Source of the DNA: a virus
DNA: 10,714 nucleotides
Virus genome (UHGV): UHGV-0188446
Reading direction: 5' to 3' (one strand)
In this document: piece after piece, positions 1 through 10,714 of the stretch
Layout: each line of letters begins with the position of its first letter
How positions within the stretch are numbered: position 1 is the stretch's first letter
The notes under the pieces: generated by a model
The model's input: only the letters and a program-made list of their open reading frames with translations
What the model was told of the DNA's origin: nothing
Databases searched by the model: none
Program-made: the position numbers and the translations under genes

Positions 1-13
1 GGCTTGTAATGGG

Positions 14-361
14 TTAAGTGATAACAGATGTCTGGAAATATAGGGGCAAATCCAGGCCTTCGCGAAGGATTACCTTCATCGCGATAAGCTCATTCTTGGC
101 CTTGTTTACCTTCTGTCTTGGCAGCCTGGTAATTTGAGCTAACTGACTATCAGAGATGCGATCCATCTTTTTACCGTATCCGTATGTTTTACGGCATATG
201 GCGTGGGCAACCTTACTCTGATTTTTTGTTAAATCTGCGCCGATAAGCTCTTCATACAGGGCATTTGCAAGACGGGTATAACCATCTTCAACTTCTGCCA
301 CACGACGCTCCACAGGCCGTTGTGAAGGCCTTAAATGTGTTACGGTTGCAAGATTACTCAT
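14..361 (-). CDS. O: Lambda O-like replication initiation protein, N-terminal origin-binding domain; frame stops after 115 aa (truncated, pseudogenised or short variant)
   Basis: ORF track 14..361 with ATG at 361-359 (complement). The N-terminal segment ([55 protein letters not shown]) closely resembles the lambda O N-terminus as I recall it. It lies directly downstream of cII as in lambdoid phages. Stop codon at 16-14 (complement). Confidence 0.6.
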
Positions 362-500
362 GACCTTTCTCCTTCTGCATCAGCTTCACTTTTTCCAACT
401 CAGCCCGGAATCGACCAGGCTGCTTGAAGCTGGACAGGAAGCGATCACGTAGTATGTGTTTGTGAATTTTGTCCTGGTAAGGACTGAGTTGTTTTGTCAT
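354..500 (-). CDS. Small basic hypothetical protein (48 aa) between cII and O; not in the ORF track (<60 aa)
   Basis: Hand translation of the complement from ATG at 500-498 gives [48 protein letters not shown], stop at 356-354. A strong Shine-Dalgarno AGGAG (complement of 506-510) lies 5 nt upstream. Its 3' end overlaps the O start codon, suggesting translational coupling. Confidence 0.3.
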
Positions 501-514
501 AATTACTCCTGTGG

Positions 515-590
515 ATTGATCCAGTAATTCCCTCAGAATTGCATATCAATTTGCTTAAAATCCTCGGTGGCAGCCGGGGATTTTTTCTTT
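515..590 (+). ncRNA. oop: Candidate oop-like antisense RNA ending in an intrinsic terminator, antisense to the 3' end of cII (5' end not defined)
   Basis: Plus-strand hairpin 559-582 (aatcctcgg / ccgggggatt, 9 bp with one G-U pair, loop tggcag) followed by a T-run to 590, located inside the 3' end of the minus-strand cII-like CDS. This matches the position and orientation of lambda oop. No clean promoter was identified by eye. Confidence 0.3.
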
Positions 591-829
591 GTGATTTCAT
601 CAAGCGCATACTTAAAAGCCCTGCTAATCGGACTGATGTCTGATGCCATTCCAAAAGCACACAAGACCGAAGCAATAAATCTCCAGTCCGTTCTGCTTAT
701 CTTCGATTCATGACAGCCAATCATCTTTGCCAGACCGCGCTGGGTAAGCGTTGACAGGTTGATGAGTAAATCTGTTTCTGCGCGATCAATTTCTCGCTGT
801 GTTGGCTTGCTGTAACTTGCTTGTGTCAT
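533..829 (-). CDS. cII: CII-like transcriptional activator of lysogeny establishment (divergent from lambda cII, same family)
   Basis: ORF track 533..829, 98 aa. Position between cro and O. HTH-like segment [15 protein letters not shown] and C-terminus [18 protein letters not shown] parallel the lambda CII C-terminus (..NKKRPAATERSEQIQMEF) as recalled. Confidence 0.8.
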
Positions 830-840
830 TTGTTAATTTT
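806..840 (+). promoter_or_regulatory. Candidate PRE-type CII-activated promoter with TTGC-N6-TTGC direct repeats
   Basis: TTGC at 806-809 and 816-819 separated by 6 nt (tgtaac), on the strand pointing toward cI and overlapping the cII start codon (827-829). This is the arrangement of the CII-binding site at lambda PRE. Confidence 0.45.
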
Positions 841-913
841 CCAATAGTGAATAGTTAGTTGAAAGGTATGCGTGGAAACGCATATGGCCTTAGTTGGTCA
901 GATATCTTGGGGC

Positions 914-959
914 TCGCTTTGTCAGCGACGTAGGACGAATGTCCATTGTGAAAAGAGCG
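914..959 (-). promoter_or_regulatory. Candidate nutR: boxA-like CGCTCTTTT (complement of 951-959) and P22-type boxB hairpin TCGCTGACAAAGCGA (complement of 914-928)
   Basis: On the PR transcript just after the cro stop, CGCTCTTTT matches the boxA consensus. It is followed about 22 nt later by a 5-bp stem with GACAA pentaloop, the same loop as the nutL boxB at 3851-3865. The spacer is longer than in lambda. Confidence 0.4.
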
Positions 960-966
960 GTGTTAC

Positions 967-1167
967 TTATGCAGTTGTTTTTTTGTTACTTGGGAAGGGC
1001 TTTATTTCTTCCGCATAAACGCTTCCATCAGCGTTTATAGTTAAAAAAATCTTTCGGCCTGCATGAATGGCCTTGTTAATCGCGCTTTGATATACGCCGA
1101 GATCTTTAGCCGTCTTGGTTTGCCCAAAGCGTATTGCATAATCTTTCAGGGTTATGCGTTGTTCCAT
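967..1167 (-). CDS. cro: Cro repressor
   Basis: 66-aa [69 protein letters not shown], essentially the lambda Cro sequence as recalled. AGGAGG Shine-Dalgarno (complement of 1171-1176). Divergent from cI across the OR operators. Confidence 0.95.
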
Positions 1168-1191
1168 ACAACCTCCTTAGTACAGGCAATC

Positions 1192-1262
1192 ATTATCACC
1201 GCTAGAGGTAAAATAGTCAACACGCACGGTGTTAGAAGTTTATCCCTTGCGGTGATAGATTT
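1192..1262. promoter_or_regulatory. Right operator OR1-OR2-OR3 with divergent promoters PR (toward cro) and PRM (toward cI)
   Basis: Three 17-bp lambda-type operators: OR1 1194-1210 tatcaccgctagaggta, OR2 1218-1234 caacacgcacggtgtta, OR3 1241-1257 tatcccttgcggtgata. PR -10 is GATAAT (complement of 1192-1197) and -35 is TTGACT (complement of 1215-1220) with 17-bp spacing. PRM lies on the plus strand with the cI ATG at 1268 directly downstream (leaderless arrangement as in lambda). Confidence 0.9.
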
Positions 1263-1264
1263 AA

Positions 1265-1981
<717 letters not shown>

Positions 1982-2130
1982 TGGGCAAGGTGTTCTGGTC
2001 GGCGCATAGCTGGTGAAAAAATTATTTAATGCGGTGTATTGGCTGATTGTAACCCCATGTAACATCTTGCCGTCACCATTTCGGTGGTTAGATTTTTAAT
2101 AAAAAAAACAAATGTATAGCAAGGTTTTTT

Positions 2131-2610
2131 ATGGATAAAATTAATTACCCACCCCTGTTTGAGCCAGGGTTCCATGACATGGATGAAGCTGGATTAAAAT
2201 CGTATTGTGTCGATTGCTTTCCTTCATCATCCAGGCGAGGCATGCTATACTGTAATTTTATACAGCTACTCGAATCTATTCGAGAATTATCTGCTCAATA
2301 TGGCTGTTTTACAGAAATATGGGTTGATGGTTCATACACCACGTCTAAACCAGAGCCTGATGATATTGATATTTTGTTGGTATGTGACTATAGCAATATA
2401 AACTCAATACCTGTCATGCTTCGGGGCCGCGTCGATAATTTGCTTGACCGAAACTACATCAAACAAAACTACAAAATTGATGTCCTACTACTCATGAAGA
2501 ATTTAGATGACCCTAACTATGATTATGAGTACTGGCGTAGCTACTGGCGCGGTTGGTTTGGTTTTGATCGCAGTGAAAACCCGAAAGGGTTAGTGAGGAT
2601 TTTTTTATGA
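2131..2610 (+). CDS. Hypothetical protein with minimal nucleotidyltransferase (pol-beta superfamily) signature; first gene of a two-gene cassette in the rexA/rexB position
   Basis: ORF track 2131..2610, 159 aa. Motif IWVDGSYTTSKPEPDDIDILLVCD fits the hG[GS]-x(9-13)-DhD pattern of minimal nucleotidyltransferases. AAGG about 9 nt upstream of the ATG. Stop overlaps the next gene's start (ATGA at 2607-2610). No resemblance to lambda RexA. Confidence 0.7.
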   Translation: MDKINYPPLFEPGFHDMDEAGLKSYCVDCFPSSSRRGMLYCNFIQLLESIRELSAQYGCFTEIWVDGSYTTSKPEPDDIDILLVCDYSNINSIPVMLRGRVDNLLDRNYIKQNYKIDVLLLMKNLDDPNYDYEYWRSYWRGWFGFDRSENPKGLVRIFL

Positions 2611-3539
2611 ATGATAAATCAATGTTTAAAAATTGCGATAAACGCATTGATTTCATTCAAAAAGAAGTCGATGCAATGAAGCAAAACAAAACCAGGTCCT
2701 TTGCTGACATGCTTCTTTATCGCTCCATGGATTCTCATCTGAGCGATTTGAAGGCCGAAAAATTAAAGCAAGATAGTCGGCACCCACTTATCGATTTTTT
2801 TGAGCTGCGGCTGAAAGGCTCTGAGGTTGACTTTGGCTCTATTCCTTTAGAGCTGCTTGGGGCTATTTCAACAAATCTTGCAGCGCTAATACAAAGAGCA
2901 ACACACAAAATTGCCTCAGGCAAGGACTCAAAAAAAGTTCCCTACGACGTGAAAAGCTCCTTAAACCTCAGGCTGGCTGATTTATCCCCTGGGTCTACAA
3001 AATTGGGCGTCACCTTCTCTACAGGAATAGCAGAATTAGTAGAAACAGTACCCAGCAAGGCTGTAAAAGGCATATTCGATTTGTTGTTAAGCGATGACGA
3101 CAACAACTTCATGAATCACGTCGCTGAAATTGGATACAATTCCACTGTAAGCCTTAAGAGAATCGTAGAGGAATGCGATAAACACAACTTAACATTTGAT
3201 GCAAGTTGGACCGGTCCATTTAGTAATGGCACCAAGGTGGCAACTATTGACTCCAATAAAATTAAGTACTTGGTGAGTAGACTTACATCAACCATTTCAT
3301 CCCCTCCCATTACTGAAACGGTTACAGGCGAACTGGTCGTTCTATCCAAATATGGGAAGCTGGAGCTTGATGTTGGTGGTGAACATTTAAAGGCTTCCTA
3401 TCCGATTGAAATGCTAGATTTAATACAAAAAAAACACAAGGTCGGACAGATTGTTTCTCTTTTAGTGGAGACTACTGAGATTCACAATGATCGCATAGGT
3501 CTGTACCGTAAAAACCATCTTGTTAAATCGGTTCTTTAA
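2607..3539 (+). CDS. Hypothetical 310-aa soluble protein of unknown function; second gene of the cassette, translationally coupled to the nucleotidyltransferase gene
   Basis: ORF track 2607..3539. ATG overlaps the upstream stop. No long hydrophobic segments, no Walker motifs, no resemblance to RexB seen by eye. An Rx4H string (RSMDSH, aa 39-44) is noted but is weak evidence. Followed by an intrinsic terminator. Confidence 0.7.
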   Translation: MNDKSMFKNCDKRIDFIQKEVDAMKQNKTRSFADMLLYRSMDSHLSDLKAEKLKQDSRHPLIDFFELRLKGSEVDFGSIPLELLGAISTNLAALIQRATHKIASGKDSKKVPYDVKSSLNLRLADLSPGSTKLGVTFSTGIAELVETVPSKAVKGIFDLLLSDDDNNFMNHVAEIGYNSTVSLKRIVEECDKHNLTFDASWTGPFSNGTKVATIDSNKIKYLVSRLTSTISSPPITETVTGELVVLSKYGKLELDVGGEHLKASYPIEMLDLIQKKHKVGQIVSLLVETTEIHNDRIGLYRKNHLVKSVL

Positions 3540-3546
3540 TATCTCA

Positions 3547-3572
3547 CCCGGCCACCGAGCCGGGTTTTCTTT
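3547..3572 (+). terminator. Rho-independent terminator closing the cI/cassette transcription unit
   Basis: GC-rich hairpin cccggc-caccga-gccggg (3547-3564) followed by ttttcttt (3565-3572), 8 nt after the stop of the 310-aa gene. Confidence 0.7.
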
Positions 3573-3719
3573 GCCTACCCCCCCCCAAAAAAAACACATA
3601 ACCAATTGTATTTATTTGAAAATTAATAGATACAACTCACTAAACATAGCAATTCAGATCTCTCACCTACCAAACAATGCCCCCTGCAAAAAATAAATTC
3701 ATATAAAAAACATACAGAT

Positions 3720-3782
3720 AACCATCTGCGGTGATTAATTATCTCTAGCGGTGTTGACATAAATACCACTGGCGGTGATACT
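3720..3782 (+). promoter_or_regulatory. Left operator OL3-OL2-OL1 with promoter PL (transcribing rightward in this window)
   Basis: OL3 3720-3736 aaccatctgcggtgatt, OL2 3740-3756 tatctctagcggtgttg, OL1 3764-3780 taccactggcggtgata. PL -35 TTGACA at 3754-3759 and -10 GATACT at 3777-3782 with 17-bp spacing. Near-identical to the lambda PL region as recalled. Confidence 0.92.
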
Positions 3783-3850
3783 AAACACATCAGCAGGACG
3801 CACTACTCACCAGGGCGGTGAATATACAACGATTCGAATATGAATCTACG

Positions 3851-3865
3851 GCGCTGACAAAGCGC
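3851..3865 (+). promoter_or_regulatory. nutL boxB hairpin of P22 type (GCGCUGACAAAGCGC)
   Basis: Perfect 5-bp stem gcgct/agcgc with pentaloop gacaa about 60 nt downstream of the PL start. This matches the P22 boxB as I recall it rather than lambda boxB (GCCCUGAAGAAGGGC). No clear boxA was recognised upstream. Confidence 0.6.
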
Positions 3866-3870
3866 AATAA

Positions 3871-4013
3871 CCAAAGTGAACTTTGGGGTGTGGTGAAGGG
3901 TTCATGGACGGGAATATGTCGCACGTAAAGCGGCGAGGCCTGCGGGACTATTGCCGAATTGAAGTAGGCCGAAACAGGTCGAAATGGGTCTCCCACCTAC
4001 CACACCACCAAAG
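3871..4013 (+). promoter_or_regulatory. N-leader RNA structure: long-range stem (3881-3895 with 4000-4013) plus competing local hairpin (3871-3886)
   Basis: ctttggggtgtggtg (3881-3895) is complementary to ccacaccaccaaag (4000-4013) with one bulge. ccaaag-tgaa-ctttgg (3871-3886) can form an alternative local hairpin. Lambda has an equivalent long-range leader duplex upstream of N that is processed by RNase III (recalled). The stem ends 8 nt before the N Shine-Dalgarno. Confidence 0.5.
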
Positions 4014-4030
4014 TTCATCAGGAGGTCTAT

Positions 4031-4414
4031 ATGACACGCAGAACTCAGTTCAAAGGCAATTCACGTTCTCGTCGTCGTGAGCGTTTAAAGGCAAAGGCAT
4101 TAGCTAACGGCGTGCTGGCCCGCGAAGAAGCAATAAGTTCAGAAGTATTACACCGCCCTACTCTAAGCAGAGCGCAGATTCAGGCTAAAGGTACTCACGA
4201 AACGCCTGAGCGCATAGAAGACGCTAAGCCAATTAAGTTCATGGCACAGGACGTGATCTGGCAACAGAAAGAATACAGACGCAATCTGGAGAGAGCGGCC
4301 ATTGTGTACGCGAATGAGTTTGGGCATAGGCAACCAGAAACTGGTGTATGTCTTCCAAATGTAGCTCTTTACGCGGCAGGCTACAGGAAATCAAAACAAC
4401 TGACAGCAAGGTGA
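4031..4414 (+). CDS. N: N-like transcription antitermination protein, P22 gene 24-like family, with arginine-rich N-terminal motif
   Basis: First gene downstream of PL/nutL. GGAGG Shine-Dalgarno at 4021-4025. N-terminal arginine-rich motif (NSRSRRRERLKAKALA). C-terminus ..CLPNVALYAAGYRKSKQLTAR resembles the P22 N C-terminus (..LLPGVALYAAGHRKSKQITAR) as recalled. Confidence 0.8.
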   Translation: MTRRTQFKGNSRSRRRERLKAKALANGVLAREEAISSEVLHRPTLSRAQIQAKGTHETPERIEDAKPIKFMAQDVIWQQKEYRRNLERAAIVYANEFGHRQPETGVCLPNVALYAAGYRKSKQLTAR

Positions 4415-4416
4415 CT

Positions 4417-4464
4417 TGTGTTGGTCGCCAGAAAATAAAATTAGGCAGCAAACCACTTATTTGA
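4417..4464 (+). pseudogene. Fossil 3' end of a lambda-type N gene (encodes CVGRQKIKLGSKPLI then stop), out of frame with the intact N
   Basis: Hand translation of 4417-4461 gives CVGRQKIKLGSKPLI followed by TGA. This matches the C-terminus of lambda-type N (..GRQKIK.KS.PLI) as recalled. It sits directly after the stop of the P22-type N in a different frame, so it looks like a recombination scar. Confidence 0.55.
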
Positions 4465-4472
4465 GGTGATAT

Positions 4473-4559
4473 ATGGAAGAAGAATTTGAAGAGTTCGAAG
4501 AGCATCCGCAGGATGTGATGGAACAATACCAGGACTATCCGTATGACTACGACTATTGA
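4473..4559 (+). CDS. Candidate 28-aa highly acidic micro-protein (MEEEFEEFEEHPQDVMEQYQDYPYDYDY)
   Basis: ATG at 4473 preceded by GAGGT 7 nt upstream; stop TGA at 4557-4559. Overlaps the ral start. Not in the ORF track because of size. Coding status uncertain. Confidence 0.25.
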   Translation: MEEEFEEFEEHPQDVMEQYQDYPYDYDY

Positions 4560-4743
4560 TAAGAATCAATGGTGTGGACAATTCAAACGATGCAATGGAT
4601 GCAAGCTGCAATCGGAATGCATGGTTAAGCCTGAAGAAATGTTTCCTGTAATGGAAGATGGGAAATATGTCGATAAATGGGCAATACGAACGACGGCAAT
4701 GATTGCCAGAGAACTTGGTAAACAGAATAACAAGGCTGCCTGA
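4543..4743 (+). CDS. ral: Ral, restriction alleviation protein
   Basis: 66-aa ORF MTTTIDKNQWCGQFKRCNGCKLQSECMVKPEEMFPVMEDGKYVDKWAIRTTAMIARELGKQNNKAA, matching lambda Ral as recalled. Same length as lambda ral (201 nt). Confidence 0.9.
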   Translation: MTTTIDKNQWCGQFKRCNGCKLQSECMVKPEEMFPVMEDGKYVDKWAIRTTAMIARELGKQNNKAA

Positions 4744-4789
4744 TGGTAGCCTTTATTTTTGGCATAAACAACAGAATAAACACTGCACT

Positions 4790-4817
4790 GTGTATTCATT
4801 CCAATGAGTGAATACAC
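4790..4817. other. 12-bp inverted repeat with 4-nt spacer (gtgtattcattc-caat-gagtgaatacac); strong hairpin or dimeric protein-binding site
   Basis: Arms 4790-4801 and 4806-4817 are complementary at 11 of 12 positions (the remaining pair is G-U in RNA). No adjacent T-run on the plus strand. Confidence 0.5.
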
Positions 4818-4879
4818 GGAGCAATGTCGCTCGTAACTAAACAGGAGCCGACTTGTTCTGATTATTGGAAATCTTCTTT

Positions 4880-4905
4880 GCCCTCCAATGTGAGGGCCTT
4901 TTTAT
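4880..4905 (+). terminator. Rho-independent terminator
   Basis: gccctc-caatgt-gagggc stem-loop (4880-4897) followed by ctttttat. Confidence 0.6.
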
Positions 4906-4917
4906 ATGCATACCAAT

Positions 4918-4941
4918 AACGCTTCACTCGAGGCGTTTTTC
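4918..4941 (+). terminator. Second hairpin plus T-run (candidate tandem terminator) just upstream of cIII
   Basis: aacgc(t)/(g)gcgtt stem around an 8-nt loop, followed by ttttt (4936-4940). Confidence 0.45.
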
Positions 4942-4966
4942 GTTATGTATAAATAAGGAGCACACC

Positions 4967-5107
4967 ATGCAATATGCCATTGCAGGGTGGCCTGTTGCTG
5001 GCTGCCCTTCCGAATCTTTACTTGAACGAATCACACGTAAATTACGTGATGGATGGAAACGCCTTATCGACATACTTAATCAGCCAGGAGTTCCCAAAAA
5101 TGGATAA
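4967..5107 (+). CDS. cIII: CIII, protector of CII (FtsH/HflB inhibitor)
   Basis: ATG at 4967 with AAGGAG 6 nt upstream. 46-aa product MQYAIAGWPVAGCPSESLLERITRKLRDGWKRLIDILNQPGVPKNG matches lambda CIII over its length except for a shorter C-terminus, as recalled. The ORF track shows a longer in-frame form from 4865, which I reject. Confidence 0.8.
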   Translation: MQYAIAGWPVAGCPSESLLERITRKLRDGWKRLIDILNQPGVPKNG

Positions 5108-5213
5108 AACACTTATGGCTATCCAGACTAAATTCACTATCGCCACTTTTATTGGCGATGAAAAGATGTTTCGTGAAGCCGTAGAAGCCTACAGAAAATG
5201 GAGGTCAAAATGA
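5100..5213 (+). CDS. kil: Kil-like host cell-division inhibitor
   Basis: ATG at 5100 overlapping the cIII stop (as kil overlaps cIII in lambda). 37-aa product MDKTLMAIQTKFTIATFIGDEKMFREAVEAYRKWRSK resembles the lambda Kil N-terminus as recalled. The ORF track's longer form from 4974 is rejected. Confidence 0.55.
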   Translation: MDKTLMAIQTKFTIATFIGDEKMFREAVEAYRKWRSK

Positions 5214-5398
5214 TTCCGGTAGAACTGGCGAAAACTCCAGAGTTAAGTCGATTAAAAAGAGAATATCACATTGCTGAGGCTCGTTACTGGCGTAAAGCGG
5301 GAGATAAATCAAAGAAACAACTTTGTTTATGGCAGGCGCAAAGAGAGCGCATGAATGAGCGCGAATTTCTTTCCTGCCCATCCGAATTACCATTCTGA
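5210..5398 (+). CDS. Hypothetical protein (62 aa)
   Basis: ATG at 5210 overlaps the kil stop (ATGA). GGAGG 6 nt upstream. Product MIPVELAKTPELSRLKREYHIAEARYWRKAGDKSKKQLCLWQAQRERMNEREFLSCPSELPF. Confidence 0.5.
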   Translation: MIPVELAKTPELSRLKREYHIAEARYWRKAGDKSKKQLCLWQAQRERMNEREFLSCPSELPF

Positions 5399-5406
5399 GG
5401 CAAATT

Positions 5407-6087
5407 ATGGGAACTGCGACATTAATACTCGGTGAATCTGGCACCGGAAAATCAACCAGCATGAGAAATATCAACCCAGAGGAAGCAATACTTATAAAAC
5501 CAATAGGCAAGCCGCTACCATTTAAATCAAAAGACTGGCTTGCATGGGATGCCAGAGCAAAAAAAGGAACCGTAGTTACCACTGACAAATGGGACGTAAT
5601 AGTTGCTGTAATTAAGCGTGCTCACGAATACGGAAAAAGAATCGTTATTGTTGATGACTTCCAGTATGTGATGAGCAATGAGTTTATGCGCCGCTCAGAA
5701 GAAAAATCGTTTGATAAATTTACTGAGATAGGCCGCCACGCATGGGAGGTGATTAAGGCTGCACAGGATGCACCTGATGACCTGAGAGTCTATTTTCTTG
5801 CACACACCGAAGAAACCCCTATGGGGCGTGTGAAAATGAAGACTATCGGCAAAATGCTGGACGAGAAAATCACTGTCGAAGGCATGTTTACTATAGTTCT
5901 TCGCACCCTTACCCGCGATGACCAGTTCTTTTTCACCACGAAAAACAACGGTGCAGACACTGTAAAATCCCCAATGGGAATGTTTGATTCTAATGAGATT
6001 GATAACGATCTCTCTTTCGTCGATGCCACTGTTTGTGATTACTACGGCATCAATAATGTTCATCAAATTAAGGAAAACGCCGCATGA
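5407..6087 (+). CDS. Sak4-like phage recombination ATPase (RecA-fold P-loop NTPase)
   Basis: 226-aa ORF with Walker A GESGTGKST near the N-terminus and Walker B-like hhhhDD (RIVIVDD). Size and position in the recombination slot are typical of Sak4-type single-strand annealing ATPases. GAGG Shine-Dalgarno upstream. Confidence 0.65.
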   Translation: MGTATLILGESGTGKSTSMRNINPEEAILIKPIGKPLPFKSKDWLAWDARAKKGTVVTTDKWDVIVAVIKRAHEYGKRIVIVDDFQYVMSNEFMRRSEEKSFDKFTEIGRHAWEVIKAAQDAPDDLRVYFLAHTEETPMGRVKMKTIGKMLDEKITVEGMFTIVLRTLTRDDQFFFTTKNNGADTVKSPMGMFDSNEIDNDLSFVDATVCDYYGINNVHQIKENAA

Positions 6088-6671
6088 GCAACGTGATTTT
6101 TACTTATAACGAAGAAGCAGCACTGACCGCAGGGCAAGGTGGTTTTATTAACGAAACTGGTGCTCATATCATTACCATTACTGAAGCAGAACTAAAGCAA
6201 TCAGAAAAAGGAGCCAAATTTATTGAGTTTTCTGGCGAATCTGACGACGGACGTAAAATCCAATATCTTAGCGTCTGTGTTCAGAAAAATGACGGAACGG
6301 AAAACAAATTTGGCGCAAATGTCGTTCACGCCATGATGGGGTGTGCCGGGATTGGACAATTAACGCAACATATGGTTTCCGCCAGTAAATTTGTTGCTCC
6401 TGAGTTTCATGGAAAGAAAATCGGGTTAGTGCTCCAGAAAGTATTAACCACAAACAAAAAGACTGGCGCAGACAACTACCAGATGGAAATACGCATCCCG
6501 TTTATTGCACAAACAGGTCAAACCCTTAAAGAAAAGGCAGAAGGCAAGCAACCAGAAACTATCGCCAACATGGTTGCCAATCTCAAAGATAAAGACAATC
6601 GCTCTAAAAACGTAAGCCAGAATCATGCAGATGATTATGGTTACAGCCAGAACGATTACCCTGCTTTCTGA
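6084..6671 (+). CDS. Putative ssDNA-binding protein partner of Sak4 (function inferred mainly from context)
   Basis: 195-aa ORF whose ATG overlaps the Sak4 stop (ATGA at 6084-6087). C-terminal tail ..DDYGYSQNDYPAF resembles the acidic/aromatic tails of SSB proteins. Sak4 genes are commonly followed by an SSB. Confidence 0.45.
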   Translation: MSNVIFTYNEEAALTAGQGGFINETGAHIITITEAELKQSEKGAKFIEFSGESDDGRKIQYLSVCVQKNDGTENKFGANVVHAMMGCAGIGQLTQHMVSASKFVAPEFHGKKIGLVLQKVLTTNKKTGADNYQMEIRIPFIAQTGQTLKEKAEGKQPETIANMVANLKDKDNRSKNVSQNHADDYGYSQNDYPAF

Positions 6672-6694
6672 TTACTGAAAATAAGGCTCCCATT

Positions 6695-6991
6695 ATGCCA
6701 GCGCCTCTGTATGGTGCGGATGACCCGCGCAATTGCTCCGGTAGCTCCAAGGCGGAGGTGCTGGAAAATATCAAAAACATTTTCGACACGTTTATCGATC
6801 TGCCACCAGAAACAAAAGCAGAACGGATGTACCGACGCGATATACAACTCGCGTTAAAAAATGAGAAGGACCGAACAAACGAAACATCAATCCGACCATT
6901 CCGCAAAGCCACATATACCCACTTCCCTGAATATATCGACCCGCGCCTGCGTAATTACCGCTCACGCTATGGCGCTATCAGTAATGACTGA
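6695..6991 (+). CDS. Hypothetical protein (98 aa)
   Basis: ORF track 6695..6991. AAGG upstream. Same strand and operon context. Confidence 0.5.
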
Positions 6992-7001
6992 GGAATTTAC
7001 C

Positions 7002-7169
7002 ATGAGAGGACTTGCATACAATCCCGGCATTCTTCCGGCAGAAATGATTATTCGCCAACGCGTAAAGCCAATGCCATCGAGAGAGGAATTGCTTAAGAGA
7101 AATTCTTTTCCATCAGTGAATCAAAACAAATATCTGAATGCGATGTGGCGCAAAGGAGGCAACCAGTGA
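7002..7169 (+). CDS. Hypothetical protein (55 aa)
   Basis: ATG at 7002 preceded by GAGGA. In frame with track ORF 6861..7169, whose upstream extension overlaps the previous gene and is rejected. Stop overlaps the GTG start of the next gene. Confidence 0.45.
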
Positions 7170-8032
7170 GCAAGATTGACTATCAGGTACTGCGTGCCAA
7201 GGCAGAAAAAGCAACGTGTGGTGTATGGTCGCTCGAATATGGAGAGAGCCGATTTGATGGTGATGATGCTCTAATTTATCGCGAGGCTGCTGGATATATT
7301 CCCATTTGCAGAATTGAAGGAGCGCATCCAGAAAGCGGTTTCGATGAAGATTTCCAAATGGAACAGCAGGCCAATGCTGAATTCATCGCCGCAGCCAATC
7401 CCGCTACCGTCTTGGCCCTGCTGGATGAACTGGAAAGAAACCAGCAATACATAAAACGCCGCGATCAGGAGAACGAGGATATTGCGCTAACGGTAGGGAA
7501 ACTGCGTGTTGAGCTTGAGGAGACAAAATCAAAACTCAACGAGCAGCGCGAGTATTACGAAGGTGTCATCTCGGATGGAAGTAAGCGCATAGCAGAGTTG
7601 CAGACAAAATCTGCACCAGATTCGTTTGGCATCATCGGTGAAAATATTCGAACACAGGATAATCGAATAACGTCAGACCCTATGTTTTGTGTGTATCAAA
7701 AGTGCGAAATTGTTGTTGATGCTGATTATGACTATGACCGGATTGTCTGGGTTGATGAAGATGGCAATGAAGCCAATAAACGCCAAAGTCGTCGTCTCGA
7801 ACTACTTCACGAAAACTTTCGAGAGCCACCAGAAAAATGGCGGCGCGTTGCTGTGAAAGATATTGATGAATTCGTTACCTGCTGTTTCACCGAACAGGGT
7901 TGTAAAGACTACCTGGCAGCCAATGGTCACAATCTTCGCTTGCCATTTATATATGTAAAAAGCGGTTTCAGGAACGCTGAATATATCGGCATAAGAAACT
8001 GGCTTGCTGGCATTCGCATCAAAGGAGAGTGA
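7166..8032 (+). CDS. Ea22-like protein (coiled-coil-containing phage early protein of unknown function)
   Basis: ORF track 7145..8032. Preferred start is GTG at 7166 (AGGAGG 8 nt upstream, GTGA overlap with the upstream stop), giving [15 protein letters not shown].... Assignment rests on position upstream of ea8.5 and general resemblance to Ea22-family proteins; not verified. Confidence 0.5.
8007..8032 (+). repeat. 26-bp direct repeat, copy 1 (ctggcattcgcatcaaaggagagtga)
   Basis: Identical to 8501-8526. Encodes the C-terminal GIRIKGE plus stop of the Ea22-like gene and carries the AAGGAG Shine-Dalgarno for the next gene. Confidence 0.9.
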
Positions 8033-8034
8033 GA

Positions 8035-8526
8035 ATGCAAATTTCACCGGTTACTCTTCGTGTTGCGAAGGCGTTTATATCCAGACATCACCGACACAAT
8101 AAACCCCCGGTGGGGCATAAATTCAGCATTGGTCTGAGAAATGATGCCGGAGAATTGATAGGTGTGGCGACAGCCGGTAGACCTGTTGCACGACATTTGG
8201 ACGATGGATTAACGCTTGAAGTAAATCGCACATGTACCACAGGAGAACGCAACGCTAACAGCGCGCTTTATGGTGCTGTCTGGCGGGCAGCAAAGGCTAT
8301 GGGTTATCAACGTTGTATTACGTACACCCAGGCAGATGAATCAGGAGCATCTCTCCGCGCAGCTGGTTTTGTTCGTGTGAAAGAGCTTCCTCCAAGAAAA
8401 AGCTGGGCGGAATCAAGCGTCGCCCTGCGGAGTAAACGCGATCCGGTCGGAAACGGTGGTGTTCCTCGTGTGCTCTGGGAAATCAGGAGAATGAGTACCA
8501 CTGGCATTCGCATCAAAGGAGAGTGA
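8035..8526 (+). CDS. Hypothetical protein (163 aa), possibly GNAT-like fold; inserted gene bounded by 26-bp direct repeats
   Basis: ATG at 8035 with AAAGGAGAG upstream (the track starts at GTG 8029). Product MQISPVTLRVAKAFISRHHRHNKPPVGHKFSIGL.... The C-terminal GIRIKGE plus stop is encoded by the second repeat copy. Fold assignment is a weak impression only. Confidence 0.5.
   Translation: MQISPVTLRVAKAFISRHHRHNKPPVGHKFSIGLRNDAGELIGVATAGRPVARHLDDGLTLEVNRTCTTGERNANSALYGAVWRAAKAMGYQRCITYTQADESGASLRAAGFVRVKELPPRKSWAESSVALRSKRDPVGNGGVPRVLWEIRRMSTTGIRIKGE
8501..8526 (+). repeat. 26-bp direct repeat, copy 2
   Basis: Perfect copy of 8007-8032. Confidence 0.9.
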
Positions 8527-8728
8527 TATGAGCAGGAATACGGGTTTGTAAAAGATAACGCTTGTGAAAATGCTGAATTTCGCGTCGTCTTCACAACGAT
8601 GCCAGAGTCTGTAGTGTCAGATGATGACCGTACTCAAACATCGGGTTGGGTATTATCTTACTGTTTCTTTACATAAACATTGCTGATACCGTTTAGCTGA
8701 AACGACATACATTGCAAGGAGTTTATAA

Positions 8729-9010
8729 ATGAGTATCAATGAGTTAGAGTCTGAGCAAAAAGATTGGGTGTTATCAATGTTGTGCAGATCCGGTGTCTTG
8801 TCTCCATGCAGACATCACGAAGGTGTTTATGTAGATGAAGGTATAGATATAGAATCGGCATACAAATATTCCATGAAGGTTTATAAGTCTAATGAAGACA
8901 AATCCCCATTCTGCAATGTGCGAGAAATGACTGATACCGTGCAAAATTATTATCACGAGTACGGTGGAAACGATACTTGCCCTCTCTGTACAAAACATAT
9001 AGATGATTAA
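8729..9010 (+). CDS. ea8.5: Ea8.5-like protein (Cys/His-rich, probable zinc-binding)
   Basis: 93-aa ORF, the same length as lambda ea8.5 (282 nt) and in the same relative position between ea22 and xis. Contains C..C..HH...C...CPLC ligand candidates. Sequence matches lambda Ea8.5 as far as I can recall. Confidence 0.6.
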   Translation: MSINELESEQKDWVLSMLCRSGVLSPCRHHEGVYVDEGIDIESAYKYSMKVYKSNEDKSPFCNVREMTDTVQNYYHEYGGNDTCPLCTKHIDD

Positions 9011-9028
9011 ACCAAATATTACATAACA

Positions 9029-9057
9029 ATCCTCGCACTCGCGGGGATTTCTTTTAT
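9029..9057 (+). terminator. Rho-independent terminator after ea8.5
   Basis: 8-bp stem atcctcgc/gcggggat with loop actc, followed by ttcttttat. Confidence 0.6.
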
Positions 9058-9060
9058 CTG

Positions 9061-9085
9061 AACTCGCTACGGCGAGTTTTGTTTT
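9061..9085 (+). terminator. Second tandem hairpin plus T-run
   Basis: aactcgc-tacg-gcgagtt perfect 7-bp stem followed by ttgtttt. Confidence 0.55.
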
Positions 9086-9097
9086 ATGGAGATGATT

Positions 9098-9397
9098 ATG
9101 GGCTGTTCAACATTCAACCCTCTAACTTTACAGAAATACCAGCCAGACCCTGAAGATTTATGCTCACTGTGTGGCGGAAATCATGGTAAAGCCGCCATGA
9201 TCGAATGTAAGGACAAAATCCACATATGCCTTAATTGCGTTGATGTCCTCGTTGATATCAAAAATGAAAGAGAAGATAAAAAGCGTAGCGAGGCTATTCG
9301 CGCCTTAGATTCATGGATGCGAGATGGGTATAGTGCTGCGCAAATTTATGACTTAGCCATTTCAAAAGGCGAAATACCAGGTGTGCGCATCGAATAA
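9098..9397 (+). CDS. Hypothetical zinc-ribbon-like protein (two CxxC pairs)
   Basis: Track ORF 9086..9397. Preferred start is ATG 9098 with GGAG 6 nt upstream. Motifs CSLCGG and HICLNC. Confidence 0.5.
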   Translation: MGCSTFNPLTLQKYQPDPEDLCSLCGGNHGKAAMIECKDKIHICLNCVDVLVDIKNEREDKKRSEAIRALDSWMRDGYSAAQIYDLAISKGEIPGVRIE

Positions 9398-9437
9398 GAC
9401 GTAACCAATATTCGAATTGAAGAACTGAAAGAACACC

Positions 9438-9461
9438 AAGCCGCCTGATGGCGGTTTTTTA
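9438..9461 (+). terminator. Rho-independent terminator
   Basis: Stem gccgcc/ggcggt around loop tgat, followed by a T-run (9455-9461). Confidence 0.6.
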
Positions 9462-9474
9462 TTGGAGACAAGAA

Positions 9475-9819
9475 ATGTCAGATTTGGCTATGAAGGTTTT
9501 GAAATGGCAATCAACTGGCGATGTCGGCATCAGTAGCGCAACTCTTGCCTCGATCGCATGTGGACTGAAAAAGAATATCTATGGTCATAGCTTCGGTGCT
9601 CCACATGACGCAGCCGATTTCAGACGATGCGTTGCACTTGTTGAGCAGATCCCAGAAATCAGAGATTCATTCGACAAGGTTGCAAAGCGCGTTCCGGCAT
9701 TCAAAGGAATCCTCAACGAATGGGATTCCCTTGTTGCTCTGTTGAAGTCGGAAATGAAGATACACGGAAACAAAGCACCAGAGACTTACAGAAGAATCAG
9801 CGAGCTACGCAAGGACTAA
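9475..9819 (+). CDS. Hypothetical protein (114 aa)
   Basis: In frame with track ORF 9448..9819. ATG 9475 preceded by GGAGA 6 nt upstream. Product MSDLAMKVLKWQSTGDVGISSATLASIACGLKK.... Confidence 0.5.
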   Translation: MSDLAMKVLKWQSTGDVGISSATLASIACGLKKNIYGHSFGAPHDAADFRRCVALVEQIPEIRDSFDKVAKRVPAFKGILNEWDSLVALLKSEMKIHGNKAPETYRRISELRKD

Positions 9820-9936
9820 CCATGAAATAACACCGCCTCACACTCGATGAGGCCTGTTCATTGCTCAATGATATCCAGACCTACCATCGCCGCATCAATG
9901 CGGCTTTTTCTTGCGTGTAATTGCGGAGACTTTGCG

Positions 9937-10155
9937 ATGTACTTGACACTTCAGGAGTGGAACGCACGCCAGCGACGCCCAAGAAGCCTTGAAACAGTTC
10001 GTCGATGGGTGCGCGAATGCAGGATATTCCCTCCTCCGGTTAAGGATGGAAGAGAGTATCTGTTCCACGAATCAGCGGTAAAGGTTGACTTAAATCGACC
10101 AGTAACAGGTAGCCTTTTGAAGAGGATCAGAAATGGGAAGAAGGCGAAGTCATGA
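9937..10155 (+). CDS. xis: Excisionase Xis
   Basis: ATG at 9937 within track ORF 9847..10155. The 72-aa product MYLTLQEWNARQRRPRSLETVRRWVRECRIFPPPVKDGREYLFHESAVKVDLNRPVTGSLLKRIRNGKKAKS matches lambda Xis as recalled. Same length as lambda xis. 3' end overlaps int. Confidence 0.93.
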   Translation: MYLTLQEWNARQRRPRSLETVRRWVRECRIFPPPVKDGREYLFHESAVKVDLNRPVTGSLLKRIRNGKKAKS

Positions 10156-10714
10156 GCGCCGGGATTTACCCCCTAATCTTTATATAAGAAACAATGGATA
10201 TTACTGCTACAGGGACCCAAGGACGGGTAAAGAGTTTGGATTAGGCCGAGACAGGAGGATAGCAATCACTGAGGCTATACAGGCCAACATTGAGTTATTT
10301 TCAGGACACAAACACAAGCCTCTGACGGCGAGAATCAACAGTGATAATTCTGTTACGTTACATTCATGGCTTGATCGCTACGAAAAAATTCTCGCCAACA
10401 GAGGAATCAAGCAGAAGACACTCATAAATTACATGAGCAAAATTAAAGCAATAAGGAGGGGTCTGACTGATGCTCCACTTGAAGACATCACCACAAAAGA
10501 AATTGCAGCAATGCTCAATGGATACATAGACGAGGGCAAGGCGGCGTCAGCCAAGTTAATCAGATCAACACTGAGCGATGCATTCCGAGAGGCAATAGCT
10601 GAAGGCCATATAACAACAAACCCGGTCGCTGCCACTCGCGCAGCAAAATCAGAGGTAAGGAGATCAAGACTTACGGCTGACGAATACCTGAAAATTTATC
10701 AAGCAGCAGAATCA
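10133..10714 (+). CDS. int: Integrase Int (tyrosine recombinase), N-terminal 194 codons; continues beyond window end
   Basis: ATG at 10133. Hand translation MGRRRSHERRDLPPNLYIRNNGYYCYRDPRTGKEFGLGRDRRIAITEAIQANIELFSGHKHKPLTARINSDNSVTLHSWLDRYEKILANRGIKQKT... matches lambda Int as recalled. Overlaps the xis 3' end as in lambda. No stop before position 10714, so it is absent from the ORF track. Confidence 0.93.
   Translation, partial: MGRRRSHERRDLPPNLYIRNNGYYCYRDPRTGKEFGLGRDRRIAITEAIQANIELFSGHKHKPLTARINSDNSVTLHSWLDRYEKILANRGIKQKTLINYMSKIKAIRRGLTDAPLEDITTKEIAAMLNGYIDEGKAASAKLIRSTLSDAFREAIAEGHITTNPVAATRAAKSEVRRSRLTADEYLKIYQAAES

Follow-up and report, generated by a model that had tools for sequence, protein, structure and literature searches.

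Layout and mosaic composition of the prophage arm

The window, meaning the whole 10,714-nt stretch of DNA analysed here (UHGV-0188446), comprises the int-to-O arm of a lambdoid prophage, with the integrase gene cut by its right edge. The host is most likely E. coli, all nearest matches being E. coli records. Bases 1-2000, followed leftward along the minus strand, contain a lambdoid early-right operon with a lambda-type immunity region at 967..1981, in which cI (1268..1981, plus strand), the promoter pR (1220..1192, minus strand; TTGACT-17-GATAAT) that drives the O operon, and cro (1167..967, minus strand) were located. A gene for a 98-aa cII-type activator follows (533..829, minus strand; PF05269, E 4e-33), of the type that accompanies orf48, and then orf48/DUF2740 itself, encoding a basic protein of 48 aa between cII and O (354..500, minus strand). 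The operon runs on into an O-like reading frame (14..361, minus strand) and meets, at the left edge of the window, the right end of an insertion sequence (1..54, plus strand).

Different parts of this operon have different nearest relatives. The cro-cI segment (960-1990) was 96.9% identical to phage lambda (J02459, 37218-38246), whilst bases 354-900, spanning cII and orf48, shared 97.4% identity with Stx phages of the VT2-Sakai type that bear a different O, making the cII-orf48 segment one of the P22/HK022/Stx-phage type. The type of O N-terminus found here is common to prophages in which the next gene is lambda P and to others in which it encodes a Toprim/DnaB-like helicase-primase. Judged from these matches, the prophage is a mosaic of lambda cro-cI, P22/HK022/Stx cII-orf48 and an O N-terminus of a third type. 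Overlapping the 3' end of cII on the plus strand is an oop-like antisense terminator, with a 12-bp hairpin and T tail at 557..584 and an overall reach of ~505-590, for which no Rfam family matched at the gathering score. The oop terminator of P22 is annotated at the equivalent position, with the oop promoter overlapping the orf48 start (P22 annotation; PMC3349717), and by analogy an oop promoter would sit at the start of orf48 here as well.

The remainder of the window, toward the integrase, carries N, ral, cIII, kil, a recombination/anti-RecBCD module and ead-like genes. Among the ORFs checked in the visible 10.6 kb, cI, cro, cII, orf48, N, cIII, kil and abc2 were intact. Downstream of cI, in the slot occupied by rexA/rexB in lambda, lie two overlapping plus-strand genes (2131-3539) encoding a DUF6932 protein of 159 aa and a protein of 310 aa for which Pfam gave no match. 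The pair matched the PADLOC candidate defence system PDC-M63 (A, E 1.8e-41; B, E 7.5e-45) and is probably an anti-phage cassette expressed from the prophage. Further along, a Lambda_thermo cIII thermoregulator RNA element was detected at 4954-5012 (plus strand; 88.5 bits), together with cIII (46 aa, 4967-5107) and kil (37 aa, 5100-5213), both intact and overlapping by 8 nt. A cIII-kil fusion, suggested by a 79-aa ORF at 4974-5213, was rejected given that both genes are intact, the long ORF being an effect of ORF listing and gene calling; the public gene call on the contig, which gives a 79-aa 'Kil' and omits cIII, is likewise a gene-calling artefact. The early-left region (5407-6991 and 8029-8526, plus strand) encodes a P22-type anti-RecBCD protein Abc2 (98 aa, E 2.7e-37), and its gene adjoins those of an AAA_24-like ATPase (226 aa) and a 195-aa protein to which no assignment was made. 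Another early-left ORF, of 165 aa, gave a weak Mom-family match of 23 bits, below the 27.1 cutoff.

The O-like gene and the IS2 end

A sequence-only reading of this DNA had described an O-like gene that reaches a stop at 16-14 after 115 codons, 13 nt short of the window edge; these coordinates are correct, and the stop codon is TAA. The 115-aa product is chimeric, however, consisting of 102 O residues followed by 13 residues and the TAA contributed by an IS2 inverted repeat. The authentic 5' part of O (55..361, minus strand) comprises 102 codons plus 1 nt and encodes an incomplete N-terminal origin-binding domain. Alignment with the intact 286-aa homologue WP_000067069.1 (locus L001) revealed identity at 102 of 102 residues and divergence thereafter. 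The match to the Phage_rep_O profile PF04492 (E 4.6e-32; 110.8 bits against a cutoff of 28.7) spanned profile positions 1-83 of 95 and ended at residue 102, compared with positions 1-95 of 95 in the intact homologue, and all PHROG O-like profiles (232-346 positions) lost their match at residue 102-103. A full-length protein of ~280-300 aa was not encountered at this locus, where authentic O sequence stops at residue 102. Homology to intact prophages at the DNA level began exactly at window base 55. Past the shared GAAGGCC, intact O continues as AGCAAATCGGG (REG-QQIGPN) and the window as TGGATTTGCCCC (REG-LDLPLY and on to the stop). When bases 1-900 were searched against 5,426 complete E. coli genomes, 42 genomes contained bases 55-900 in one place at a query coverage of at least 80%; the 25 of these that were listed showed 94.9-99.4% identity and an annotated replication protein, and none reached left of base 55.

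The sequence to the left of that base belongs to IS2, a member of the IS3 family. Bases 1-58 matched approximately 11,000 places in 3,219 of the 5,426 complete E. coli genomes, where they are annotated as IS3-like element IS2 family transposase. Bases 1-54 (plus strand) form the right terminal inverted repeat, ending in ATAGGGGCAAATCCA at base 54, and are identical to the closing 54 nt of an annotated IS2, complete at 1331 bp (locus L004), which is flanked by a 5-bp duplication, GTGCC. In that copy the transposase coding sequence stops at the base corresponding to window base 43, and bases 2-43 (plus strand; translation read by hand) encode the last 13 codons and TAG of the IS2 transposase, the only visible part of orfAB. 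The inverted repeat characteristic of IS2 is therefore present, and O homology stops exactly where it begins. Set against known IS2 (1331 bp, 5-bp target duplication), the terminal nucleotides agreed at 54 of 54 positions, including the 3' end of the transposase gene, with the join at the last base of the element and the right junction reading GGGGCAAATCCA followed directly by GGCCTTCGCGAAGG. The body of the element lies to the left of the window, with its left end and target duplication off the contig, and the visible part amounts to the terminal 54 nt, or 118 nt in a second contig described below.

The short gene is almost certainly an ordinary lambdoid O of 280-300 codons that has been cut at codon 103 by IS2 and is seen here at a contig end. 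On this explanation, a copy of IS2 lies inside O after nucleotide 307 (codon 103), with its transposase gene oriented against O. Ribosomes translating O would read 13 codons into the right inverted repeat of IS2 before reaching TAA, giving rise to the apparent 115-codon gene, and the product would break off before the end of the origin-binding domain, with nothing of the C-terminal half. Truncation of O in a replication-defective prophage had been among the possibilities raised in the sequence-only reading; that outcome stands, whilst its cause, an IS2 at codon 103, had gone unrecognized. Two other possibilities raised there, a frameshifted O and a genuinely short variant with a separate C-terminal partner, derive from the length of the ORF. 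Neither agrees with what lies beyond base 55, which is the IS2 terminal repeat and not O in any frame, nor with a domain profile cut at position 83 of 95, and every close homologue free of IS2 was 282-301 aa in length. Because the last 13 codons and the TAA come from the IS2 repeat, a frameshift and a natural short variant are both ruled out for practical purposes, and we assign them a negligible probability. Extension of the sequence leftward, proposed as a means of finding out-of-frame O, was provided by the contig L003, which runs 64 nt further and is still IS2. Nor was the short protein found as an intact gene in homologous phages, as had been envisaged: the viable PhiR12 series (recorded hosts E. 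coli K-12 or C) has an O of 301 aa, followed by lambda P as its downstream partner.

The exact 115-aa chimera was called on only three contigs, all from ENA metagenome assemblies (source assemblies of the junction contigs include ERZ28623905 and ERZ19693540). The two contigs compared, L002 and L003, were 100% identical to the window over 1300 nt. L002 ends 13 nt past the stop, as does the window, and its gene coordinates map one-to-one, so in all likelihood the left edge of the window is the L002 contig end. IS2 is a multicopy element, which is why contigs break within it and why the window edge coincides with a contig end. A chimeric contig end, with an intact O in the true genome, was also considered, given that the junction lies 54 nt from the end of the contig in a repeat prone to assembler errors. 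This reading is highly improbable, as the junction was identical base for base in independent assemblies with different contig naming styles. L003, from a separate assembly, with ~22x k-mer coverage and seen in three samples, contained the same junction and extended 118 nt into the element, its additional 64 nt matching IS2. Moreover, the inverted repeat is joined to O precisely at its final base, as expected of transposition and not of a random misjoin. The junction is a real allele. Elsewhere it was absent from the collections searched, with no record covering at least 80% of bases 1-200 among the 5,426 complete E. coli genomes and no match to the right junction in a pattern scan of JGI metagenomes and GTDB species genomes.

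Intact relatives and the interrupted replication module

Intact relatives of O are common and measure 282-301 aa. Searches with the C-terminal half of intact O returned 1157 relatives, and almost all of the best 120 listed were 282-286 aa long. At L001, intact O is paired with a downstream 626-aa Toprim/DnaB-like protein. Within one intact O gene, four 19-bp iterons resembling those of a replication origin (TGTCACC-N5-GGTGACA type; spacing 20-24 bp) occupy nt 354-440 and are followed by an A/T-rich tract, such that iterons and tract together lie 47-132 nt past the position of the break. Both the iterons and the A/T-rich tract were absent from the window. The annotated origin of P22 occupies the equivalent position within gene 18. 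A sequence search of the PDB with intact O returned no solved relative.

Comparison with lambda O and P22 gp18 (PF04492) thus reveals the same N-terminal domain and the same place after cII in the pR operon, and the intact relatives likewise contain intragenic iterons. The copy in the window differs in being cut at codon 103, without 12 of the 95 domain positions, the iterons or the C-terminal half that binds the partner protein. The C-terminal half of lambda O recruits the helicase or helicase loader. To judge from the domain content, O is here a gene fragment and not a functional member of the family. The IS2 copy would have been placed between the DNA-binding domain and the presumed origin, leaving the iterons at least 1.3 kb from pR-driven transcription, or lost altogether. 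With O inactivated and parted from the presumed origin, the prophage would be left without an initiator of its own, and we infer that it is probably unable to supply one. A study of lambdoid prophages suggests that co-resident prophages may make good the replication defect of one defective prophage by supplying replication proteins (PMC2669165).

We also considered whether the fragment, comprising the N-terminal domain and an IS2-encoded tail, might be kept as a dominant-negative origin binder that excludes superinfecting phages with the same origin. It retains its own start and ribosome-binding site together with the larger part of the DNA-binding domain. The allele persists in several samples, and replication-targeted exclusion by cloned fragments of the lambda replication region has been documented (PMC3349717). 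However, pR is repressed in a lysogen, so the fragment would not be made, and the domain is incomplete. The rarity of the allele, seen on three contigs and in none of the 5,426 complete genomes, is in keeping with an insertion that is recent and neutral, and retention of the fragment for exclusion appears very unlikely.

How much of the replication module survives to the left of the contig end depends on the event that placed IS2 there. The element could mark the edge of a deletion or rearrangement, in which case the prophage would be a remnant that has lost the origin and the 3' part of O, and possibly downstream genes as well. Defects associated with IS elements are frequent in lambdoid prophages (PMC2669165), and neither arrangement was present in complete E. 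coli genomes. A junction of the left end of IS2 with the rest of O was not found either, a pattern scan of JGI metagenomes for the 3' part of O, 0-8 nt and the IS2 left end giving no matches. The right junction was also missing from the JGI metagenomes and GTDB species genomes, an absence that can be counted towards a deletion. Yet as the collections searched lack the right junction too, the missing left junction carries no information. The visible genes examined are intact, as a single recent event would leave them, and the allele, confined to three contigs, is a rare one. For these reasons a simple insertion is more economical than an IS2-bounded deletion, which we regard as possible but unlikely, the right junction being the only one visible. 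A simple insertion predicts a left junction in which CCCGATTTGCTGGCCT is followed directly by TAGACTGGCCCCC, with a 5-bp duplication of AGGCC in the sense of O (GGCCT on the other strand).

In lambda, IS2 insertions in the cII-O region account for classical polar mutants such as r32, and a literature search returned nothing relevant on the r32 mutant itself. IS insertions are among the genetic defects listed for lambdoid prophages (PMC2669165). IS-disrupted prophages, such as those of E. coli O157 Sakai, resemble the present case in carrying an IS insertion in an essential gene (PMC2669165), and the difference lies in the element, here IS2, and in the target, here the initiator gene O. The finding is real and its explanation ordinary, with no departure from known kinds of systems. 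It offers a clean example of a prophage that IS2 would inactivate exactly between the DNA-binding domain of its initiator and the origin. In practice, the '115-aa replication protein' deposited from metagenome assemblies is an O-IS2 chimera, and before a short O-like gene at the edge of a contig is named as a new variant, an IS end should be looked for.

When the C-terminal 184 aa of intact O were used as a protein query for the other half of the gene, the matches were full-length relatives and one further protein only (P0004). Encoded on an ENA contig of 2107 nt, this protein belongs to the same O family and has 60-odd unrelated residues fused to NVTKTVTALSPKQ. It was rejected as the partner of the window, for it represents a different rearrangement with a break inside the iteron region of another contig. 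P0004 is a second, independent disruption of an O-type initiator gene.

The orf48/DUF2740 gene between cII and O

The 48-aa ORF upstream of O had been noted in the sequence-only reading as a basic protein gene with a Shine-Dalgarno sequence and no lambda counterpart. Each of these observations was borne out: AGGAG lies 5 nt before the ATG, the predicted protein has a pI of 10.1 with 12 K+R against 6 D+E, and a counterpart is missing from lambda (PMC3349717). The description of the ORF as unannotated did not hold, as public records call the same ORF orf48, hkaW or DUF2740, and in intact prophages NCBI labels its product 'DUF2740 family protein'. The match to PF10872 was end to end (E 8.9e-29; 99.4 bits against a cutoff of 27; profile positions 1-43 of 43), and tblastn located orf48 in 127 phage records. 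The protein was 100% identical in HK022, HK620 (hkaW), HK630, mEp043, mEp235 and Stx phages of the VT2-Sakai type, 85% identical to that of P22 orf48 and 58% identical to the copy of an Erwinia phage. Compared with P22 orf48, HK620 hkaW and HK022 orf48 (PHROG 1913), the gene occupies the same place between oop/cII and the initiator gene and no difference was found, making it a plain member of this group.

The 3' end of orf48 overlaps the start of O by 8 nt (GGTC ATG AGT AA), and both the length of 147 nt and the 8-nt overlap with the initiator gene, ATGAGTAA, are repeated in P22, the Erwinia phage and PhiR12_1. The 12-nt sequence GGTCATGAGTAA, shared by phages of E. coli, Salmonella and Erwinia, and the upstream CAGGAGT were invariant in all four orf48 sequences compared. 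The last codons of orf48 (K-E-K-G-H-E) hold the AAGGAG and the ATG of O, and their conservation is in part due to this Shine-Dalgarno sequence and start codon lying within them. Across the gene, dN/dS values of 0.25-0.35 in three pairwise comparisons indicated purifying selection, and 15 columns were invariant among 21 sequences. AlphaFold modelled Orf48 as a two-helix hairpin (residues 7-25 and 28-44; pLDDT 80), for which a fold search of the PDB gave no match. No defence-system match for orf48 was returned by PADLOC, and a literature search under the name DUF2740 returned no publications. The 'orf48' of one preprint (bioRxiv 10.1101/2023.04.06.535777) was set aside, as it appears to be a gene-library index (orf48 = gnarl1) and no link to P22 orf48 was seen there.

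The arrangement suggests that orf48 would be transcribed from pR and coupled in translation to the initiator gene. The similarity of Stx phages to the window takes in cII and orf48 and breaks off exactly where O starts (354/361 boundary), which shows that orf48 travels with the cII/oop module, though it is placed for coupling to any initiator gene that comes next. On this sequence evidence, mosaic exchange appears to use the overlap of orf48 with O as a module boundary. We consider orf48 most likely to encode an accessory protein of the replication and lysogeny-decision module, whose translation would also feed ribosomes to the O start. Always arranged for translational coupling to O-type initiators in phages of Escherichia, Salmonella and Erwinia, it may regulate the initiation of replication or the cII/oop switch. 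The gene is selected, conserved and placed for coupling to the initiator in the well-studied phages P22, HK022 and HK620 and in Stx phages.

One functional label circulates for this family. PHROG 1913 is described as 'tail protein', which was rejected as implausible for a gene that lies inside the replication module between cII and the initiator gene. The same label has spread to the RefSeq records of HK620, HK630, mEp043, ST160 and Erwinia phage Midgardsormr38, and looks like a propagated misannotation.

Follow-up and report, generated by a model that had tools for sequence, protein, structure and literature searches.

A PDC-M63 two-gene cassette in the rexA-rexB slot of a lambda-type immunity region, a candidate exclusion operon of the lysogen

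The cassette and its lambda-type frame

The window, a 10,714-nt stretch of the UHGV virus genome UHGV-0188446 to which all coordinates refer, contains a two-gene cassette between a lambda-type cI gene and the terminator upstream of OL (Table 1). The cI product has Pfam matches to Peptidase_S24 (7e-29) and HTH_3 (2.6e-11); its gene is the first of the lysogenic operon, and the cassette comes after it. The two ORFs of the cassette (ORF159 and ORF310, hereafter also genes A and B) are located and sized as the initial annotation had proposed. Their overlap was also read correctly, as the junction is TTTTTATGAATG, and ORF159 and ORF310 are translationally coupled through this 4-nt ATGA overlap. The leader carries AAGG 7 nt upstream of the ORF159 ATG. 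A promoter scan of the leader (1982-2130) found no promoter-like site, and a hairpin at 2069-2088 was rejected as a terminator because it was no better than its shuffles (z = -0.39). The two genes follow the repressor gene and precede a strong terminator, and no other convincing terminator and no convincing promoter interrupt this stretch.

Table 1 Features of the cassette and its surroundings in the window
Feature	Position	Strand	Description
cI repressor (lambda immunity type)	1268..1981	+	237-aa ORF; HTH_3 and Peptidase_S24
Leader, cI to ORF159	1982..2130	+	149 nt
Swapped segment	2013..3545	+	1533 bp; blastn breakpoints against lambda NC_001416
ORF159 (PDC-M63A)	2131..2610	+	159 aa
ORF310 (PDC-M63B)	2607..3539	+	310 aa
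Intrinsic terminator	3546..3565	+	hairpin ACCCGGC-CACCGA-GCCGGGT, then TTTTCTTT
OL operators and PL, lambda-type	3700..3821	+	right-hand frame of the slot

The borders of the cassette were defined by blastn comparison with lambda (NC_001416). The left flank (window 953-2012 against lambda 38255-37196, 96.9% DNA identity) spans cro, OR, cI, and 31 bp beyond the cI stop, and the right flank (window 3546-3821 against lambda 35825-35550, 90.4% DNA identity) begins at the end of the rexB frame and covers the terminator, OL3-1, and PL (-35 TTGACA and -10 GATACT; TTGACA-17-GATACT at 3754-3782), with lambda homology stopping at 3821. The swapped segment stands where lambda has 37195-35826 (rexA-rexB), and because blastn detected no lambda similarity within it, rexA and rexB have been replaced exactly. 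These results bear out the earlier proposals that cI, OL, and PL are of the lambda type and that the cassette occupies the rexA-rexB slot. Positions 1984-2012 of the leader are common to lambda and phage mEpX1, and the sequence is cassette-specific from 2013, which places the left recombination joint in the leader.

The terminator hairpin, which is GC-rich, starts 6 nt past the end of ORF310 and has a predicted stability of -13.6 kcal/mol (z = -3.2 versus shuffles). The claim that the unit ends at an intrinsic terminator thus holds, with the qualification that this element belongs to the conserved lambda-type flank, at the position of the lambda post-rexB terminator, and not to the insert; 73 phage records and 187 Escherichia coli genomes with other cassettes retain the region 3546-3640 at 84-95% conservation. 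The hand-counted GC fractions cited earlier in favor of a foreign origin were exact (0.333 at 2341-2400 and 0.467 at 1681-1740), but as an argument they are weak because the cassette as a whole is just modestly AT-rich (0.405 versus 0.455 for cI and 0.439 for the window). The strong evidence for its apparent foreign origin is provided by the mosaic breakpoints and not by base composition. No Rfam family was found in 1900-4100, and the only repeats near the cassette were short two-copy ones at chance level; neither scan thus points to an RNA antitoxin or to a repeat element like the aba element of prophage BTP1.

The predicted nucleotidyltransferase and its partner

ORF159 matched the Pfam family DUF6932 (PF22014; E = 1.7e-24, 87.3 bits against a gathering cutoff of 27) and corresponds to phrog_9194, and some of its homologues match PF01909 as well. 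The GS...DID motif recognized in the initial annotation was confirmed: G67-S68 and D78-x-D80 (DID at 78-80) are invariant in 45 homologues, D117 is conserved in at least 90% of them, and a family-specific motif, R136-SYWRGWFGF-145, is present toward the C terminus. By alignment, the active-site signature of a nucleotidyltransferase is complete. The predicted model of this acidic protein (pI 4.7) has a pLDDT of 96. Its GS and DxD elements align with the palm of DNA polymerase beta in a weak profile match, and its best fold matches in the PDB (2rff, the MntA entries 7ae9 and 7ae2, and CdnC) are also weak, with E values of 3e-3 to 8e-2 and TM scores of ∼0.3. Sequence and family-profile searches of ORF159 and ORF310 against all PDB chains returned nothing significant, and NCBIfam contained no match for either protein. 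Judged by its family and conserved residues, ORF159 is an intact minimal nucleotidyltransferase of the pol-beta superfamily (DUF6932).

No Pfam family matched ORF310, and for 55 diverse B homologues the Pfam matches were scattered noise in which no family recurred. The protein is soluble and basic (pI 8.3), and the highest 19-residue hydropathy means of 1.25 and 1.38 indicate that neither protein of the pair has a membrane segment. The structural model of ORF310 comprises an N-terminal helical hairpin (residues 10-56), a central alpha/beta domain (about 62-231), and a C-terminal domain (about 235-309) that is predicted to be an OB fold of the nucleic acid-binding type. We took as an OB fold a five-stranded closed barrel in which a helix separates strands 3 and 4 and which can be superposed on SSB, RPA, or RuvA domain I; the ORF310 model shows the barrel and its helix, with strands at 235-246, 251-256, and 259-264, the helix at 267-276, and strands at 282-294 and 299-309 (pLDDT 85-93). 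Conserved positions of the central domain include E/D63, R68, R122, and G129-S130, the last pair lying in a predicted hairpin loop whose first half (125-128) has a pLDDT below 50. Besides Met1, only S130 and W201 are universally invariant in B. In ORF310 we recognized no effector domain, such as a nuclease, membrane, TIR, or SIR2 domain, and no catalytic motif set.

The central domain of ORF310 gave very weak Foldseek matches against the PDB (E = 5e-3 to 0.3, TM ∼0.2), among which class III cyclases, Thg1-like enzymes, and Cas10/Cmr2 recurred. Its order of secondary-structure elements is compatible with a palm, but the hairpin bears G-S-T and not an acidic motif, and no profile support for a palm fold was found. 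A weak relationship of the central sub-domain to PDC-M32A-like proteins was indicated by a PADLOC match; a search for such proteins with residues 58-152 of B returned four fragments only. A HEPN assignment for B was considered and rejected, as R39-x4-H44 is not conserved (position 39 is K, E, S, R, or D, and H44 is present in 69%); neither Pfam nor PADLOC gave a HEPN match for ORF310, two isolated sub-threshold HEPN matches were seen among the 55 members, and the model of ORF310 does not have the fold of a helical bundle.

Family membership and gene neighborhoods

The initial annotation had recommended consulting defense-system catalogues, and with the PADLOC models both proteins matched the candidate system PDC-M63. 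ORF159 matched PDC-M63A (PDLC04744; E = 1.8e-41, residues 1-158 on profile positions 1-148 of 152), and ORF310 matched PDC-M63B (PDLC04749; E = 7.5e-45, residues 23-304 on profile positions 20-300 of 309) as well as five additional PDC-M63B models; as in that system, the two genes are neighbors on one strand, with A first. PDC-M63 is one of 145 candidates predicted by guilt-by-embedding and was delimited on the basis of cassettes found inside BREX, DISARM, or type I RM loci (10.1101/2024.01.29.577857; Payne et al.). In its only reported test, deletion of PDC-M63AB from the native host E. coli NILS69 revealed no defense against 10 virulent dsDNA phages (PMC12409345). Membership therefore says nothing certain about function, as it rests on a prediction accompanied by one negative native-host result. 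The cassette is already known to databases and is not a novel discovery: proteins identical to ORF159 and ORF310 are encoded in phage mEpX1, there behind a different repressor, and the cassette occurs with at least 99% DNA identity in E. coli with the RefSeq proteins WP_016063144 and WP_016063143. It is rare, being present in 18 of 5426 complete E. coli genomes. Literature searches on DUF6932, the protein accessions, and the locus tags yielded nothing about function, and those on mEpX1 and mEp234 turned up no work that deals with the cassette.

No phage-exclusion system has been known for longer than the rex locus of lambda, and the slot between cI and PL is a natural site for prophage genes that protect the lysogen. 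A survey of this slot in other lambdoids, also recommended at the outset, found variable contents: rexA-rexB, hicA-hicB-hicC (mEp234), or a DUF3024-DUF6978-DUF1828 trio. The comparison supports the view that the region from cI to the terminator is a variable cassette site, and it has been described as a mosaic hotspot with the abortive-infection genes rexAB and bstA (PMC8585504). We compared nine loci that carry the A-B pair: those of the window, mEpX1, Erwinia phage vB_EhrS_59, and E. coli phage PhiR30_1, and those in prophages of Silvania, an Enterobacteriaceae MAG, Proteus, Biostraticola, and Citrobacter. The order repressor, A, ATGA-overlapped B, and an identical or equivalent hairpin with a T-run is common to all nine, although repressor identity varies from 100% to undetectable and the repressors either have or lack an S24 domain. 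This invariant order across repressor types is new here, and it indicates that the cassettes travel between immunity types by recombination at short conserved flanking joints. A genome scan with the closer-homologue alignment gave five loci, which provide context and not a taxonomic census.

Farther afield, a gene for a 309-319 aa protein lies directly downstream in all five cases of distant A homologues (36-45% identity), and both of the two such products that were compared with ORF310 are full-length homologues. Because length and gene order persist even where identity falls to 20-27% (B) and 33-45% (A), ORF159 and ORF310 are real genes, and the A-then-B order extends from prophages of Enterobacterales to remote metagenomic loci. 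The neighborhoods of the distant loci differ. Type I RM genes adjoin the pair in two of the five (L004 and L010), one of which (L010) also has YoeB/YefM; a DUF4011 helicase is the neighbor in L013, and ImuB/DnaE2 adjoin the pair in L011. In L007 and the near-identical L008, the pair lies among Lar, RadC, methyltransferase, and LPD28-family genes, a setting typical of the anti-restriction regions of mobile elements that would fit an anti-defense or other role.

The links of the cassette to defense are the type I RM neighbors of its distant homologues, the embedding of PDC-M63 in BREX, DISARM, and type I RM loci, and its position in a slot shared with rexAB and bstA; guilt-by-embedding and hotspot position are circumstantial evidence. 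Counting against defense are the negative NILS69 deletion (PMC12409345), the lack of an effector domain in B, the anti-restriction setting of L007/L008, and the rarity of the cassette.

Candidate functions of the cassette

The initial annotation stated that the pair recalls MNT-HEPN and AbiE modules without matching them, and this judgment is sustained by the absence of HEPN and AbiE model matches. MntA-HepT is similarly a two-gene operon in which a minimal pol-beta nucleotidyltransferase, with the GS...DxD signature also seen in ORF159, is encoded first (MntA, the antitoxin, precedes HepT), and the solved structures closest in fold to ORF159 include MntA chains, though the matches are weak (E at best 3e-3). 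ORF159 falls in the MNT class by size and fold. In contrast, it belongs to DUF6932 and not to the MntA family, and ORF310 lacks a HEPN domain and its conserved Rx4-6H RNase motif, its predicted helical hairpin, alpha/beta, and OB architecture differing from a four-helix bundle. AbiE and MenA-MenT resemble the cassette as two-gene modules with a central pol-beta-superfamily nucleotidyltransferase and a tie to abortive infection, whereas ORF159 is half the size and of DUF6932 rather than DUF1814. Unlike in AbiE, ORF310 has no winged-helix AbiEi-type domain or HTH, and neither protein matched DUF1814, AbiEii, or AbiEi in Pfam or PADLOC. The CBASS models of PADLOC were not matched either; CdnC is just a weak fold neighbor of ORF159 (E = 2e-2), and ORF310 is without a known effector domain. 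RexA-RexB occupies the identical position, in the interval between cI and the terminator that precedes OL, and like the cassette it comprises two genes, with lysogenic expression of the cassette presumably also driven by the repressor promoters, but the cassette has no DNA similarity or Rex family match, no membrane protein like the multi-pass RexB, and an unrelated domain content. BstA of prophage BTP1, also encoded downstream of cI, is instead one protein, unrelated to ORF159 and ORF310, that is accompanied by aba, a DNA-encoded self-immunity element; the Rfam and repeat scans found no such element near the cassette.

The best reading of these data is that the cassette is a lysogen-expressed candidate for exclusion or abortive infection. 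A PDC-M63 member in the exact place of rexA-rexB, it would be an accessory operon that a lambda-immunity prophage expresses in the lysogen. We give this reading as a whole roughly even chances, and a role in anti-phage exclusion or defense appears an even to somewhat better than even prospect. The operon would be transcribed with cI from PRM/PRE, like rexAB in lambda, and both proteins would therefore be present in the lysogen. There, A and B may form a complex in which A, by analogy with MntA-HepT, would use an NTP to nucleotidylate B and thereby keep it inactive. Conservation and this analogy make the invariant Ser130, in its predicted hairpin loop, the obvious candidate site, yet nucleotidylation of B at Ser130 in particular is doubtful. 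When another phage infects, the control exerted by A might lapse, or the OB domain of B might meet phage ssDNA or RNA, and B would then block replication or expression of the intruder, by exclusion or abortive infection.

The roles of the two proteins could also be reversed, with A as a toxic effector that modifies tRNA or another nucleic acid in the manner of AbiEii and MenT and with B recruiting it, sensing, or serving as the antitoxin. The complete catalytic signature of A would suit such a role, as would its RSYWRGWFGF motif, an aromatic and arginine-containing stretch of very strong conservation that could contact nucleic acid; B has no catalytic-looking residue set, and OB folds, being typical anticodon- and ssDNA-binding modules, would fit a targeting subunit. 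This reading is nevertheless unlikely, since the 159-aa DUF6932 enzyme belongs to another family than the ∼300-aa DUF1814 toxins, no PADLOC AbiE model was matched, the nucleotidyltransferase-first order is that of the antitoxin MntA followed by HepT, and no pattern of orphans or truncations was seen that would point to a toxic partner. The coupling of two genes, the first encoding a modifying type of enzyme, would also be expected of an addiction or stability module, similar to a type VII toxin-antitoxin system, that maintains the prophage or immunity region with no direct anti-phage role; the mEp234 slot holds a toxin-antitoxin-chaperone set (hicA-hicB-hicC), and the NILS69 native-host deletion was evidently viable and without a defense phenotype (PMC12409345). 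That deletion is uninformative on this point because removing both genes would not reveal addiction. The distant homologues reside in chromosomal RM-associated loci and not on unstable elements, and many toxin-antitoxin systems act in defense too, so that the proposal overlaps our main reading; as a separate explanation, we regard addiction as very unlikely.

If the cassette has no defense role, it may serve the phage itself by modulating lysogeny or induction, by contributing to DNA metabolism through ssDNA binding, or by countering host defense systems. The strict tie to repressor genes in Enterobacterales prophages (9/9 loci), the ssDNA handling suggested by the predicted OB fold, the anti-restriction neighborhood of L007/L008, the ImuB/DnaE2 genes beside the pair in L011, and the negative published defense test (PMC12409345) are all compatible with such a function. 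It is decidedly unlikely, however, because genes between cI and the terminator are, from established lambda biology, expressed in the lysogen, when phage DNA metabolism is silent; moreover, the other known slot occupants are exclusion or abortive-infection systems (PMC8585504), and the family is found embedded in RM, BREX, and DISARM loci (10.1101/2024.01.29.577857).

A guard or signaling role, following the logic of inhibitory-signal systems such as Hailong and Panoptes, would have A constantly making a nucleotide or short oligonucleotide as a ligand for the OB and central domains of B, with phage interference with this ligand activating B. The active-looking nucleotidyltransferase signature of A, the predicted OB fold of B, the paired conserved R68 and R122 and Gly-rich loops of its central domain, and the recurring, weak fold matches to nucleotide cyclase and Cas10 palm domains are features that could serve this purpose, and inhibitory-signal systems are described in the recent literature. 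Set against these features, neither a membrane nor an enzymatic effector module is present in B, the unit contains no third gene, and the resemblance to a palm is very weak (TM ∼0.2, best E value 5e-3) and lacks profile support, making this scheme highly improbable. A related proposal, in our estimate very improbable, is a new guard-type prophage immunity that dispenses with a conventional effector: A would either charge B with a nucleotide or oligonucleotide or make one for it. Here B would combine a degenerate palm-like nucleotide-binding domain with the OB fold, and the complex, as the guard, would block replication directly once it sensed single-stranded nucleic acid of the phage or an attack by the phage on the ligand. 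The Enterobacterales module would have become specialized as a repressor-operon passenger, in at least six unrelated or diverged immunity types.

Should the cassette prove active, as the exclusion reading would have it, it would represent a new defense family composed of a minimal nucleotidyltransferase and a non-HEPN OB-fold partner, and it would either broaden the type VII toxin-antitoxin principle of an enzyme that modifies its partner or uncover a new ligand-guard scheme. Inactivity would provide a useful caution on predictions from guilt-by-embedding and hotspots. The location of PDC-M63 within a lambda-type immunity region opens it to standard lambda genetics, and mEpX1, the phage with the identical proteins, is cultivable.

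Replacement of rexA-rexB by the cassette

The window contains a lambdoid early region in the orientation opposite to the usual lambda map. The initial annotation had placed a two-gene cassette in the slot that holds rexA-rexB in lambda, between lambda-type cI and OL/PL, and its coordinates and features were all borne out when the ORFs, overlap, terminator, and promoter were checked. The limits of the swap were defined by aligning lambda 35000-38400 with the window. Positions 953-2012, which span cro, OR, cI, and 31 bp past the cI stop, match lambda 38255-37196 at 96.9%, and positions 3546-3821, which start at the end of the rexB frame and take in the terminator, OL3-OL1, and PL, match lambda 35825-35550 at 90.4%. 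No resemblance to the aligned lambda segment was found in 2013-3545. Because both flanks are of lambda type and nothing lambda-like lies between them, 1533 bp replace the 1370 bp carrying rexA and rexB, and the swap is exact. The genes for A (ORF159) and B (ORF310) are joined by an ATGA overlap, so that they are translationally coupled, and the unit ends, as had been proposed, at an intrinsic terminator whose hairpin lies 6 nt past the ORF310 stop (-13.6 kcal/mol, z = -3.2 vs shuffles). The 60-nt samples from which a foreign origin had been argued do have GC contents of exactly 0.333 and 0.467, but the argument is weak, the cassette overall being at 0.405 (cI, 0.455; window, 0.439).

Features of the immunity region
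Feature	Position	Strand	Basis
Replication gene fragment	14-361	minus	
cII	533-829	minus	
cro	967-1167	minus	
cI	1268-1981	plus	
ORF159 (A)	2131-2610	plus	
ORF310 (B)	2607-3539	plus	
Intrinsic terminator: GC hairpin, then TTTTCTTT	3546-3565		terminator scan
Promoter TTGACA-17-GATACT (PL)	3754-3782		promoter-site scan
N antiterminator	4031-4414	plus	Pfam N_peptide

Between cI and ORF159, no convincing terminator (best hairpin z = -0.39 vs shuffles) and, in the promoter scan, no promoter-like site was found, so read-through from the repressor promoters into both genes, as for rexAB, would be the simplest expectation. A promoter-like site (CTGTCA-17-GATAAT, 9/12 matches) lies on the coding strand inside ORF159 at 2411-2439, a position that we take to recall that of PLIT, the driver of rexB within lambda rexA. 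This site is possibly due to chance because such sites are rarer in the region than in shuffled sequence (4 found vs 6.2 expected).

Properties of the A and B proteins

Protein A belongs to DUF6932 (PF22014, 1.7e-24) and phrog_9194, and the nucleotidyltransferase motif noticed at the outset was upheld: across 45 homologues, the most distant at 33% identity, G67-S68, D78, D80, and most of R136-SYWRGWFGF-145 are invariant, and D117, W142, G144, and F145 reach at least 90% conservation. The GS and DxD of the family profile align with those of DNA polymerase beta. As read from the alignment, this pattern is a pol-beta nucleotidyltransferase signature with a family-specific C-terminal motif, and the site is intact. 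The AlphaFold model (pLDDT 96) has as its nearest solved folds the minimal nucleotidyltransferases 2rff and the MntA antitoxins 7ae9, 7ae2, and 6m6u, with CdnC more distant, all as weak matches (E 3e-3 to 8e-2). A has an acidic pI (4.7) and B a mildly basic one (8.3), and no membrane segment was found in either.

No Pfam or NCBIfam family matched B, in keeping with the initial annotation of a protein lacking a recognizable motif. It matches phrog_6603 and six PDC-M63B models, and the search of the PADLOC defense catalog identified both proteins as PDC-M63 (A, 1.8e-41 to PDC-M63A; B, best 7.5e-45). A full-database profile search recovered B homologues that fall into 271 clusters when grouped at 50% identity, and lengths were 300-330 aa for nearly all of the best 150 of these. 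The model of B (pLDDT 81) begins with a helical hairpin, followed by a central alpha/beta domain and, at the C terminus, a five-stranded barrel predicted to be an OB fold. With Foldseek, the central part repeatedly but weakly matched the palm domains of class III cyclases, Thg1-like proteins, and Cas10; we treat these matches as only a lead. In an alignment of 55 sequences (20-46% identity), S130 and W201 were the sole invariant residues besides Met1, position 63 was always acidic (E or D), G129 was near-invariant, R68 and R122 were conserved at 89% and 84%, and no conserved Rx4-6H motif was found. Two predicted strands are joined by a hairpin loop that contains G129-S130, and residues 125-128 of this loop have pLDDT below 50.

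Distribution and possible function of the cassette

Phage mEpX1 carries 1984-3575 at 99.7% identity, and there the cassette lies downstream of a different repressor (protein 48% identical) and upstream of a different N and Nun. At 99% identity or more, it was present in 18 of 5426 complete E. coli genomes, chromosomal every time, one carrier being a lambda-cI prophage beside a tRNA-Thr gene. We conclude that the cassette is a travelling module. Diverged pairs were found in Erwinia phage vB_EhrS_59 and E. coli phage PhiR30_1 (B 54-57% identical) and in the species-representative genomes of Silvania, an Enterobacteriaceae MAG, Proteus vulgaris, Biostraticola tofi, and Citrobacter werkmanii (B 46-56% identical). 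Together with the window and mEpX1 these make nine loci, and in all nine A-B stands directly 3' of an HTH repressor gene on the same strand, is joined by the ATGA overlap, and is followed within about 40 nt by a GC hairpin and T-run. A Peptidase_S24 domain is present in six of the repressors and absent from three; an annotated cro lies just upstream in the four phage-type loci, and a small oppositely oriented ORF, read as cro-like, in the five genome loci. Two phage records list a short A owing to a start-codon miscall, and A is full length there. Repressor similarity ranges from identical to undetectable, with A and B at 56-62% and 46-57% identity; the repressor-A-B-terminator order, added here, is invariant across immunity types.

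Among slots filled with other genes, those of 187 E. coli genomes and 73 phage records keep the right flank (3546-3640, the terminator plus about 75 bp) at 84-95% conservation. Surveying other lambdoids, as the initial annotation had advised, revealed rexA-rexB (locus L016), hicA-hicB-hicC, by annotation a toxin, an antitoxin, and a chaperone (L014, phage mEp234, PV340539.1, 1875-3005), and a DUF3024-DUF6978-DUF1828 trio followed by IS66 and IS4 (L015, E. coli RMDEC465, NZ_CM177019.1, 1842-3507), the trio being another candidate occupant of the rex slot. These contents agree with a published account in which the cI-N interval is a mosaic hotspot, occupied by rexAB in lambda and by bstA in BTP1 (PMC8585504). 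In E. coli KL53 (match H33, NZ_CP030919.1, 1787118-1790055), the cassette is broken in two by an IS4-like ISVsa5 transposase, a natural insertional knockout indicating that a lysogen tolerates loss of the intact cassette. A 98%-identical B in four pieces occurs on a 51-kb non-mobilizable plasmid record of Enterobacter asburiae (H89, NZ_CP083846.1, 6741-7667); the record could represent a phage-plasmid, or else a misassigned prophage whose B copy is frameshifted.

Each of five distant metagenome homologues of A (36-45% identity) has an ORF of 309-319 aa next downstream, either overlapping slightly or after a short gap; the two such ORFs compared are full-length ORF310 homologues (23-27% identity). 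The A-B pairing is thus ancient, and its other homes point to defense: complete or partial type I RM systems adjoin the pair at metagenome loci L004 and L010, the latter also with YoeB/YefM, a DUF4011 helicase at L013, and ImuB/DnaE2 at L011. PDC-M63 itself was picked out in a screen that sought cassettes lying within BREX, DISARM, or type I RM systems, and is among 145 candidates expressly described as untested (10.1101/2024.01.29.577857). In the sole experimental report, deletion of prophage-encoded PDC-M63AB from its native host, E. coli NILS69, left infectivity of 10 virulent phages unchanged (PMC12409345).

The analysis shows the lysogenic-operon position, the coupled and conserved gene pair, the intact nucleotidyltransferase site of A, and, in B, a predicted OB fold and an invariant Gly-Ser in a predicted loop. 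We infer a mechanism in which A and B would form a complex, A would nucleotidylate B in the manner of MntA acting on HepT, with Ser130 as the natural candidate site, and B, the putative nucleic-acid-engaging component, would be released or activated on infection by another phage and block it. We lean slightly toward an anti-phage or exclusion role for the cassette; the particular chemistry, nucleotidylation of B by A with Ser130 as candidate, is drawn by analogy and is unlikely to be correct as drawn.

Four rival explanations are each less probable than the main reading. A might be a toxin, with B its targeting subunit or antitoxin, or A might make a ligand that B guards. The pair could also be a pure addiction module, and the mEp234 genes place toxin-antitoxin-type cargo at this same position. 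A phage-serving or counter-defense role is the further alternative. One context does point elsewhere than defense: at L007/L008 (Ga0182027_10002008, Ga0182017_10003590), the neighbors are small same-strand genes with N6/N4 methyltransferase, Lar-like, RadC, and LPD28-family genes, resembling anti-restriction regions of mobile elements, and this is the main misfit to a simple defense-island reading.

By the sole available criteria, matches to both models and adjacent genes, the window pair is a member of PDC-M63. As to the suggested likeness to MNT-HEPN and AbiE, A is a minimal nucleotidyltransferase with MntA among its nearest, weakly matching folds, and, as had also been stated, neither system is matched: B is not HEPN, the nucleotidyltransferase is of the wrong family for AbiE, and AbiEi is absent. 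Nor is the cassette a CBASS, or Rex, to which it has no similarity and whose membrane protein has no counterpart here; in logic, type VII toxin-antitoxin pairs are closest, and in genomic role, rexAB and bstA. Compared with characterized systems, what is new is that the minimal nucleotidyltransferase is paired with an OB-fold protein that is not HEPN. Both the cassette and its listing as a candidate are already on public record, which limits discovery value; added here are the finding that rexAB is replaced exactly, a description of B by domains, and Ser130 as a concrete testable candidate site. It is a good, directly testable candidate at a classic locus, tempered by prior cataloging and one negative test.

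Hybrid immunity region and neighboring genes

Lambda homology ends at 3821 and the nutL-N module (3822-4414) is of non-lambda type, so the immunity region is a hybrid in which lambda repressor specificity is joined to a non-lambda antitermination module. The hairpin GCGCTGACAAAGCGC at 3851-3865 presumably resembles a P22-type boxB, and the 127-aa N protein has a C terminus of P22/Stx-phage type. Just past the terminator, a C9A8 homopolymer tract (CCCCCCCCCAAAAAAAA, 3578-3594), near which mEpX1 homology ends (3575), may be prone to slippage or may be the scar of a recombination event. Ral, Kil, and recombination and Ea-type genes were identified beyond N by Pfam, the Ral antirestriction gene lying just downstream (4543-4743, 1.6e-48). 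A 226-aa AAA_24 ATPase (5407-6087) overlaps a 195-aa ORF without a family match (6084-6671); they are probably a Sak4-like recombination ATPase and partner, at the position of the lambda recombination genes. Near the right end, an Xis-like ORF (9847-10155) weakly matches PADLOC mad1 of the MADS system (2.3e-6), most likely through generic small-HTH similarity. A 165-aa ORF (8029-8526) with a sub-threshold Pfam Mom match (E 7.2e-5, 23 bits vs cutoff 27.1) may be a Mom-like DNA-modification (anti-restriction) enzyme of the early-left region; in another E. coli genome, a related prophage region has a gene whose annotation reads Nmad5 family putative nucleotide modification protein.

Follow-up and report, generated by a model that had tools for sequence, protein, structure and literature searches.

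The alignments and the structural model described below support the view that gene A of the prophage DNA studied here encodes a divergent, genuine minimal nucleotidyltransferase of the Pol-beta superfamily, and that the MNT type is nearest to it in fold and size. Gene A and the following gene, B, constitute a mobile two-gene module, which occupies the position of rexA-rexB of phage lambda in the stretch of DNA that we analysed (UHGV virus genome UHGV-0188446, 10,714 nucleotides in all; hereafter the window). The module had already been catalogued, as a DUF and as a PADLOC candidate, so that the gap to be filled is functional and the genes themselves are not new; what is new is the association of an MNT-like nucleotidyltransferase with a partner of predicted OB fold.

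Position of the module in the immunity region

The window carries the immunity and early-left region of a lambdoid prophage, in the orientation opposite to that of the standard lambda map, with the following features.

Minus strand: O-type replication gene, its end only
Minus strand: cII (Pfam Phage_CII, 1.5e-32)
Minus strand: cro
1268..1981, plus strand: cI-type prophage repressor gene (Pfam Peptidase_S24, 7e-29; HTH_3, 2.6e-11), directly upstream of the cassette
2013..3545, plus strand: portable cassette of genes A and B, in place of lambda rexA-rexB
3546..3565, plus strand: intrinsic terminator hairpin (terminator scan: 7 pairs, 6 of them G-C, and a T-rich tail)
About 3719..3782, plus strand: lambda-type oL operators and the pL promoter driving N (promoter scan)
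4031..4414, plus strand: N antiterminator gene, the right boundary gene of the slot (Pfam N_peptide, 1.7e-15)
Beyond N: Ral, an AAA_24 ATPase, Ea22, a Mom-like ORF, ea8.5 and Xis

Homology to lambda, which amounts to 96.9% DNA identity with cro-cI across positions 953-2012, ends at 2012 and restarts at 3546, and the segment 2013-3545 therefore replaces rexA-rexB exactly. The terminator hairpin, at which the lambda homology resumes, has the position of lambda tImm and closes a cI-A-B unit. To its right, the oL/pL segment showed 90% identity to the lambda segment with the annotated operators l1-l3, the pL promoter (TTGACA-17-GATACT, 3754-3782) matched at 10 of 12 positions in the promoter scan, and the N region was 96.5% identical in DNA sequence to that of HK97/mEp234.

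The same flanks enclose gp49/gp48 as cargo in HK97 and hicABC in mEp234. The part common to the window and phage mEpX1 was limited to 1955-3575 (99.6%), which in mEpX1 lies between an unrelated cI and an unrelated N, and IMG/VR contigs carry a 100%-identical B, preceded by A, beside at least five repressor alleles. Of 47 viral loci, 37 had a cI-type repressor gene immediately 5' of the pair. Few genomes contain the exact cassette: it was found in 18 of 5,426 complete E. coli genomes and, among 50,697 phage records, in five distinct phages or satellites. Other copies of the pair adjoin Type I R-M genes and a YoeB/Phd TA pair (locus L004), a DUF4011-type helicase (L005), or, within a mobile element, genes of the anti-restriction type (L007 and L008).

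The promoter scan revealed no convincing promoter between cI and A, and the terminator scan found only a weak hairpin in the cI-A gap and the strong terminator after B. The simplest reading of these scans is that the cassette is probably co-transcribed with cI in a lysogen, as is the case for rexAB, with the cI gene, on the same strand and immediately 5', as the probable source of read-through transcription.

Conservation of the active-site motif of A

The features of gene A discussed below are these.

2131..2610, plus strand: gene A, encoding a 159-aa DUF6932/PDC-M63A protein, a predicted minimal nucleotidyltransferase (Pfam, PADLOC, phrog and AlphaFold2)
2329..2370, plus strand: active-site motif G67-S68-x9-D78-I79-D80 (227 to 228 of 228 homologues)
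2479..2481, plus strand: D117, candidate third catalytic carboxylate, at the start of strand 116-123 in the AlphaFold2 model
2536..2565, plus strand: family signature R136-SYWRGWFGF-145, in helix 132-143 (51-sequence alignment)

The first-pass annotation, made from the letters alone, had described the product of this ORF as a 159-aa protein with a Gly-Ser, a spacer of nine residues and a D-I-D. Both the translation and the motif were as described: the segment IWVDGSYTTSKPEPDDIDILLVCD comprises residues 63-86 (nt 2317-2388), and exactly nine residues separate G67-S68 from D78-I79-D80. The protein matched Pfam DUF6932 (PF22014) at 1.7e-24 (87.3 bits, cut-off 27) over profile positions 7-141 of 142, PADLOC PDC-M63A at 1.8e-41 and phrog_9194 at 2.3e-64.

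The pattern G[GS]-x9-13-D-h-D occurred a single time in the six-frame translation of the whole window, and it was present in 1-2% of composition-preserving shuffles of the gene A protein, so that the bare motif by itself is only suggestive. It is raised above chance by its conservation across 228 homologues, which comprise 80 genome loci and 148 representatives of 50%-identity clusters. Far from varying among homologues, the motif residues are essentially invariant: G67 was found in 228 of 228, S68 in 227, P76 in 228 and K73 in 221, and at the metal-ligand positions D78 was kept in 227 (one has Glu) and D80 in all 228. Within the 51-sequence alignment, which extends down to 35% identity, the invariant residues were G67, S68, T71, K73, P76, D78 and D80. 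The hG[GS] loop corresponds to V65-D66-G67-S68, right after strand 60-66. The position of D117 is occupied by Asp in 193 of the 228 homologues, by His in 21 and by Glu in 5; judged from canonical nucleotidyltransferase topology rather than from a superposition, D117 is probably the third catalytic acid.

The C-terminal string NYDYEYWRSYWRGWFGF, singled out earlier as rich in Tyr, Trp and Asp, corresponds to residues 129-145, and this half of A is made up of two parts. The first is a clade-specific insert at about 125-135 (DDPNYDYEYW), which is missing in non-enterobacterial homologues, and the second is the family signature, which is near-invariant in closer homologues and is represented by a Y-W...F-G core in distant ones. 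Among the 228 homologues, Y138 was found in 187, W139 in 209, F143 in 183 (with Tyr in 34 more) and G144 in 193. The signature is possibly a partner or substrate interface, or it may contain a priming tyrosine.

The DUF6932-type A family is large, with 3,679 cluster representatives (50% identity) at E <= 1e-3. The best 150 of these representatives are nearly all stand-alone proteins of 145-160 aa.

Predicted fold of A and its relationship to nucleotidyltransferases

The AlphaFold2 model of A, built from the 51-sequence alignment, had a pLDDT of 96.2 and a pTM of 0.89. Its elements follow the order helix 34-57, strand 60-66, GS loop, strand 79-86 with the DxD, helices, strand 116-123, helix 132-143 and strand 153-158, which is the order of the minimal nucleotidyltransferase core. 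Residues 60-66 and 79-86 are beta strands in the model, in good agreement with the initial statement that the DID lies in a hydrophobic strand. When the model was searched with Foldseek, 2rff and MntA antitoxins (7ae2_B, probability 0.97) came out on top; no match reached E 1e-3 and the TM-scores were approximately 0.3. The structure prediction thus has a nucleotidyltransferase core, and its Foldseek neighbours are nucleotidyltransferases.

Sequence comparison of the family pointed in the same direction. Among 51 homologues searched at E <= 0.1, 32 matched Polbeta, 31 matched NTP_transf_2 (best E 8.8e-6) and 28 matched DNA_pol_B_palm. For the window protein itself the only match to Pfam nucleotidyltransferase families was DNA_pol_B_palm, at an E of 0.044 that is below the cut-off, and none of the named nucleotidyltransferase families reached the cut-off with it. 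The family profile placed GS...DxD onto GSFRRGAESSGDMD of DNA polymerase beta (GS...DMD) in a sub-threshold alignment (E about 0.2). A direct search of A and B against PDB sequences returned chance matches only (flavodoxin, E 0.46; LPXTG repeat, 0.0026), and NCBIfam had no family for either.

Motif invariance, the fold and the NTP_transf_2 and Polbeta matches of the homologues all support the earlier assignment of A to the minimal nucleotidyltransferases of the Pol-beta superfamily, and the accompanying remark that A is too small for a CD-NTase and closest to MNT-type proteins holds as well. A is MNT-like at the level of the fold only and is not part of a HepT/MntA system, because its partner is not a HEPN protein. 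Judging from the alignment and the model, we propose that A would be catalytically competent as a nucleotidyltransferase, with the G-S loop, D78-x-D80 as metal ligands and probably D117.

Gene B and its pairing with A

Gene B and its predicted domains are located as follows.

2607..3539, plus strand: gene B, encoding the 310-aa PDC-M63B partner
2634..2777, plus strand: N-terminal helical hairpin of B (residues 10-57; helices 10-25 and 32-57 in the AlphaFold2 model)
3291..3533, plus strand: C-terminal OB-fold domain of B (residues 229-309), a predicted nucleic-acid-binding barrel

The stop codon of A overlaps the start codon of B in an ATGA, through which the two genes are translationally coupled. 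The B protein matched PADLOC PDC-M63B at 7.5e-45 and phrog_6603 at 3.4e-147. Neither Pfam nor NCBIfam had a family for it, and a Pfam scan of 44 B homologues gave coiled-coil noise only. The PADLOC scan also recorded a weak similarity of B residues 62-146 to PDC-M32A (3.4e-5) and, besides the PDC models, one marginal DrmC match.

The AlphaFold2 model of B had a pLDDT of 83 and a pTM of 0.71. Residues R68, G71, G77, G105, G129-S130-T131, W201, S247 and N294 were invariant among B homologues from the hand-checked loci, and R122 was likewise invariant in the larger 44-sequence alignment; within the OB domain the conserved residues are S247, N294, E242, K251 and E253. B has no membrane segment, since its maximum 19-residue Kyte-Doolittle hydropathy is only 1.38, and none was found in A. 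In most family members A and B alike are acidic. Since R39-x4-H44 occurs in the window protein, B was also considered as a possible HEPN protein, a possibility that was rejected because the R-x4-H motif is not conserved.

All nine hand-checked loci of distant A homologues had an overlapping or abutting B-like gene of 309-319 aa downstream, and these downstream genes are true B homologues (21-25% identity). When species-representative genome loci were collected with A as the seed, a B-profile match lay directly downstream on the same strand in 75 of 80; among the other five, two contigs end too early, one is a fragment, and the remaining two are L030 and L093, described below. The B profile was highly specific, as 79 of its 80 matches among 3,841 ORFs fell on the ORF immediately after A. 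Conversely, with B as the seed, a full-length A with GS..DxD was found upstream in 47 of 47 viral contigs having upstream sequence, a figure that is weak because the 47 loci are closely related. The A-B loci span Enterobacterales, Vibrio, Bacteroidota, Acidobacteriota, Verrucomicrobiota, Nitrospirae, Desulfobacterota, Clostridia, a Parcubacteria MAG and others, and the pair was also detected in the Streptococcus satellite Javan304 (hhalign probability 81% over 241 columns). As judged from these loci, the pairing of A with B appears to be near-obligate.

The exceptions concern the partner. At L030 the partner gene encodes a 336-aa TPR protein and at L093 an 856-aa ResIII/DEAD helicase with an EcoEI_R_C domain, neither of which matched B. 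Only profile positions 1-57 of B were matched by hmmsearch in L057, L067, L070, L073, L074, L084 and L089, the L084 partner having TPR repeats with only the N-terminal 55-60 residues of B recognisable, and some further loci had a B match that covers residues 1-245 only. The exchange of B for a TPR protein or a helicase, a case that rests on few loci, indicates that the nucleotidyltransferase is the constant element and the body of the partner is exchangeable. The hairpin is what persists of B in several variant partners, making it a candidate A-docking module, and we infer that the N-terminal hairpin of B docks A; for L030 the homology of the hairpin was weak (hhalign probability 21%), and for L093 it did not reach significance. 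Two representatives have an ImmA/IrrE metallopeptidase (Peptidase_M78) fused to DUF6932, in a context that was uninformative owing to a short contig and to the lack of a B-like neighbour, and Streptococcus phage MissE1 has an ImmA/IrrE peptidase gene two genes downstream of its DUF6932 gene.

Decayed copies were also found. A is intact and B is split in two isolate genomes (L037 and L059) and in several MAGs, where the split B could reflect sequencing errors, and in E. coli KL53 the 5' end of A has been lost to an IS element, with B left intact. The persistence of an intact A where B is split speaks against a role of A as a toxin under the control of B. The decay patterns do not clearly separate the remaining models.

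Discussion

The lambda rexAB slot is among the best-studied cargo positions in phage biology, and because the A-B pair lies in this slot, it is probably an uncharacterised phage-versus-phage conflict module. Several observations are on the side of a conflict role: the exact replacement of rexAB, the presence of hicABC in the same slot of mEp234, the identical cassette beside at least five repressor alleles, the matches of both proteins to PADLOC candidate models, the terminator after B, and neighbours in other copies that include R-M and TA genes and a DUF4011 helicase. In the only published test, deletion of PDC-M63AB in E. coli NILS69 gave no defence phenotype with ten virulent dsDNA phages, which is a narrow panel for a prophage-borne system. 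Our literature search on DUF6932, PDC-M63, mEpX1 and nucleotidyltransferase plus OB-fold defence found no characterisation.

The mechanism that we tentatively prefer, and that may quite possibly be right, is one in which the A-B complex is a two-protein nucleotidyltransferase acting in conflicts between mobile elements. A and B would be in physical contact, and the C-terminal OB fold of B, as modelled, would bind single-stranded nucleic acid. One could envisage that B presents a nucleic-acid 3' end or an infection-specific nucleic acid (phage ssDNA or RNA, or host tRNA) to A, which has no recognisable substrate-binding domain of its own; at the variant loci the partner would bring another ligand. 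A would then add nucleotides to the presented nucleic acid, or to a protein hydroxyl in the complex, with the outcome that replication or translation would be blocked and a superinfecting phage excluded, or that addiction would result. The results show the fold and the invariant motif of A, the coupling, mobility and slot of the pair, and, as modelled, the OB fold of B; the contact between A and B, the substrate, the trigger and the phenotype are what we infer. Three observations speak against the scheme: OB folds also serve protein-protein contacts and oligomerisation, the conserved OB residues of B differ from the aromatic and basic set of typical ssDNA binders, and the mostly acidic character of both proteins is unexpected for nucleic-acid enzymes.

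The main rival, which we consider somewhat unlikely, follows the logic of a type VII TA system such as HepT/MntA. B would inhibit growth, for example by clamping ssDNA or RNA through its OB fold, and A would be an enzymatic antitoxin that places AMP or another NMP on a hydroxyl of B (S130, T131 or S247), until infection or ATP depletion stops the modification and frees B. The nucleotidyltransferase-first order and the tight coupling are as in mntA-hepT (PMC13000451), MntA is among the structural neighbours of A, B has invariant Ser/Thr residues that could serve as acceptors, and hicAB, which occupies the slot in mEp234, is a TA system. B, however, has no HEPN fold, no conserved Rx4-6H motif and no recognisable toxic domain, and the TPR and helicase partners are unlikely toxins. 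The patterns of loss can be read both ways: A-only remnants exist whereas every B-seeded locus keeps an intact A, as expected if B were toxic, but those viral loci carry little weight owing to their relatedness, and in E. coli KL53 it is A that is truncated and B that is intact. A is acidic like many antitoxins; the fuller charge argument, an acidic antitoxin facing a basic toxin, was dropped because the B family is mostly acidic.

A broader proposal, which we regard as unlikely, is that DUF6932 and its partner represent a new class of immune module, a nucleic-acid nucleotidyltransferase made up of two proteins. The OB-fold, TPR or helicase partner would capture infection-specific nucleic acid or protein, and the minimal nucleotidyltransferase would then either tag or extend that nucleic acid or make a Y138-primed oligonucleotide, which the OB fold would read as a guard signal. 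If true, the mechanism would be new for any MNT-type enzyme.

A guard of the Hailong kind, taken on its own, appears decidedly unlikely. Under this scheme A would constitutively make a short oligonucleotide, possibly Tyr138-primed, that is held by the OB fold of B, and a phage nuclease or SSB would strip the oligonucleotide and thereby switch B on. HalB/HalA provide the precedent (PMC13434031), the signature helix of A contains a highly conserved Tyr-Trp, the predicted OB fold of B suits short ssDNA, and the terminator and promoter scans suggest expression in a resting lysogen. B, on the other hand, has neither a transmembrane segment nor an identifiable effector domain, the gene order differs from that of Hailong, and the observations fit single transfers as well as polymerisation.

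Improbable to a similar degree is the view that the module is not a defence system at all and serves prophage biology, for example by sensing or tuning the lysis-lysogeny switch or by processing phage DNA ends. Such a role would explain the attachment of the module to repressor genes, which are so often directly upstream of it in viral loci, and to ImmA/IrrE anti-repressor peptidases, to which DUF6932 is fused or near, and the sole defence assay was negative. Nevertheless, many copies are found at non-prophage sites, in ordinary chromosomal regions or in defence islands, the slot is a known cargo position (rexAB, hicAB, HK97 gp48/49), and the cassette moves independently of immunity type, which argues against co-adaptation with any one repressor.

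The weakest reading, in which A would be a MenT/AbiEii-type nucleotidyltransferase toxin that modifies tRNA 3' ends and blocks translation and B its neutralising antitoxin, is most improbable, given that neither Pfam nor PADLOC gave a match to AbiEii/DUF1814 or MenT models at E <= 1, that the gene order is reversed, that A is acidic, and that A is intact beside a split B in at least two isolate genomes and several MAGs, a state that would be lethal if the toxin were unneutralised.

To our knowledge, mechanistic insight into minimal nucleotidyltransferases is almost confined to MntA, the antitoxin that accompanies HEPN toxins. DUF6932 forms a large sister family with members in many bacterial phyla, in temperate phages and in one phage satellite, with an active site that is conserved like that of any enzyme and an apparently obligate partner that is wholly different, of predicted OB fold and with no curated family. 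The substrate of A, once known, would reveal what an MNT-type enzyme does without a HEPN partner, and would tell apart three possible identities of PDC-M63: a genuine defence system, an addiction module of the TA kind or a means of prophage regulation. Since E. coli K-12 is a host for carriers of the cassette (mEpX1 and a lambda-immunity relative), these possibilities are directly testable with isogenic lysogens.

Comparison with known systems

A-B is not HepT/MntA, AbiE/MenAT, CBASS, Hailong or RexAB. With strong matches to both HMMs and with neighbouring genes, the pair belongs to PADLOC PDC-M63 and Pfam DUF6932; neither catalogue name carries a functional assignment, and PDC-M63 is a candidate system whose lone test was negative.

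The resemblance to RexAB is one of position. The rexAB genes of phage lambda are exclusion genes, and like them A and B are two genes between cI and the terminator and pL, with the same probable mode of expression. The two pairs have no relationship in sequence or predicted fold: the PADLOC scan gave no Rex match, no DNA homology to lambda was detected across 2013-3545, and RexB is a membrane protein, unlike either A or B.

A belongs to the same superfamily as the nucleotidyltransferases of AbiE/MenAT and the CD-NTases of CBASS, which serve phage defence. AbiE and MenAT have the antitoxin gene first, whereas the nucleotidyltransferase gene comes first in A-B, and A matched no AbiEii or MenT model. 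The CBASS nucleotidyltransferase is cGAS/DncV-like, measures about 300 aa, ends in a cyclase domain and is accompanied by an effector with a signal-binding domain, none of which applies to A-B, and no CBASS model was matched either.

Hailong is likewise a two-gene system, in which poly-dA, primed on Tyr and synthesised by the nucleotidyltransferase HalB, gates the partner HalA, which has been described as a tetramer spanning the membrane (PMC13434031). A nucleotidyltransferase product that is read by the partner offers a possible functional analogy for a nucleotidyltransferase with an OB-fold protein. Unlike the transmembrane ion channel HalA, B is soluble, and the PDB neighbours listed for A included no entry described as HalB or Hailong.

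HepT/MntA differs from A-B in its toxin, as B is not a HEPN RNase in which an acceptor Tyr adjoins an RphixxxH motif. The likeness resides in the enzyme and in its genetic setting: MntA too is a small stand-alone nucleotidyltransferase of Pol-beta fold, with GS-x(9-10)-DxD where A has GSx9DxD, the nucleotidyltransferase gene comes first in a tightly coupled two-gene operon carried by mobile elements, and MntA is among the nearest solved structures to the model of A.

Spread of the A+B module

The gene for B, the 310-aa partner protein, was found 100% identical, with the gene for A (the 159-aa DUF6932 minimal nucleotidyltransferase, NTase) upstream, beside five or more distinct alleles of the cI repressor in IMG/VR contigs (L098-L145), and some of these alleles had only 26-42% identity to their matched reference repressors. 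Such identity of B across repressor contexts indicates that the A+B module has undergone recent horizontal exchange between immunity regions.

The pair is also present in a Gram-positive phage satellite, since Javan304 of Streptococcus (MK448417; L096 2938-4306) carries a full 159-aa DUF6932 ORF with GS..DxD and YWQGQFGF, which overlaps a B-like gene of 300 aa. The sole annotation at this ORF in the Javan304 record is a 68-aa CDS, and the pair is thus under-annotated there. In the chromosome of E. coli KL53 (L146 1779-4248), an ISVsa5 (IS4-like) insertion lies in the 5' part of A, leaving a 111-aa remnant that is annotated as a DUF6932 protein, and B is intact. The KL53 locus is a natural A-disrupted allele, open to testing.

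Variation within A and B, and other partners of DUF6932

The residue equivalent to D117 (window 2479-2481), the candidate third catalytic carboxylate of A, is His in 21 of the 228 family members; this His could mark a subgroup with changed metal binding or chemistry. In B, residues 62-146 (window 2790-3044) weakly matched the N-terminus of PDC-M32A (E = 3.4e-5), another PADLOC candidate of 376 aa, which hints at a domain common to two uncharacterised candidate systems.

In a few genomes, DUF6932 is followed by a gene other than B:

L030 5445-6452, TPR-repeat protein
L084 5462-6496, TPR-repeat protein
L093 5456-8023, ResIII/DEAD helicase (856 aa) carrying an EcoEI_R_C domain

Because these genes stand in the place of B, they suggest that the NTase is constant and its partner is swapped. 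An ImmA/IrrE (Peptidase_M78) metallopeptidase is fused to DUF6932 in two cluster representatives, P0325 and P0337, in which the RSYWRGWFGF motif is degenerate (YF..KFG or YW..KFG) and no B-like neighbour was found. An ImmA/IrrE (Peptidase_M78) gene also lies two genes downstream of DUF6932 in Streptococcus phage MissE1 (L095 2929-3960).

Neighbours of the cassette

A C9 tract followed by an A8 tract (window 3578-3594) lies directly 3' of the terminator behind the cassette, at the junction from which homology to lambda picks up again. Homopolymer tracts of this sort are slippage-prone.

The early-left region includes the following features:

5407-6087, AAA_24-type ATPase, overlapping the next ORF (6084-6671)
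8029-8526, Mom-like ORF of 165 aa (Pfam Mom, 23.0 bits, just under the 27.1-bit cut-off)

The Pfam Mom family is a DNA-modification, anti-restriction family. The Mom-like ORF shares one early-left operon with Ral (window 4543-4743) and may provide a second anti-restriction function. The 195-aa ORF at 6084-6671 had no match in Pfam. Together with the ATPase, it occupies the same place (window 5407-6671) as the recombination genes in lambda, and the two may constitute a Sak4-like recombination pair.

Follow-up and report, generated by a model that had tools for sequence, protein, structure and literature searches.

Co-inheritance of N and its own nut sites is textbook lambdoid biology. HK97, mEp234 and HK106 likewise already show lambda immunity combined with an N of H-19B/HK97 type and the nut sites that go with it, and the mEp234 GenBank record (EF120460) carries annotated lambda cI, cro and operators together with the N type described here, nutL and nutR. 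For H-19B, N and nutR were found to mediate antitermination both in vivo and in vitro, and the L108-containing C-terminal domain (CTD) of N contacts RNA polymerase (RNAP) (PMC4499122; PMC3526286). The H-19B N suppressor L108F falls in the RNAP-binding CTD (PMC4499122).

We analysed a stretch of 10,714 nt from the virus genome UHGV-0188446 (hereafter the window). Between positions 3701 and 4478, which comprise OL/PL, nutL, N and a remnant behind N, the window is 99% identical at the nucleotide level to mEp234, HK106 and HK97. With a probability of roughly 90%, this segment would be the early-left control module that is standard, and already published, for lambdoid phages of the HK97/mEp234 kind with lambda immunity. 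The whole 10.7-kb composite was never covered to more than 45% by a phage record or to more than 57% by a complete E. coli genome; such low coverage by any single record is normal for lambdoid mosaics. An Rfam search of the whole window at the gathering threshold returned the cIII thermometer only and no nut family.

The immunity core and the early-left promoter

The lambda-related features of the window are as follows.

953–2012, no strand: lambda-type immunity core with cro, OR1–3 and cI, 96.9% identical to lambda
967–1167, minus strand: cro (Cro 64/66 identical to lambda)
1268–1981, plus strand: cI (CI 233/237 identical to lambda)
3720–3736, plus strand: OL3 by lambda alignment, last base A>T
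3740–3756, plus strand: OL2 by lambda alignment, G>A at position 8
3764–3780, plus strand: OL1 by lambda alignment, identical
3754–3789, plus strand: PL promoter by promoter scan, −35 TTGACA at 3754–3759 and −10 GATACT at 3777–3782

A first-pass annotation, made from the sequence without database searches, had called cI, cro, OR and OL/PL lambda-type and the region a mosaic, and both statements hold. OL1–3 and OR1–3 match lambda except for three single-base changes, one each in OR1, OL2 and OL3; apart from these, the window has the lambda cI, cro and six operators that define imm-lambda. Alignment to lambda placed the lambda-type blocks at 953–2012 and 3546–3821, with N, nutL and nutR being non-lambda. 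PL reads TTGACA-17-GATACT (3754–3782), and its transcript would start at A3789, which corresponds to the pL start in the annotation of mEp234 (EF120460). From +1 onwards, the sequence ATCAGCAGGACGC was invariant in an alignment of lambda, HK97, H-19B, P22 and 21. PL is followed by the nutL boxB (3851–3865) and then by N (4031–4414); N, lying behind nutL, opens the PL operon.

An HK97/H-19B-type N and its RNA targets

N, its leader and the two nut sites comprise the following features.

4031–4414, plus strand: N antitermination protein, 127 aa, HK97/H-19B/933W type by protein identity, Pfam and PHROG
residues ~6–24 of N, plus strand: arginine-rich motif, P22-like by local alignment
4349–4411, plus strand: P22-type C-terminal RNAP-binding module of N, codons 107–127
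3799–3865, plus strand: nutL, with boxA-like CGCACTACT, spacer hairpins and boxB; equivalents annotated in mEp234
3799–3807, plus strand: weak boxA-like element of nutL
3807–3821 and 3831–3846 (GAUUC-GAAUAU-GAAUC), plus strand: nutL spacer hairpins by RNA folding
3851–3865, plus strand: nutL boxB, GCGCU-GACAA-AGCGC (DNA GCGCTGACAAAGCGC)
914–959, minus strand: nutR, with boxA, spacer hairpin and boxB, by alignment with lambda, HK97, H-19B and P22; equivalents annotated in mEp234
951–959, minus strand: nutR boxA, CGCUCUUUU, 8/9 to CGCUCUUUA
933–944, minus strand: nutR spacer hairpin, GGAC-AUUC-GUCC
914–928, minus strand: nutR boxB, UCGCU-GACAA-AGCGA (DNA TCGCTGACAAAGCGA), 5-bp stem and GACAA loop
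3876–4018, plus strand: long-range stem of the N leader, in which 3876–3895 pairs with ~3994–4018, just before the N Shine–Dalgarno sequence
4021–4025, plus strand: N Shine–Dalgarno sequence, GGAGG

N is identical to the N proteins of HK97 and mEp234 (127/127, 100%), 98.4% identical to that of 933W and 97.6% to that of H-19B. It matches Pfam PF25694 (N_peptide; 57.8 bits against a cut-off of 27.9, E = 1.7e-15, residues 2–127) and phrog_271 (3.8e-38), whereas a PDB sequence search matched nothing at E up to 10. The protein is an HK97/H-19B-type antiterminator, with a predicted function that rests on its identity to H-19B and HK97. The first-pass annotation had described it as P22-type, which is right for its two ends but not for the protein as a whole. 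By BLASTP and tblastn, N aligns to P22 gp24 over residues 98–127 only (22/33 identical by BLASTP), and across the central ~75 residues no similarity to gp24 was detectable. The arginine-rich motifs of N and gp24 (RTQFKGNSRSRRRERLKAKAL and KSTFAGNAKTRRHERRRKLAI) gave a local alignment score of 46 that none of 2000 shuffles reached, although the VT2-Sakai motif scores higher (60) and yet pairs with a GAAA-loop boxB. We also considered N as gp24-type along its full length and rejected this, given that the BLASTP match is limited to residues 98–127.

Both boxB hairpins lie where the first-pass annotation had placed them, and its reading of them was borne out: the nutL boxB is identical to the P22 nutL boxB at 15/15 positions, and the matching hairpin at nutR shares with the latter the UGACAAA core, that is, the loop and the closing pair. 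The PL and PR transcripts of the window each contain a boxB hairpin. RNA folding of nutL gave three hairpins, the two in the spacer and boxB itself. A canonical boxA was not found in nutL, where the best candidate (CGCACUACU) agrees with CGCUCUUUA at only 5/9 positions; the same site is the putative boxA of the mEp234 record. Among sampled loci, the nutL-type boxB was found upstream of N in 37/37 HK97/H-19B-type and 8/8 P22-ARM-type N genes, and the nutR boxB in 22/22 HK97/H-19B-type loci with enough upstream DNA. Overall, the boxB type followed the type of arginine-rich motif in N (37/37, 8/8 and 35/36).

As a side observation, N genes are three-part mosaics, in which the RNA-binding motif tracks boxB and two alternative RNAP-binding tails assort freely.

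The leader between PL and N is structured. The fold of 3788–4045 reached −86.1 kcal/mol (z = −3.65), and none of 200 shuffles folded as well; the arms of its long-range stem, CUUUGGGGUGUG and CACACCACCAAAG, occur in the lambda N leader too. In the proposed mechanism, lambda-type CI at OL1–3 would repress PL, and PL would transcribe nutL, the structured leader of ~165 nt and then N. The central part of N would recruit NusA and its P22-type C-terminal 21 residues would bind RNAP, after which the elongation complex may read through downstream terminators. We infer the antitermination steps because N is 97.6% identical to the experimentally studied H-19B N and the nutR boxB is identical.

A phage-21-type N end behind the N stop codon

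Directly behind N, the following features were mapped.

4411–4464, plus strand: non-coding remnant of a phage-21-type N gene, its final 17 codons with the stop (VTCVGRQKIKLGSKPLI and stop codon), shifted to the −1 frame with respect to N
4410–4414, plus strand: recombination joint, where the P22-type N end (..GCA AGG T) runs into codon 83 of phage 21 N (GTG ACT..)
4463–4559, plus strand: Shine–Dalgarno sequence GAGGTG and orf28-like gene (4473–4559; phrog_16060), the start of a phage-21/lambda-like orf28-ral block

In the −1 frame, 4417–4464 translates as CVGRQKIKLGSKPLI plus stop. The first-pass annotation had located this stretch correctly and taken it for the end of a lambda-type N; an out-of-frame N end of the lambda/21 family is indeed present, but its origin is phage 21 and not lambda. 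The match reaches two codons further upstream (VT, from 4411), overlapping the N stop codon at 4412–4414, and the remnant is identical to the phage 21 N C-terminus in 17/17 amino acids and 53/54 nt, as against 12/17 and 31/54 for lambda. By blastn, homology to phage 21 begins at 4411 (483/497 positions identical in 4411–4907, 97.2%) and runs on for ~800 bp beyond the joint, through orf28 and ral to 5202, whereas homology to lambda downstream of N resumes only at 4448. Ral itself (Pfam PF11058) is identical to lambda Ral at 66/66 residues. When the window was compared with both HK620 and phage 21, the joint mapped to 4410–4412, with 2–4 nt of microhomology on the N stop codon. Judged by sequence, the matches of the remnant, the boxB hairpins and the immunity core are not due to chance. 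The remnant is not annotated in the HK97, H-19B, mEp234 and VT2-Sakai records, and a literature search of limited reach found no earlier account of it or of the similarity between the H-19B and P22 boxB hairpins.

An open −1 frame spans 4348–4464 and is intact in 52 of the 56 sampled remnants, as would be expected if the remnant were expressed, either as the 21-type tail of a −1 frameshift N isoform or as part of a 38-codon ORF (4348–4464). The four other remnants, those of loci L074, L067 and L119 among them, have an altered end. An X XXY YYZ slippery heptamer is absent from 4349–4411, folding of the remnant RNA revealed no structure that could stimulate slippage (z = −0.64), and the ATG at 4348 has no properly spaced Shine–Dalgarno sequence. 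Comparing synonymous with non-synonymous changes in live tails and remnants, we found live alleles to be shared by the remnants; the variants private to remnants numbered two, too few for a test, and both are non-synonymous (G>D, S>I). In addition, the same N types work in phages that lack the remnant. We rejected a −1 frameshift at the N end on the missing heptamer and structure and the non-synonymous variants, and consider expression of the remnant in either form extremely improbable. A scan of 4414–4472 showed no terminator-like site.

An old joint shared by many phages

The first-pass annotation had explained the locus by one recombination across about 3 kb, in which a lambda-type phage received a P22-type N with both nut sites and kept the last 15 codons of its lambda-type N as a scar. 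N, nutL and nutR do all differ from lambda while cI, cro and the operators are lambda's, and an N end of the lambda/21 family does follow the N stop. The origin of the remnant and the start of phage-21 homology at 4411, upstream of where lambda homology resumes, do not fit this explanation, and neither does the distribution of the joint, which is identical in HK97, H-19B and VT2-Sakai, and which 933W shares. It follows two types of N, the HK97/H-19B type and the VT2-Sakai type with its different, GAAA-loop boxB, and it occurs beside lambda and non-lambda repressors; it is therefore not the scar of the event by which this N and its nut sites came to be combined with lambda immunity. The outer boundaries count against a single swap as well. 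The transitions between lambda and non-lambda sequence lie inside the nutR boxA (~952/953) and after the PL start (~3805–3821, PL +16 to +33), and both are separate joints in short linkers common to many phages. Moreover, nutR tracks N in 22/22 loci, 11 with lambda cI and 11 with other repressors. For these data, exchange of the immunity cassette between conserved linkers is no worse a fit than joint replacement of N and its nut sites, and a single swap that left the scar appears highly unlikely.

The remnant was present in ~57 of 120 sampled IMG/VR loci, in front of at least nine different downstream genes, and the cassette of CTD and remnant in at least 629 of 5426 complete E. coli genomes. 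On the sequence comparisons made here, the remnant is a genuine recombination scar, though an old and very common one. In the history that we propose, an older 21-like N would have been replaced up to 17 codons from its end by an incoming N that carried its own stop behind a tail of P22 type; the illegitimate joint would have formed at the 2–4 nt of microhomology. The leftover runs up to the ribosome-binding site of the next gene, and this site overlaps the old N stop codon. Homologous recombination in the flanks would then have spread this old joint to many phages, regardless of immunity type or the RNA specificity of N. We infer the direction and order of these events from present-day mosaics.

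Selection could also have kept the remnant, as a cis-acting translation-initiation region of the next gene and as a homology patch for exchange of N and accessory modules. The remnant ends in ..TTATTTGAG, with the different downstream genes starting right after it, and the Shine–Dalgarno sequence GAGGTG of the next gene overlaps its TGA stop codon; the ribosome-binding site needs only the last few bases, however. Breakpoints lie inside the remnant in L074 and near its 3′ end in L067 and L119, indicating continued recombination with live N alleles. Similarly, a 130-bp patch of CTD and remnant is 96% identical between the window and VT2-Sakai, despite different flanks on both sides. Independent remnants of the same N end also persist elsewhere: longer ones of ~29 codons follow sieB in L043 and L065 and an hkaQ-like gene in L071, and a copy with a 51-nt repeat-mediated deletion lies downstream of sieB in lambda and P22. 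On the other hand, every N type was also found without the remnant among the sampled loci, recent spread explains the conservation equally well, given that the flanking functional genes are as similar (97%), and second-order selection acting on recombination linkers is difficult to prove. The single difference from phage 21 in 54 nt is too little decay to show neutrality. Retention by selection in this specific form seems unlikely to us; the broader notion that the 21/lambda-type N 3′ end is a junction element, retained repeatedly for next-gene start signals and as a homology patch for shuffling, is slightly less so but still doubtful. If true, it would mean that the remnant persists through its overlap with the start signals of the next gene and as a patch for shuffling of N specificities and accessory modules.

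With the remnant read as an old shared scar, the module is of little consequence beyond bookkeeping, its layout being found in annotated phages already. What is gained is an exact map of the joints and a corrected origin of the remnant, in phage 21 and an old shared event. The recurrence of N 3′-end remnants, lambda and P22 included, illustrates on a small scale that phages tolerate illegitimate joints at the ends of genes, and that such joints subsequently spread.

Comparison with known systems

Lambda has the same architecture as the window, with PL, nutL, a structured leader, N as the first gene and nutR after cro. Its N is unrelated in sequence, with 28 identities when aligned globally, and has the other type of C-terminal tail, and its boxB loops are GAAGA and GAAAA, in contrast to GACAA in the window. 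In phage 21, the codons that correspond to the remnant are read in frame and make up the live tail by which N binds RNAP; in the window, they come behind the stop codon, in the −1 frame. The remaining N and the nut sites of phage 21 are unrelated to those of the window.

P22 shares the nutL boxB, and its gp24 has a similar arginine-rich motif (F-GN---RR-ER) and C-terminal ~30 residues that are 67% identical to those of the window N. However, gp24 is 100 aa long as against 127 aa, P22 nutL has the canonical boxA CGCUCUUUA whereas that of the window is weak, the stem of the P22 nutR boxB differs, and gene 24 is followed by sieB, unlike N in the window.

The Stx phages H-19B and 933W are closer. 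Their N proteins are 97.6–98.4% identical to that of the window, their nutR boxB is identical, the segment from nutL through N to the remnant is 98% identical from PL +1 to 4475, and spacer hairpins between boxA and boxB are present in both. They differ in their repressor and operators, and H-19B has the nutR boxA CGCUAUUUU where the window has CGCUCUUUU.

HK97 (NC_002167), mEp234 (EF120460) and HK106 (JQ086369) have the same N protein and boxB sequences as the window, and share with it the lambda-type cI, cro and operators and the phage-21 remnant. Relative to these three, the window has the three single-base operator differences. Between cI and Timm, it carries a PDC-M63-like pair in place of hicAB in mEp234 and gp49/gp48 in HK97, and the remnant is followed by orf28-ral in the window and by gp45 in HK97.

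Organization of the early region

The window comes from a lambdoid phage or prophage and comprises its early regulatory region. Here N denotes the antitermination protein gene (127 aa), nutL and nutR its recognition sites in the PL and PR transcripts, and the remnant the non-coding end of an older N gene.

Features of the window, in order
first feature along the plus strand: O-like gene, end only
533–829, minus strand: cII
between cII and cro: nutR
967–1167, minus strand: cro
between cro and cI: OR
1268–1981: cI
2131–3539, plus strand: two accessory genes between cI and the Timm-like terminator
3546–3565: Timm-like terminator
3720–3789: OL/PL
after OL/PL, before the N leader: nutL
3866–4030, plus strand: N leader, 165 nt
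4031–4414: N
4411–4464, 3′ of N: remnant, 54 nt
after the remnant: orf28-like gene, then ral
4954–5012: cIII thermometer (Rfam RF01804)

Coverage of the window reached at most 45% for any phage record and 57% for any complete E. coli genome, so that this combination of modules is absent from those collections, as is usual for lambdoid mosaics. The slot occupied by rexAB in lambda holds the two accessory genes, which overlap. Their products, of 159 aa (Pfam DUF6932; PADLOC candidate defence protein PDC-M63A, 1.8e-41) and 310 aa (PDC-M63B, 7.5e-45), look like a candidate two-gene anti-phage system that may be carried as a prophage exclusion cassette.

A lambda-type core joined to non-lambda N and nut sites

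All coordinates in the first-pass annotation proved correct, and its interpretation was supported in part. It had described a lambda-type immunity core, and this was borne out: 233 of 237 residues of cI and 64 of 66 of Cro are identical to lambda, and the six operators match those of lambda except for one changed base in each of OR1, OL2 and OL3. Compared with lambda, OR1 and OL2 share a G>A substitution at operator position 8 (TACCTCTaGCGGTGATA and TATCTCTaGCGGTGTTG; 1168–1267 and 3720–3780), the last base of OL3 is T rather than A, and cI carries T3A, K71N, R129K and S157Y (lambda residue first). PL reads TTGACA-17-GATACT. The initial 13 bases of its transcript, ATCAGCAGGACGC (3789–3801), are invariant among lambda, HK97, H-19B, P22 and 21, and are also found in VT2-Sakai and HK620 (homologous positions in the compared loci L002, L003, L004, L007, L008, L009 and L010). 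This invariance contrasts with the unrelated operators upstream and the unrelated nut sites downstream; ATCAGCAGGACGC is a conserved linker or a functional initial transcribed sequence.

At the right edge of the core, lambda identity stops within the nutR boxA (after CGCTCT, ∼952/953), while H-19B identity starts in the final cro codons, giving an overlap over a ∼22-nt stretch common to all. At the left edge, lambda identity fades across 3805–3821 and H-19B/933W identity starts at PL +1 (3788–3790). These are the classical immunity-cassette edges at the nutR boxA and PL, distinct from the joint at the N end.

Both boxB hairpins were found as proposed: the nutL boxB at 3851–3865, GCGCTGACAAAGCGC, is identical to that of P22 at 15 of 15 positions (P22 nutL, CGCTCTTTA-ACTTCGATGAT-GCGCTGACAAAGCGC), and the nutR hairpin on the reverse complement of 914–928, TCGCTGACAAAGCGA, has a GACAA loop on a 5-bp stem. 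The complete nutR consists of boxA CGCUCUUUU, a 22-nt spacer with a GGAC-AUUC-GUCC hairpin and boxB UCGCUGACAAAGCGA, and differs from H-19B nutR by one boxA base. A canonical boxA is absent from the nutL of the window; the putative nutL boxA annotated in mEp234 corresponds to CGCACTACT (3799–3807). Work by Neely and Friedman from 2000 reportedly found H-19B N to be independent of boxA and NusB, with spacer stem-loops drawing the flanking elements together; the hairpins at 3831–3846 and on the reverse complement of 933–944 fit this picture.

In an IMG/VR sample of 120 loci picked up through the P22-type tail of N, boxB type tracked the type of arginine-rich motif: GCGCU-GACAA-AGCGC was present upstream of 37/37 HK97/H-19B-type N genes and in 8/8 with a P22 motif, and UGGCU-GAAA-AGCCA upstream of 35/36 VT2-Sakai-type N genes. 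The nutR boxB was present in all 22 HK97/H-19B-type loci having enough upstream DNA, 11 of which adjoin a lambda-type cI and 11 other repressors.

The N leader is predicted to form a long-range stem (3876–3895 with about 3994–4018; z = −3.65) ending 3 nt 5′ of the N Shine–Dalgarno sequence. The lambda N leader, in which N translation is controlled through an RNase III site, has the same arm sequences, and P22 and phage 21 show similar forms.

N proteins as mosaics

N is identical to HK97 and mEp234 N (127/127), 98.4% identical to 933W N and 97.6% to H-19B N, and matches Pfam N_peptide over its full length. The proposed resemblance to P22 gp24 held for the C-terminus (residues 98–127, 22/33 identical), the only part aligned by BLASTP. 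The N-terminal 30 residues contain a P22-like arginine-rich motif, F-GN---RR-ER (local alignment score 46, reached by 0 of 2000 shuffles), and comparison with gp24 gave no counterpart of the central ∼75 residues. The H-19B N suppressor L108F lies in what its authors call the RNAP-binding CTD (PMC4499122), mapping RNA polymerase binding to the P22-type tail (codons 107–127; 4349–4411).

Among eight N proteins compared, the genes themselves were mosaic. HK620 N (L008, 2297–2569) combines a phage-21-type middle (ARKIALKLSGCVRADKAASLGS) with a P22-type tail, whereas VT2-Sakai N (L007, 2169–2513) has a different front end and a GAAA-loop boxB with the same tail and remnant as the window. By this comparison, N genes are three-part mosaics.

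The remnant is an old phage-21-type N end

The stretch 4417–4464 does encode CVGRQKIKLGSKPLI plus a stop in the −1 frame relative to N, and the match starts two codons earlier (VT, from 4411), overlapping the N stop. It had been read as a lambda-type fossil; an N end is present, but lambda N matches at only 12/17 aa (31/54 nt), whereas the peptide VTCVGRQKIKLGSKPLI is identical to the phage 21 N C-terminus (17/17; DNA 53/54). Homology to phage 21 runs by blastn from 4411 via orf28 and ral to 4907 (483/497 identical) and, past an indel, to 5202, while that to lambda and P22 picks up again only at 4448. The remnant derives from a phage-21-type N. Comparison of the P22-type N end in HK620 (..ACGGCGAGGTAA), the window (..ACAGCAAGGTGACTTGTGTT) and phage 21 (..ATGGGTGTGACTTGTGTT) places the crossover at 4410–4412 with 2 nt shared (GT), or 4 nt (GTGA) should the parental N have ended in TGA, the stop of some N genes. 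The joint is illegitimate, the incoming N having kept a stop codon.

This joint is old and occurs widely. HK97, H-19B and VT2-Sakai all carry the identical junction sequence, and VT2-Sakai shares only 4349–4478 with the window (96% identity) between differing flanks. About 57 of the 120 IMG/VR loci carry the joint (∼30 with HK97/H-19B-type, 26 with VT2-Sakai-type and one with HK620-type N), a P22-motif locus (L039) has it at the same position with a more diverged 5′ part, and each N type is also found in loci that lack the remnant. Directly after ..TTATTTGAG, at least nine different genes start. The 141-nt tail-plus-remnant cassette was counted in 629 of 5426 complete E. coli genomes (≥80% coverage). 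The remnant is therefore not the scar of a single event that paired N and both nut sites with lambda immunity, as had been suggested, but older than and independent of that pairing.

One locus (L074) has a breakpoint within the remnant, between VTCVGRQK and QRGKSIPAYYD plus stop, an allele also present in live N genes, and two others (L067 and L119) break near its 3′ end, indicating that it still recombines with live 21/lambda-type N alleles. In the E. coli PE15 prophage (L131, 6507–6575), the annotation covers only the last 22 N codons and the remnant; PGAP calls this N a pseudogene with a missing N-terminus, and it appears further truncated. Upstream lie a LexA-family repressor gene of cI length (714 nt) and then a hicAB pair as in mEp234.

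Three IMG/VR loci have a complete N, another module and then a longer, undeleted remnant of ∼29 codons, ..NLYYRKPRSEMGVTCVGRQKMKLGSKPLI plus stop, the module being a sieB-like gene on the opposite strand (L043, L065) or an hkaQ-like gene (L071). Lambda (L002, about 6859–6900, reverse complement) and P22 (L009, about 29560–29640, reverse complement) have the same remnant between sieB and orf28/ral, without 51 nt between the direct repeats GCAAGCCAC and GCAAACCAC (GCAA(G/A)CCAC), leaving ..CTTTACTACCGCAATCCACTATTTAAGGTG. Thus, 21-type N ends stayed behind on at least two further occasions, also in the reference phages lambda and P22.

We regard the remnant as a neutral leftover hitch-hiking with its flanks. 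No RNA structure (z = −0.64) or terminator was predicted in it, and no slippery heptamer was found in the part of N overlapping its frame. The form seen most often (M at position 9) is likewise the most frequent allele in live N genes, and the only two variants private to remnants are both non-synonymous (G>D and S>I), too few for a test. The remnant has a modest chance of being favoured as a linker. A simple reason why N replacements leave the old gene end in place is that the Shine–Dalgarno sequence of the next gene lies there, within the last bases of the remnant; in phage 21 the corresponding one overlaps the N stop codon.

Comparison with published phages

The region 3701–4478 is 99.2% identical to mEp234 and HK106 and 99.1% to HK97, and from PL +1 onward 98% identical to 933W and many Stx phages. 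HK97 aligns without a break to 491–1977 (cII, nutR, cro, cI) and to 3549–4475. GenBank EF120460, the mEp234 immunity region, stems from a study on lambda immunity specificity in wild phages, the citation of which was confirmed in the reference list of PMC11893012; the record annotates lambda-type cI, cro, OR1–3 and OL1–3 alongside the same N, as well as a boxA and a boxB for each of nutL and nutR. The mosaic of a lambda core with non-lambda N and nut sites is thus real but already on record, and we found nothing outside known lambdoid biology. Under lambda-type repression, the module is predicted to act as an N–nut antitermination system of the H-19B/HK97 type whose RNA recognition is P22-like.

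Follow-up and report, generated by a model that had tools for sequence, protein, structure and literature searches.

What an RNA duplex of lambda type is doing in front of an N gene of another type is the question raised by the DNA analyzed here, a 10,714-nt stretch of the virus genome UHGV-0188446 (hereafter the window). The window is a mosaic lambda-like (pro)phage and its sequence corresponds to lambda's leftward strand. A second question is what part is played by a short hairpin that competes for the 5′ strand of the duplex. The first regulator to appear after infection or induction is N, which gates the expression of everything downstream in Shiga-toxin phages with the same leader.

RNase III processes the N leader of lambda and modulates N autorepression, and the enzyme cuts with a 2-nt stagger. 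The RNase III processing stem of the lambda pL/N leader was reportedly described by Steege et al. 1987, Kameyama et al. 1991 and Wilson et al. 1997, 2002, and Franklin (1985) is said to have already noted a conserved leader form in lambda, 21 and P22. The duplex in the window is the expected homologue of this known stem and not a surprise; its conserved upstream hairpin and the slot for a cassette between its arms might be new parts. With a lambda-type stem in an HK97/H-19B-type leader, control of N by RNase III becomes a concrete and testable expectation for the phages that have it, and the comparison across phages yields exact module boundaries for a well-studied mosaic region. The conserved second pairing, the local hairpin, is apparently unexplained in the lambda work, as far as we could check.

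Features of the pL/N region

The features of the window on which the analysis draws are the following, with RNA letters for transcribed elements.

967-1167 (minus strand): cro
1268-1981: cI, 237 aa
3754-3782 (plus strand): pL promoter, TTGACA-17-GATACT, inside lambda-type oL operators (promoter scan, mEp234 annotation and near-identity to lambda)
3789-3805 (plus strand): transcript start, with +1 at A3789 (from the mEp234 annotation), and the conserved first ~17 nt, AUCAGCAGGACGCACUA
3851-3865 (plus strand): nutL boxB hairpin GCGCUGACAAAGCGC with a P22-type loop (putative annotation in mEp234; predicted hairpin)
3871-3876 (plus strand): upstream copy CCAAAG, the 5′ strand of the local hairpin
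3876-3894 (plus strand): 5′ arm of the long-range helix, with outer GUGAA 3876-3880, core CUUUGG 3881-3886 and inner GGUGUGGU 3887-3894
3895-3998 (plus strand): interior of 104 nt, cassette A, with three helices predicted from the folds
3999-4018 (plus strand): 3′ arm, with inner ACCACACC 3999-4006, bulged A4007, core CCAAAG 4008-4013 and outer UUCAU 4014-4018
4021-4026 (plus strand): Shine-Dalgarno sequence of N, AGGAGG (from the sequence)
4031-4414 (plus strand): gene of the N antitermination protein, HK97/H-19B type, 127 aa (open reading frame list; AUG at 4031)

Between positions 3700 and 4420, the DNA is 99.2-99.3% identical to HK97, mEp234 and HK106. The mEp234 record (EF120460) annotates pL, oL1-3, the transcript start, a putative boxA and a putative nutL boxB at homologous positions. 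Sequence comparison showed that the boxB of the window, GCGCUGACAAAGCGC, is identical to that of the P22 leader, and the N protein matches the Pfam family N_peptide (PF25694, E = 1.7e-15). The stem is absent from the annotation of the GenBank records of lambda, HK97 and mEp234, the last of which is blank between boxB and N.

The spacer between the putative boxA and boxB is unusually long, and two hairpins are predicted in it on the plus strand, at 3807-3821 (UCACC-AGGGC-GGUGA) and at 3831-3846 (GAUUC-GAAUAU-GAAUC). Alternative NUT structures are reportedly known from phage H-19B, which has the type of N found in the window.

A long-range helix closes the leader ahead of N

A scan for inverted repeats identified TTTGGGGTGTGGT (3882-3894) opposite ACCACACCACCAA (3999-4011) and TGAACTTTGG (3877-3886) opposite CCAAAGTTCA (4008-4017). 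On folding the pL transcript, G3876-U3894 pairs with A3999-U4018 to give 19 bp interrupted by the single bulged A4007, a helix that lies downstream of nutL boxB and upstream of the N ribosome-binding site. The same single helix was obtained from the leader between +1 (3789) and 4045 and from 3866-4020 alone. After an interruption of 2 nt, a 3-bp extension (AGG/CCU) prolongs the helix into the junction with the three predicted helices of the interior, giving double-stranded RNA of about two turns with little interruption. In the full leader, the core pairs with a probability of at least 0.998. For the sub-region 3866-4020, the minimum free energy (MFE) is -60.4 kcal/mol, compared to -44.3 ± 3.9 kcal/mol for shuffled sequences (z = -4.08), and 0 of 200 shuffles folded as well.

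A sequence-only reading of this locus had paired 3881-3895 with 4000-4013 and had the helix end 8 nt before the N Shine-Dalgarno sequence. The central 14-15 nt of that pairing agree with our folds, as does the expectation that the duplex is thermodynamically favored (P ~ 1). The helix is longer than was thought by five outer pairs (3876-3880 with 4014-4018), and the gap between its end at 4018 and the Shine-Dalgarno sequence is 2 nt.

The boxC motif has a G/U-rich consensus resembling GGUGUGUG. We found a G/U-rich, boxC-like stretch of this kind, GGTGTGGTG, at 3887-3895, 22 nt 3′ of boxB; several other cassette types retain the helix without such a motif. BoxC is regarded as part of nut (PMC2724277). 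In the MFE fold of the window, the 5′ end of the pL transcript also pairs weakly with the AUG region of N.

The stem resembles that of lambda within an otherwise unrelated leader

Near-identity between the window and lambda extends across the operators and ends ~17 nt into the transcript. Beyond that point, the two cannot be aligned except for three islands, (T/C)CAAAG, CTTTGGGGTGTG and CACACCACCAAAG, which are the upstream copy and both stem arms. In the arms, CTTTGGGGTGTG and CACACCACCAAAG, stretches of 12 and 13 nt do not differ from lambda at any position. In lambda, the stem reads GCUUUGGGGUGUGUG / CACACACC-A-CCAAAGC, with the bulged A at the same place as in the window. Judged by position and sequence, the stem in the window is the HK97/H-19B-type counterpart of the lambda N-leader stem.

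The two stems share their location between nutL boxB and the N Shine-Dalgarno sequence, a core of CUUUGG, bulged A and CCAAAG, and a G/U-rich inner 5′ strand. In both, the helix has 16-19 bp plus extensions and encloses ~90-104 nt, and an upstream CAAAG copy is able to form a hairpin with the 5′ core. Unlike in lambda, the outer stem of the window is 5 bp longer and ends 2 nt, rather than 7 nt, before the Shine-Dalgarno sequence, and the inner stem is GGUGUGGU where lambda has GGUGUGUG. The interior is unrelated to that of lambda, and boxB and N on either side are of other specificity classes. For the HK97-type stem, cleavage by RNase III is putative and is proposed by homology.

The whole HK97-type leader from CATCAGCAGG onward is common to phages with at least five unrelated promoter/operator regions, and the similarity to Stx phages begins at query positions 89-91, corresponding to 3788-3790 of the window. 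On the basis of this shared leader and this starting point, the immunity region meets the N module at the transcript start. Behind at least five unrelated promoter/operator types and ahead of many nutL/N types (L003-L283), pL transcripts begin with the same 13-17 nt (AUCAGCAGGACGC...), which mark a sharp mosaic joint.

These joints revise the recombination history that had been read from the sequence, in which the duplex was retained from lambda and a breakpoint lay between it and boxB. The likeness to lambda stops ~17 nt past the pL start except for the arm islands, and it is HK97-type, not lambda-type, sequence that makes up the outer stem, the ribosome site and the upstream CCAAAG copy. The observation that the duplex is flanked by a foreign boxB and N was correct, with a P22-type boxB on one side and an HK97-type N on the other.

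The helix is conserved across diverse N leaders

We assembled 160 loci with an HK97-type or lambda-type N from two protein-guided scans. In these loci, the space between the same cores is filled by six types of interior (A, B, C, lambda, D and E), and cassettes A and C were each found with both N types. Type D (GAGUAGCGCG / CGCGUUACUC) has no GGUGUG motif yet forms a perfect helix, and in one lambda variant a G-C pair is cleanly replaced by U-A.

To obtain a less biased sample, we scanned IMG/VR with only the 14 nt that open the pL transcript and filtered for a boxA-like sequence and an open reading frame. Removal of chance matches left 62 loci with 60 distinct leaders, and six leaders from the protein-guided scans brought the set to 66. 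By hand count, the IMG/VR leaders include at least eight kinds of N arginine-rich motif and at least ten boxB types, among them P22- and 21-like ones.

In 65 of the 66 distinct leaders, the MFE structure contains a helix of 13-27 bp whose start lies between about +80 and +100 and whose interior measures 4-198 nt; most of the sampled leaders have ~16-22 bp. The 3′ end of the helix lies 0-10 nt before a Shine-Dalgarno sequence in all but three leaders, in which the nearest match to a Shine-Dalgarno sequence plus AUG is 41-52 nt downstream of the helix. The outer stem covaries with the N module (GUGAA/UUCAU, GUUGG/CCAAU, GAGAUGG/CCAUUUC, GCGUGAG/UUCACUC and UGAGUGG/CCACUUA), and the inner stem covaries with the cassette. 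A bulged purine is found at the same position in 58 of the 65 leaders with the helix (A in 42 and G in 16).

We quantified pairing in an ungapped alignment of 51 rows (A2). As this alignment was anchored on predicted pairs, its pair counts are biased towards structure; 87.8% of its cells form standard pairs, compared to 34-42% when the partners are slid against each other, and double changes occur in 16 of the 22 pairs (219 cells). The covariation score was reached by 0 of 500 shuffles, a control that does not amount to a probability because the sequences are related. RNAalifold returned the same register including the bulge, with compensation in 13 of its 17 pairs. We take these results as strong indications, and not as probabilities, that the helix is kept by many compensatory changes, in line with the conservation of the duplex that had been supposed from the window.

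The interior is an exchangeable cassette

From CUUUGG to CCAAAG, cassette A of the window is ~96-97% identical to its copies in two other leaders, L194 and L244 (hand count on the alignment). L194 has a nutL and N of lambda type and L244 an N of a third family, and the flanks are unrelated on both sides. Because the cassette is nearly identical while both flanks are unrelated, the inner stem and the 104-nt interior constitute an exchangeable module of their own, with joints inside the two conserved 6-nt cores.

Searches of the leader region and seven sources against Rfam gave no family for the leader or the cassettes. ARAGORN detected no tRNA in the window or among the cassette A leaders, nor did the Rfam tRNA model match, and the window cassette was rejected as a tRNA-like element on these grounds. 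Its sole likeness to a tRNA is an acceptor-like stem followed by A and CCA, resembling the cassette of leader L251. A coding role for the interior (open reading frame 3883-4080) is unlikely by inspection; this frame overlaps N out of frame, and the replacement cassettes in other phages differ in sequence and length.

Some cassettes in other leaders are tRNA-like. In L251, ARAGORN called a 70-nt cloverleaf at 691-760, 'tRNA-Leu(tag)', which has a perfect T arm and whose acceptor stem, GGUGUGG/CCACACC followed by A and CC, has the same sequence as the inner stem of the window. ARAGORN called L196 and L215 weakly, and in L202 a canonical T arm adjoins the 3′ arm. The tRNA-like N-leader cassettes gave no match to the Rfam tRNA model at E ≤ 1.

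A family of short cassettes (L183, L187, L193, L201, L231, L241, L242, L266 and L267) consists of a hairpin under a conserved apical loop, AGAUAAGCA. The stem below the loop covaries (CCAGA/UCUGG, CCGUG/CACGG, UCGAG/CUCGA and CCGG/CCGG), and the conservation of the loop suggests that it may be a specific recognition loop. In L235, L244 and L266, a small gene between the leader stem and N takes over the ribosome site adjacent to the stem. In L235 it encodes a hydrophobic peptide of ~39 aa, MLEIITNPILGG...WMWERKNK, of which L244 and L266 have close variants; the insert in L250 is unrelated.

The 5′ core has a second, local partner

The 5′ core can also pair with the CCAAAG immediately upstream. 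Folding gave the hairpin CCAAAG (3871-3876)-UGAA-CUUUGG (3881-3886), with a free energy of -6.4 kcal/mol, exactly as the sequence-only reading had drawn it. Taken alone, this hairpin is within chance: when the 26 nt upstream are shuffled, a match of equal length with G-U pairs tolerated arises in 11% of cases. Because the window alone gives only P ~ 0.11, the support for the hairpin comes from the comparison of phages.

When shortened transcripts were folded, the 5′ core folded onto the upstream copy in nearly every leader type. The two partners change together: CCAAAG/CUUUGG in the window corresponds to CAAAGC/GCUUUG in lambda, CCAAAC/GUUUGG in P22 and CCAGAAC/GUUUUGG in 21, and further covarying pairs are CCGAAAC/GUUUUGG, CCGAAG/CUUCGG and CCACA/UGUGG. 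In the structure-anchored alignment A2, 98% of the hairpin cells are paired and 4 of 6 pairs show double changes, and the observed pairing, double-change and covariation values were matched by 0 of 500 shuffles. The hairpin is better conserved than the long-range core and persists even where the core is mismatched; at each of two positions, about ten rows show a mismatch in the core, U·U or another.

In the complete leader at equilibrium, the local pair has a probability below 0.001 and the long-range pairing one of at least 0.998. In simulated nascent chains, the hairpin prevails (P > 0.95) until the 3′ end reaches ~4012, after which the long helix takes over (P > 0.99); the hairpin coexists with the inner stem once 3999-4006 has been made. 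As an equilibrium device, the conserved translational switch that had been suggested for this leader does not survive this comparison, since the two pairings are not comparable at equilibrium, and we rejected a two-state equilibrium riboswitch or attenuator, having found no two folds of comparable stability. Because the local pair falls below 0.001 in the complete leader, the folding model makes the hairpin a co-transcriptional or post-cleavage state and not an equilibrium switch.

The arrangement resembles attenuator-type X/X′/X hairpins, in that CUUUGG has two exclusive partners, an early local one and a late long-range one, and all three elements covary. It differs from them in the unequal stability of the two states at equilibrium, in having no terminator and in showing no sign of a deciding ligand or ribosome; switching here is set by the progress of transcription and possibly by cleavage. 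A weak terminator, 'tL0', accompanies the nutL region of lambda (PMC7315355), and the conserved hairpin just after boxB would be a possible equivalent. In the window, the scan showed no terminator-like site at 3866-3900, and the local hairpin is not supported as an intrinsic terminator.

A proposed model of RNase III processing

We consider it probable that 3876-3894 / 3999-4018 is the processing stem of the pL/N leader RNA and closes an exchangeable 104-nt cassette. By homology with lambda, the stem would most likely be a substrate of the host RNase III, and its length of ~20 bp fits a two-turn double-stranded RNA substrate. While intact, the helix would abut the ribosome-docking region of N and would keep the N-bound NUTL RNA linked to the N start, which is the state of lambda N autorepression. 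Lambda N translationally represses itself through NUTL (PMC5725501), and a link between RNase III and the lambda N leader is given in cited titles (Wilson 2002, Steege 1987).

We infer that RNase III would cut near the bulged purine, at the junction of the core and the inner stem, excising the cassette, splitting NUTL from the N message and freeing the docking region, with an effect on N translation. The upstream CCAAAG would provide the 5′ core strand with a second partner; the hairpin would form first during transcription and would be displaced as soon as 4008-4013 has been transcribed. Once the RNA is cut, the NUTL fragment could regain the hairpin at its 3′ end, where it would weaken the leftover 11-bp intermolecular duplex and cap the fragment. 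That the hairpin holds, releases or caps anything is offered as a hypothesis only.

We simulated a cut after the core, beside the bulge, following the RNase III stagger and the cleavage sites of lambda, which we take to be at ~+88 and +197. The resulting NUTL fragment ends exactly in the local hairpin. As a computed proxy for ribosome access, the 30S footprint (-20 to +15) takes 17.6 kcal/mol to open in the full, intact leader and 7.2 kcal/mol once the cut is simulated. Sequestration of the Shine-Dalgarno sequence by the helix was rejected, as opening the hexamer costs ~2 kcal/mol in the intact and processed states alike. Since the hexamer is open in both states, any translational effect would have to act through the docking region or the NUTL tether. 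The 6.4 kcal/mol of the hairpin offsets part of the leftover 11-bp duplex, and the two halves are still held at a net ~-12 kcal/mol; they are thus predicted to stay together after the cut, and release is not guaranteed.

A bolder reading, which we regard as possible and rather doubtful, is that the stem is a universal docking frame with three co-evolving 6-nt cores (CCAAAG, CUUUGG and CCAAAG), in which the upstream copy acts as a strand-displacement latch and the interior is a slot for free-moving cassettes. If this were true, the upstream copy would hold the 5′ strand during transcription of the cassette and, after cleavage, would eject the N message from the NUTL-bound fragment and cap the 3′ end of that fragment. 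Phages would fill the slot with different processing modules, and for the tRNA-like ones RNase P could make the cut at that same junction.

The RNase III processing stem has a counterpart in the leader-trailer helix of E. coli rRNA, where a G/U-rich boxC strand likewise comes after the nut-like boxB/boxA antitermination signals and, by pairing with a strand far downstream, makes an RNase III site. The antitermination complex has been proposed to 'deliver' the 5′ strand of the rRNA helix to its partner (PMC8632103; PMC10250234). The strands are ~100 nt apart in the phage leader, in contrast to ~1.6 kb in rRNA, and the excised part is a non-coding cassette instead of 16S rRNA. A further difference is the local holding hairpin for the 5′ strand, which is conserved in the phage leaders.

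Alternative explanations

The helix could instead act purely as a structure beside the ribosome site, hindering the 30S subunit or serving as a thermometer, and thereby affect N translation or mRNA stability without a nuclease. Its end 2 nt before the Shine-Dalgarno sequence of the window, the distance of 0-10 nt seen in most leaders and the additional ~10 kcal/mol needed to open the 30S footprint in its presence are what this explanation expects. The Shine-Dalgarno sequence itself stays open, however. A length conserved at ~20 bp and a bulged purine kept at a single position in 58 of 65 leaders point to a nuclease substrate more than to simple occlusion, and cited titles call the lambda homologue of the stem an RNase III site. 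We consider a structure-only role unlikely. We give somewhat less credence to the idea that the stem mainly serves to excise the cassette as a functional small RNA, with the regulation of N secondary. Cassettes do move as separate modules between N families, with joints at the cores, some are tRNA-like, and one widespread family has a covarying stem under the conserved loop AGAUAAGCA. Against this, their sizes run from 4 to 198 nt and nearly empty stems are still kept (L222, L184 and L214), the window cassette has no Rfam or tRNA-model match, and we found no independent evidence that any cassette has a function.

That the arms are conserved as DNA, either as patches of homology for recombination or as the boxC of nut, with their complementarity incidental, strikes us as very improbable. 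It would account for mosaic joints that fall exactly in CUUUGG and CCAAAG and for a 5′ arm with a G/U-rich motif like boxC, which is part of nut (PMC2724277). DNA homology does not predict the many double substitutions that maintain pairing in both the inner and the outer stem, however, and cassettes without GGUGUG (GAGUAGCGCG/CGCGUUACUC) still form a perfect helix. A chance inverted repeat has nothing in its favor beyond the small size of the local hairpin; for the long helix it is refuted by z = -4.1 with 0 of 200 shuffles and by the presence of the helix in 65 of 66 leaders, and overall we give it next to no weight.

Other features of the window

Where lambda has rexA/rexB, between cI and the Timm terminator (3546-3565), the window carries two other genes on the plus strand, at 2131-2610 and 2607-3539. 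One encodes a DUF6932 protein and the other a protein of 310 aa without a Pfam match. The pair matches both components of the PADLOC candidate defence system PDC-M63 (component A, E = 1.8e-41; component B, E = 7.5e-45).

Between the Timm terminator and oL3, at 3578-3595 on the plus strand, a run of about nine C is followed by eight A and is possibly a slippage-prone tract. Downstream of N, positions 4954-5012 (plus strand) gave a full-length match to the Rfam family Lambda_thermo (88.5 bits, E = 2.7e-20), which represents the translational thermoregulator of cIII and here marks the cIII start region.

Follow-up and report, generated by a model that had tools for sequence, protein, structure and literature searches.

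The question raised by this locus is what stands in the place of the lambda Red genes (gam, bet and exo), which in lambda follow kil immediately in the pL operon, and whether the proteins encoded there belong to a known recombination system. The window, by which we mean the whole stretch of 10,714 nucleotides analysed here (virus genome UHGV-0188446), is a lambdoid early-left (pL) region shown in the direction in which transcription from pL runs. Its ORFs, in order from the left, are cro (on the minus strand), cI, two non-lambda genes, N, ral, cIII, kil, four ORFs for proteins of 62, 226, 195 and 98 amino acids, and an Ead/Ea22-like gene. An initial annotation, made from the nucleotide letters alone, had proposed that Red is replaced by a Sak4-like ATPase with an SSB-like partner. 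The features on which the following analysis turns are these:

4967–5107, plus strand: cIII, 46 aa, lambda-type (Pfam Lambda_CIII, E 9.4e-31), upstream flank common to lambda and HK620
5100–5213, plus strand: kil, 37 aa, host division inhibitor (Pfam Lambda_Kil, E 8.4e-22)
5198–5202, no strand: left mosaic joint relative to lambda, within AAAATGGA
5210–5398, plus strand: hkaM orthologue, 62 aa (61/62 identical to HK620 HkaM; PHROG 1723, E 2.6e-33)
5407–6087, plus strand: sak4 (hkaL orthologue), 226 aa, assigned by PHROG, HK620 identity and predicted fold
5431–5454, plus strand: Walker A motif GESGTGKS, Sak4 aa 9–16, read from the sequence
5641–5658, plus strand: Walker B motif IVIVDD, Sak4 aa 79–84, read from the sequence
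6084–6671, plus strand: ssb (hkaK orthologue), 195 aa, assigned by PHROG, HK620 identity and predicted fold
6651–6668, plus strand: C-terminal hexapeptide NDYPAF of SSB (NDYPPF in HK620)
6695–6991, plus strand: abc2, 98 aa, P22-type anti-RecBCD gene (Pfam Anti-RecBCD_p2), final gene of the module

The positions given in the initial annotation for the 62-aa ORF, the ATPase and the 195-aa ORF proved correct, and lambda-type cIII and kil do lie upstream of them. The two ATGA overlaps that it reported are also present, at 5210–5213 and 6084–6087; however, its statement that all three genes are translationally coupled holds for the ATPase and the 195-aa protein only. The sak4 stop and the ssb start share the ATGA at 6084–6087, whereas the ATGA at 5210–5213 joins the stop of kil to the start of hkaM, and hkaM and sak4 do not overlap (stop at 5396–5398, ATG at 5407, 8 nt between), with a GAGG at 5397–5400 as the likely ribosome-binding site ahead of sak4. 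A second possible start of hkaM, an upstream ATG at 5198, would give a protein of 66 aa, but the ATG at 5210 is preferred because of the GGAGG at 5200–5204.

The loss of the Red genes could be mapped by comparison with lambda. Homology to lambda extends over ral, cIII and kil (blastn, 96% nucleotide identity over 4908–5202), stops at 5202, where gam begins, and returns at 7418 (ea22 region), and then at 8501–9096 (ea8.5) and 9889–10714 (xis/int). In a three-way alignment of the window, HK620 and lambda, the stop at 5202 falls inside AAAATGGA, and the ATG in it opens the 138-aa gam frame of lambda, which makes this boundary a neat case of module exchange at gene borders. No Red-family match was found in Pfam or PHROG within 5210–6991. 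HK620 shows this joint too, and the kil/hkaM junction is therefore an inherited one rather than a new one. Chi sites, which could be relevant to a phage with Abc2, are absent from both strands of the window.

The nearest relative of the inserted genes is the recombination module of phage HK620 (AF335538), in which the annotated order is cIII-kil-hkaM-hkaL-hkaK-hkaJ(abc2), with lengths of 189, 681, 588 and 297 nt for the last four genes and with 4-nt overlaps, all as in the window. Positions 4774–7150 align with HK620 6378–4002 without a gap over 2377 nt at 95.3% nucleotide identity, and across hkaM-sak4-ssb the identity is 96–100% per 100 nt. The flank is shared as well: cIII differs from that of HK620 by one amino acid, and kil has 114 nt in both phages and again one amino acid difference. 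All four ORFs (hkaM, sak4, ssb and abc2) are of full length, with starts and stops where HK620 has them, and at the protein level the identity to HK620 is 61/62 for HkaM, 225/226 for Sak4 (HkaL), 191/195 for SSB (HkaK) and 67% for Abc2 (HkaJ). Thus we consider it almost certain that this stretch carries a lambdoid homologous-recombination module of the HK620 type, composed of hkaM, sak4, ssb and abc2, to which the mechanism worked out in HK620 carries over. The module is an ordinary, near-identical copy of a system already characterised genetically and biochemically, and HK620 Sak4 and HkaK, the latter as ‘SSB-2’, are listed among the standard types of lambdoid Rec module (Zheng et al. 2025, PMC12315714). 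The combination beside lambda-type kil and cIII, to which the initial annotation had drawn attention, is not special, as the order cIII-kil-hkaM-sak4-ssb-abc2 and the overlaps are found in HK620 too. The sole differences from the HK620 module are P194A in the SSB tail (NDYPAF instead of NDYPPF), a divergent abc2 allele with 67% amino acid identity, and the particular mosaic context: the window has a lambda-type cI/cro immunity and lambda-type xis/int, whereas HK620 is a P22-like podovirus whose immunity region differs.

The reading of the 226-aa protein as a Sak4-like Walker A/B ATPase was confirmed from several sides. Its profile match is PHROG 2872, ‘Sak4-like ssDNA annealing protein’ (E 3.9e-108), it is 99% identical to HK620 HkaL/Sak4, and the residues G9, S11, G12, G14, K15, D83 and D84 of the two Walker motifs are invariant across 44 homologues. 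In Pfam it reaches AAA_24 with 30.2 bits (cutoff 27), and NCBIfam has no family for HkaM, Sak4 or SSB. The structures of Sak4 and SSB were predicted with AF2 from alignments of 40–44 homologues. Because neither protein has a relative in the PDB at the sequence level (the search of PDB chains gave no match for Sak4 and chance matches only, E 0.68 or worse, for SSB), the fold assignments rest on these models and on Foldseek. The Sak4 model (pLDDT 88.8, pTM 0.88) has as its best Foldseek match the solved staphylococcal phage Sak4 8rc5 (219 aa; E 2.3e-7, TM 0.55), followed by RAD51 paralogs, RadA, Dmc1, RecA and KaiC, so that the ATPase does not group with non-recombination P-loop NTPases. A core-only RecA fold is common to the window Sak4, to 8rc5, which was solved in complex with SaPI2 Stl, and to Rad51 paralogs and RadA; compared with 8rc5, however, the window protein has about 14% sequence identity and nothing that suggests a role as trigger of satellite derepression. 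A reading as a defence system was rejected, as PADLOC gave a P-loop-level match for Sak4 only (mad8, E 2e-5, residues 1–23) and none for SSB. The position of sak4 next to ssb, with overlapping start and stop, can be set beside the report that up to 80% of sak4 genes have an adjacent ssb (PMC5928155). Taken together, the data support the ATPase as a Sak4-family, core-only RecA/Rad51-like protein, and ATP-dependent binding and annealing of ssDNA have been demonstrated in the 99% identical HK620 protein.

For the 195-aa partner, the initial annotation had pointed to an SSB-like acidic and aromatic C-terminus, had seen no obvious OB fold by eye and had left the function uncertain. The tail is indeed of this kind, DDYGYSQNDYPAF, and the SSB-like character is confirmed by the match to PHROG 743, ‘single strand DNA binding protein’ (E 1e-66), and by 98% identity to the characterised HK620 SSB; the uncertainty about its function, on the other hand, no longer stands, since what the HK620 orthologue does is known from experiment (PMC5928155). 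The AF2 model (pLDDT 81.9, pTM 0.71) predicts a beta-beta-beta-alpha-beta-beta topology of OB type, with strands at residues 26–39, 45–53 and 58–67, a helix at 75–88 and strands at 112–123 and 130–141, followed by residues 177–195 that are predicted to be disordered (pLDDT < 50). The terminal F195 is kept in at least 90% of 40 homologues, the tail differs from that of HK620 by the single P194A exchange, and the ending ‘AF’ occurs also in one homologue (P0113). The predicted fold is thus not one unrelated to ssDNA binding. Against the PDB, Foldseek placed PrgE of plasmid pCF10 first (E 7e-5, TM 0.40–0.56), then dozens of bacterial SSBs and PriB, with a modest structural similarity to the bacterial SSBs (TM 0.2–0.4); against BFVD, DUF669 proteins were best (E 1.8e-14) and SSBs of N4-like phages followed (E about 1e-9), in agreement with the remote links to N4 gp45 described in the 2018 paper (PMC5928155).

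DUF669 proteins, N4 gp45-type SSBs and pCF10 PrgE, all of them OB-fold ssDNA binders, are therefore the structures closest to the 195-aa model, but the window SSB lies below the Pfam threshold by sequence and the TM scores are moderate (0.4–0.69). The 195-aa protein has no Pfam match at all, and DUF669 (PF05037) was not reached even at E up to 10; among the 40 homologues, seven reach DUF669, all below threshold (best E 0.0067), and NCBI names the relatives ‘DUF669 domain-containing’. The DUF669 membership stated in the 2018 paper was thus not reproduced at threshold with a 2025 copy of Pfam. The canonical Pfam SSB profile matched neither the 195-aa protein nor any of the 40 homologues. The protein acts like an SSB, yet it is not to be classed with the canonical bacterial SSBs, which it resembles at the level of the fold only; likewise, HkaK is treated in PMC12315714 as ‘SSB-2’ and not as a homologue of bacterial SSB. 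Its relationship to the canonical SSBs is debated, whereas its ssDNA binding is not. The evidence supports the 195-aa protein as an atypical phage SSB, the cognate partner of Sak4, with a probable relationship to DUF669 and N4 gp45; ssDNA binding, a tetrameric state and stimulation of Sak4 have been described for the 98% identical HK620 protein.

The two outer genes have histories that differ from that of the central pair. A 97% identical hkaM is found in phage Bas106 ahead of an Erf-SSB-nuclease-abc2 module, and hkaM was therefore rejected as a part of the Sak4 cassette; it travels with kil, and the cassette proper of Sak4 and SSB begins at about 5399–5406. In P22, the position of hkaM is held by arf. 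At the other end, the continuation of the module into abc2 (6695–6991) was absent from the initial annotation. The Abc2 protein matches Pfam Anti-RecBCD_p2 (E 2.7e-37, residues 1–98 against a profile of 97 positions) and PHROG 656 (E 6.9e-47), and its divergence from the HK620 protein results from a patch at 6674–6873, in which nucleotide identity to HK620 is 52–84% before it comes back to 94–100% after 6874. The allele is thus divergent, with a mosaic patch inside the gene. One could imagine that P194A in the SSB hexapeptide and the divergent Abc2 change the specificity for partners, that is, for Sak4 or for host proteins that interact with SSB, and at the same time that HkaM, coupled to kil and present also before Erf-type modules, is a general accessory factor of recombination modules in lambdoid phages and not a passenger; we regard this joint proposal as improbable.

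How the module is expected to work can be drawn from the experiments on HK620 (Hutinet et al. 2018, PMC5928155). HK620 Sak4 is a core-only RecA/Rad51-like protein that requires ATP both to bind ssDNA and to anneal complementary strands; alone it is weak, and it performs no strand exchange. HkaK is a true SSB and probably a tetramer, which shifts ssDNA and blocks RecA-mediated annealing, and it boosts Sak4 annealing in vitro as well as recombineering in vivo. Deletion of its last six residues (NDYPPF) abolishes the stimulation, and without the tail Sak4 does not bind ssDNA covered by SSB. In HK620, sak4 and ssb alone gave the oligonucleotide recombineering level of the whole four-gene module, hence hkaM and abc2 are dispensable in this assay, and co-expression of abc2 with sak4 had no effect (PMC5928155). 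Identity, synteny, motifs and predicted folds come from the present analysis, and the biochemical activities of the window proteins we infer by orthology from the 98–99% identical HK620 proteins. On this basis, the module would be part of the pL transcript, behind N, ral, cIII and kil and at the site of gam-bet-exo in lambda. The SSB, as a tetramer with an atypical OB fold, would coat single-stranded DNA, and its disordered acidic and aromatic tail (NDYPAF) would recruit Sak4 to the covered strand, where Sak4 would bind ssDNA and anneal complementary strands in an ATP-dependent manner and without strand exchange. Abc2 may bind the host RecBCD and redirect it, so that the host enzyme would supply the end resection done by Exo in lambda; this step is taken from the literature on P22 Abc2, and the modification of RecBCD by Abc2 is described in the literature cited in PMC5928155 and in PMC12315714.

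Compared with lambda Red, such a module would serve the same overall task, namely single-strand annealing recombination together with neutralisation of RecBCD, but past the gam start codon there is no sequence homology between the two. The annealase of the window is an ATP-dependent protein with a RecA/Rad51 fold, whereas that of lambda is the Rad52-like Beta, and in contrast to Red the window module has no dedicated exonuclease, leaves RecBCD to Abc2 instead of Gam and requires a dedicated SSB partner. With the module of P22 (arf-erf-abc1-abc2) it shares the four-gene layout ending in abc2, and its Abc2 belongs to the P22 Abc2 family; however, where P22 has Erf, Abc1 and Arf, this type of module encodes Sak4, SSB and HkaM, the first two non-homologous and the third unrelated to their P22 counterparts (PMC5928155).

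Within the reading as an HK620-type module, two points speak against a simple transfer from HK620, namely that P194A lies inside the essential hexapeptide of SSB and that Abc2 shares only 67% identity with its HK620 counterpart. One may also ask whether the pair is mainly a module for replication and concatemer formation, a general phage SSB with an AAA_24 ATPase serving the passage from theta to rolling-circle replication, and not strictly a Red-like recombination module. It is in favour of this idea that staphylococcal phage mutants in sak4 and ssb barely form genome multimers, according to work cited in PMC5928155, that Rec modules have been implicated in the theta-to-sigma switch (PMC12315714), and that the ATPase reaches only the generic models AAA_24 and AAA_22 in Pfam; yet a replication role of this kind would follow downstream from the annealing activity already described and would not be a separate mechanism. 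Moreover, the HK620 proteins have a direct promoting effect on oligonucleotide recombineering and on annealing in vitro (PMC5928155), and the genes of the window stand in the recombination slot of pL beside abc2, not in the O/P replication module, and we consider a mainly replicative role very unlikely.

The same mosaic that distinguishes the window from HK620 could also be taken as a sign of decay, with the genes as inactive remnants of a prophage whose ORFs merely look intact, for among complete E. coli genomes and phage records none is collinear with 80% or more of the 10.7-kb window, and the window is thus an otherwise unseen mosaic. The module itself does not have the features of a remnant: the four full-length ORFs keep the HK620 start and stop positions, the Walker residues and the terminal F of SSB are retained, and 12 of the 13 changed sak4 codons relative to HK620 are synonymous, as expected from purifying selection on a functional gene. 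In addition, Sak4 has 100% identity to P0121, which represents a cluster of 1036 members at 90% identity, named from Salmonella enterica. Decay of the module can hardly be given any probability, and the reading as an HK620-type recombination module is the one we retain.

For discovery the locus matters little, as this type of module has been published, together with its mechanism and the fact that in lambdoid phages it can be exchanged with Red, Erf and RecT modules (Lopes 2010, cited in PMC5928155; Hutinet 2018; Zheng 2025). What is gained is a correct annotation as hkaM, sak4, ssb and abc2 for genes that present RefSeq and GenBank records mostly name ‘ATP-binding protein’ and ‘hypothetical protein’. 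The 1462-bp segment is present in 240 of the 5426 complete E. coli genomes searched, with coverage of at least 80% in 179 of these, and in these genomes RefSeq mostly uses the two labels just mentioned. Phage records with the segment number 74, among them HK620, JEP4, TL-2011a and about 60 Stx1a- or Stx2a-converting phages. A search with the whole window matched, in addition, the lambda-like phage HK629, in which the matched region is annotated as encoding Sak4-like and SSB proteins.

Downstream of the lambda-type cI, the slot of rexA and rexB is taken by a pair of genes that differ from both, around which the homology to lambda breaks off at position 2012 and picks up again at 3546:

2131-2610, + strand, ORF of 159 aa, DUF6932 (Pfam E 1.7e-24)
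2607-3539, + strand, ORF of 310 aa, overlapping the ORF at 2131-2610

The 310-aa protein gave no match in either Pfam or NCBIfam. Searched with PADLOC, the pair matched both components of the candidate defence system PDC-M63 (M63A, E 1.8e-41; M63B, E 7.5e-45). The two genes appear to form a candidate defence pair that a prophage carries in place of Rex, and they may be of greater interest than the recombination (Rec) module of the type found in coliphage HK620, which consists of hkaM, sak4, ssb and abc2. The mosaic parts of the window are the lambda immunity region, the PDC-M63 pair, the HK620 Rec module and lambda xis/int. This exact mosaic is absent from the 5426 complete E. coli genomes and the 50,697 phage records compared, since none of them is collinear with the window at a coverage of at least 80%. 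No Chi site (GCTGGTGG) is found on either strand of the window (1-10714).

At the junction of window positions 4907 and 4908, lambda position 33922 is joined straight to 33522 with flanks of 96% identity, and ea10 (‘ssb’) is missing; therefore, the element has no ea10, yet it carries an SSB of the HK620 type. In the case of hkaM, the 62-aa ORF that opens the Rec module, a second in-frame ATG lies upstream at 5198 and would extend the gene to 5198-5398 and its product to 66 aa. This ATG is the one common to the window and the start codon of lambda gam. Of the two starts, the one at 5210, which corresponds to that annotated in HK620, is favoured by a GGAGG at 5200-5204. In phage Bas106 (record L003, 2501-5201), hkaM is 97% identical and is located between kil and the gene for an Erf-like SSAP, which is followed by genes for SSB, endonuclease and exonuclease and by abc2; thus, hkaM is common to different types of Rec modules. 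Within abc2 (6695-6991), which encodes the P22-type anti-RecBCD protein, the stretch 6674-6873 is an internal mosaic patch, where the nucleotide identity to HK620 is 52–84% against 94–100% on both flanks, and because of this patch Abc2 is just 67% identical to the HK620 protein.

One further ORF lies in the pL operon, on its b-region side:

8029-8526, + strand, ORF of 165 aa, XF1762 family (NCBIfam E 5e-61)

In Pfam, its product also shows a weak similarity to Mom proteins, at E 7e-5 and with 23 bits, which is below the cutoff of 27.1 for that family; it may be a Mom-like modification enzyme.

Follow-up and report, generated by a model that had tools for sequence, protein, structure and literature searches.

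An XF1762-family gene between two copies of a 26-bp gene-boundary linker in a lambdoid phage genome

Introduction

The stretch of DNA analyzed here, referred to as the window, comprises 10,714 nucleotides of the UHGV virus genome UHGV-0188446. It contains two neighboring genes for unrelated proteins that end in the same 26 nucleotides, and the locus raises the question of how the second gene came to stand behind the first with this shared sequence at both of its ends. The initial annotation, made from the sequence alone, read the segment between the repeats as a cassette that had been inserted by recombination at a short conserved gene boundary in the manner of a moron, with the repeats donating a common protein tail and ribosome-binding site.

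The origin of mosaic phage genomes is debated between homologous recombination at short boundary sequences on the one hand and random illegitimate recombination followed by selection on the other. For lambdoid phages the boundary-sequence model is an established one (Susskind and Botstein, 1978; Clark et al., 2001; both as cited in PMC3233612). The analysis presented here indicates that linker-mediated homologous recombination of the kind described by this model likely placed the XF1762-family gene in the window. The locus is a clean example of a known route of phage genome shuffling and not a new kind of element.

Results

The repeats and the genes they terminate

The sequence CTGGCATTCGCATCAAAGGAGAGTGA occurs exactly twice in the window, both times on the + strand (Table 1), and no third copy is present in the whole window even when 3 mismatches are allowed. 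Repeat finding returns a single pair of 26 nt that is 100% identical, 494 nt apart and not extendable, and a match to the 26-mer is found in 0 of 200 dinucleotide shuffles. The left copy terminates the Ead/Ea22-family gene in GIRIKGE with a stop codon at 8030-8032, and its AGGAG at 8023-8027 lies 7 nt ahead of the ATG at 8035. The right copy terminates the 163-aa gene that starts at this ATG, giving the protein end ...MSTTGIRIKGE, and its AGGAG at 8517-8521 lies 6 nt ahead of an ATG at 8528. The perfect direct repeats, the identical ends of the two genes and the Shine-Dalgarno (SD) sequence held by the left copy for the gene at 8035 are all as initially annotated. The further claim that the right copy supplies the same SD sequence to whatever follows holds in part: AGGAG and ATG are in place, but only a remnant ORF of 7 codons (MSRNTGL and a stop) comes after, and the second SD sequence therefore serves nothing functional here. 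The same remnant also trails other ea22 variants (loci L006, L057, L067, L075, L077, L081 and L149), and lambda has a shorter version of it.

Table 1. Coordinates of the repeats and surrounding features in the window
Feature	Position	Strand	Basis or remark
Sak4-like single-strand annealing protein	5407-6087	+	PHROG 2872, 3.9e-108; Pfam AAA_24
SSB	6084-6671	+	PHROG 743, 1e-66
Abc2-type anti-RecBCD protein	6695-6991	+	Pfam Anti-RecBCD_p2, 2.7e-37
Ead/Ea22-family gene with HK022 gp37-type C-terminal domain, ending ...AGIRIKGE and stop	7145-8032	+	Pfam, HK022 nucleotide match, ORF listing
Left linker copy	8007-8032	+	Exact match; last 7 ea22 codons, TGA and AGGAG for the next gene
XF1762-family gene, 163 aa	8035-8526	+	Core residues 1-152; linker-encoded tail 153-163
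Right linker copy	8501-8526	+	Exact match; in E. coli elements a fixed component of the XF1762 module
Lambda-type non-coding spacer, ea22 to ea8.5	8527-8728	+	Match to lambda prophages
7-codon remnant ORF	8528-8551	+	Read from sequence, directly after the right linker
ea8.5 homologue, right flank of the empty site	8729-9010	+	Pfam Lambda_ea8_5, 5.4e-48; collinear with L075

The two-copy arrangement is also present in the complete E. coli chromosome CP054662, which is independent of the window, and in 7 IMG/VR contigs (5 exact and 2 with one mismatch). Its recurrence in these sequences rules out an assembly artefact as the source of the repeat, a possibility that had been raised with the initial annotation. 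Tandem duplication of an ancestral segment is rejected on the grounds that neither flank is related to the DNA enclosed by the repeats. A transposon target-site duplication is likewise rejected, given the 26-bp length of the repeat, the variable left junction and a right copy that diverges along with the gene. An Rfam scan of the whole window returns only the lambda cIII thermoregulator at 4954-5012, and the repeats have no match.

The gene upstream of the left copy matches the Pfam family Ead_Ea22 (PF13935) over residues 9-153 (E = 1.2e-37, 130 bits against a threshold of 27) and has 98.9% nucleotide identity to the HK022 gene annotated as 'similar to lambda Ea22'. Its RefSeq homologue begins at a GTG equivalent to position 7166. 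Lambda prophages of K-12 lysogens and of E. coli E26 match the spacer behind the right copy at 93.6-98.6% identity and have no gene annotated there. A promoter and terminator scan of positions 7900-9100 gives no promoter-like sites, and its + strand terminator-like matches are limited to a weak one within the start of the gene (8055-8071) and two after ea8.5. The GC content is ~0.50 across the cassette against 0.44-0.48 upstream and 0.39-0.44 downstream, a slight difference.

Single-copy relatives

The exact empty site is found in contig L075, which carries the same ea22 variant, the lambda-type spacer and ea8.5 with one 26-mer and no 8033-8526 segment. Identity to the window is 98.98% over 393 nt in the left flank and 98.5% over 596 nt in the right flank. 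HK022 and about 100 Stx-phage records also carry the same ea22 variant followed by a single copy of the 26-mer. The expectation that relatives without the segment would have only one repeat is thus borne out. Taken alone, the empty and two-copy states fit either insertion or deletion between the repeats.

The linker in other genomes

Phage lambda ea22 and HK022 gene 37 both have the 26-mer as their 3' end. An exact scan of IMG/VR finds it in at least 120 contigs, with 121 usable occurrences among the matches listed. These 121 occurrences join at least 14 upstream to at least 20 downstream nucleotide classes in at least 56 combinations, and at least 22 pairs of upstream classes have at least 2 downstream classes in common. 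At the protein level, at least 8 unrelated C-terminal domains precede the 26-mer and at least 16 unrelated families follow it among the matches listed. The search at gene boundaries of other lambdoid genomes that was proposed with the initial annotation thus finds the sequence at many of them, with the genes on either side reassorting freely.

The downstream start codon lies 1 nt past the stop in all 16 downstream families listed and 2 nt past it for XF1762. The edges of the shared sequence are sharp across 80 distinct contexts, with consensus frequency down to background by position -8 on the upstream side and immediately past N-ATG on the downstream side, and unrelated genes agree in nucleotide sequence within it even at synonymous positions. 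Part of the conservation, that of AGGAG, TGA and ATG, is due to translation signals rather than recombination. A two-gene unit of 843 bp is flanked by the same linkers in loci L076 and L043. The linker is not confined to lambdoid phages and is also carried by P2-like prophages, a plasmid and an island.

A contig scan for host range was set aside: most of its 38 matches are short or ~48.5-kb contigs of low coverage that are evidently phage lambda contamination. These contaminated contigs bear labels such as Streptomyces, Streptococcus, Shewanella and Pseudomonas, and the scan says little on distribution; its genuine-looking matches come only from Escherichia spp., Shimwellia and Phytobacter. 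A literature search, which did not cover Clark 2001 and Juhala 2000, found no published account of this GIRIKGE linker or of XF1762. The paper on the Ea22 structure states that variant C-termini 'bear no similarity'.

Distribution and tail of the XF1762-family gene

The XF1762 cassette is present in 154 of 5426 complete E. coli genomes (about 3%) at 169 places, 20 of them on plasmids. It is found in settings such as lambdoid and P2-like prophages, a plasmid and a genomic island. The right linker, with at most 1 mismatch, ends the gene in about 60 of 80 IMG/VR loci and is followed by at least 9 different downstream genes. The left junction varies, with 26, 21, 17 or 12 shared nucleotides or an altogether different sequence. 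In L127, where the cassette is 88% identical, the right copy has changed together with the gene and differs at 4 of its 26 positions. Because the right linker accompanies XF1762 in every E. coli context examined, the present insertion did not give rise to the repeat. The idea that an insertion donated it must accordingly be given up: the left copy is the normal end of a lambda-type ea22, and the right copy travels with XF1762.

The conserved core of the XF1762 family stops at about residue 152 (...RVLWEIR(R)), and the tails beyond it differ by lineage. Homologues in other genera end without the tail (...EIRRMK or ...EIRA before the stop), and those of Klebsiella and Salmonella lie in different nin-like or replication-proximal regions from which the E. 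coli linker is absent. These comparisons show that the tail depends on context, and the linker-encoded ~11 residues are a non-conserved add-on outside the core. The tail was presumably acquired by in-frame fusion or deletion.

Predicted fold and function of the XF1762 protein

The 163-aa protein matches the NCBIfam model XF1762_fam (NF045478) over profile positions 2-130 of 143 (204.7 bits against a cutoff of 50, E = 5e-61), and RefSeq names the identical gene 'XF1762 family protein'. It also matches PHROG 1384, 'Mom-like DNA modification protein', at 4e-42. The AF2 model has a pLDDT of 84.7, with the last strand at residues 145-151 and lower confidence past this strand, in the tail. A Foldseek search of the PDB places 8bv8 (Mu Mom S124A) at ranks 1-2 (E = 9e-8 to 2.5e-7, TM 0.70-0.73) with generic GNATs next; a PDB sequence search with the protein gives no match, and Mom is reached via the fold search.

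[quoted passage not shown] The Pfam Mom model (PF25680) scores 22.4 bits, below its threshold of 27.1, and is matched only at profile positions 3-124 of 202. A weak HMM alignment would pair Mom H58 with H19 and R111 with R65 of the XF1762 protein. By inspection only, the Mom motif RNSES matches RNANS in the XF1762 protein, which would put S124 on S76, and D149 corresponds to D101. H19, R65 and S76 are invariant or close to invariant in the XF1762 family (R65 invariant, S76 conserved in at least 90%), and D101 lies outside the conserved columns listed.

The two proteins differ in several respects. Mom has 241 aa against 163 here, and the position of Mom R151 is a serine in the XF1762 protein. 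An essential HTH-like insertion of ~35 residues in Mom (~175-209) contrasts with a poorly modelled loop of ~26 residues between the last two strands (119-144), which is conserved, has a pLDDT of 51-61 and shows no helix-turn-helix. There is also no com-like regulator. The model predicts a compact GNAT fold for which Mu Mom, the best structural match, is the closest solved structure. Fold and motifs point to acyl or aminoacyl transfer onto nucleic acid as the most likely function, which would serve anti-restriction in the manner of Mom.

Discussion

Proposed mechanism

In the proposed mechanism, the 26-mer is a conserved boundary linker within the accessory region known as early-left (exo-xis) in lambdoid phages of E. 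coli. The linker combines the in-frame 3' end of a lambda-type ea22 (GIRIKGE and TGA) with the SD sequence of the next gene, which starts 1-2 nt past the stop. Because many unrelated modules end in the same linker, phage genomes with no other homology in this place could cross over within it, and each such crossover would keep both reading frames intact and the downstream gene translated. XF1762 circulates in E. coli mobile elements with the linker pre-fused at its 3' end. In the window its left linker joint connects it to an HK022-type ea22 in front, and its right linker joint to the lambda-type spacer and ea8.5 behind. The outcome is two perfect linker copies 494 bp apart. A single crossover at the right linker between a CP054662-like phage and a lambda- or L075-like phage would already yield the arrangement in the window, for which a true insertion is not required. 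The initial annotation is largely right. L075 and the reassortment support recombination at the linker, and the corrections concern the origin of the repeat, the need for an insertion proper, the comparison with morons and the absence of a real gene behind the second copy.

Homologous or single-strand annealing (SSA) recombination probably made the joints, with 17-26 bp of identity used by a phage protein (Red-beta, Erf or Sak4) or by RecA of the host. The minimal efficient pairing segment is 23-27 bp for Red-beta and 31-34 bp for RecA (PMC3945230). The 26 bp found here are within the Red-beta range, and the window encodes a Sak4-type annealase, an SSB and an anti-RecBCD protein. Since 17-26 bp does not exceed the length at which known recombinases become efficient, any single event is expected to be infrequent. 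The P2-like and plasmid contexts lack collinearity with the lambdoid phages, and an exchange between the two takes a pair of crossovers or a different route. Read-through from pL would supply the transcript of the XF1762 gene in its present position, with the linker SD sequence used for translation.

Alternative explanations

The polarity of the event could be reversed, such that the two-copy state is the older one and the single copy of the L075 type arose by precise deletion, with slippage or single-strand annealing as the route. Direct repeats this long lend themselves well to deletion, and a deletion between them gives exactly the L075 structure; the diverged two-copy arrangement in L127 further indicates that the arrangement as such is old. 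Loss is nevertheless unlikely in the present case. Among the 21 listed occurrences of the HK022-type ea22 class, XF1762 is next in only 2 and seven other downstream classes are found, the ea22/XF1762 junction of the window is present in 1 of 5426 complete E. coli genomes, and the XF1762 module resides mainly in other contexts. Gain is the more parsimonious reading because this junction is rare and XF1762 is mostly elsewhere. Reversal would retain the same repeat and recombination chemistry, changing the direction of the event and not its nature.

Two other explanations assign the sequence a role that does not depend on homologous exchange. It is very unlikely that the 26-mer is maintained by selection for a function of its own, either as a C-terminal tag for degradation, localisation or partner binding or as an RNA element for translational coupling. 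AGGAG, TGA and the start codon are working translation signals at optimal spacing, but they account for only about 12 of the 26 nt. Kindred tails (AGIKGE, AGIKEESE and AGIKVEVK) do recur, whereas XF1762 homologues of other genera lack the tail entirely and the tail is modelled less confidently than the fold. Selection on the peptide also fits poorly with nucleotide identity that extends to synonymous positions across unrelated genes, and among the variants observed, non-synonymous changes (I to T, E to D, G to V, R to H) are as frequent as synonymous ones. The idea that the 26-mer is the site of a dedicated cassette-mobilising enzyme, whether integron-like or through gene conversion by a homing endonuclease, is less credible still and can be regarded as extremely improbable. 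Neither strand has an inverted repeat or hairpin at the site or next to it (z-scores -0.48, -0.06 and 0.02), no recombinase or endonuclease gene travels with the cassette in the contexts examined, the site lies in frame inside coding sequence, and shared lengths of 12, 17, 21 and 26 nt at the left junction are as in homology-based joining. These observations outweigh the superficial likeness to attC/attI arrays of one sequence that joins many cassettes, as well as the presence of one AP2/HNH-like gene (L070) among the tail-bearing upstream genes. An integron-type gene cassette is rejected in particular, as DNA folding of both junctions on both strands reveals no structure beyond that of shuffles; a search for inverted repeats at the junctions found none, and the sole nearby integrase is the prophage's own int at the far end.

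Comparison with known systems

Linker-mediated homologous recombination, the preferred explanation, has its closest precedent in the boundary linkers of Susskind and Botstein and of Clark on HK620. As cited in PMC3233612, these are also short conserved sequences at gene boundaries with interchangeable unrelated modules on either side, and the reassortment seen here is consistent with homologous recombination inside the linker. The present linker differs in that it lies within coding sequence, and unrelated proteins thus end in the same heptapeptide. It also differs in uniting a stop codon with the SD sequence of the next gene and in reaching P2-like prophages, a plasmid and an island.

Relaxed recombination by phage Rad52-like and SSA recombinases has been described as a source of mosaicism (De Paepe et al., 2014, PMC3945230), and Sak4 is represented in HK620 (PMC5928155). 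The resemblance consists in exchange between largely diverged genomes over short identity, with a Sak4-type annealase and an SSB encoded in the window. The homology in those studies spans hundreds of bp at 67-98% identity, whereas here it is a single island of 26-33 bp with unrelated DNA on both sides. Morons (Juhala et al., 2000; Hendrix and colleagues) resemble the XF1762 gene in being extra genes between sequences that are adjacent in relatives; the XF1762 gene, being Mom-like and possibly active in anti-restriction, probably brings an accessory benefit. The XF1762 cassette shows a slight GC difference from its neighbors. Unlike a moron, it is embedded in the pL operon and relies on the linker of the upstream gene for its SD sequence. 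With no promoter or terminator within or beside it, the cassette is not a classical moron.

Implications

A broader reading, which is offered tentatively and is possible rather than probable, is that the linker, a 26-33-nt end of lambda-type ea22 genes, does not merely persist passively from shared ancestry but acts as a maintained in-frame 'universal joint' that makes the accessory regions of exo-xis, P2-like elements and some plasmids exchangeable arrays of single-gene cassettes. Its length would then be adjusted to the shortest segment that phage annealases can pair, second-order selection for evolvability would preserve it, and the heptapeptide would be a neutral by-product. If true, this would make the linker the homologous-recombination counterpart of an integron attachment site.

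Sharing of the linker explains why unrelated accessory proteins of E. coli prophages have identical last seven residues, and the case shows a Mom-like GNAT gene moving among lambdoid phages, P2-like phages, plasmids and islands. With an exact 26-mer and a precise empty site, the junction is an unusually clean natural case for boundary-sequence recombination and provides a defined substrate for direct recombination tests.

Results

Within a lambdoid prophage, the window represents the immunity and early-left region, and the pL operon lies on the plus strand (see table). The largest share of it found in one place in any complete E. coli genome is 57%, making the window a mosaic in its own right. 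The overlapping DUF6932 (159 aa) and 310-aa genes, the latter assigned to PHROG 6603 and without a Pfam family, occupy the position of rexAB in lambda and may form a prophage-encoded pair for defence or exclusion.

Features of the prophage region and of the repeat pair
Feature	Position	Strand	Remarks
O, cII		minus	
cI			immunity region
DUF6932 gene, 310-aa gene	2131-3539		between cI and N
N, Ral			early-left region
Lambda_thermo (cIII thermoregulator RNA)	4954-5012		early-left region, 5' of kil/cIII region; Rfam, 88.5 bits
Kil, Sak4-like annealase, SSB, Abc2			early-left region
Ead/Ea22-family gene	7145/7166-8032	plus	early-left region; Pfam 1.2e-37
Inverted-repeat arms	7367-7386, 8117-8136		ea22 coiled-coil region, XF1762 gene
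Linker, left copy	8007-8032	plus	final seven codons and stop of Ead/Ea22-family gene
163-aa XF1762 gene	8035-8526	plus	early-left region
XF1762 core/tail junction	8482-8500		
Linker, right copy	8501-8526	plus	final seven codons and stop of 163-aa gene
Remnant ORF MSRNTGL*	from ATG 8528	plus	seven codons
Non-coding spacer	3' of remnant ORF		reaches ea8.5
ea8.5	from 8729		early-left region
ClpX-zinc-finger-like gene	9086-9397		early-left region
Xis, start of int			end of listed gene order

A search of the window finds the linker CTGGCATTCGCATCAAAGGAGAGTGA exactly twice, where the initial annotation had described perfect 26-bp direct repeats. No third copy occurs in the window with up to three mismatches allowed, no match arises in 200 shuffled sequences, and a repeat search returns the same pair, spaced 494 nt apart and not extendable. 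As was also proposed, the unrelated Ea22-like and 163-aa proteins both end in GIRIKGE, and the left copy provides the Shine-Dalgarno sequence of the 163-aa gene (AGGAG, 7 nt before the ATG). The right copy, claimed to serve the following gene in the same way, does place AGGAG 6 nt before an ATG, but that ATG opens only the remnant ORF. A 20-nt inverted repeat (90% complementary, arms 730 nt apart) is probably due to chance.

The 163-aa protein belongs to the XF1762 family (NCBIfam score 204.7 bits, cutoff 50) and to PHROG 1384, 'Mom-like DNA modification protein', and scores below threshold against Pfam Mom. An AlphaFold model built with 54 homologues (pLDDT 84.7) has a GNAT-type fold whose last strand comprises residues 145-151, and its top solved-structure match is the Mu Mom crystal 8bv8 (E 9e-8, TM 0.70-0.73), with generic acetyltransferases ranking lower. 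By a weak HMM alignment and inspection, H58, R111, S124 and D149 of Mom correspond to H19, R65, S76 and D101 of XF1762. In the XF1762 alignment H19 and R65 never vary and S76 is conserved at 90% or more; D101 is absent from the listed conserved columns. In Mom, R111 and S124 are essential (PMC13219725). R151 and the essential HTH-like insertion of Mu Mom have no counterpart, and the protein is therefore treated as a putative Mom-type transferase outside the Mom family. In Klebsiella prophages (L131-L133) its homologues adjoin the Kiwa defence genes KwaA/KwaB, and in Salmonella prophages (L134-L137) they lie two genes upstream of a 664-aa C5 DNA methylase; both neighbourhoods concern defence or DNA modification.

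A comparison locus lacking XF1762 (L075) aligns with window positions 7642-8034 at 98.98% and 8501-9096 at 98.5%, and the alignments overlap on a single 26-mer, exactly the one-copy site that had been anticipated for relatives without the segment. HK022 and about a hundred Stx-phage records carry this ea22 variant and a single 26-mer followed by other genes. XF1762 is not alone in having two flanking copies, since an 843-bp two-gene module has the same bounding linkers in two further contigs (L076, 6259-7125; L043, 9-875, minus strand). The two genes of this module, one ClpX-zinc-finger-like and the other ending in ...SIATGIRIKGE*, lie between an ea22 gene ending ...AAGIRIKGE* and the next gene. 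Small ClpX-C4-zinc-finger-like proteins recur beside linker-bounded modules of lambdoid and P2-like prophages (the window, L129 at 1879-2211 and the L076 module), an indication that exo-xis-type accessory genes have entered the P2 accessory region as a block.

Of 5426 complete E. coli genomes, 154 carry XF1762, at 169 places, 20 of them on plasmids. At about 60 of 80 IMG/VR loci the 26-mer, with no more than one mismatch, terminates the E. coli-type gene, and at least nine different genes follow the right linker of that gene in these genomes and loci. In an 88%-identical cassette (L127) the right copy differs at 4 of 26 nt (VIHIKGE*), and has thus diverged in step with the gene. By these comparisons, the right-hand repeat belongs to the cassette, and its constancy rules out a target-site duplication. 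The unrelated interior rules out a tandem duplication, and independent complete genomes with the same arrangement rule out an assembly artefact. Spread as a moron, suggested by the initial annotation, does not hold in the classical sense: the cassette lacks both a dedicated promoter and a dedicated terminator, and its GC content is only slightly shifted.

The left junction is variable. The full 26-mer stands behind ea22 variants (five exact, two with a single mismatch). A version of 17-21 nt (...NIGIKGE* or ...NIRIKGE*) is found in P2-like prophages, for example the one in UTI89 and phage PhiR44_2, as well as on a 57-kb plasmid and in an island. Other loci have a 12-nt version or the related but different linker ...AAGIKEESE*. 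This varying shared length, together with junctions free of hairpins or inverted repeats and a cassette with no associated enzyme, makes site-specific or endonuclease-driven movement unlikely. Conservation as a peptide tag or RNA element with a function of its own is likewise unlikely, for the reasons that follow. The Shine-Dalgarno sequence, stop and start codons are functional, but they account for only about half of the linker. Homologues of other genera share a core to ...RVLWEIR(R), near residue 152, beyond which they end within 1-3 residues or carry other tails, and model confidence drops past residue 151; the tail is therefore an appendage gained in the E. coli lineage, outside the fold. 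Its variants are non-synonymous as often as synonymous, which argues against selection on the peptide. The core/tail junction reads ...ATCAGGAGA ATG AGT ACC ACT GGC..., and because its AGGAGA-ATG and MST/MTT-type beginning resemble the starts of many linker-following genes, the tail may be the remains of a downstream gene fused in frame via an internal deletion.

The linkers form a family related by descent, as the P2-type GGCATCAAAGGAGAGTGA (L002, 2500-2522) is the lambda-type GGCATTCGCATCAAAGGAGAGTGA minus six nucleotides (TCGCAT, between CAT repeats) and the tails AGIKEESE*, AGIKVEVK* and AGIKWEAE* share a GCTGGCATCAAG start. Phage lambda's own ea22 gene has the 26-mer as its 3' end. In K-12 lysogens the lambda prophages carry this end ahead of a spacer matching window positions 8527-8720, and the end of HK022 gene 37 is identical. 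Scanned for exact matches, IMG/VR yields at least 120 contigs. In these the 26-mer lies at the boundaries of many unrelated modules, gene boundaries being where the initial annotation proposed to look for it. Among the matches listed, 131 occurrences show at least eight unrelated C-terminal domains upstream, with the Ea22 N-terminal region in 87 proteins and XF1762 and an AP2/HNH-like protein among the others. Downstream, the matches listed show at least 16 unrelated protein families and the lambda spacer, with the start codon always one base past the TGA. By nucleotide class, 121 of the occurrences listed give at least 14 upstream classes, 20 downstream classes and 56 combinations, and at least 22 pairs of upstream classes have two or more downstream classes in common. 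Compared over 80 distinct contexts, the sequences reach background similarity by position -8 on the upstream side and, downstream, immediately past N-ATG. Such reassortment with sharp edges is the signature of repeated crossing-over within a short boundary sequence.

The AP2/HNH-like protein of L070 (minus strand, 169 aa, ...GVTWNPSHKRWIAYIRENGKHKHIGSF...) ends AGIRIKGE* at the 26-mer, so that a possible homing-endonuclease-type gene uses the same linker. Of the exact linker matches in GTDB species-representative assemblies (L138-L175), most come from low-coverage contigs, either short or ~48.5 kb long, of unrelated organisms (Streptomyces, Streptococcus, Shewanella, Pseudomonas, Prevotella and others); these look like contaminating phage lambda control DNA.

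Discussion

The sequences agree with the modular theory in its boundary-sequence form (Susskind & Botstein 1978; Clark et al. 2001, as summarised in PMC3233612). Unrelated modules with the same 26-33-nt end could cross over there, and each product would retain intact reading frames, a stop codon and a Shine-Dalgarno sequence for the next gene. Lambdoid phages have annealases of the Red, Erf, Rad52-like or Sak4 type. This prophage encodes Sak4, the accompanying SSB and an anti-RecBCD protein. For Red-beta, the reported minimal efficient pairing segment is 23-27 bp, a length that the 26-bp linker matches; for RecA it is 31-34 bp (PMC3945230).

The proposed recombination at a short gene-boundary sequence agrees with the empty site and the reassortment, but a true insertion is not needed: one crossover at the right-hand linker could suffice. 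One parent would be a phage like that in the E. coli chromosome CP054662, with the same ea22 variant, linker, XF1762, linker and then another gene; the other, lambda- or L075-like, would have the linker, remnant ORF, spacer and ea8.5. The comparisons point to a recombination step at the linker, and parsimony favours gain in the window over loss in L075.

Linker-mediated module exchange is already known as a kind of element. The literature that could be searched gave no paper on the GIRIKGE linker or on XF1762, and within it this particular linker seems undescribed. A 2024 Ea22 structure paper describes the C-terminal sequences of Ea22 variants as lacking similarity, save for a 16-residue segment in two variants. 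As a naturally occurring, well-defined substrate, the linker lends itself to tests of linker-mediated mosaicism; it also offers a Mom-like gene a way to spread between lambdoid and P2-like phages, plasmids and islands.

Follow-up and report, generated by a model that had tools for sequence, protein, structure and literature searches.

The 926-bp region between ea8.5 and xis (9011-9936) of the virus genome UHGV-0188446 probably belongs to an E. coli lambda-like prophage and forms a hypervariable slot close to xis, at the far end of its early-left (pL) operon, filled with swappable N-dependent cassettes. We analysed a stretch of 10,714 nt of this genome, hereafter the window, and all coordinates refer to it. 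In the slot we found two small genes, ORF99 and ORF114, a relic of orf55 and a series of terminator-like hairpins.

Gene content of the slot

The first-pass annotation of this DNA had described two small genes between ea8.5 and xis that are extra relative to lambda and accompanied by terminators, and the ORF list and a terminator scan bore this out. The lambda spacer was indeed short, with an ea8.5-xis gap of 295 bp (locus L003, 1511-1807) versus 926 bp here. The left neighbour, ea8.5 (8729-9010, + strand; Pfam Lambda_ea8_5, 5.4e-48), lies in a segment (8601-9096) with 98.8% identity to lambda by BLAST. The right neighbour is a lambda-type xis (9937-10155, + strand; Pfam Exc, 3.9e-41), which was 96-97% identical to lambda and H19J by BLAST and is followed by int from 10133. 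The N gene is located at 4031-4414 (Pfam N_peptide, 1.7e-15). The right-hand part of the window, 9023-10714, was contiguous in two IMG/VR contigs; in complete E. coli genomes, no single place covered at least 80% of 8700-10160. An Rfam search of the whole window gave no match in 9011-9936, and its sole significant match was the cIII thermoregulator at 4954-5012.

ORF99 (9098-9397, + strand) corresponds to 933W L0063, H19J orf312 and Kapi1_003 and matched phrog_3680 (8.9e-69). Its open frame (9086-9397) has 103 aa, and the 103-aa product from ATG 9086 is given in older records. The start at ATG 9098 yields 99 aa, has the better Shine-Dalgarno sequence (GGAG at 9088-9091) and is the RefSeq choice in E. 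coli 2013C-4538 (WP_001368678.1). ORF114 (9475-9819, + strand) corresponds to phage 434 ORF114 and HK022_32 and matched phrog_1229 (2.5e-51). Its open frame (9448-9819) has 123 aa, and ATG 9475, preceded by GGAG at 9464-9467, yields 114 aa. The phrog_1229 match spans residues 10-123 of the 123-aa frame, indicating full-length homology. ORF114 is annotated in M60848, and HK022_32 carries the name 'N15 early protein homolog'.

Homology searches, as the first-pass annotation had proposed, matched both genes to catalogued phage hypothetical ORFs at 95-99% identity. Identical copies of the two proteins are encoded on 58 and on at least 1000 contigs of E. coli. Both ORFs have coding support: ORF99 has homologues in other genera, and ORF114 has a large family and a confident AlphaFold2 model. 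Neither proved to be a core gene of known function or to lack coding signal, which the annotation had named as evidence against its proposal. ORF99 and ORF114 are already-known, non-essential accessory genes of lambda-like phages, catalogued as hypotheticals, and the genes, terminators and mosaicism of the region are already on record.

Terminator hairpins and linkers

The terminator scan detected a tandem pair (9028-9049 and 9060-9079) and a third site (9438-9457) on the + strand, essentially where the first-pass annotation had placed them, and a fourth + strand hairpin/T-run at 9889-9904 (t'I) that it had overlooked. All four sites are intergenic and have a canonical GC-rich stem followed by a T-run of at least 5. 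RNA folding of hairpins 1-4 gave -13.1, -11.9, -13.4 and -10.5 kcal/mol, with z = -5.1, -3.1, -2.9 and -2.2, respectively. The whole window contained 27 terminator-like sites, versus 10.0 ± 2.9 in shuffled sequences.

The tandem pair forms the t-L4 linker (9023-9097, + strand), which consists of hairpin/T-run terminators at 9028-9056 and 9060-9087 and the GGAG of ORF99, and extends up to the start codon. At 94-99% identity, this linker recurs after a variety of upstream genes in lambda, 434, HK022, 933W, Kapi1 and E. coli 2013C-4538. The tandem pair is present in lambda itself, which the first-pass annotation did not mention. A 't-L4' is annotated in the 434 record M60848, and window positions 9029-9096 align to 299-366 of the 434 locus, overlapping the annotated t-L4 (295-325). 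In the HK022 record X51962, a 'tL4 terminator' is among the features under the wider match. Searches recovered the linker at 94 locus hits, which represent 38 sequence variants, and both stems were kept in all 14 of the commonest variants that were folded. Two changes that preserve the stems are an A-to-G change that produces a U-G pair in hairpin 2 and a G-to-A change that restores U-A in hairpin 1 of 434.

The third hairpin is the left linker of ORF114 (9438-9474, + strand), with a stem at 9438-9457, a T-run to 9463 and the GGAG of ORF114. Alignment identified this hairpin as the 3' end of the deleted lambda orf55 and as a near-copy of t'I; the orf55 stop codon TGA (9446-9448) sits in its loop. 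In other loci it is joined to four different right-hand contexts, and in Enterobacter a similar hairpin with TTTTTTATTGGAG occurs downstream of a 51%-identical ORF99 homologue. The t'I terminator (9889-9913, + strand; scan and fold) is the right linker of ORF114 and lies directly 5' of the pI/CII box, where TTGC-N6-TTGC was read from the sequence at 9911-9924. Its counterparts are the t'-I annotated in 434 (M60848), to whose region the window aligns from 9889 onward, and, in OL657226, the terminator beside the CII site and pI promoter. A further hairpin just 3' of the ORF114 stop (9835-9853, + strand; scan; fold -9.9 kcal/mol, z = -2.6) has no + strand T-run and belongs to the ORF114 cassette.

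From the sequence, lambda biology and annotations in old GenBank records, we infer that the hairpin linkers work as intrinsic terminators that are read through by N-modified polymerase. Alternatively, the hairpins might be mainly recombination or mRNA-processing/stability elements, with the genes co-transcribed from pL with or without N. The stems are short (6-9 bp), the T-runs are interrupted, the 9835-9853 hairpin lacks a T-run altogether, and every cassette joint maps to a hairpin/T-run, all of which would suit such elements. However, the canonical stem and T-run at four sites, the match to annotated t-L4 and t'-I in 434 and to tL4 in the HK022 record, the preservation of stems by wobble and compensating changes, and the enrichment over the whole window (27 vs 10) make this alternative unlikely.

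Cassette exchange across related phages

Between ORF99 and the T-run of the third hairpin lies a 3' relic of lambda/434 orf55 (9398-9448, + strand), which the first-pass annotation had overlooked. It is a pseudogene fragment of 51 nt, in frame with ORF99, that comprises codons 40-55 and the stop codon; the complete 55-codon frame is absent. The 68 bp at 9397-9464 were 98.5% identical to lambda (L003, 1716-1783) and also matched the end of 434 orf55. A tblastn search found ORF55(40-55) in most ORF99 loci. Full orf55 is kept in Kapi1, and the deletion joint, with TAAGA joined to CGTAAC, falls at an AGA microhomology; a separate microhomology deletion removed the 5' part of orf55. 'A portion of orf55' has been reported in 933W (PMC8614690).

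Comparison with the xis-proximal regions of relatives, which the first-pass annotation had recommended, showed that gene content varies between otherwise near-identical phages. Seven of the eight presence-absence combinations of orf99, orf55 and orf114 were seen across about 100 related loci. Lambda has orf55 only; 434 and HK022 have orf55 and ORF114; 933W has ORF99 and the relic; Kapi1 and H19J have ORF99 and orf55; E. coli 2013C-4538 has all three genes. ORF99, the relic and ORF114 occur together in the window and in two other loci (L089 and L090), and ORF114 occurs alone in two Shimwellia loci (L011 and L012) and a Phytobacter locus (L013). In the 80 ORF99 loci, upstream genes of three types were combined in many ways with xis of three types.

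Pairwise BLAST breakpoints were located at 9096/9097, 9397 and 9464, and homology picked up again at 9889. The cassette joints among the roughly 100 related loci were always in hairpin/T-run/Shine-Dalgarno linkers. As judged by these alignments, the linkers are the joints for cassette gain, loss and exchange, and each gene forms a cassette between two of them. Selection for functional junctions, as opposed to preferential crossover at the linkers, may account for part of this pattern. The lambda t'I aligned as the left half of the 9438 hairpin followed by the right flank of 9889-9925; ORF114 with one hairpin sits between two similar hairpins, and lambda has a single recombinant hairpin.

Expression of the cassettes

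The first-pass annotation had likened both genes to morons. As defined in HK97 and HK022, morons are extra DNA between adjacent genes, with a promoter and a factor-independent terminator. Part of the proposal stood, as the genes are extra, non-core and each followed by a hairpin; the promoter and the cassette-specific terminators did not. ORF114 splits the orf55 end from xis, neighbours in lambda, and ORF99 splits t-L4 from orf55, neighbours in both lambda and 434. A hairpin with a T-run lies immediately downstream of ORF99 (9438-9463) and of ORF114 (9889-9910). We found neither an own sigma-70 promoter just upstream of the genes nor an atypical base composition, their G+C contents of 42.7% and 46.7% being ordinary against 43.9% for the window. 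Nor are the terminators specific to the cassettes: the tandem pair makes up the conserved linker t-L4, and the third is the lambda orf55 end and t'I near-copy.

The promoter search suggested by the annotation, done by sigma-70 consensus matching only, found no sigma-70-like site on the + strand of 8600-9900. A relaxed scan of the same kind gave 5 weak sites, versus 8.7 ± 3.2 expected, and none of them lay between a terminator and the next start codon. A weak promoter, or one that is not of the sigma-70 type, may still be present. The distance from each T-run to the next ATG is about 10-17 nt and contains a Shine-Dalgarno sequence.

If the two genes were classical morons, they would be autonomous promoter-gene-terminator units, transcribed from the repressed prophage and useful to the lysogen. 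Their position between genes adjacent in relatives and the terminator-like hairpin after each agree with this, and a benefit to the lysogen is possible, both genes being hypotheticals. However, promoter-like sites are missing from 8600-9900 (+) and below chance in the relaxed scan, the space past the T-runs has room for a Shine-Dalgarno sequence alone, the terminators precede the genes as shared linkers found in lambda too, and the G+C content is typical. We consider the moron explanation decidedly unlikely. The best reading is that ORF99 and ORF114 are N-dependent delayed-early cassettes. Apparently lacking promoters of their own and lying behind putative intrinsic terminators, the genes would then depend entirely on pL transcription antiterminated by N and would be delayed-early functions.

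ORF99 resembles the ClpX zinc-binding domain

The first-pass annotation had noted a 99-aa protein with two CxxC pairs, and these were located at residues 22-25 and 44-47. The four cysteines (Cys22, Cys25, Cys44 and Cys47) form a C-x2-C-x18-C-x2-C motif that was invariant in 23 homologues. Homologues in Klebsiella and Enterobacter showed 50-60% identity, with 22 invariant residues including all four Cys. A putative C4 zinc-binding domain occupies about residues 20-58 of the protein and is followed by a helical region and then by a C-terminal tail that is conserved.

We searched several databases with ORF99. Pfam zf-C4_ClpX scored 15.7 bits (E = 0.014), against a gathering cut-off of 27 bits; it was the top, though weak, Pfam match in 17 of the 23 family members, with a best value of 1.3e-3. 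A PDB profile search returned five matches, all to the ClpX zinc-binding domain (ZBD) (E = 0.021). NCBIfam gave only ClpX matches, far below threshold, and PADLOC gave no match. Members of the UniRef cluster are named 'ClpX-type ZB domain-containing protein'. Alignment of the ORF99 family with E. coli ClpX 14-51 by hhalign gave 91.5%; the same comparison with a bona fide stand-alone prophage ClpX ZBD gave only 4.6%, which weakens the assignment. The AlphaFold2 model was poor (pLDDT 63), with the Cys region drawn as helices and no zinc ribbon, and Foldseek searches with this low-pLDDT model returned only meaningless matches. Taken from sequence comparison, ORF99 appears to be a stand-alone ClpX-type C4 zinc-binding domain with a helical tail, at sub-threshold Pfam scores. 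We also considered ORF99 as a duplicate of its zinc-finger neighbour Ea8.5; the two share no similarity, indicating that it is not.

ORF114 belongs to a large all-alpha family

Relatives of ORF114 were found in 3090 representative clusters at E ≤ 1e-3, and 8 residues, among them W11, D45, D48, R51 and C52, were invariant across relatives of 25-44% identity. The AlphaFold2 model (pLDDT 95.6) was all-alpha with 7 helices. Foldseek found no fold match for it in the PDB (best E = 4.7), and its BFVD structure matches were all uncharacterised viral proteins. ORF114 had no match in Pfam, NCBIfam or PADLOC. PDB sequence-profile matches to coiled-coil or GGA1-like proteins were weak (E ≥ 0.01) and were judged to be chance. 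A Pfam search with 20 longer relatives revealed no informative fusion; one was a multidomain FHA/DUF6585 protein.

In E. coli, Salmonella and Phytobacter the homologues adjoin xis or int. In Pantoea they occupy the distal end of a block of early genes whose members next to them are unannotated, and in Serratia and Yersinia they lie in the nin region. This movement between the ea and nin regions of different prophages fits a general early host-interaction role, and not an excision role, for ORF114, a compact all-alpha protein whose large family is uncharacterised. No published study of either gene turned up in a literature search on ORF114, L0063, tL4 and ClpX-ZBD proteins of phages.

Decay of ORF99, ORF114 or both into non-functional passengers, like the orf55 relic, is very improbable. 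In its favour, deletions in the slot are tolerated, orf55 being truncated in the window as in most ORF99 loci, and databases contain many truncated or chimeric ORF114 fragments. However, both genes are full length with good Shine-Dalgarno sequences, the invariant residues of ORF99 are kept across genera, and ORF114 keeps its own invariant residues and a confident predicted fold.

Possible roles of the two proteins

The most likely action of ORF99 would be to bind ClpX, or proteins that partner its N-domain, and thereby to alter the choice of adaptors or substrates by ClpXP. Its tail (...IRID or ...VRIE) may bear a weak resemblance to the ClpX-binding tail of SspB. [quoted passage not shown] As a decoy expressed early from pL, ORF99 would compete with ClpX for ZBD-dependent adaptors or substrates, or pair with the ClpX domain, and phage or host proteins would be transiently spared from ClpXP. 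One candidate is the replication protein O of lambda type, encoded by a gene that begins at the left end of the window. Another may be sigma-S delivered by RssB; when free ClpX ZBD is supplied in trans, it inhibits the degradation of sigma-S that ClpXP carries out through RssB (PMC7226468). In E. coli, as in the prophages of three Enterobacter assemblies, ORF99 always lay one or two genes upstream of xis, and this placement could also point to an action on the excision/integration machinery.

As a genome feature the region carries little weight. The slot is an unusually clean case of cassette exchange at terminator hairpin/Shine-Dalgarno linkers, and E. coli and Shiga-toxin prophages commonly encode both hypothetical proteins. 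ORF99 resembles a free ClpX zinc-binding domain, and the ORF114 family has more than 3000 clusters and a confident fold with no solved relative. Either protein would be a cheap, tractable target for experiments on early phage-host interaction.

Comparison with known systems

Phages 434 and HK022 showed about 95-96% DNA identity over 9397-10200 and have ORF114, its left hairpin/Shine-Dalgarno linker, t'I and xis in common with the window; they carry complete orf55 before ORF114, whereas the window has only the last 16 orf55 codons, with ORF99 further upstream. The loci of 933W L0063, VT2-Sakai H0073, H19J orf312 and Kapi1_003 showed 97-99% DNA identity over 9023-9463. Of these, 933W shares the orf55 relic and the hairpin and has a different xis directly after L0063, whereas ORF99 is followed here by ORF114 and a lambda-type xis. 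An upstream ea8.5, as in the window, was found in only 3 of 80 related loci.

The linkers have the same sequences in the same places as lambda t'I and 434/HK022 t-L4, with t-L4 after the last ea gene and t'I before pI/xis. Two diverged copies of t'I flank ORF114 in the window, whereas lambda has one copy, a recombinant of both. The cassettes are like lambdoid morons in being extra DNA between genes adjacent in relatives, with a terminator downstream, and unlike them in having no promoter, an ordinary G+C content and terminators that are part of shared linkers.

[quoted passage not shown] Residues 14-51 of E. coli ClpX are 32% identical to ORF99, including CS(F/L)CG and ICxxCVD(L/V), and Cys aligns to Cys. 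Unlike ClpX, ORF99 is without the AAA+ module and has its own helical C-terminal part of about 45 residues, ending in ...GKIPxIRI(D/E).

Two small genes between ea8.5 and xis

The first-pass annotation had placed two extra small genes between ea8.5 and xis, where lambda was said to have a shorter spacer. Both reading frames were present, each with a GGAG sequence before its ATG, and the gap between ea8.5 and xis was 926 bp in the window versus 295 bp in lambda. The first gene, ORF99, runs from the ATG at 9098 to the TAA at 9395-9397 and encodes 99 aa, with GGAG at 9088-9091 and the ATG 6 nt later; its product contains the two described CxxC pairs (Cys22/Cys25 and Cys44/Cys47). The second, ORF114, runs from the ATG at 9475 to 9819 and encodes 114 aa, with GGAG at 9464-9467 and the ATG 7 nt later. 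The G+C content of both genes was ordinary.

Neither gene is new, as both were previously annotated in other phages. ORF99 corresponds to L0063 of 933W, H0073 of VT2-Sakai, orf312 of H19J and Kapi1_003, with 97-99% identity across 9023-9399 or 9023-9463. ORF114 corresponds to "ORF114" in the 434 int-xis record (M60848) and to HK022_32 ("N15 early protein homolog"), and the DNA of 9397-10200 was ~95-96% identical to 434 and HK022. The contents of this slot are 95-99% identical to deposited, annotated sequence. The exact protein sequence of ORF99 was found on 58 E. coli contigs, and that of ORF114 on at least 1000.

The 68 bp at 9397-9464 match the 3' end of lambda/434 orf55 and the sequence after orf55. 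A complete orf55 after ORF99 is retained in Kapi1, H19J and some E. coli prophages. In the window and 933W, 150 bp are missing, with 3 nt of microhomology (AGA) at the joint (between ...TAAGA and CGTAAC...); a modelling paper described 933W as having "a portion of orf55" (PMC8614690). The relic (9395-9448 region) is in frame with ORF99, and read-through of the TAA would append 16 residues (DVTNIRIEELKEHQAA). Such read-through is probably meaningless, but the layout is common to 933W and most ORF99 loci.

The window is a lambda-like prophage with its early-left (pL) operon on the + strand. It contains cro (967-1167, - strand), cI (1268-1981), the N gene (4031-4414; Pfam N_peptide, 1.7e-15), kil, abc2 (6695-6991), an Ea22-like gene (7145-8032), an XF1762/Mom-like gene (8029-8526; NCBIfam XF1762_fam, 5.2e-61), ea8.5 (8729-9010), xis (9937-10155) and int (from 10133). 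The sole significant Rfam match across the window was the cIII thermoregulator RNA at 4954-5012 (RF01804, 88.5 bits, E = 5e-21), upstream of or within cIII. No phage record spanned more than 45% of the window, indicating that the window combines known parts in a new mosaic. Directly after cI, where lambda has rexA/rexB, two overlapping + strand genes (2131-2610 and 2607-3539) matched the PADLOC candidate defence system PDC-M63 (M63A, 1.8e-41; M63B, 7.5e-45), and an NCBIfam search with them gave no match. Their G+C content was low (39.6% and 40.5%), and a strong terminator follows at 3546-3565.

Predicted terminator hairpins are shared with other phages

A terminator scan of the + strand identified hairpins with T-runs at 9028-9049, 9060-9079, 9438-9457 and 9889-9904, with predicted stems of -13.1, -11.9, -13.4 and -10.5 kcal/mol, respectively (z from -5.1 to -2.2 versus shuffles). 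The tandem terminators and the third terminator noted earlier were thus recovered, and the fourth was found in addition. The tandem hairpins sit in a 75-bp linker (9023-9097) that lambda, 434, HK022, 933W, Kapi1 and an E. coli O-group prophage share at 94-99% identity. This linker follows three unrelated upstream genes and ends exactly at the next start codon. It is labelled terminator t-L4 in the 434 record, and "tL4 terminator" is among the features beneath the match in X51962 (HK022). Because the t-L4 linker is common to lambda and other phages, the tandem terminators are not peculiar to the window phage.

The loop of the third hairpin (9438-9457) holds the orf55 stop codon TGA (9446-9448). 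The second hairpin flanking ORF114, at 9889, is the annotated t'-I of 434 and abuts a CII box and the pI promoter (TTGC-N6-TTGC at 9911-9924). Alignment of 9420-9480 and 9868-9940 with lambda showed that lambda t'I consists of the left half of the 9438 hairpin and the right flank of the 9889 hairpin, with the joint inside the stem/T-run. ORF114 and one hairpin therefore form a cassette between two similar hairpins; lambda t'I may be a recombinant of the two or, equally, the state that never received an insertion. Another hairpin of 19 nt (GCCTCACACTCGATGAGGC, 9835-9853), located 16 nt past the ORF114 stop, is part of the ORF114 cassette; it lacks a + strand T-run, and its - strand T-run is weak.

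Combinatorial assembly of the slot

The slot was classified in 80 ORF99-bearing IMG/VR loci, reference phages and a few genomes. The gene before ORF99 was of three types: DUF4752, HK022_34/L0064-type or ea8.5, the last in just 3 loci. After ORF99 came a full orf55 or its relic, then ORF114 or none, then one of three unrelated xis genes. Wherever the downstream sequence was known, ORF99 preceded xis by one or two genes, regardless of which xis the locus had. Of the eight possible sets in which ORF99, orf55 and ORF114 are each present or absent, seven were seen: orf55 only in lambda; orf55 and ORF114 in 434 and HK022; ORF99 only in 933W; ORF99 and orf55 in Kapi1 and H19J; all three in E. coli 2013C-4538; ORF99 and ORF114 in the window and two IMG/VR contigs (L089 and L090); and ORF114 only in Shimwellia and Phytobacter. 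The right-hand arrangement of the window was also found in other contigs.

In Shimwellia, the ORF114 leader is fused straight to the t-L4 linker, with the crossover within the T-run/GGAG. Four right-hand sequences were joined to the 9438-type hairpin and two to the ORF114-distal hairpin, and an Enterobacter ORF99 homologue (51% identical) was followed by a similar hairpin and TTTTTTATTGGAG, then by an unrelated gene. Across loci, the hairpin stems were retained via wobble or compensating changes. The position of the joints and the retention of the stems indicated that the hairpin/T-run/Shine-Dalgarno linkers are module boundaries.

A ~26-bp direct repeat (ctggcattcgcatcaaaggagagtga) was found at 8006-8032 and 8501-8527, encoding the final codons (...GIRIKGE-stop) of the Ea22-like and Mom-like genes alike. 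Since this repeated linker, which carries a Shine-Dalgarno sequence, flanks the Mom-like gene, the latter is a further cassette.

Promoter search

The two genes had been likened to morons that may be expressed independently. Comparison of the xis-proximal region with related prophages upheld the view that they are accessory and terminator-bounded. Independent expression was not borne out: a sigma-70-like promoter scan of the + strand found no site in 8600-9900, and the terminators are linkers that other phages also have. Scanning 8900-9940 under relaxed criteria gave 5 weak sites versus 8.7 ± 3.2 in shuffles, with no site between any terminator and the next start. The spacing from T-run to ATG was ~10-17 nt, occupied by the Shine-Dalgarno sequence alone, and the ordinary G+C content of the two genes likewise gave independent expression no support. 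ORF99 and ORF114 are moron-like in a loose sense only, as extra, accessory and mosaic DNA lacking a detectable promoter.

The slot has a repeated terminator-Shine-Dalgarno-gene layout, with the N gene upstream. From lambda biology, polymerase without antitermination would stop at the linkers, and N-modified polymerase would read on to xis and int. Such a layout is the usual one for the distal pL operon.

ORF114 belongs to a large family

The ORF114 family is very large, with 3090 clusters (50% identity) at E <= 1e-3 and 876 at E <= 1e-10; searches of Pfam, NCBIfam and PADLOC gave no model. Relatives at 25-44% identity shared invariant W11, S20, P43, D45, D48, R51, C52 and W83, with the motif G-x-SS ... 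P-x-D-P-x-D-x-x-R-C. The AlphaFold2 model was confident (pLDDT 95.6, pTM 0.89) and contained seven helices. It matched no PDB fold, and its BFVD matches were uncharacterised viral proteins only, one from a Clavibacter phage. In E. coli, Salmonella and Phytobacter, homologues adjoin xis or int; in Pantoea they lie at the distal end of an early gene block; and in Serratia and Yersinia prophages they occur in the rightward operon, within its nin region. Because its location varies between prophages, ORF114 has no fixed tie to excision; the best guess at present, made with low confidence, is a general role in early interaction with the host.

In many database proteins, a segment of ORF114 is fused to segments of unrelated early genes, namely dATP/dGTP pyrophosphohydrolase, Erf, Ea22 and Kil (P0051, P0053, P0065, P0071, P0088, P0089, P0099). 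Recombination between genes, or chimeric assembly of this mosaic region, may account for them.

ORF99 resembles the ClpX zinc-binding domain

The ORF99 family is narrow, being found in Escherichia, Klebsiella and Enterobacter. Its members agree closely over the N-terminal half (YQPDPEDLCSLCGGNxGKAAMIExKDKIHICxxCVDLL), vary in the middle and share a conserved tail (...IYDxIxxGKIPxIRI[D/E]). [quoted passage not shown] Of the 23 members, 17 had Pfam zf-C4_ClpX as their best match, at sub-threshold scores (lowest E = 1.3e-3); the window protein scored 15.7 bits against a threshold of 27 bits. When every PDB sequence was searched with the profile, ClpX alone was returned (E = 0.02-0.4), hhalign with E. 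coli ClpX residues 14-51 gave 91.5% with 32% identity, and UniRef labels cluster members "ClpX-type ZB domain-containing protein". Counting against the domain, hhalign with a 55-aa stand-alone ClpX zinc finger of a Serratia prophage gave only 4.6%, and the AlphaFold2 model of ORF99 was poor. Taken together, ORF99 probably carries a ClpX-type zinc-binding domain.

A Serratia liquefaciens prophage (L098) encodes a 55-aa stand-alone ClpX-type zinc finger at 3235-3402 (Pfam, 1.7e-13), just past a DnaB-like helicase gene, and an ORF114 homologue at 4001-4342 in the nin region, ~600 bp downstream of the zinc-finger gene. This is a second, unrelated setting in which a ClpX-like zinc-finger protein and a relative of ORF114 are encoded close together.

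A G/N-(I/V)-R-(I/F) motif was observed at or near the end of several unrelated proteins of the region, in the versions GVRIE, GIRIKGE, NIRIEE, GVRIVFGQ and GVRFVFGN. The sites were in ORF99 (9380-9394), at 8011-8029 and 8505-8523, in the orf55 relic (9407-9421) and in ORF114 homologues (P0064, L013). The motif could be a remnant of a shared DNA linker or a genuine peptide signal.

The slot offers two small leads: a large, structurally novel family in ORF114 and a possible free ClpX zinc-binding domain in ORF99. A free ClpX zinc-binding domain supplied in trans inhibits ClpXP degradation of sigma-S via RssB (PMC7226468), which makes a stand-alone phage version plausible as a decoy. By analogy, we hypothesize that ORF99 could plausibly be a phage decoy of the ClpX zinc-binding domain.
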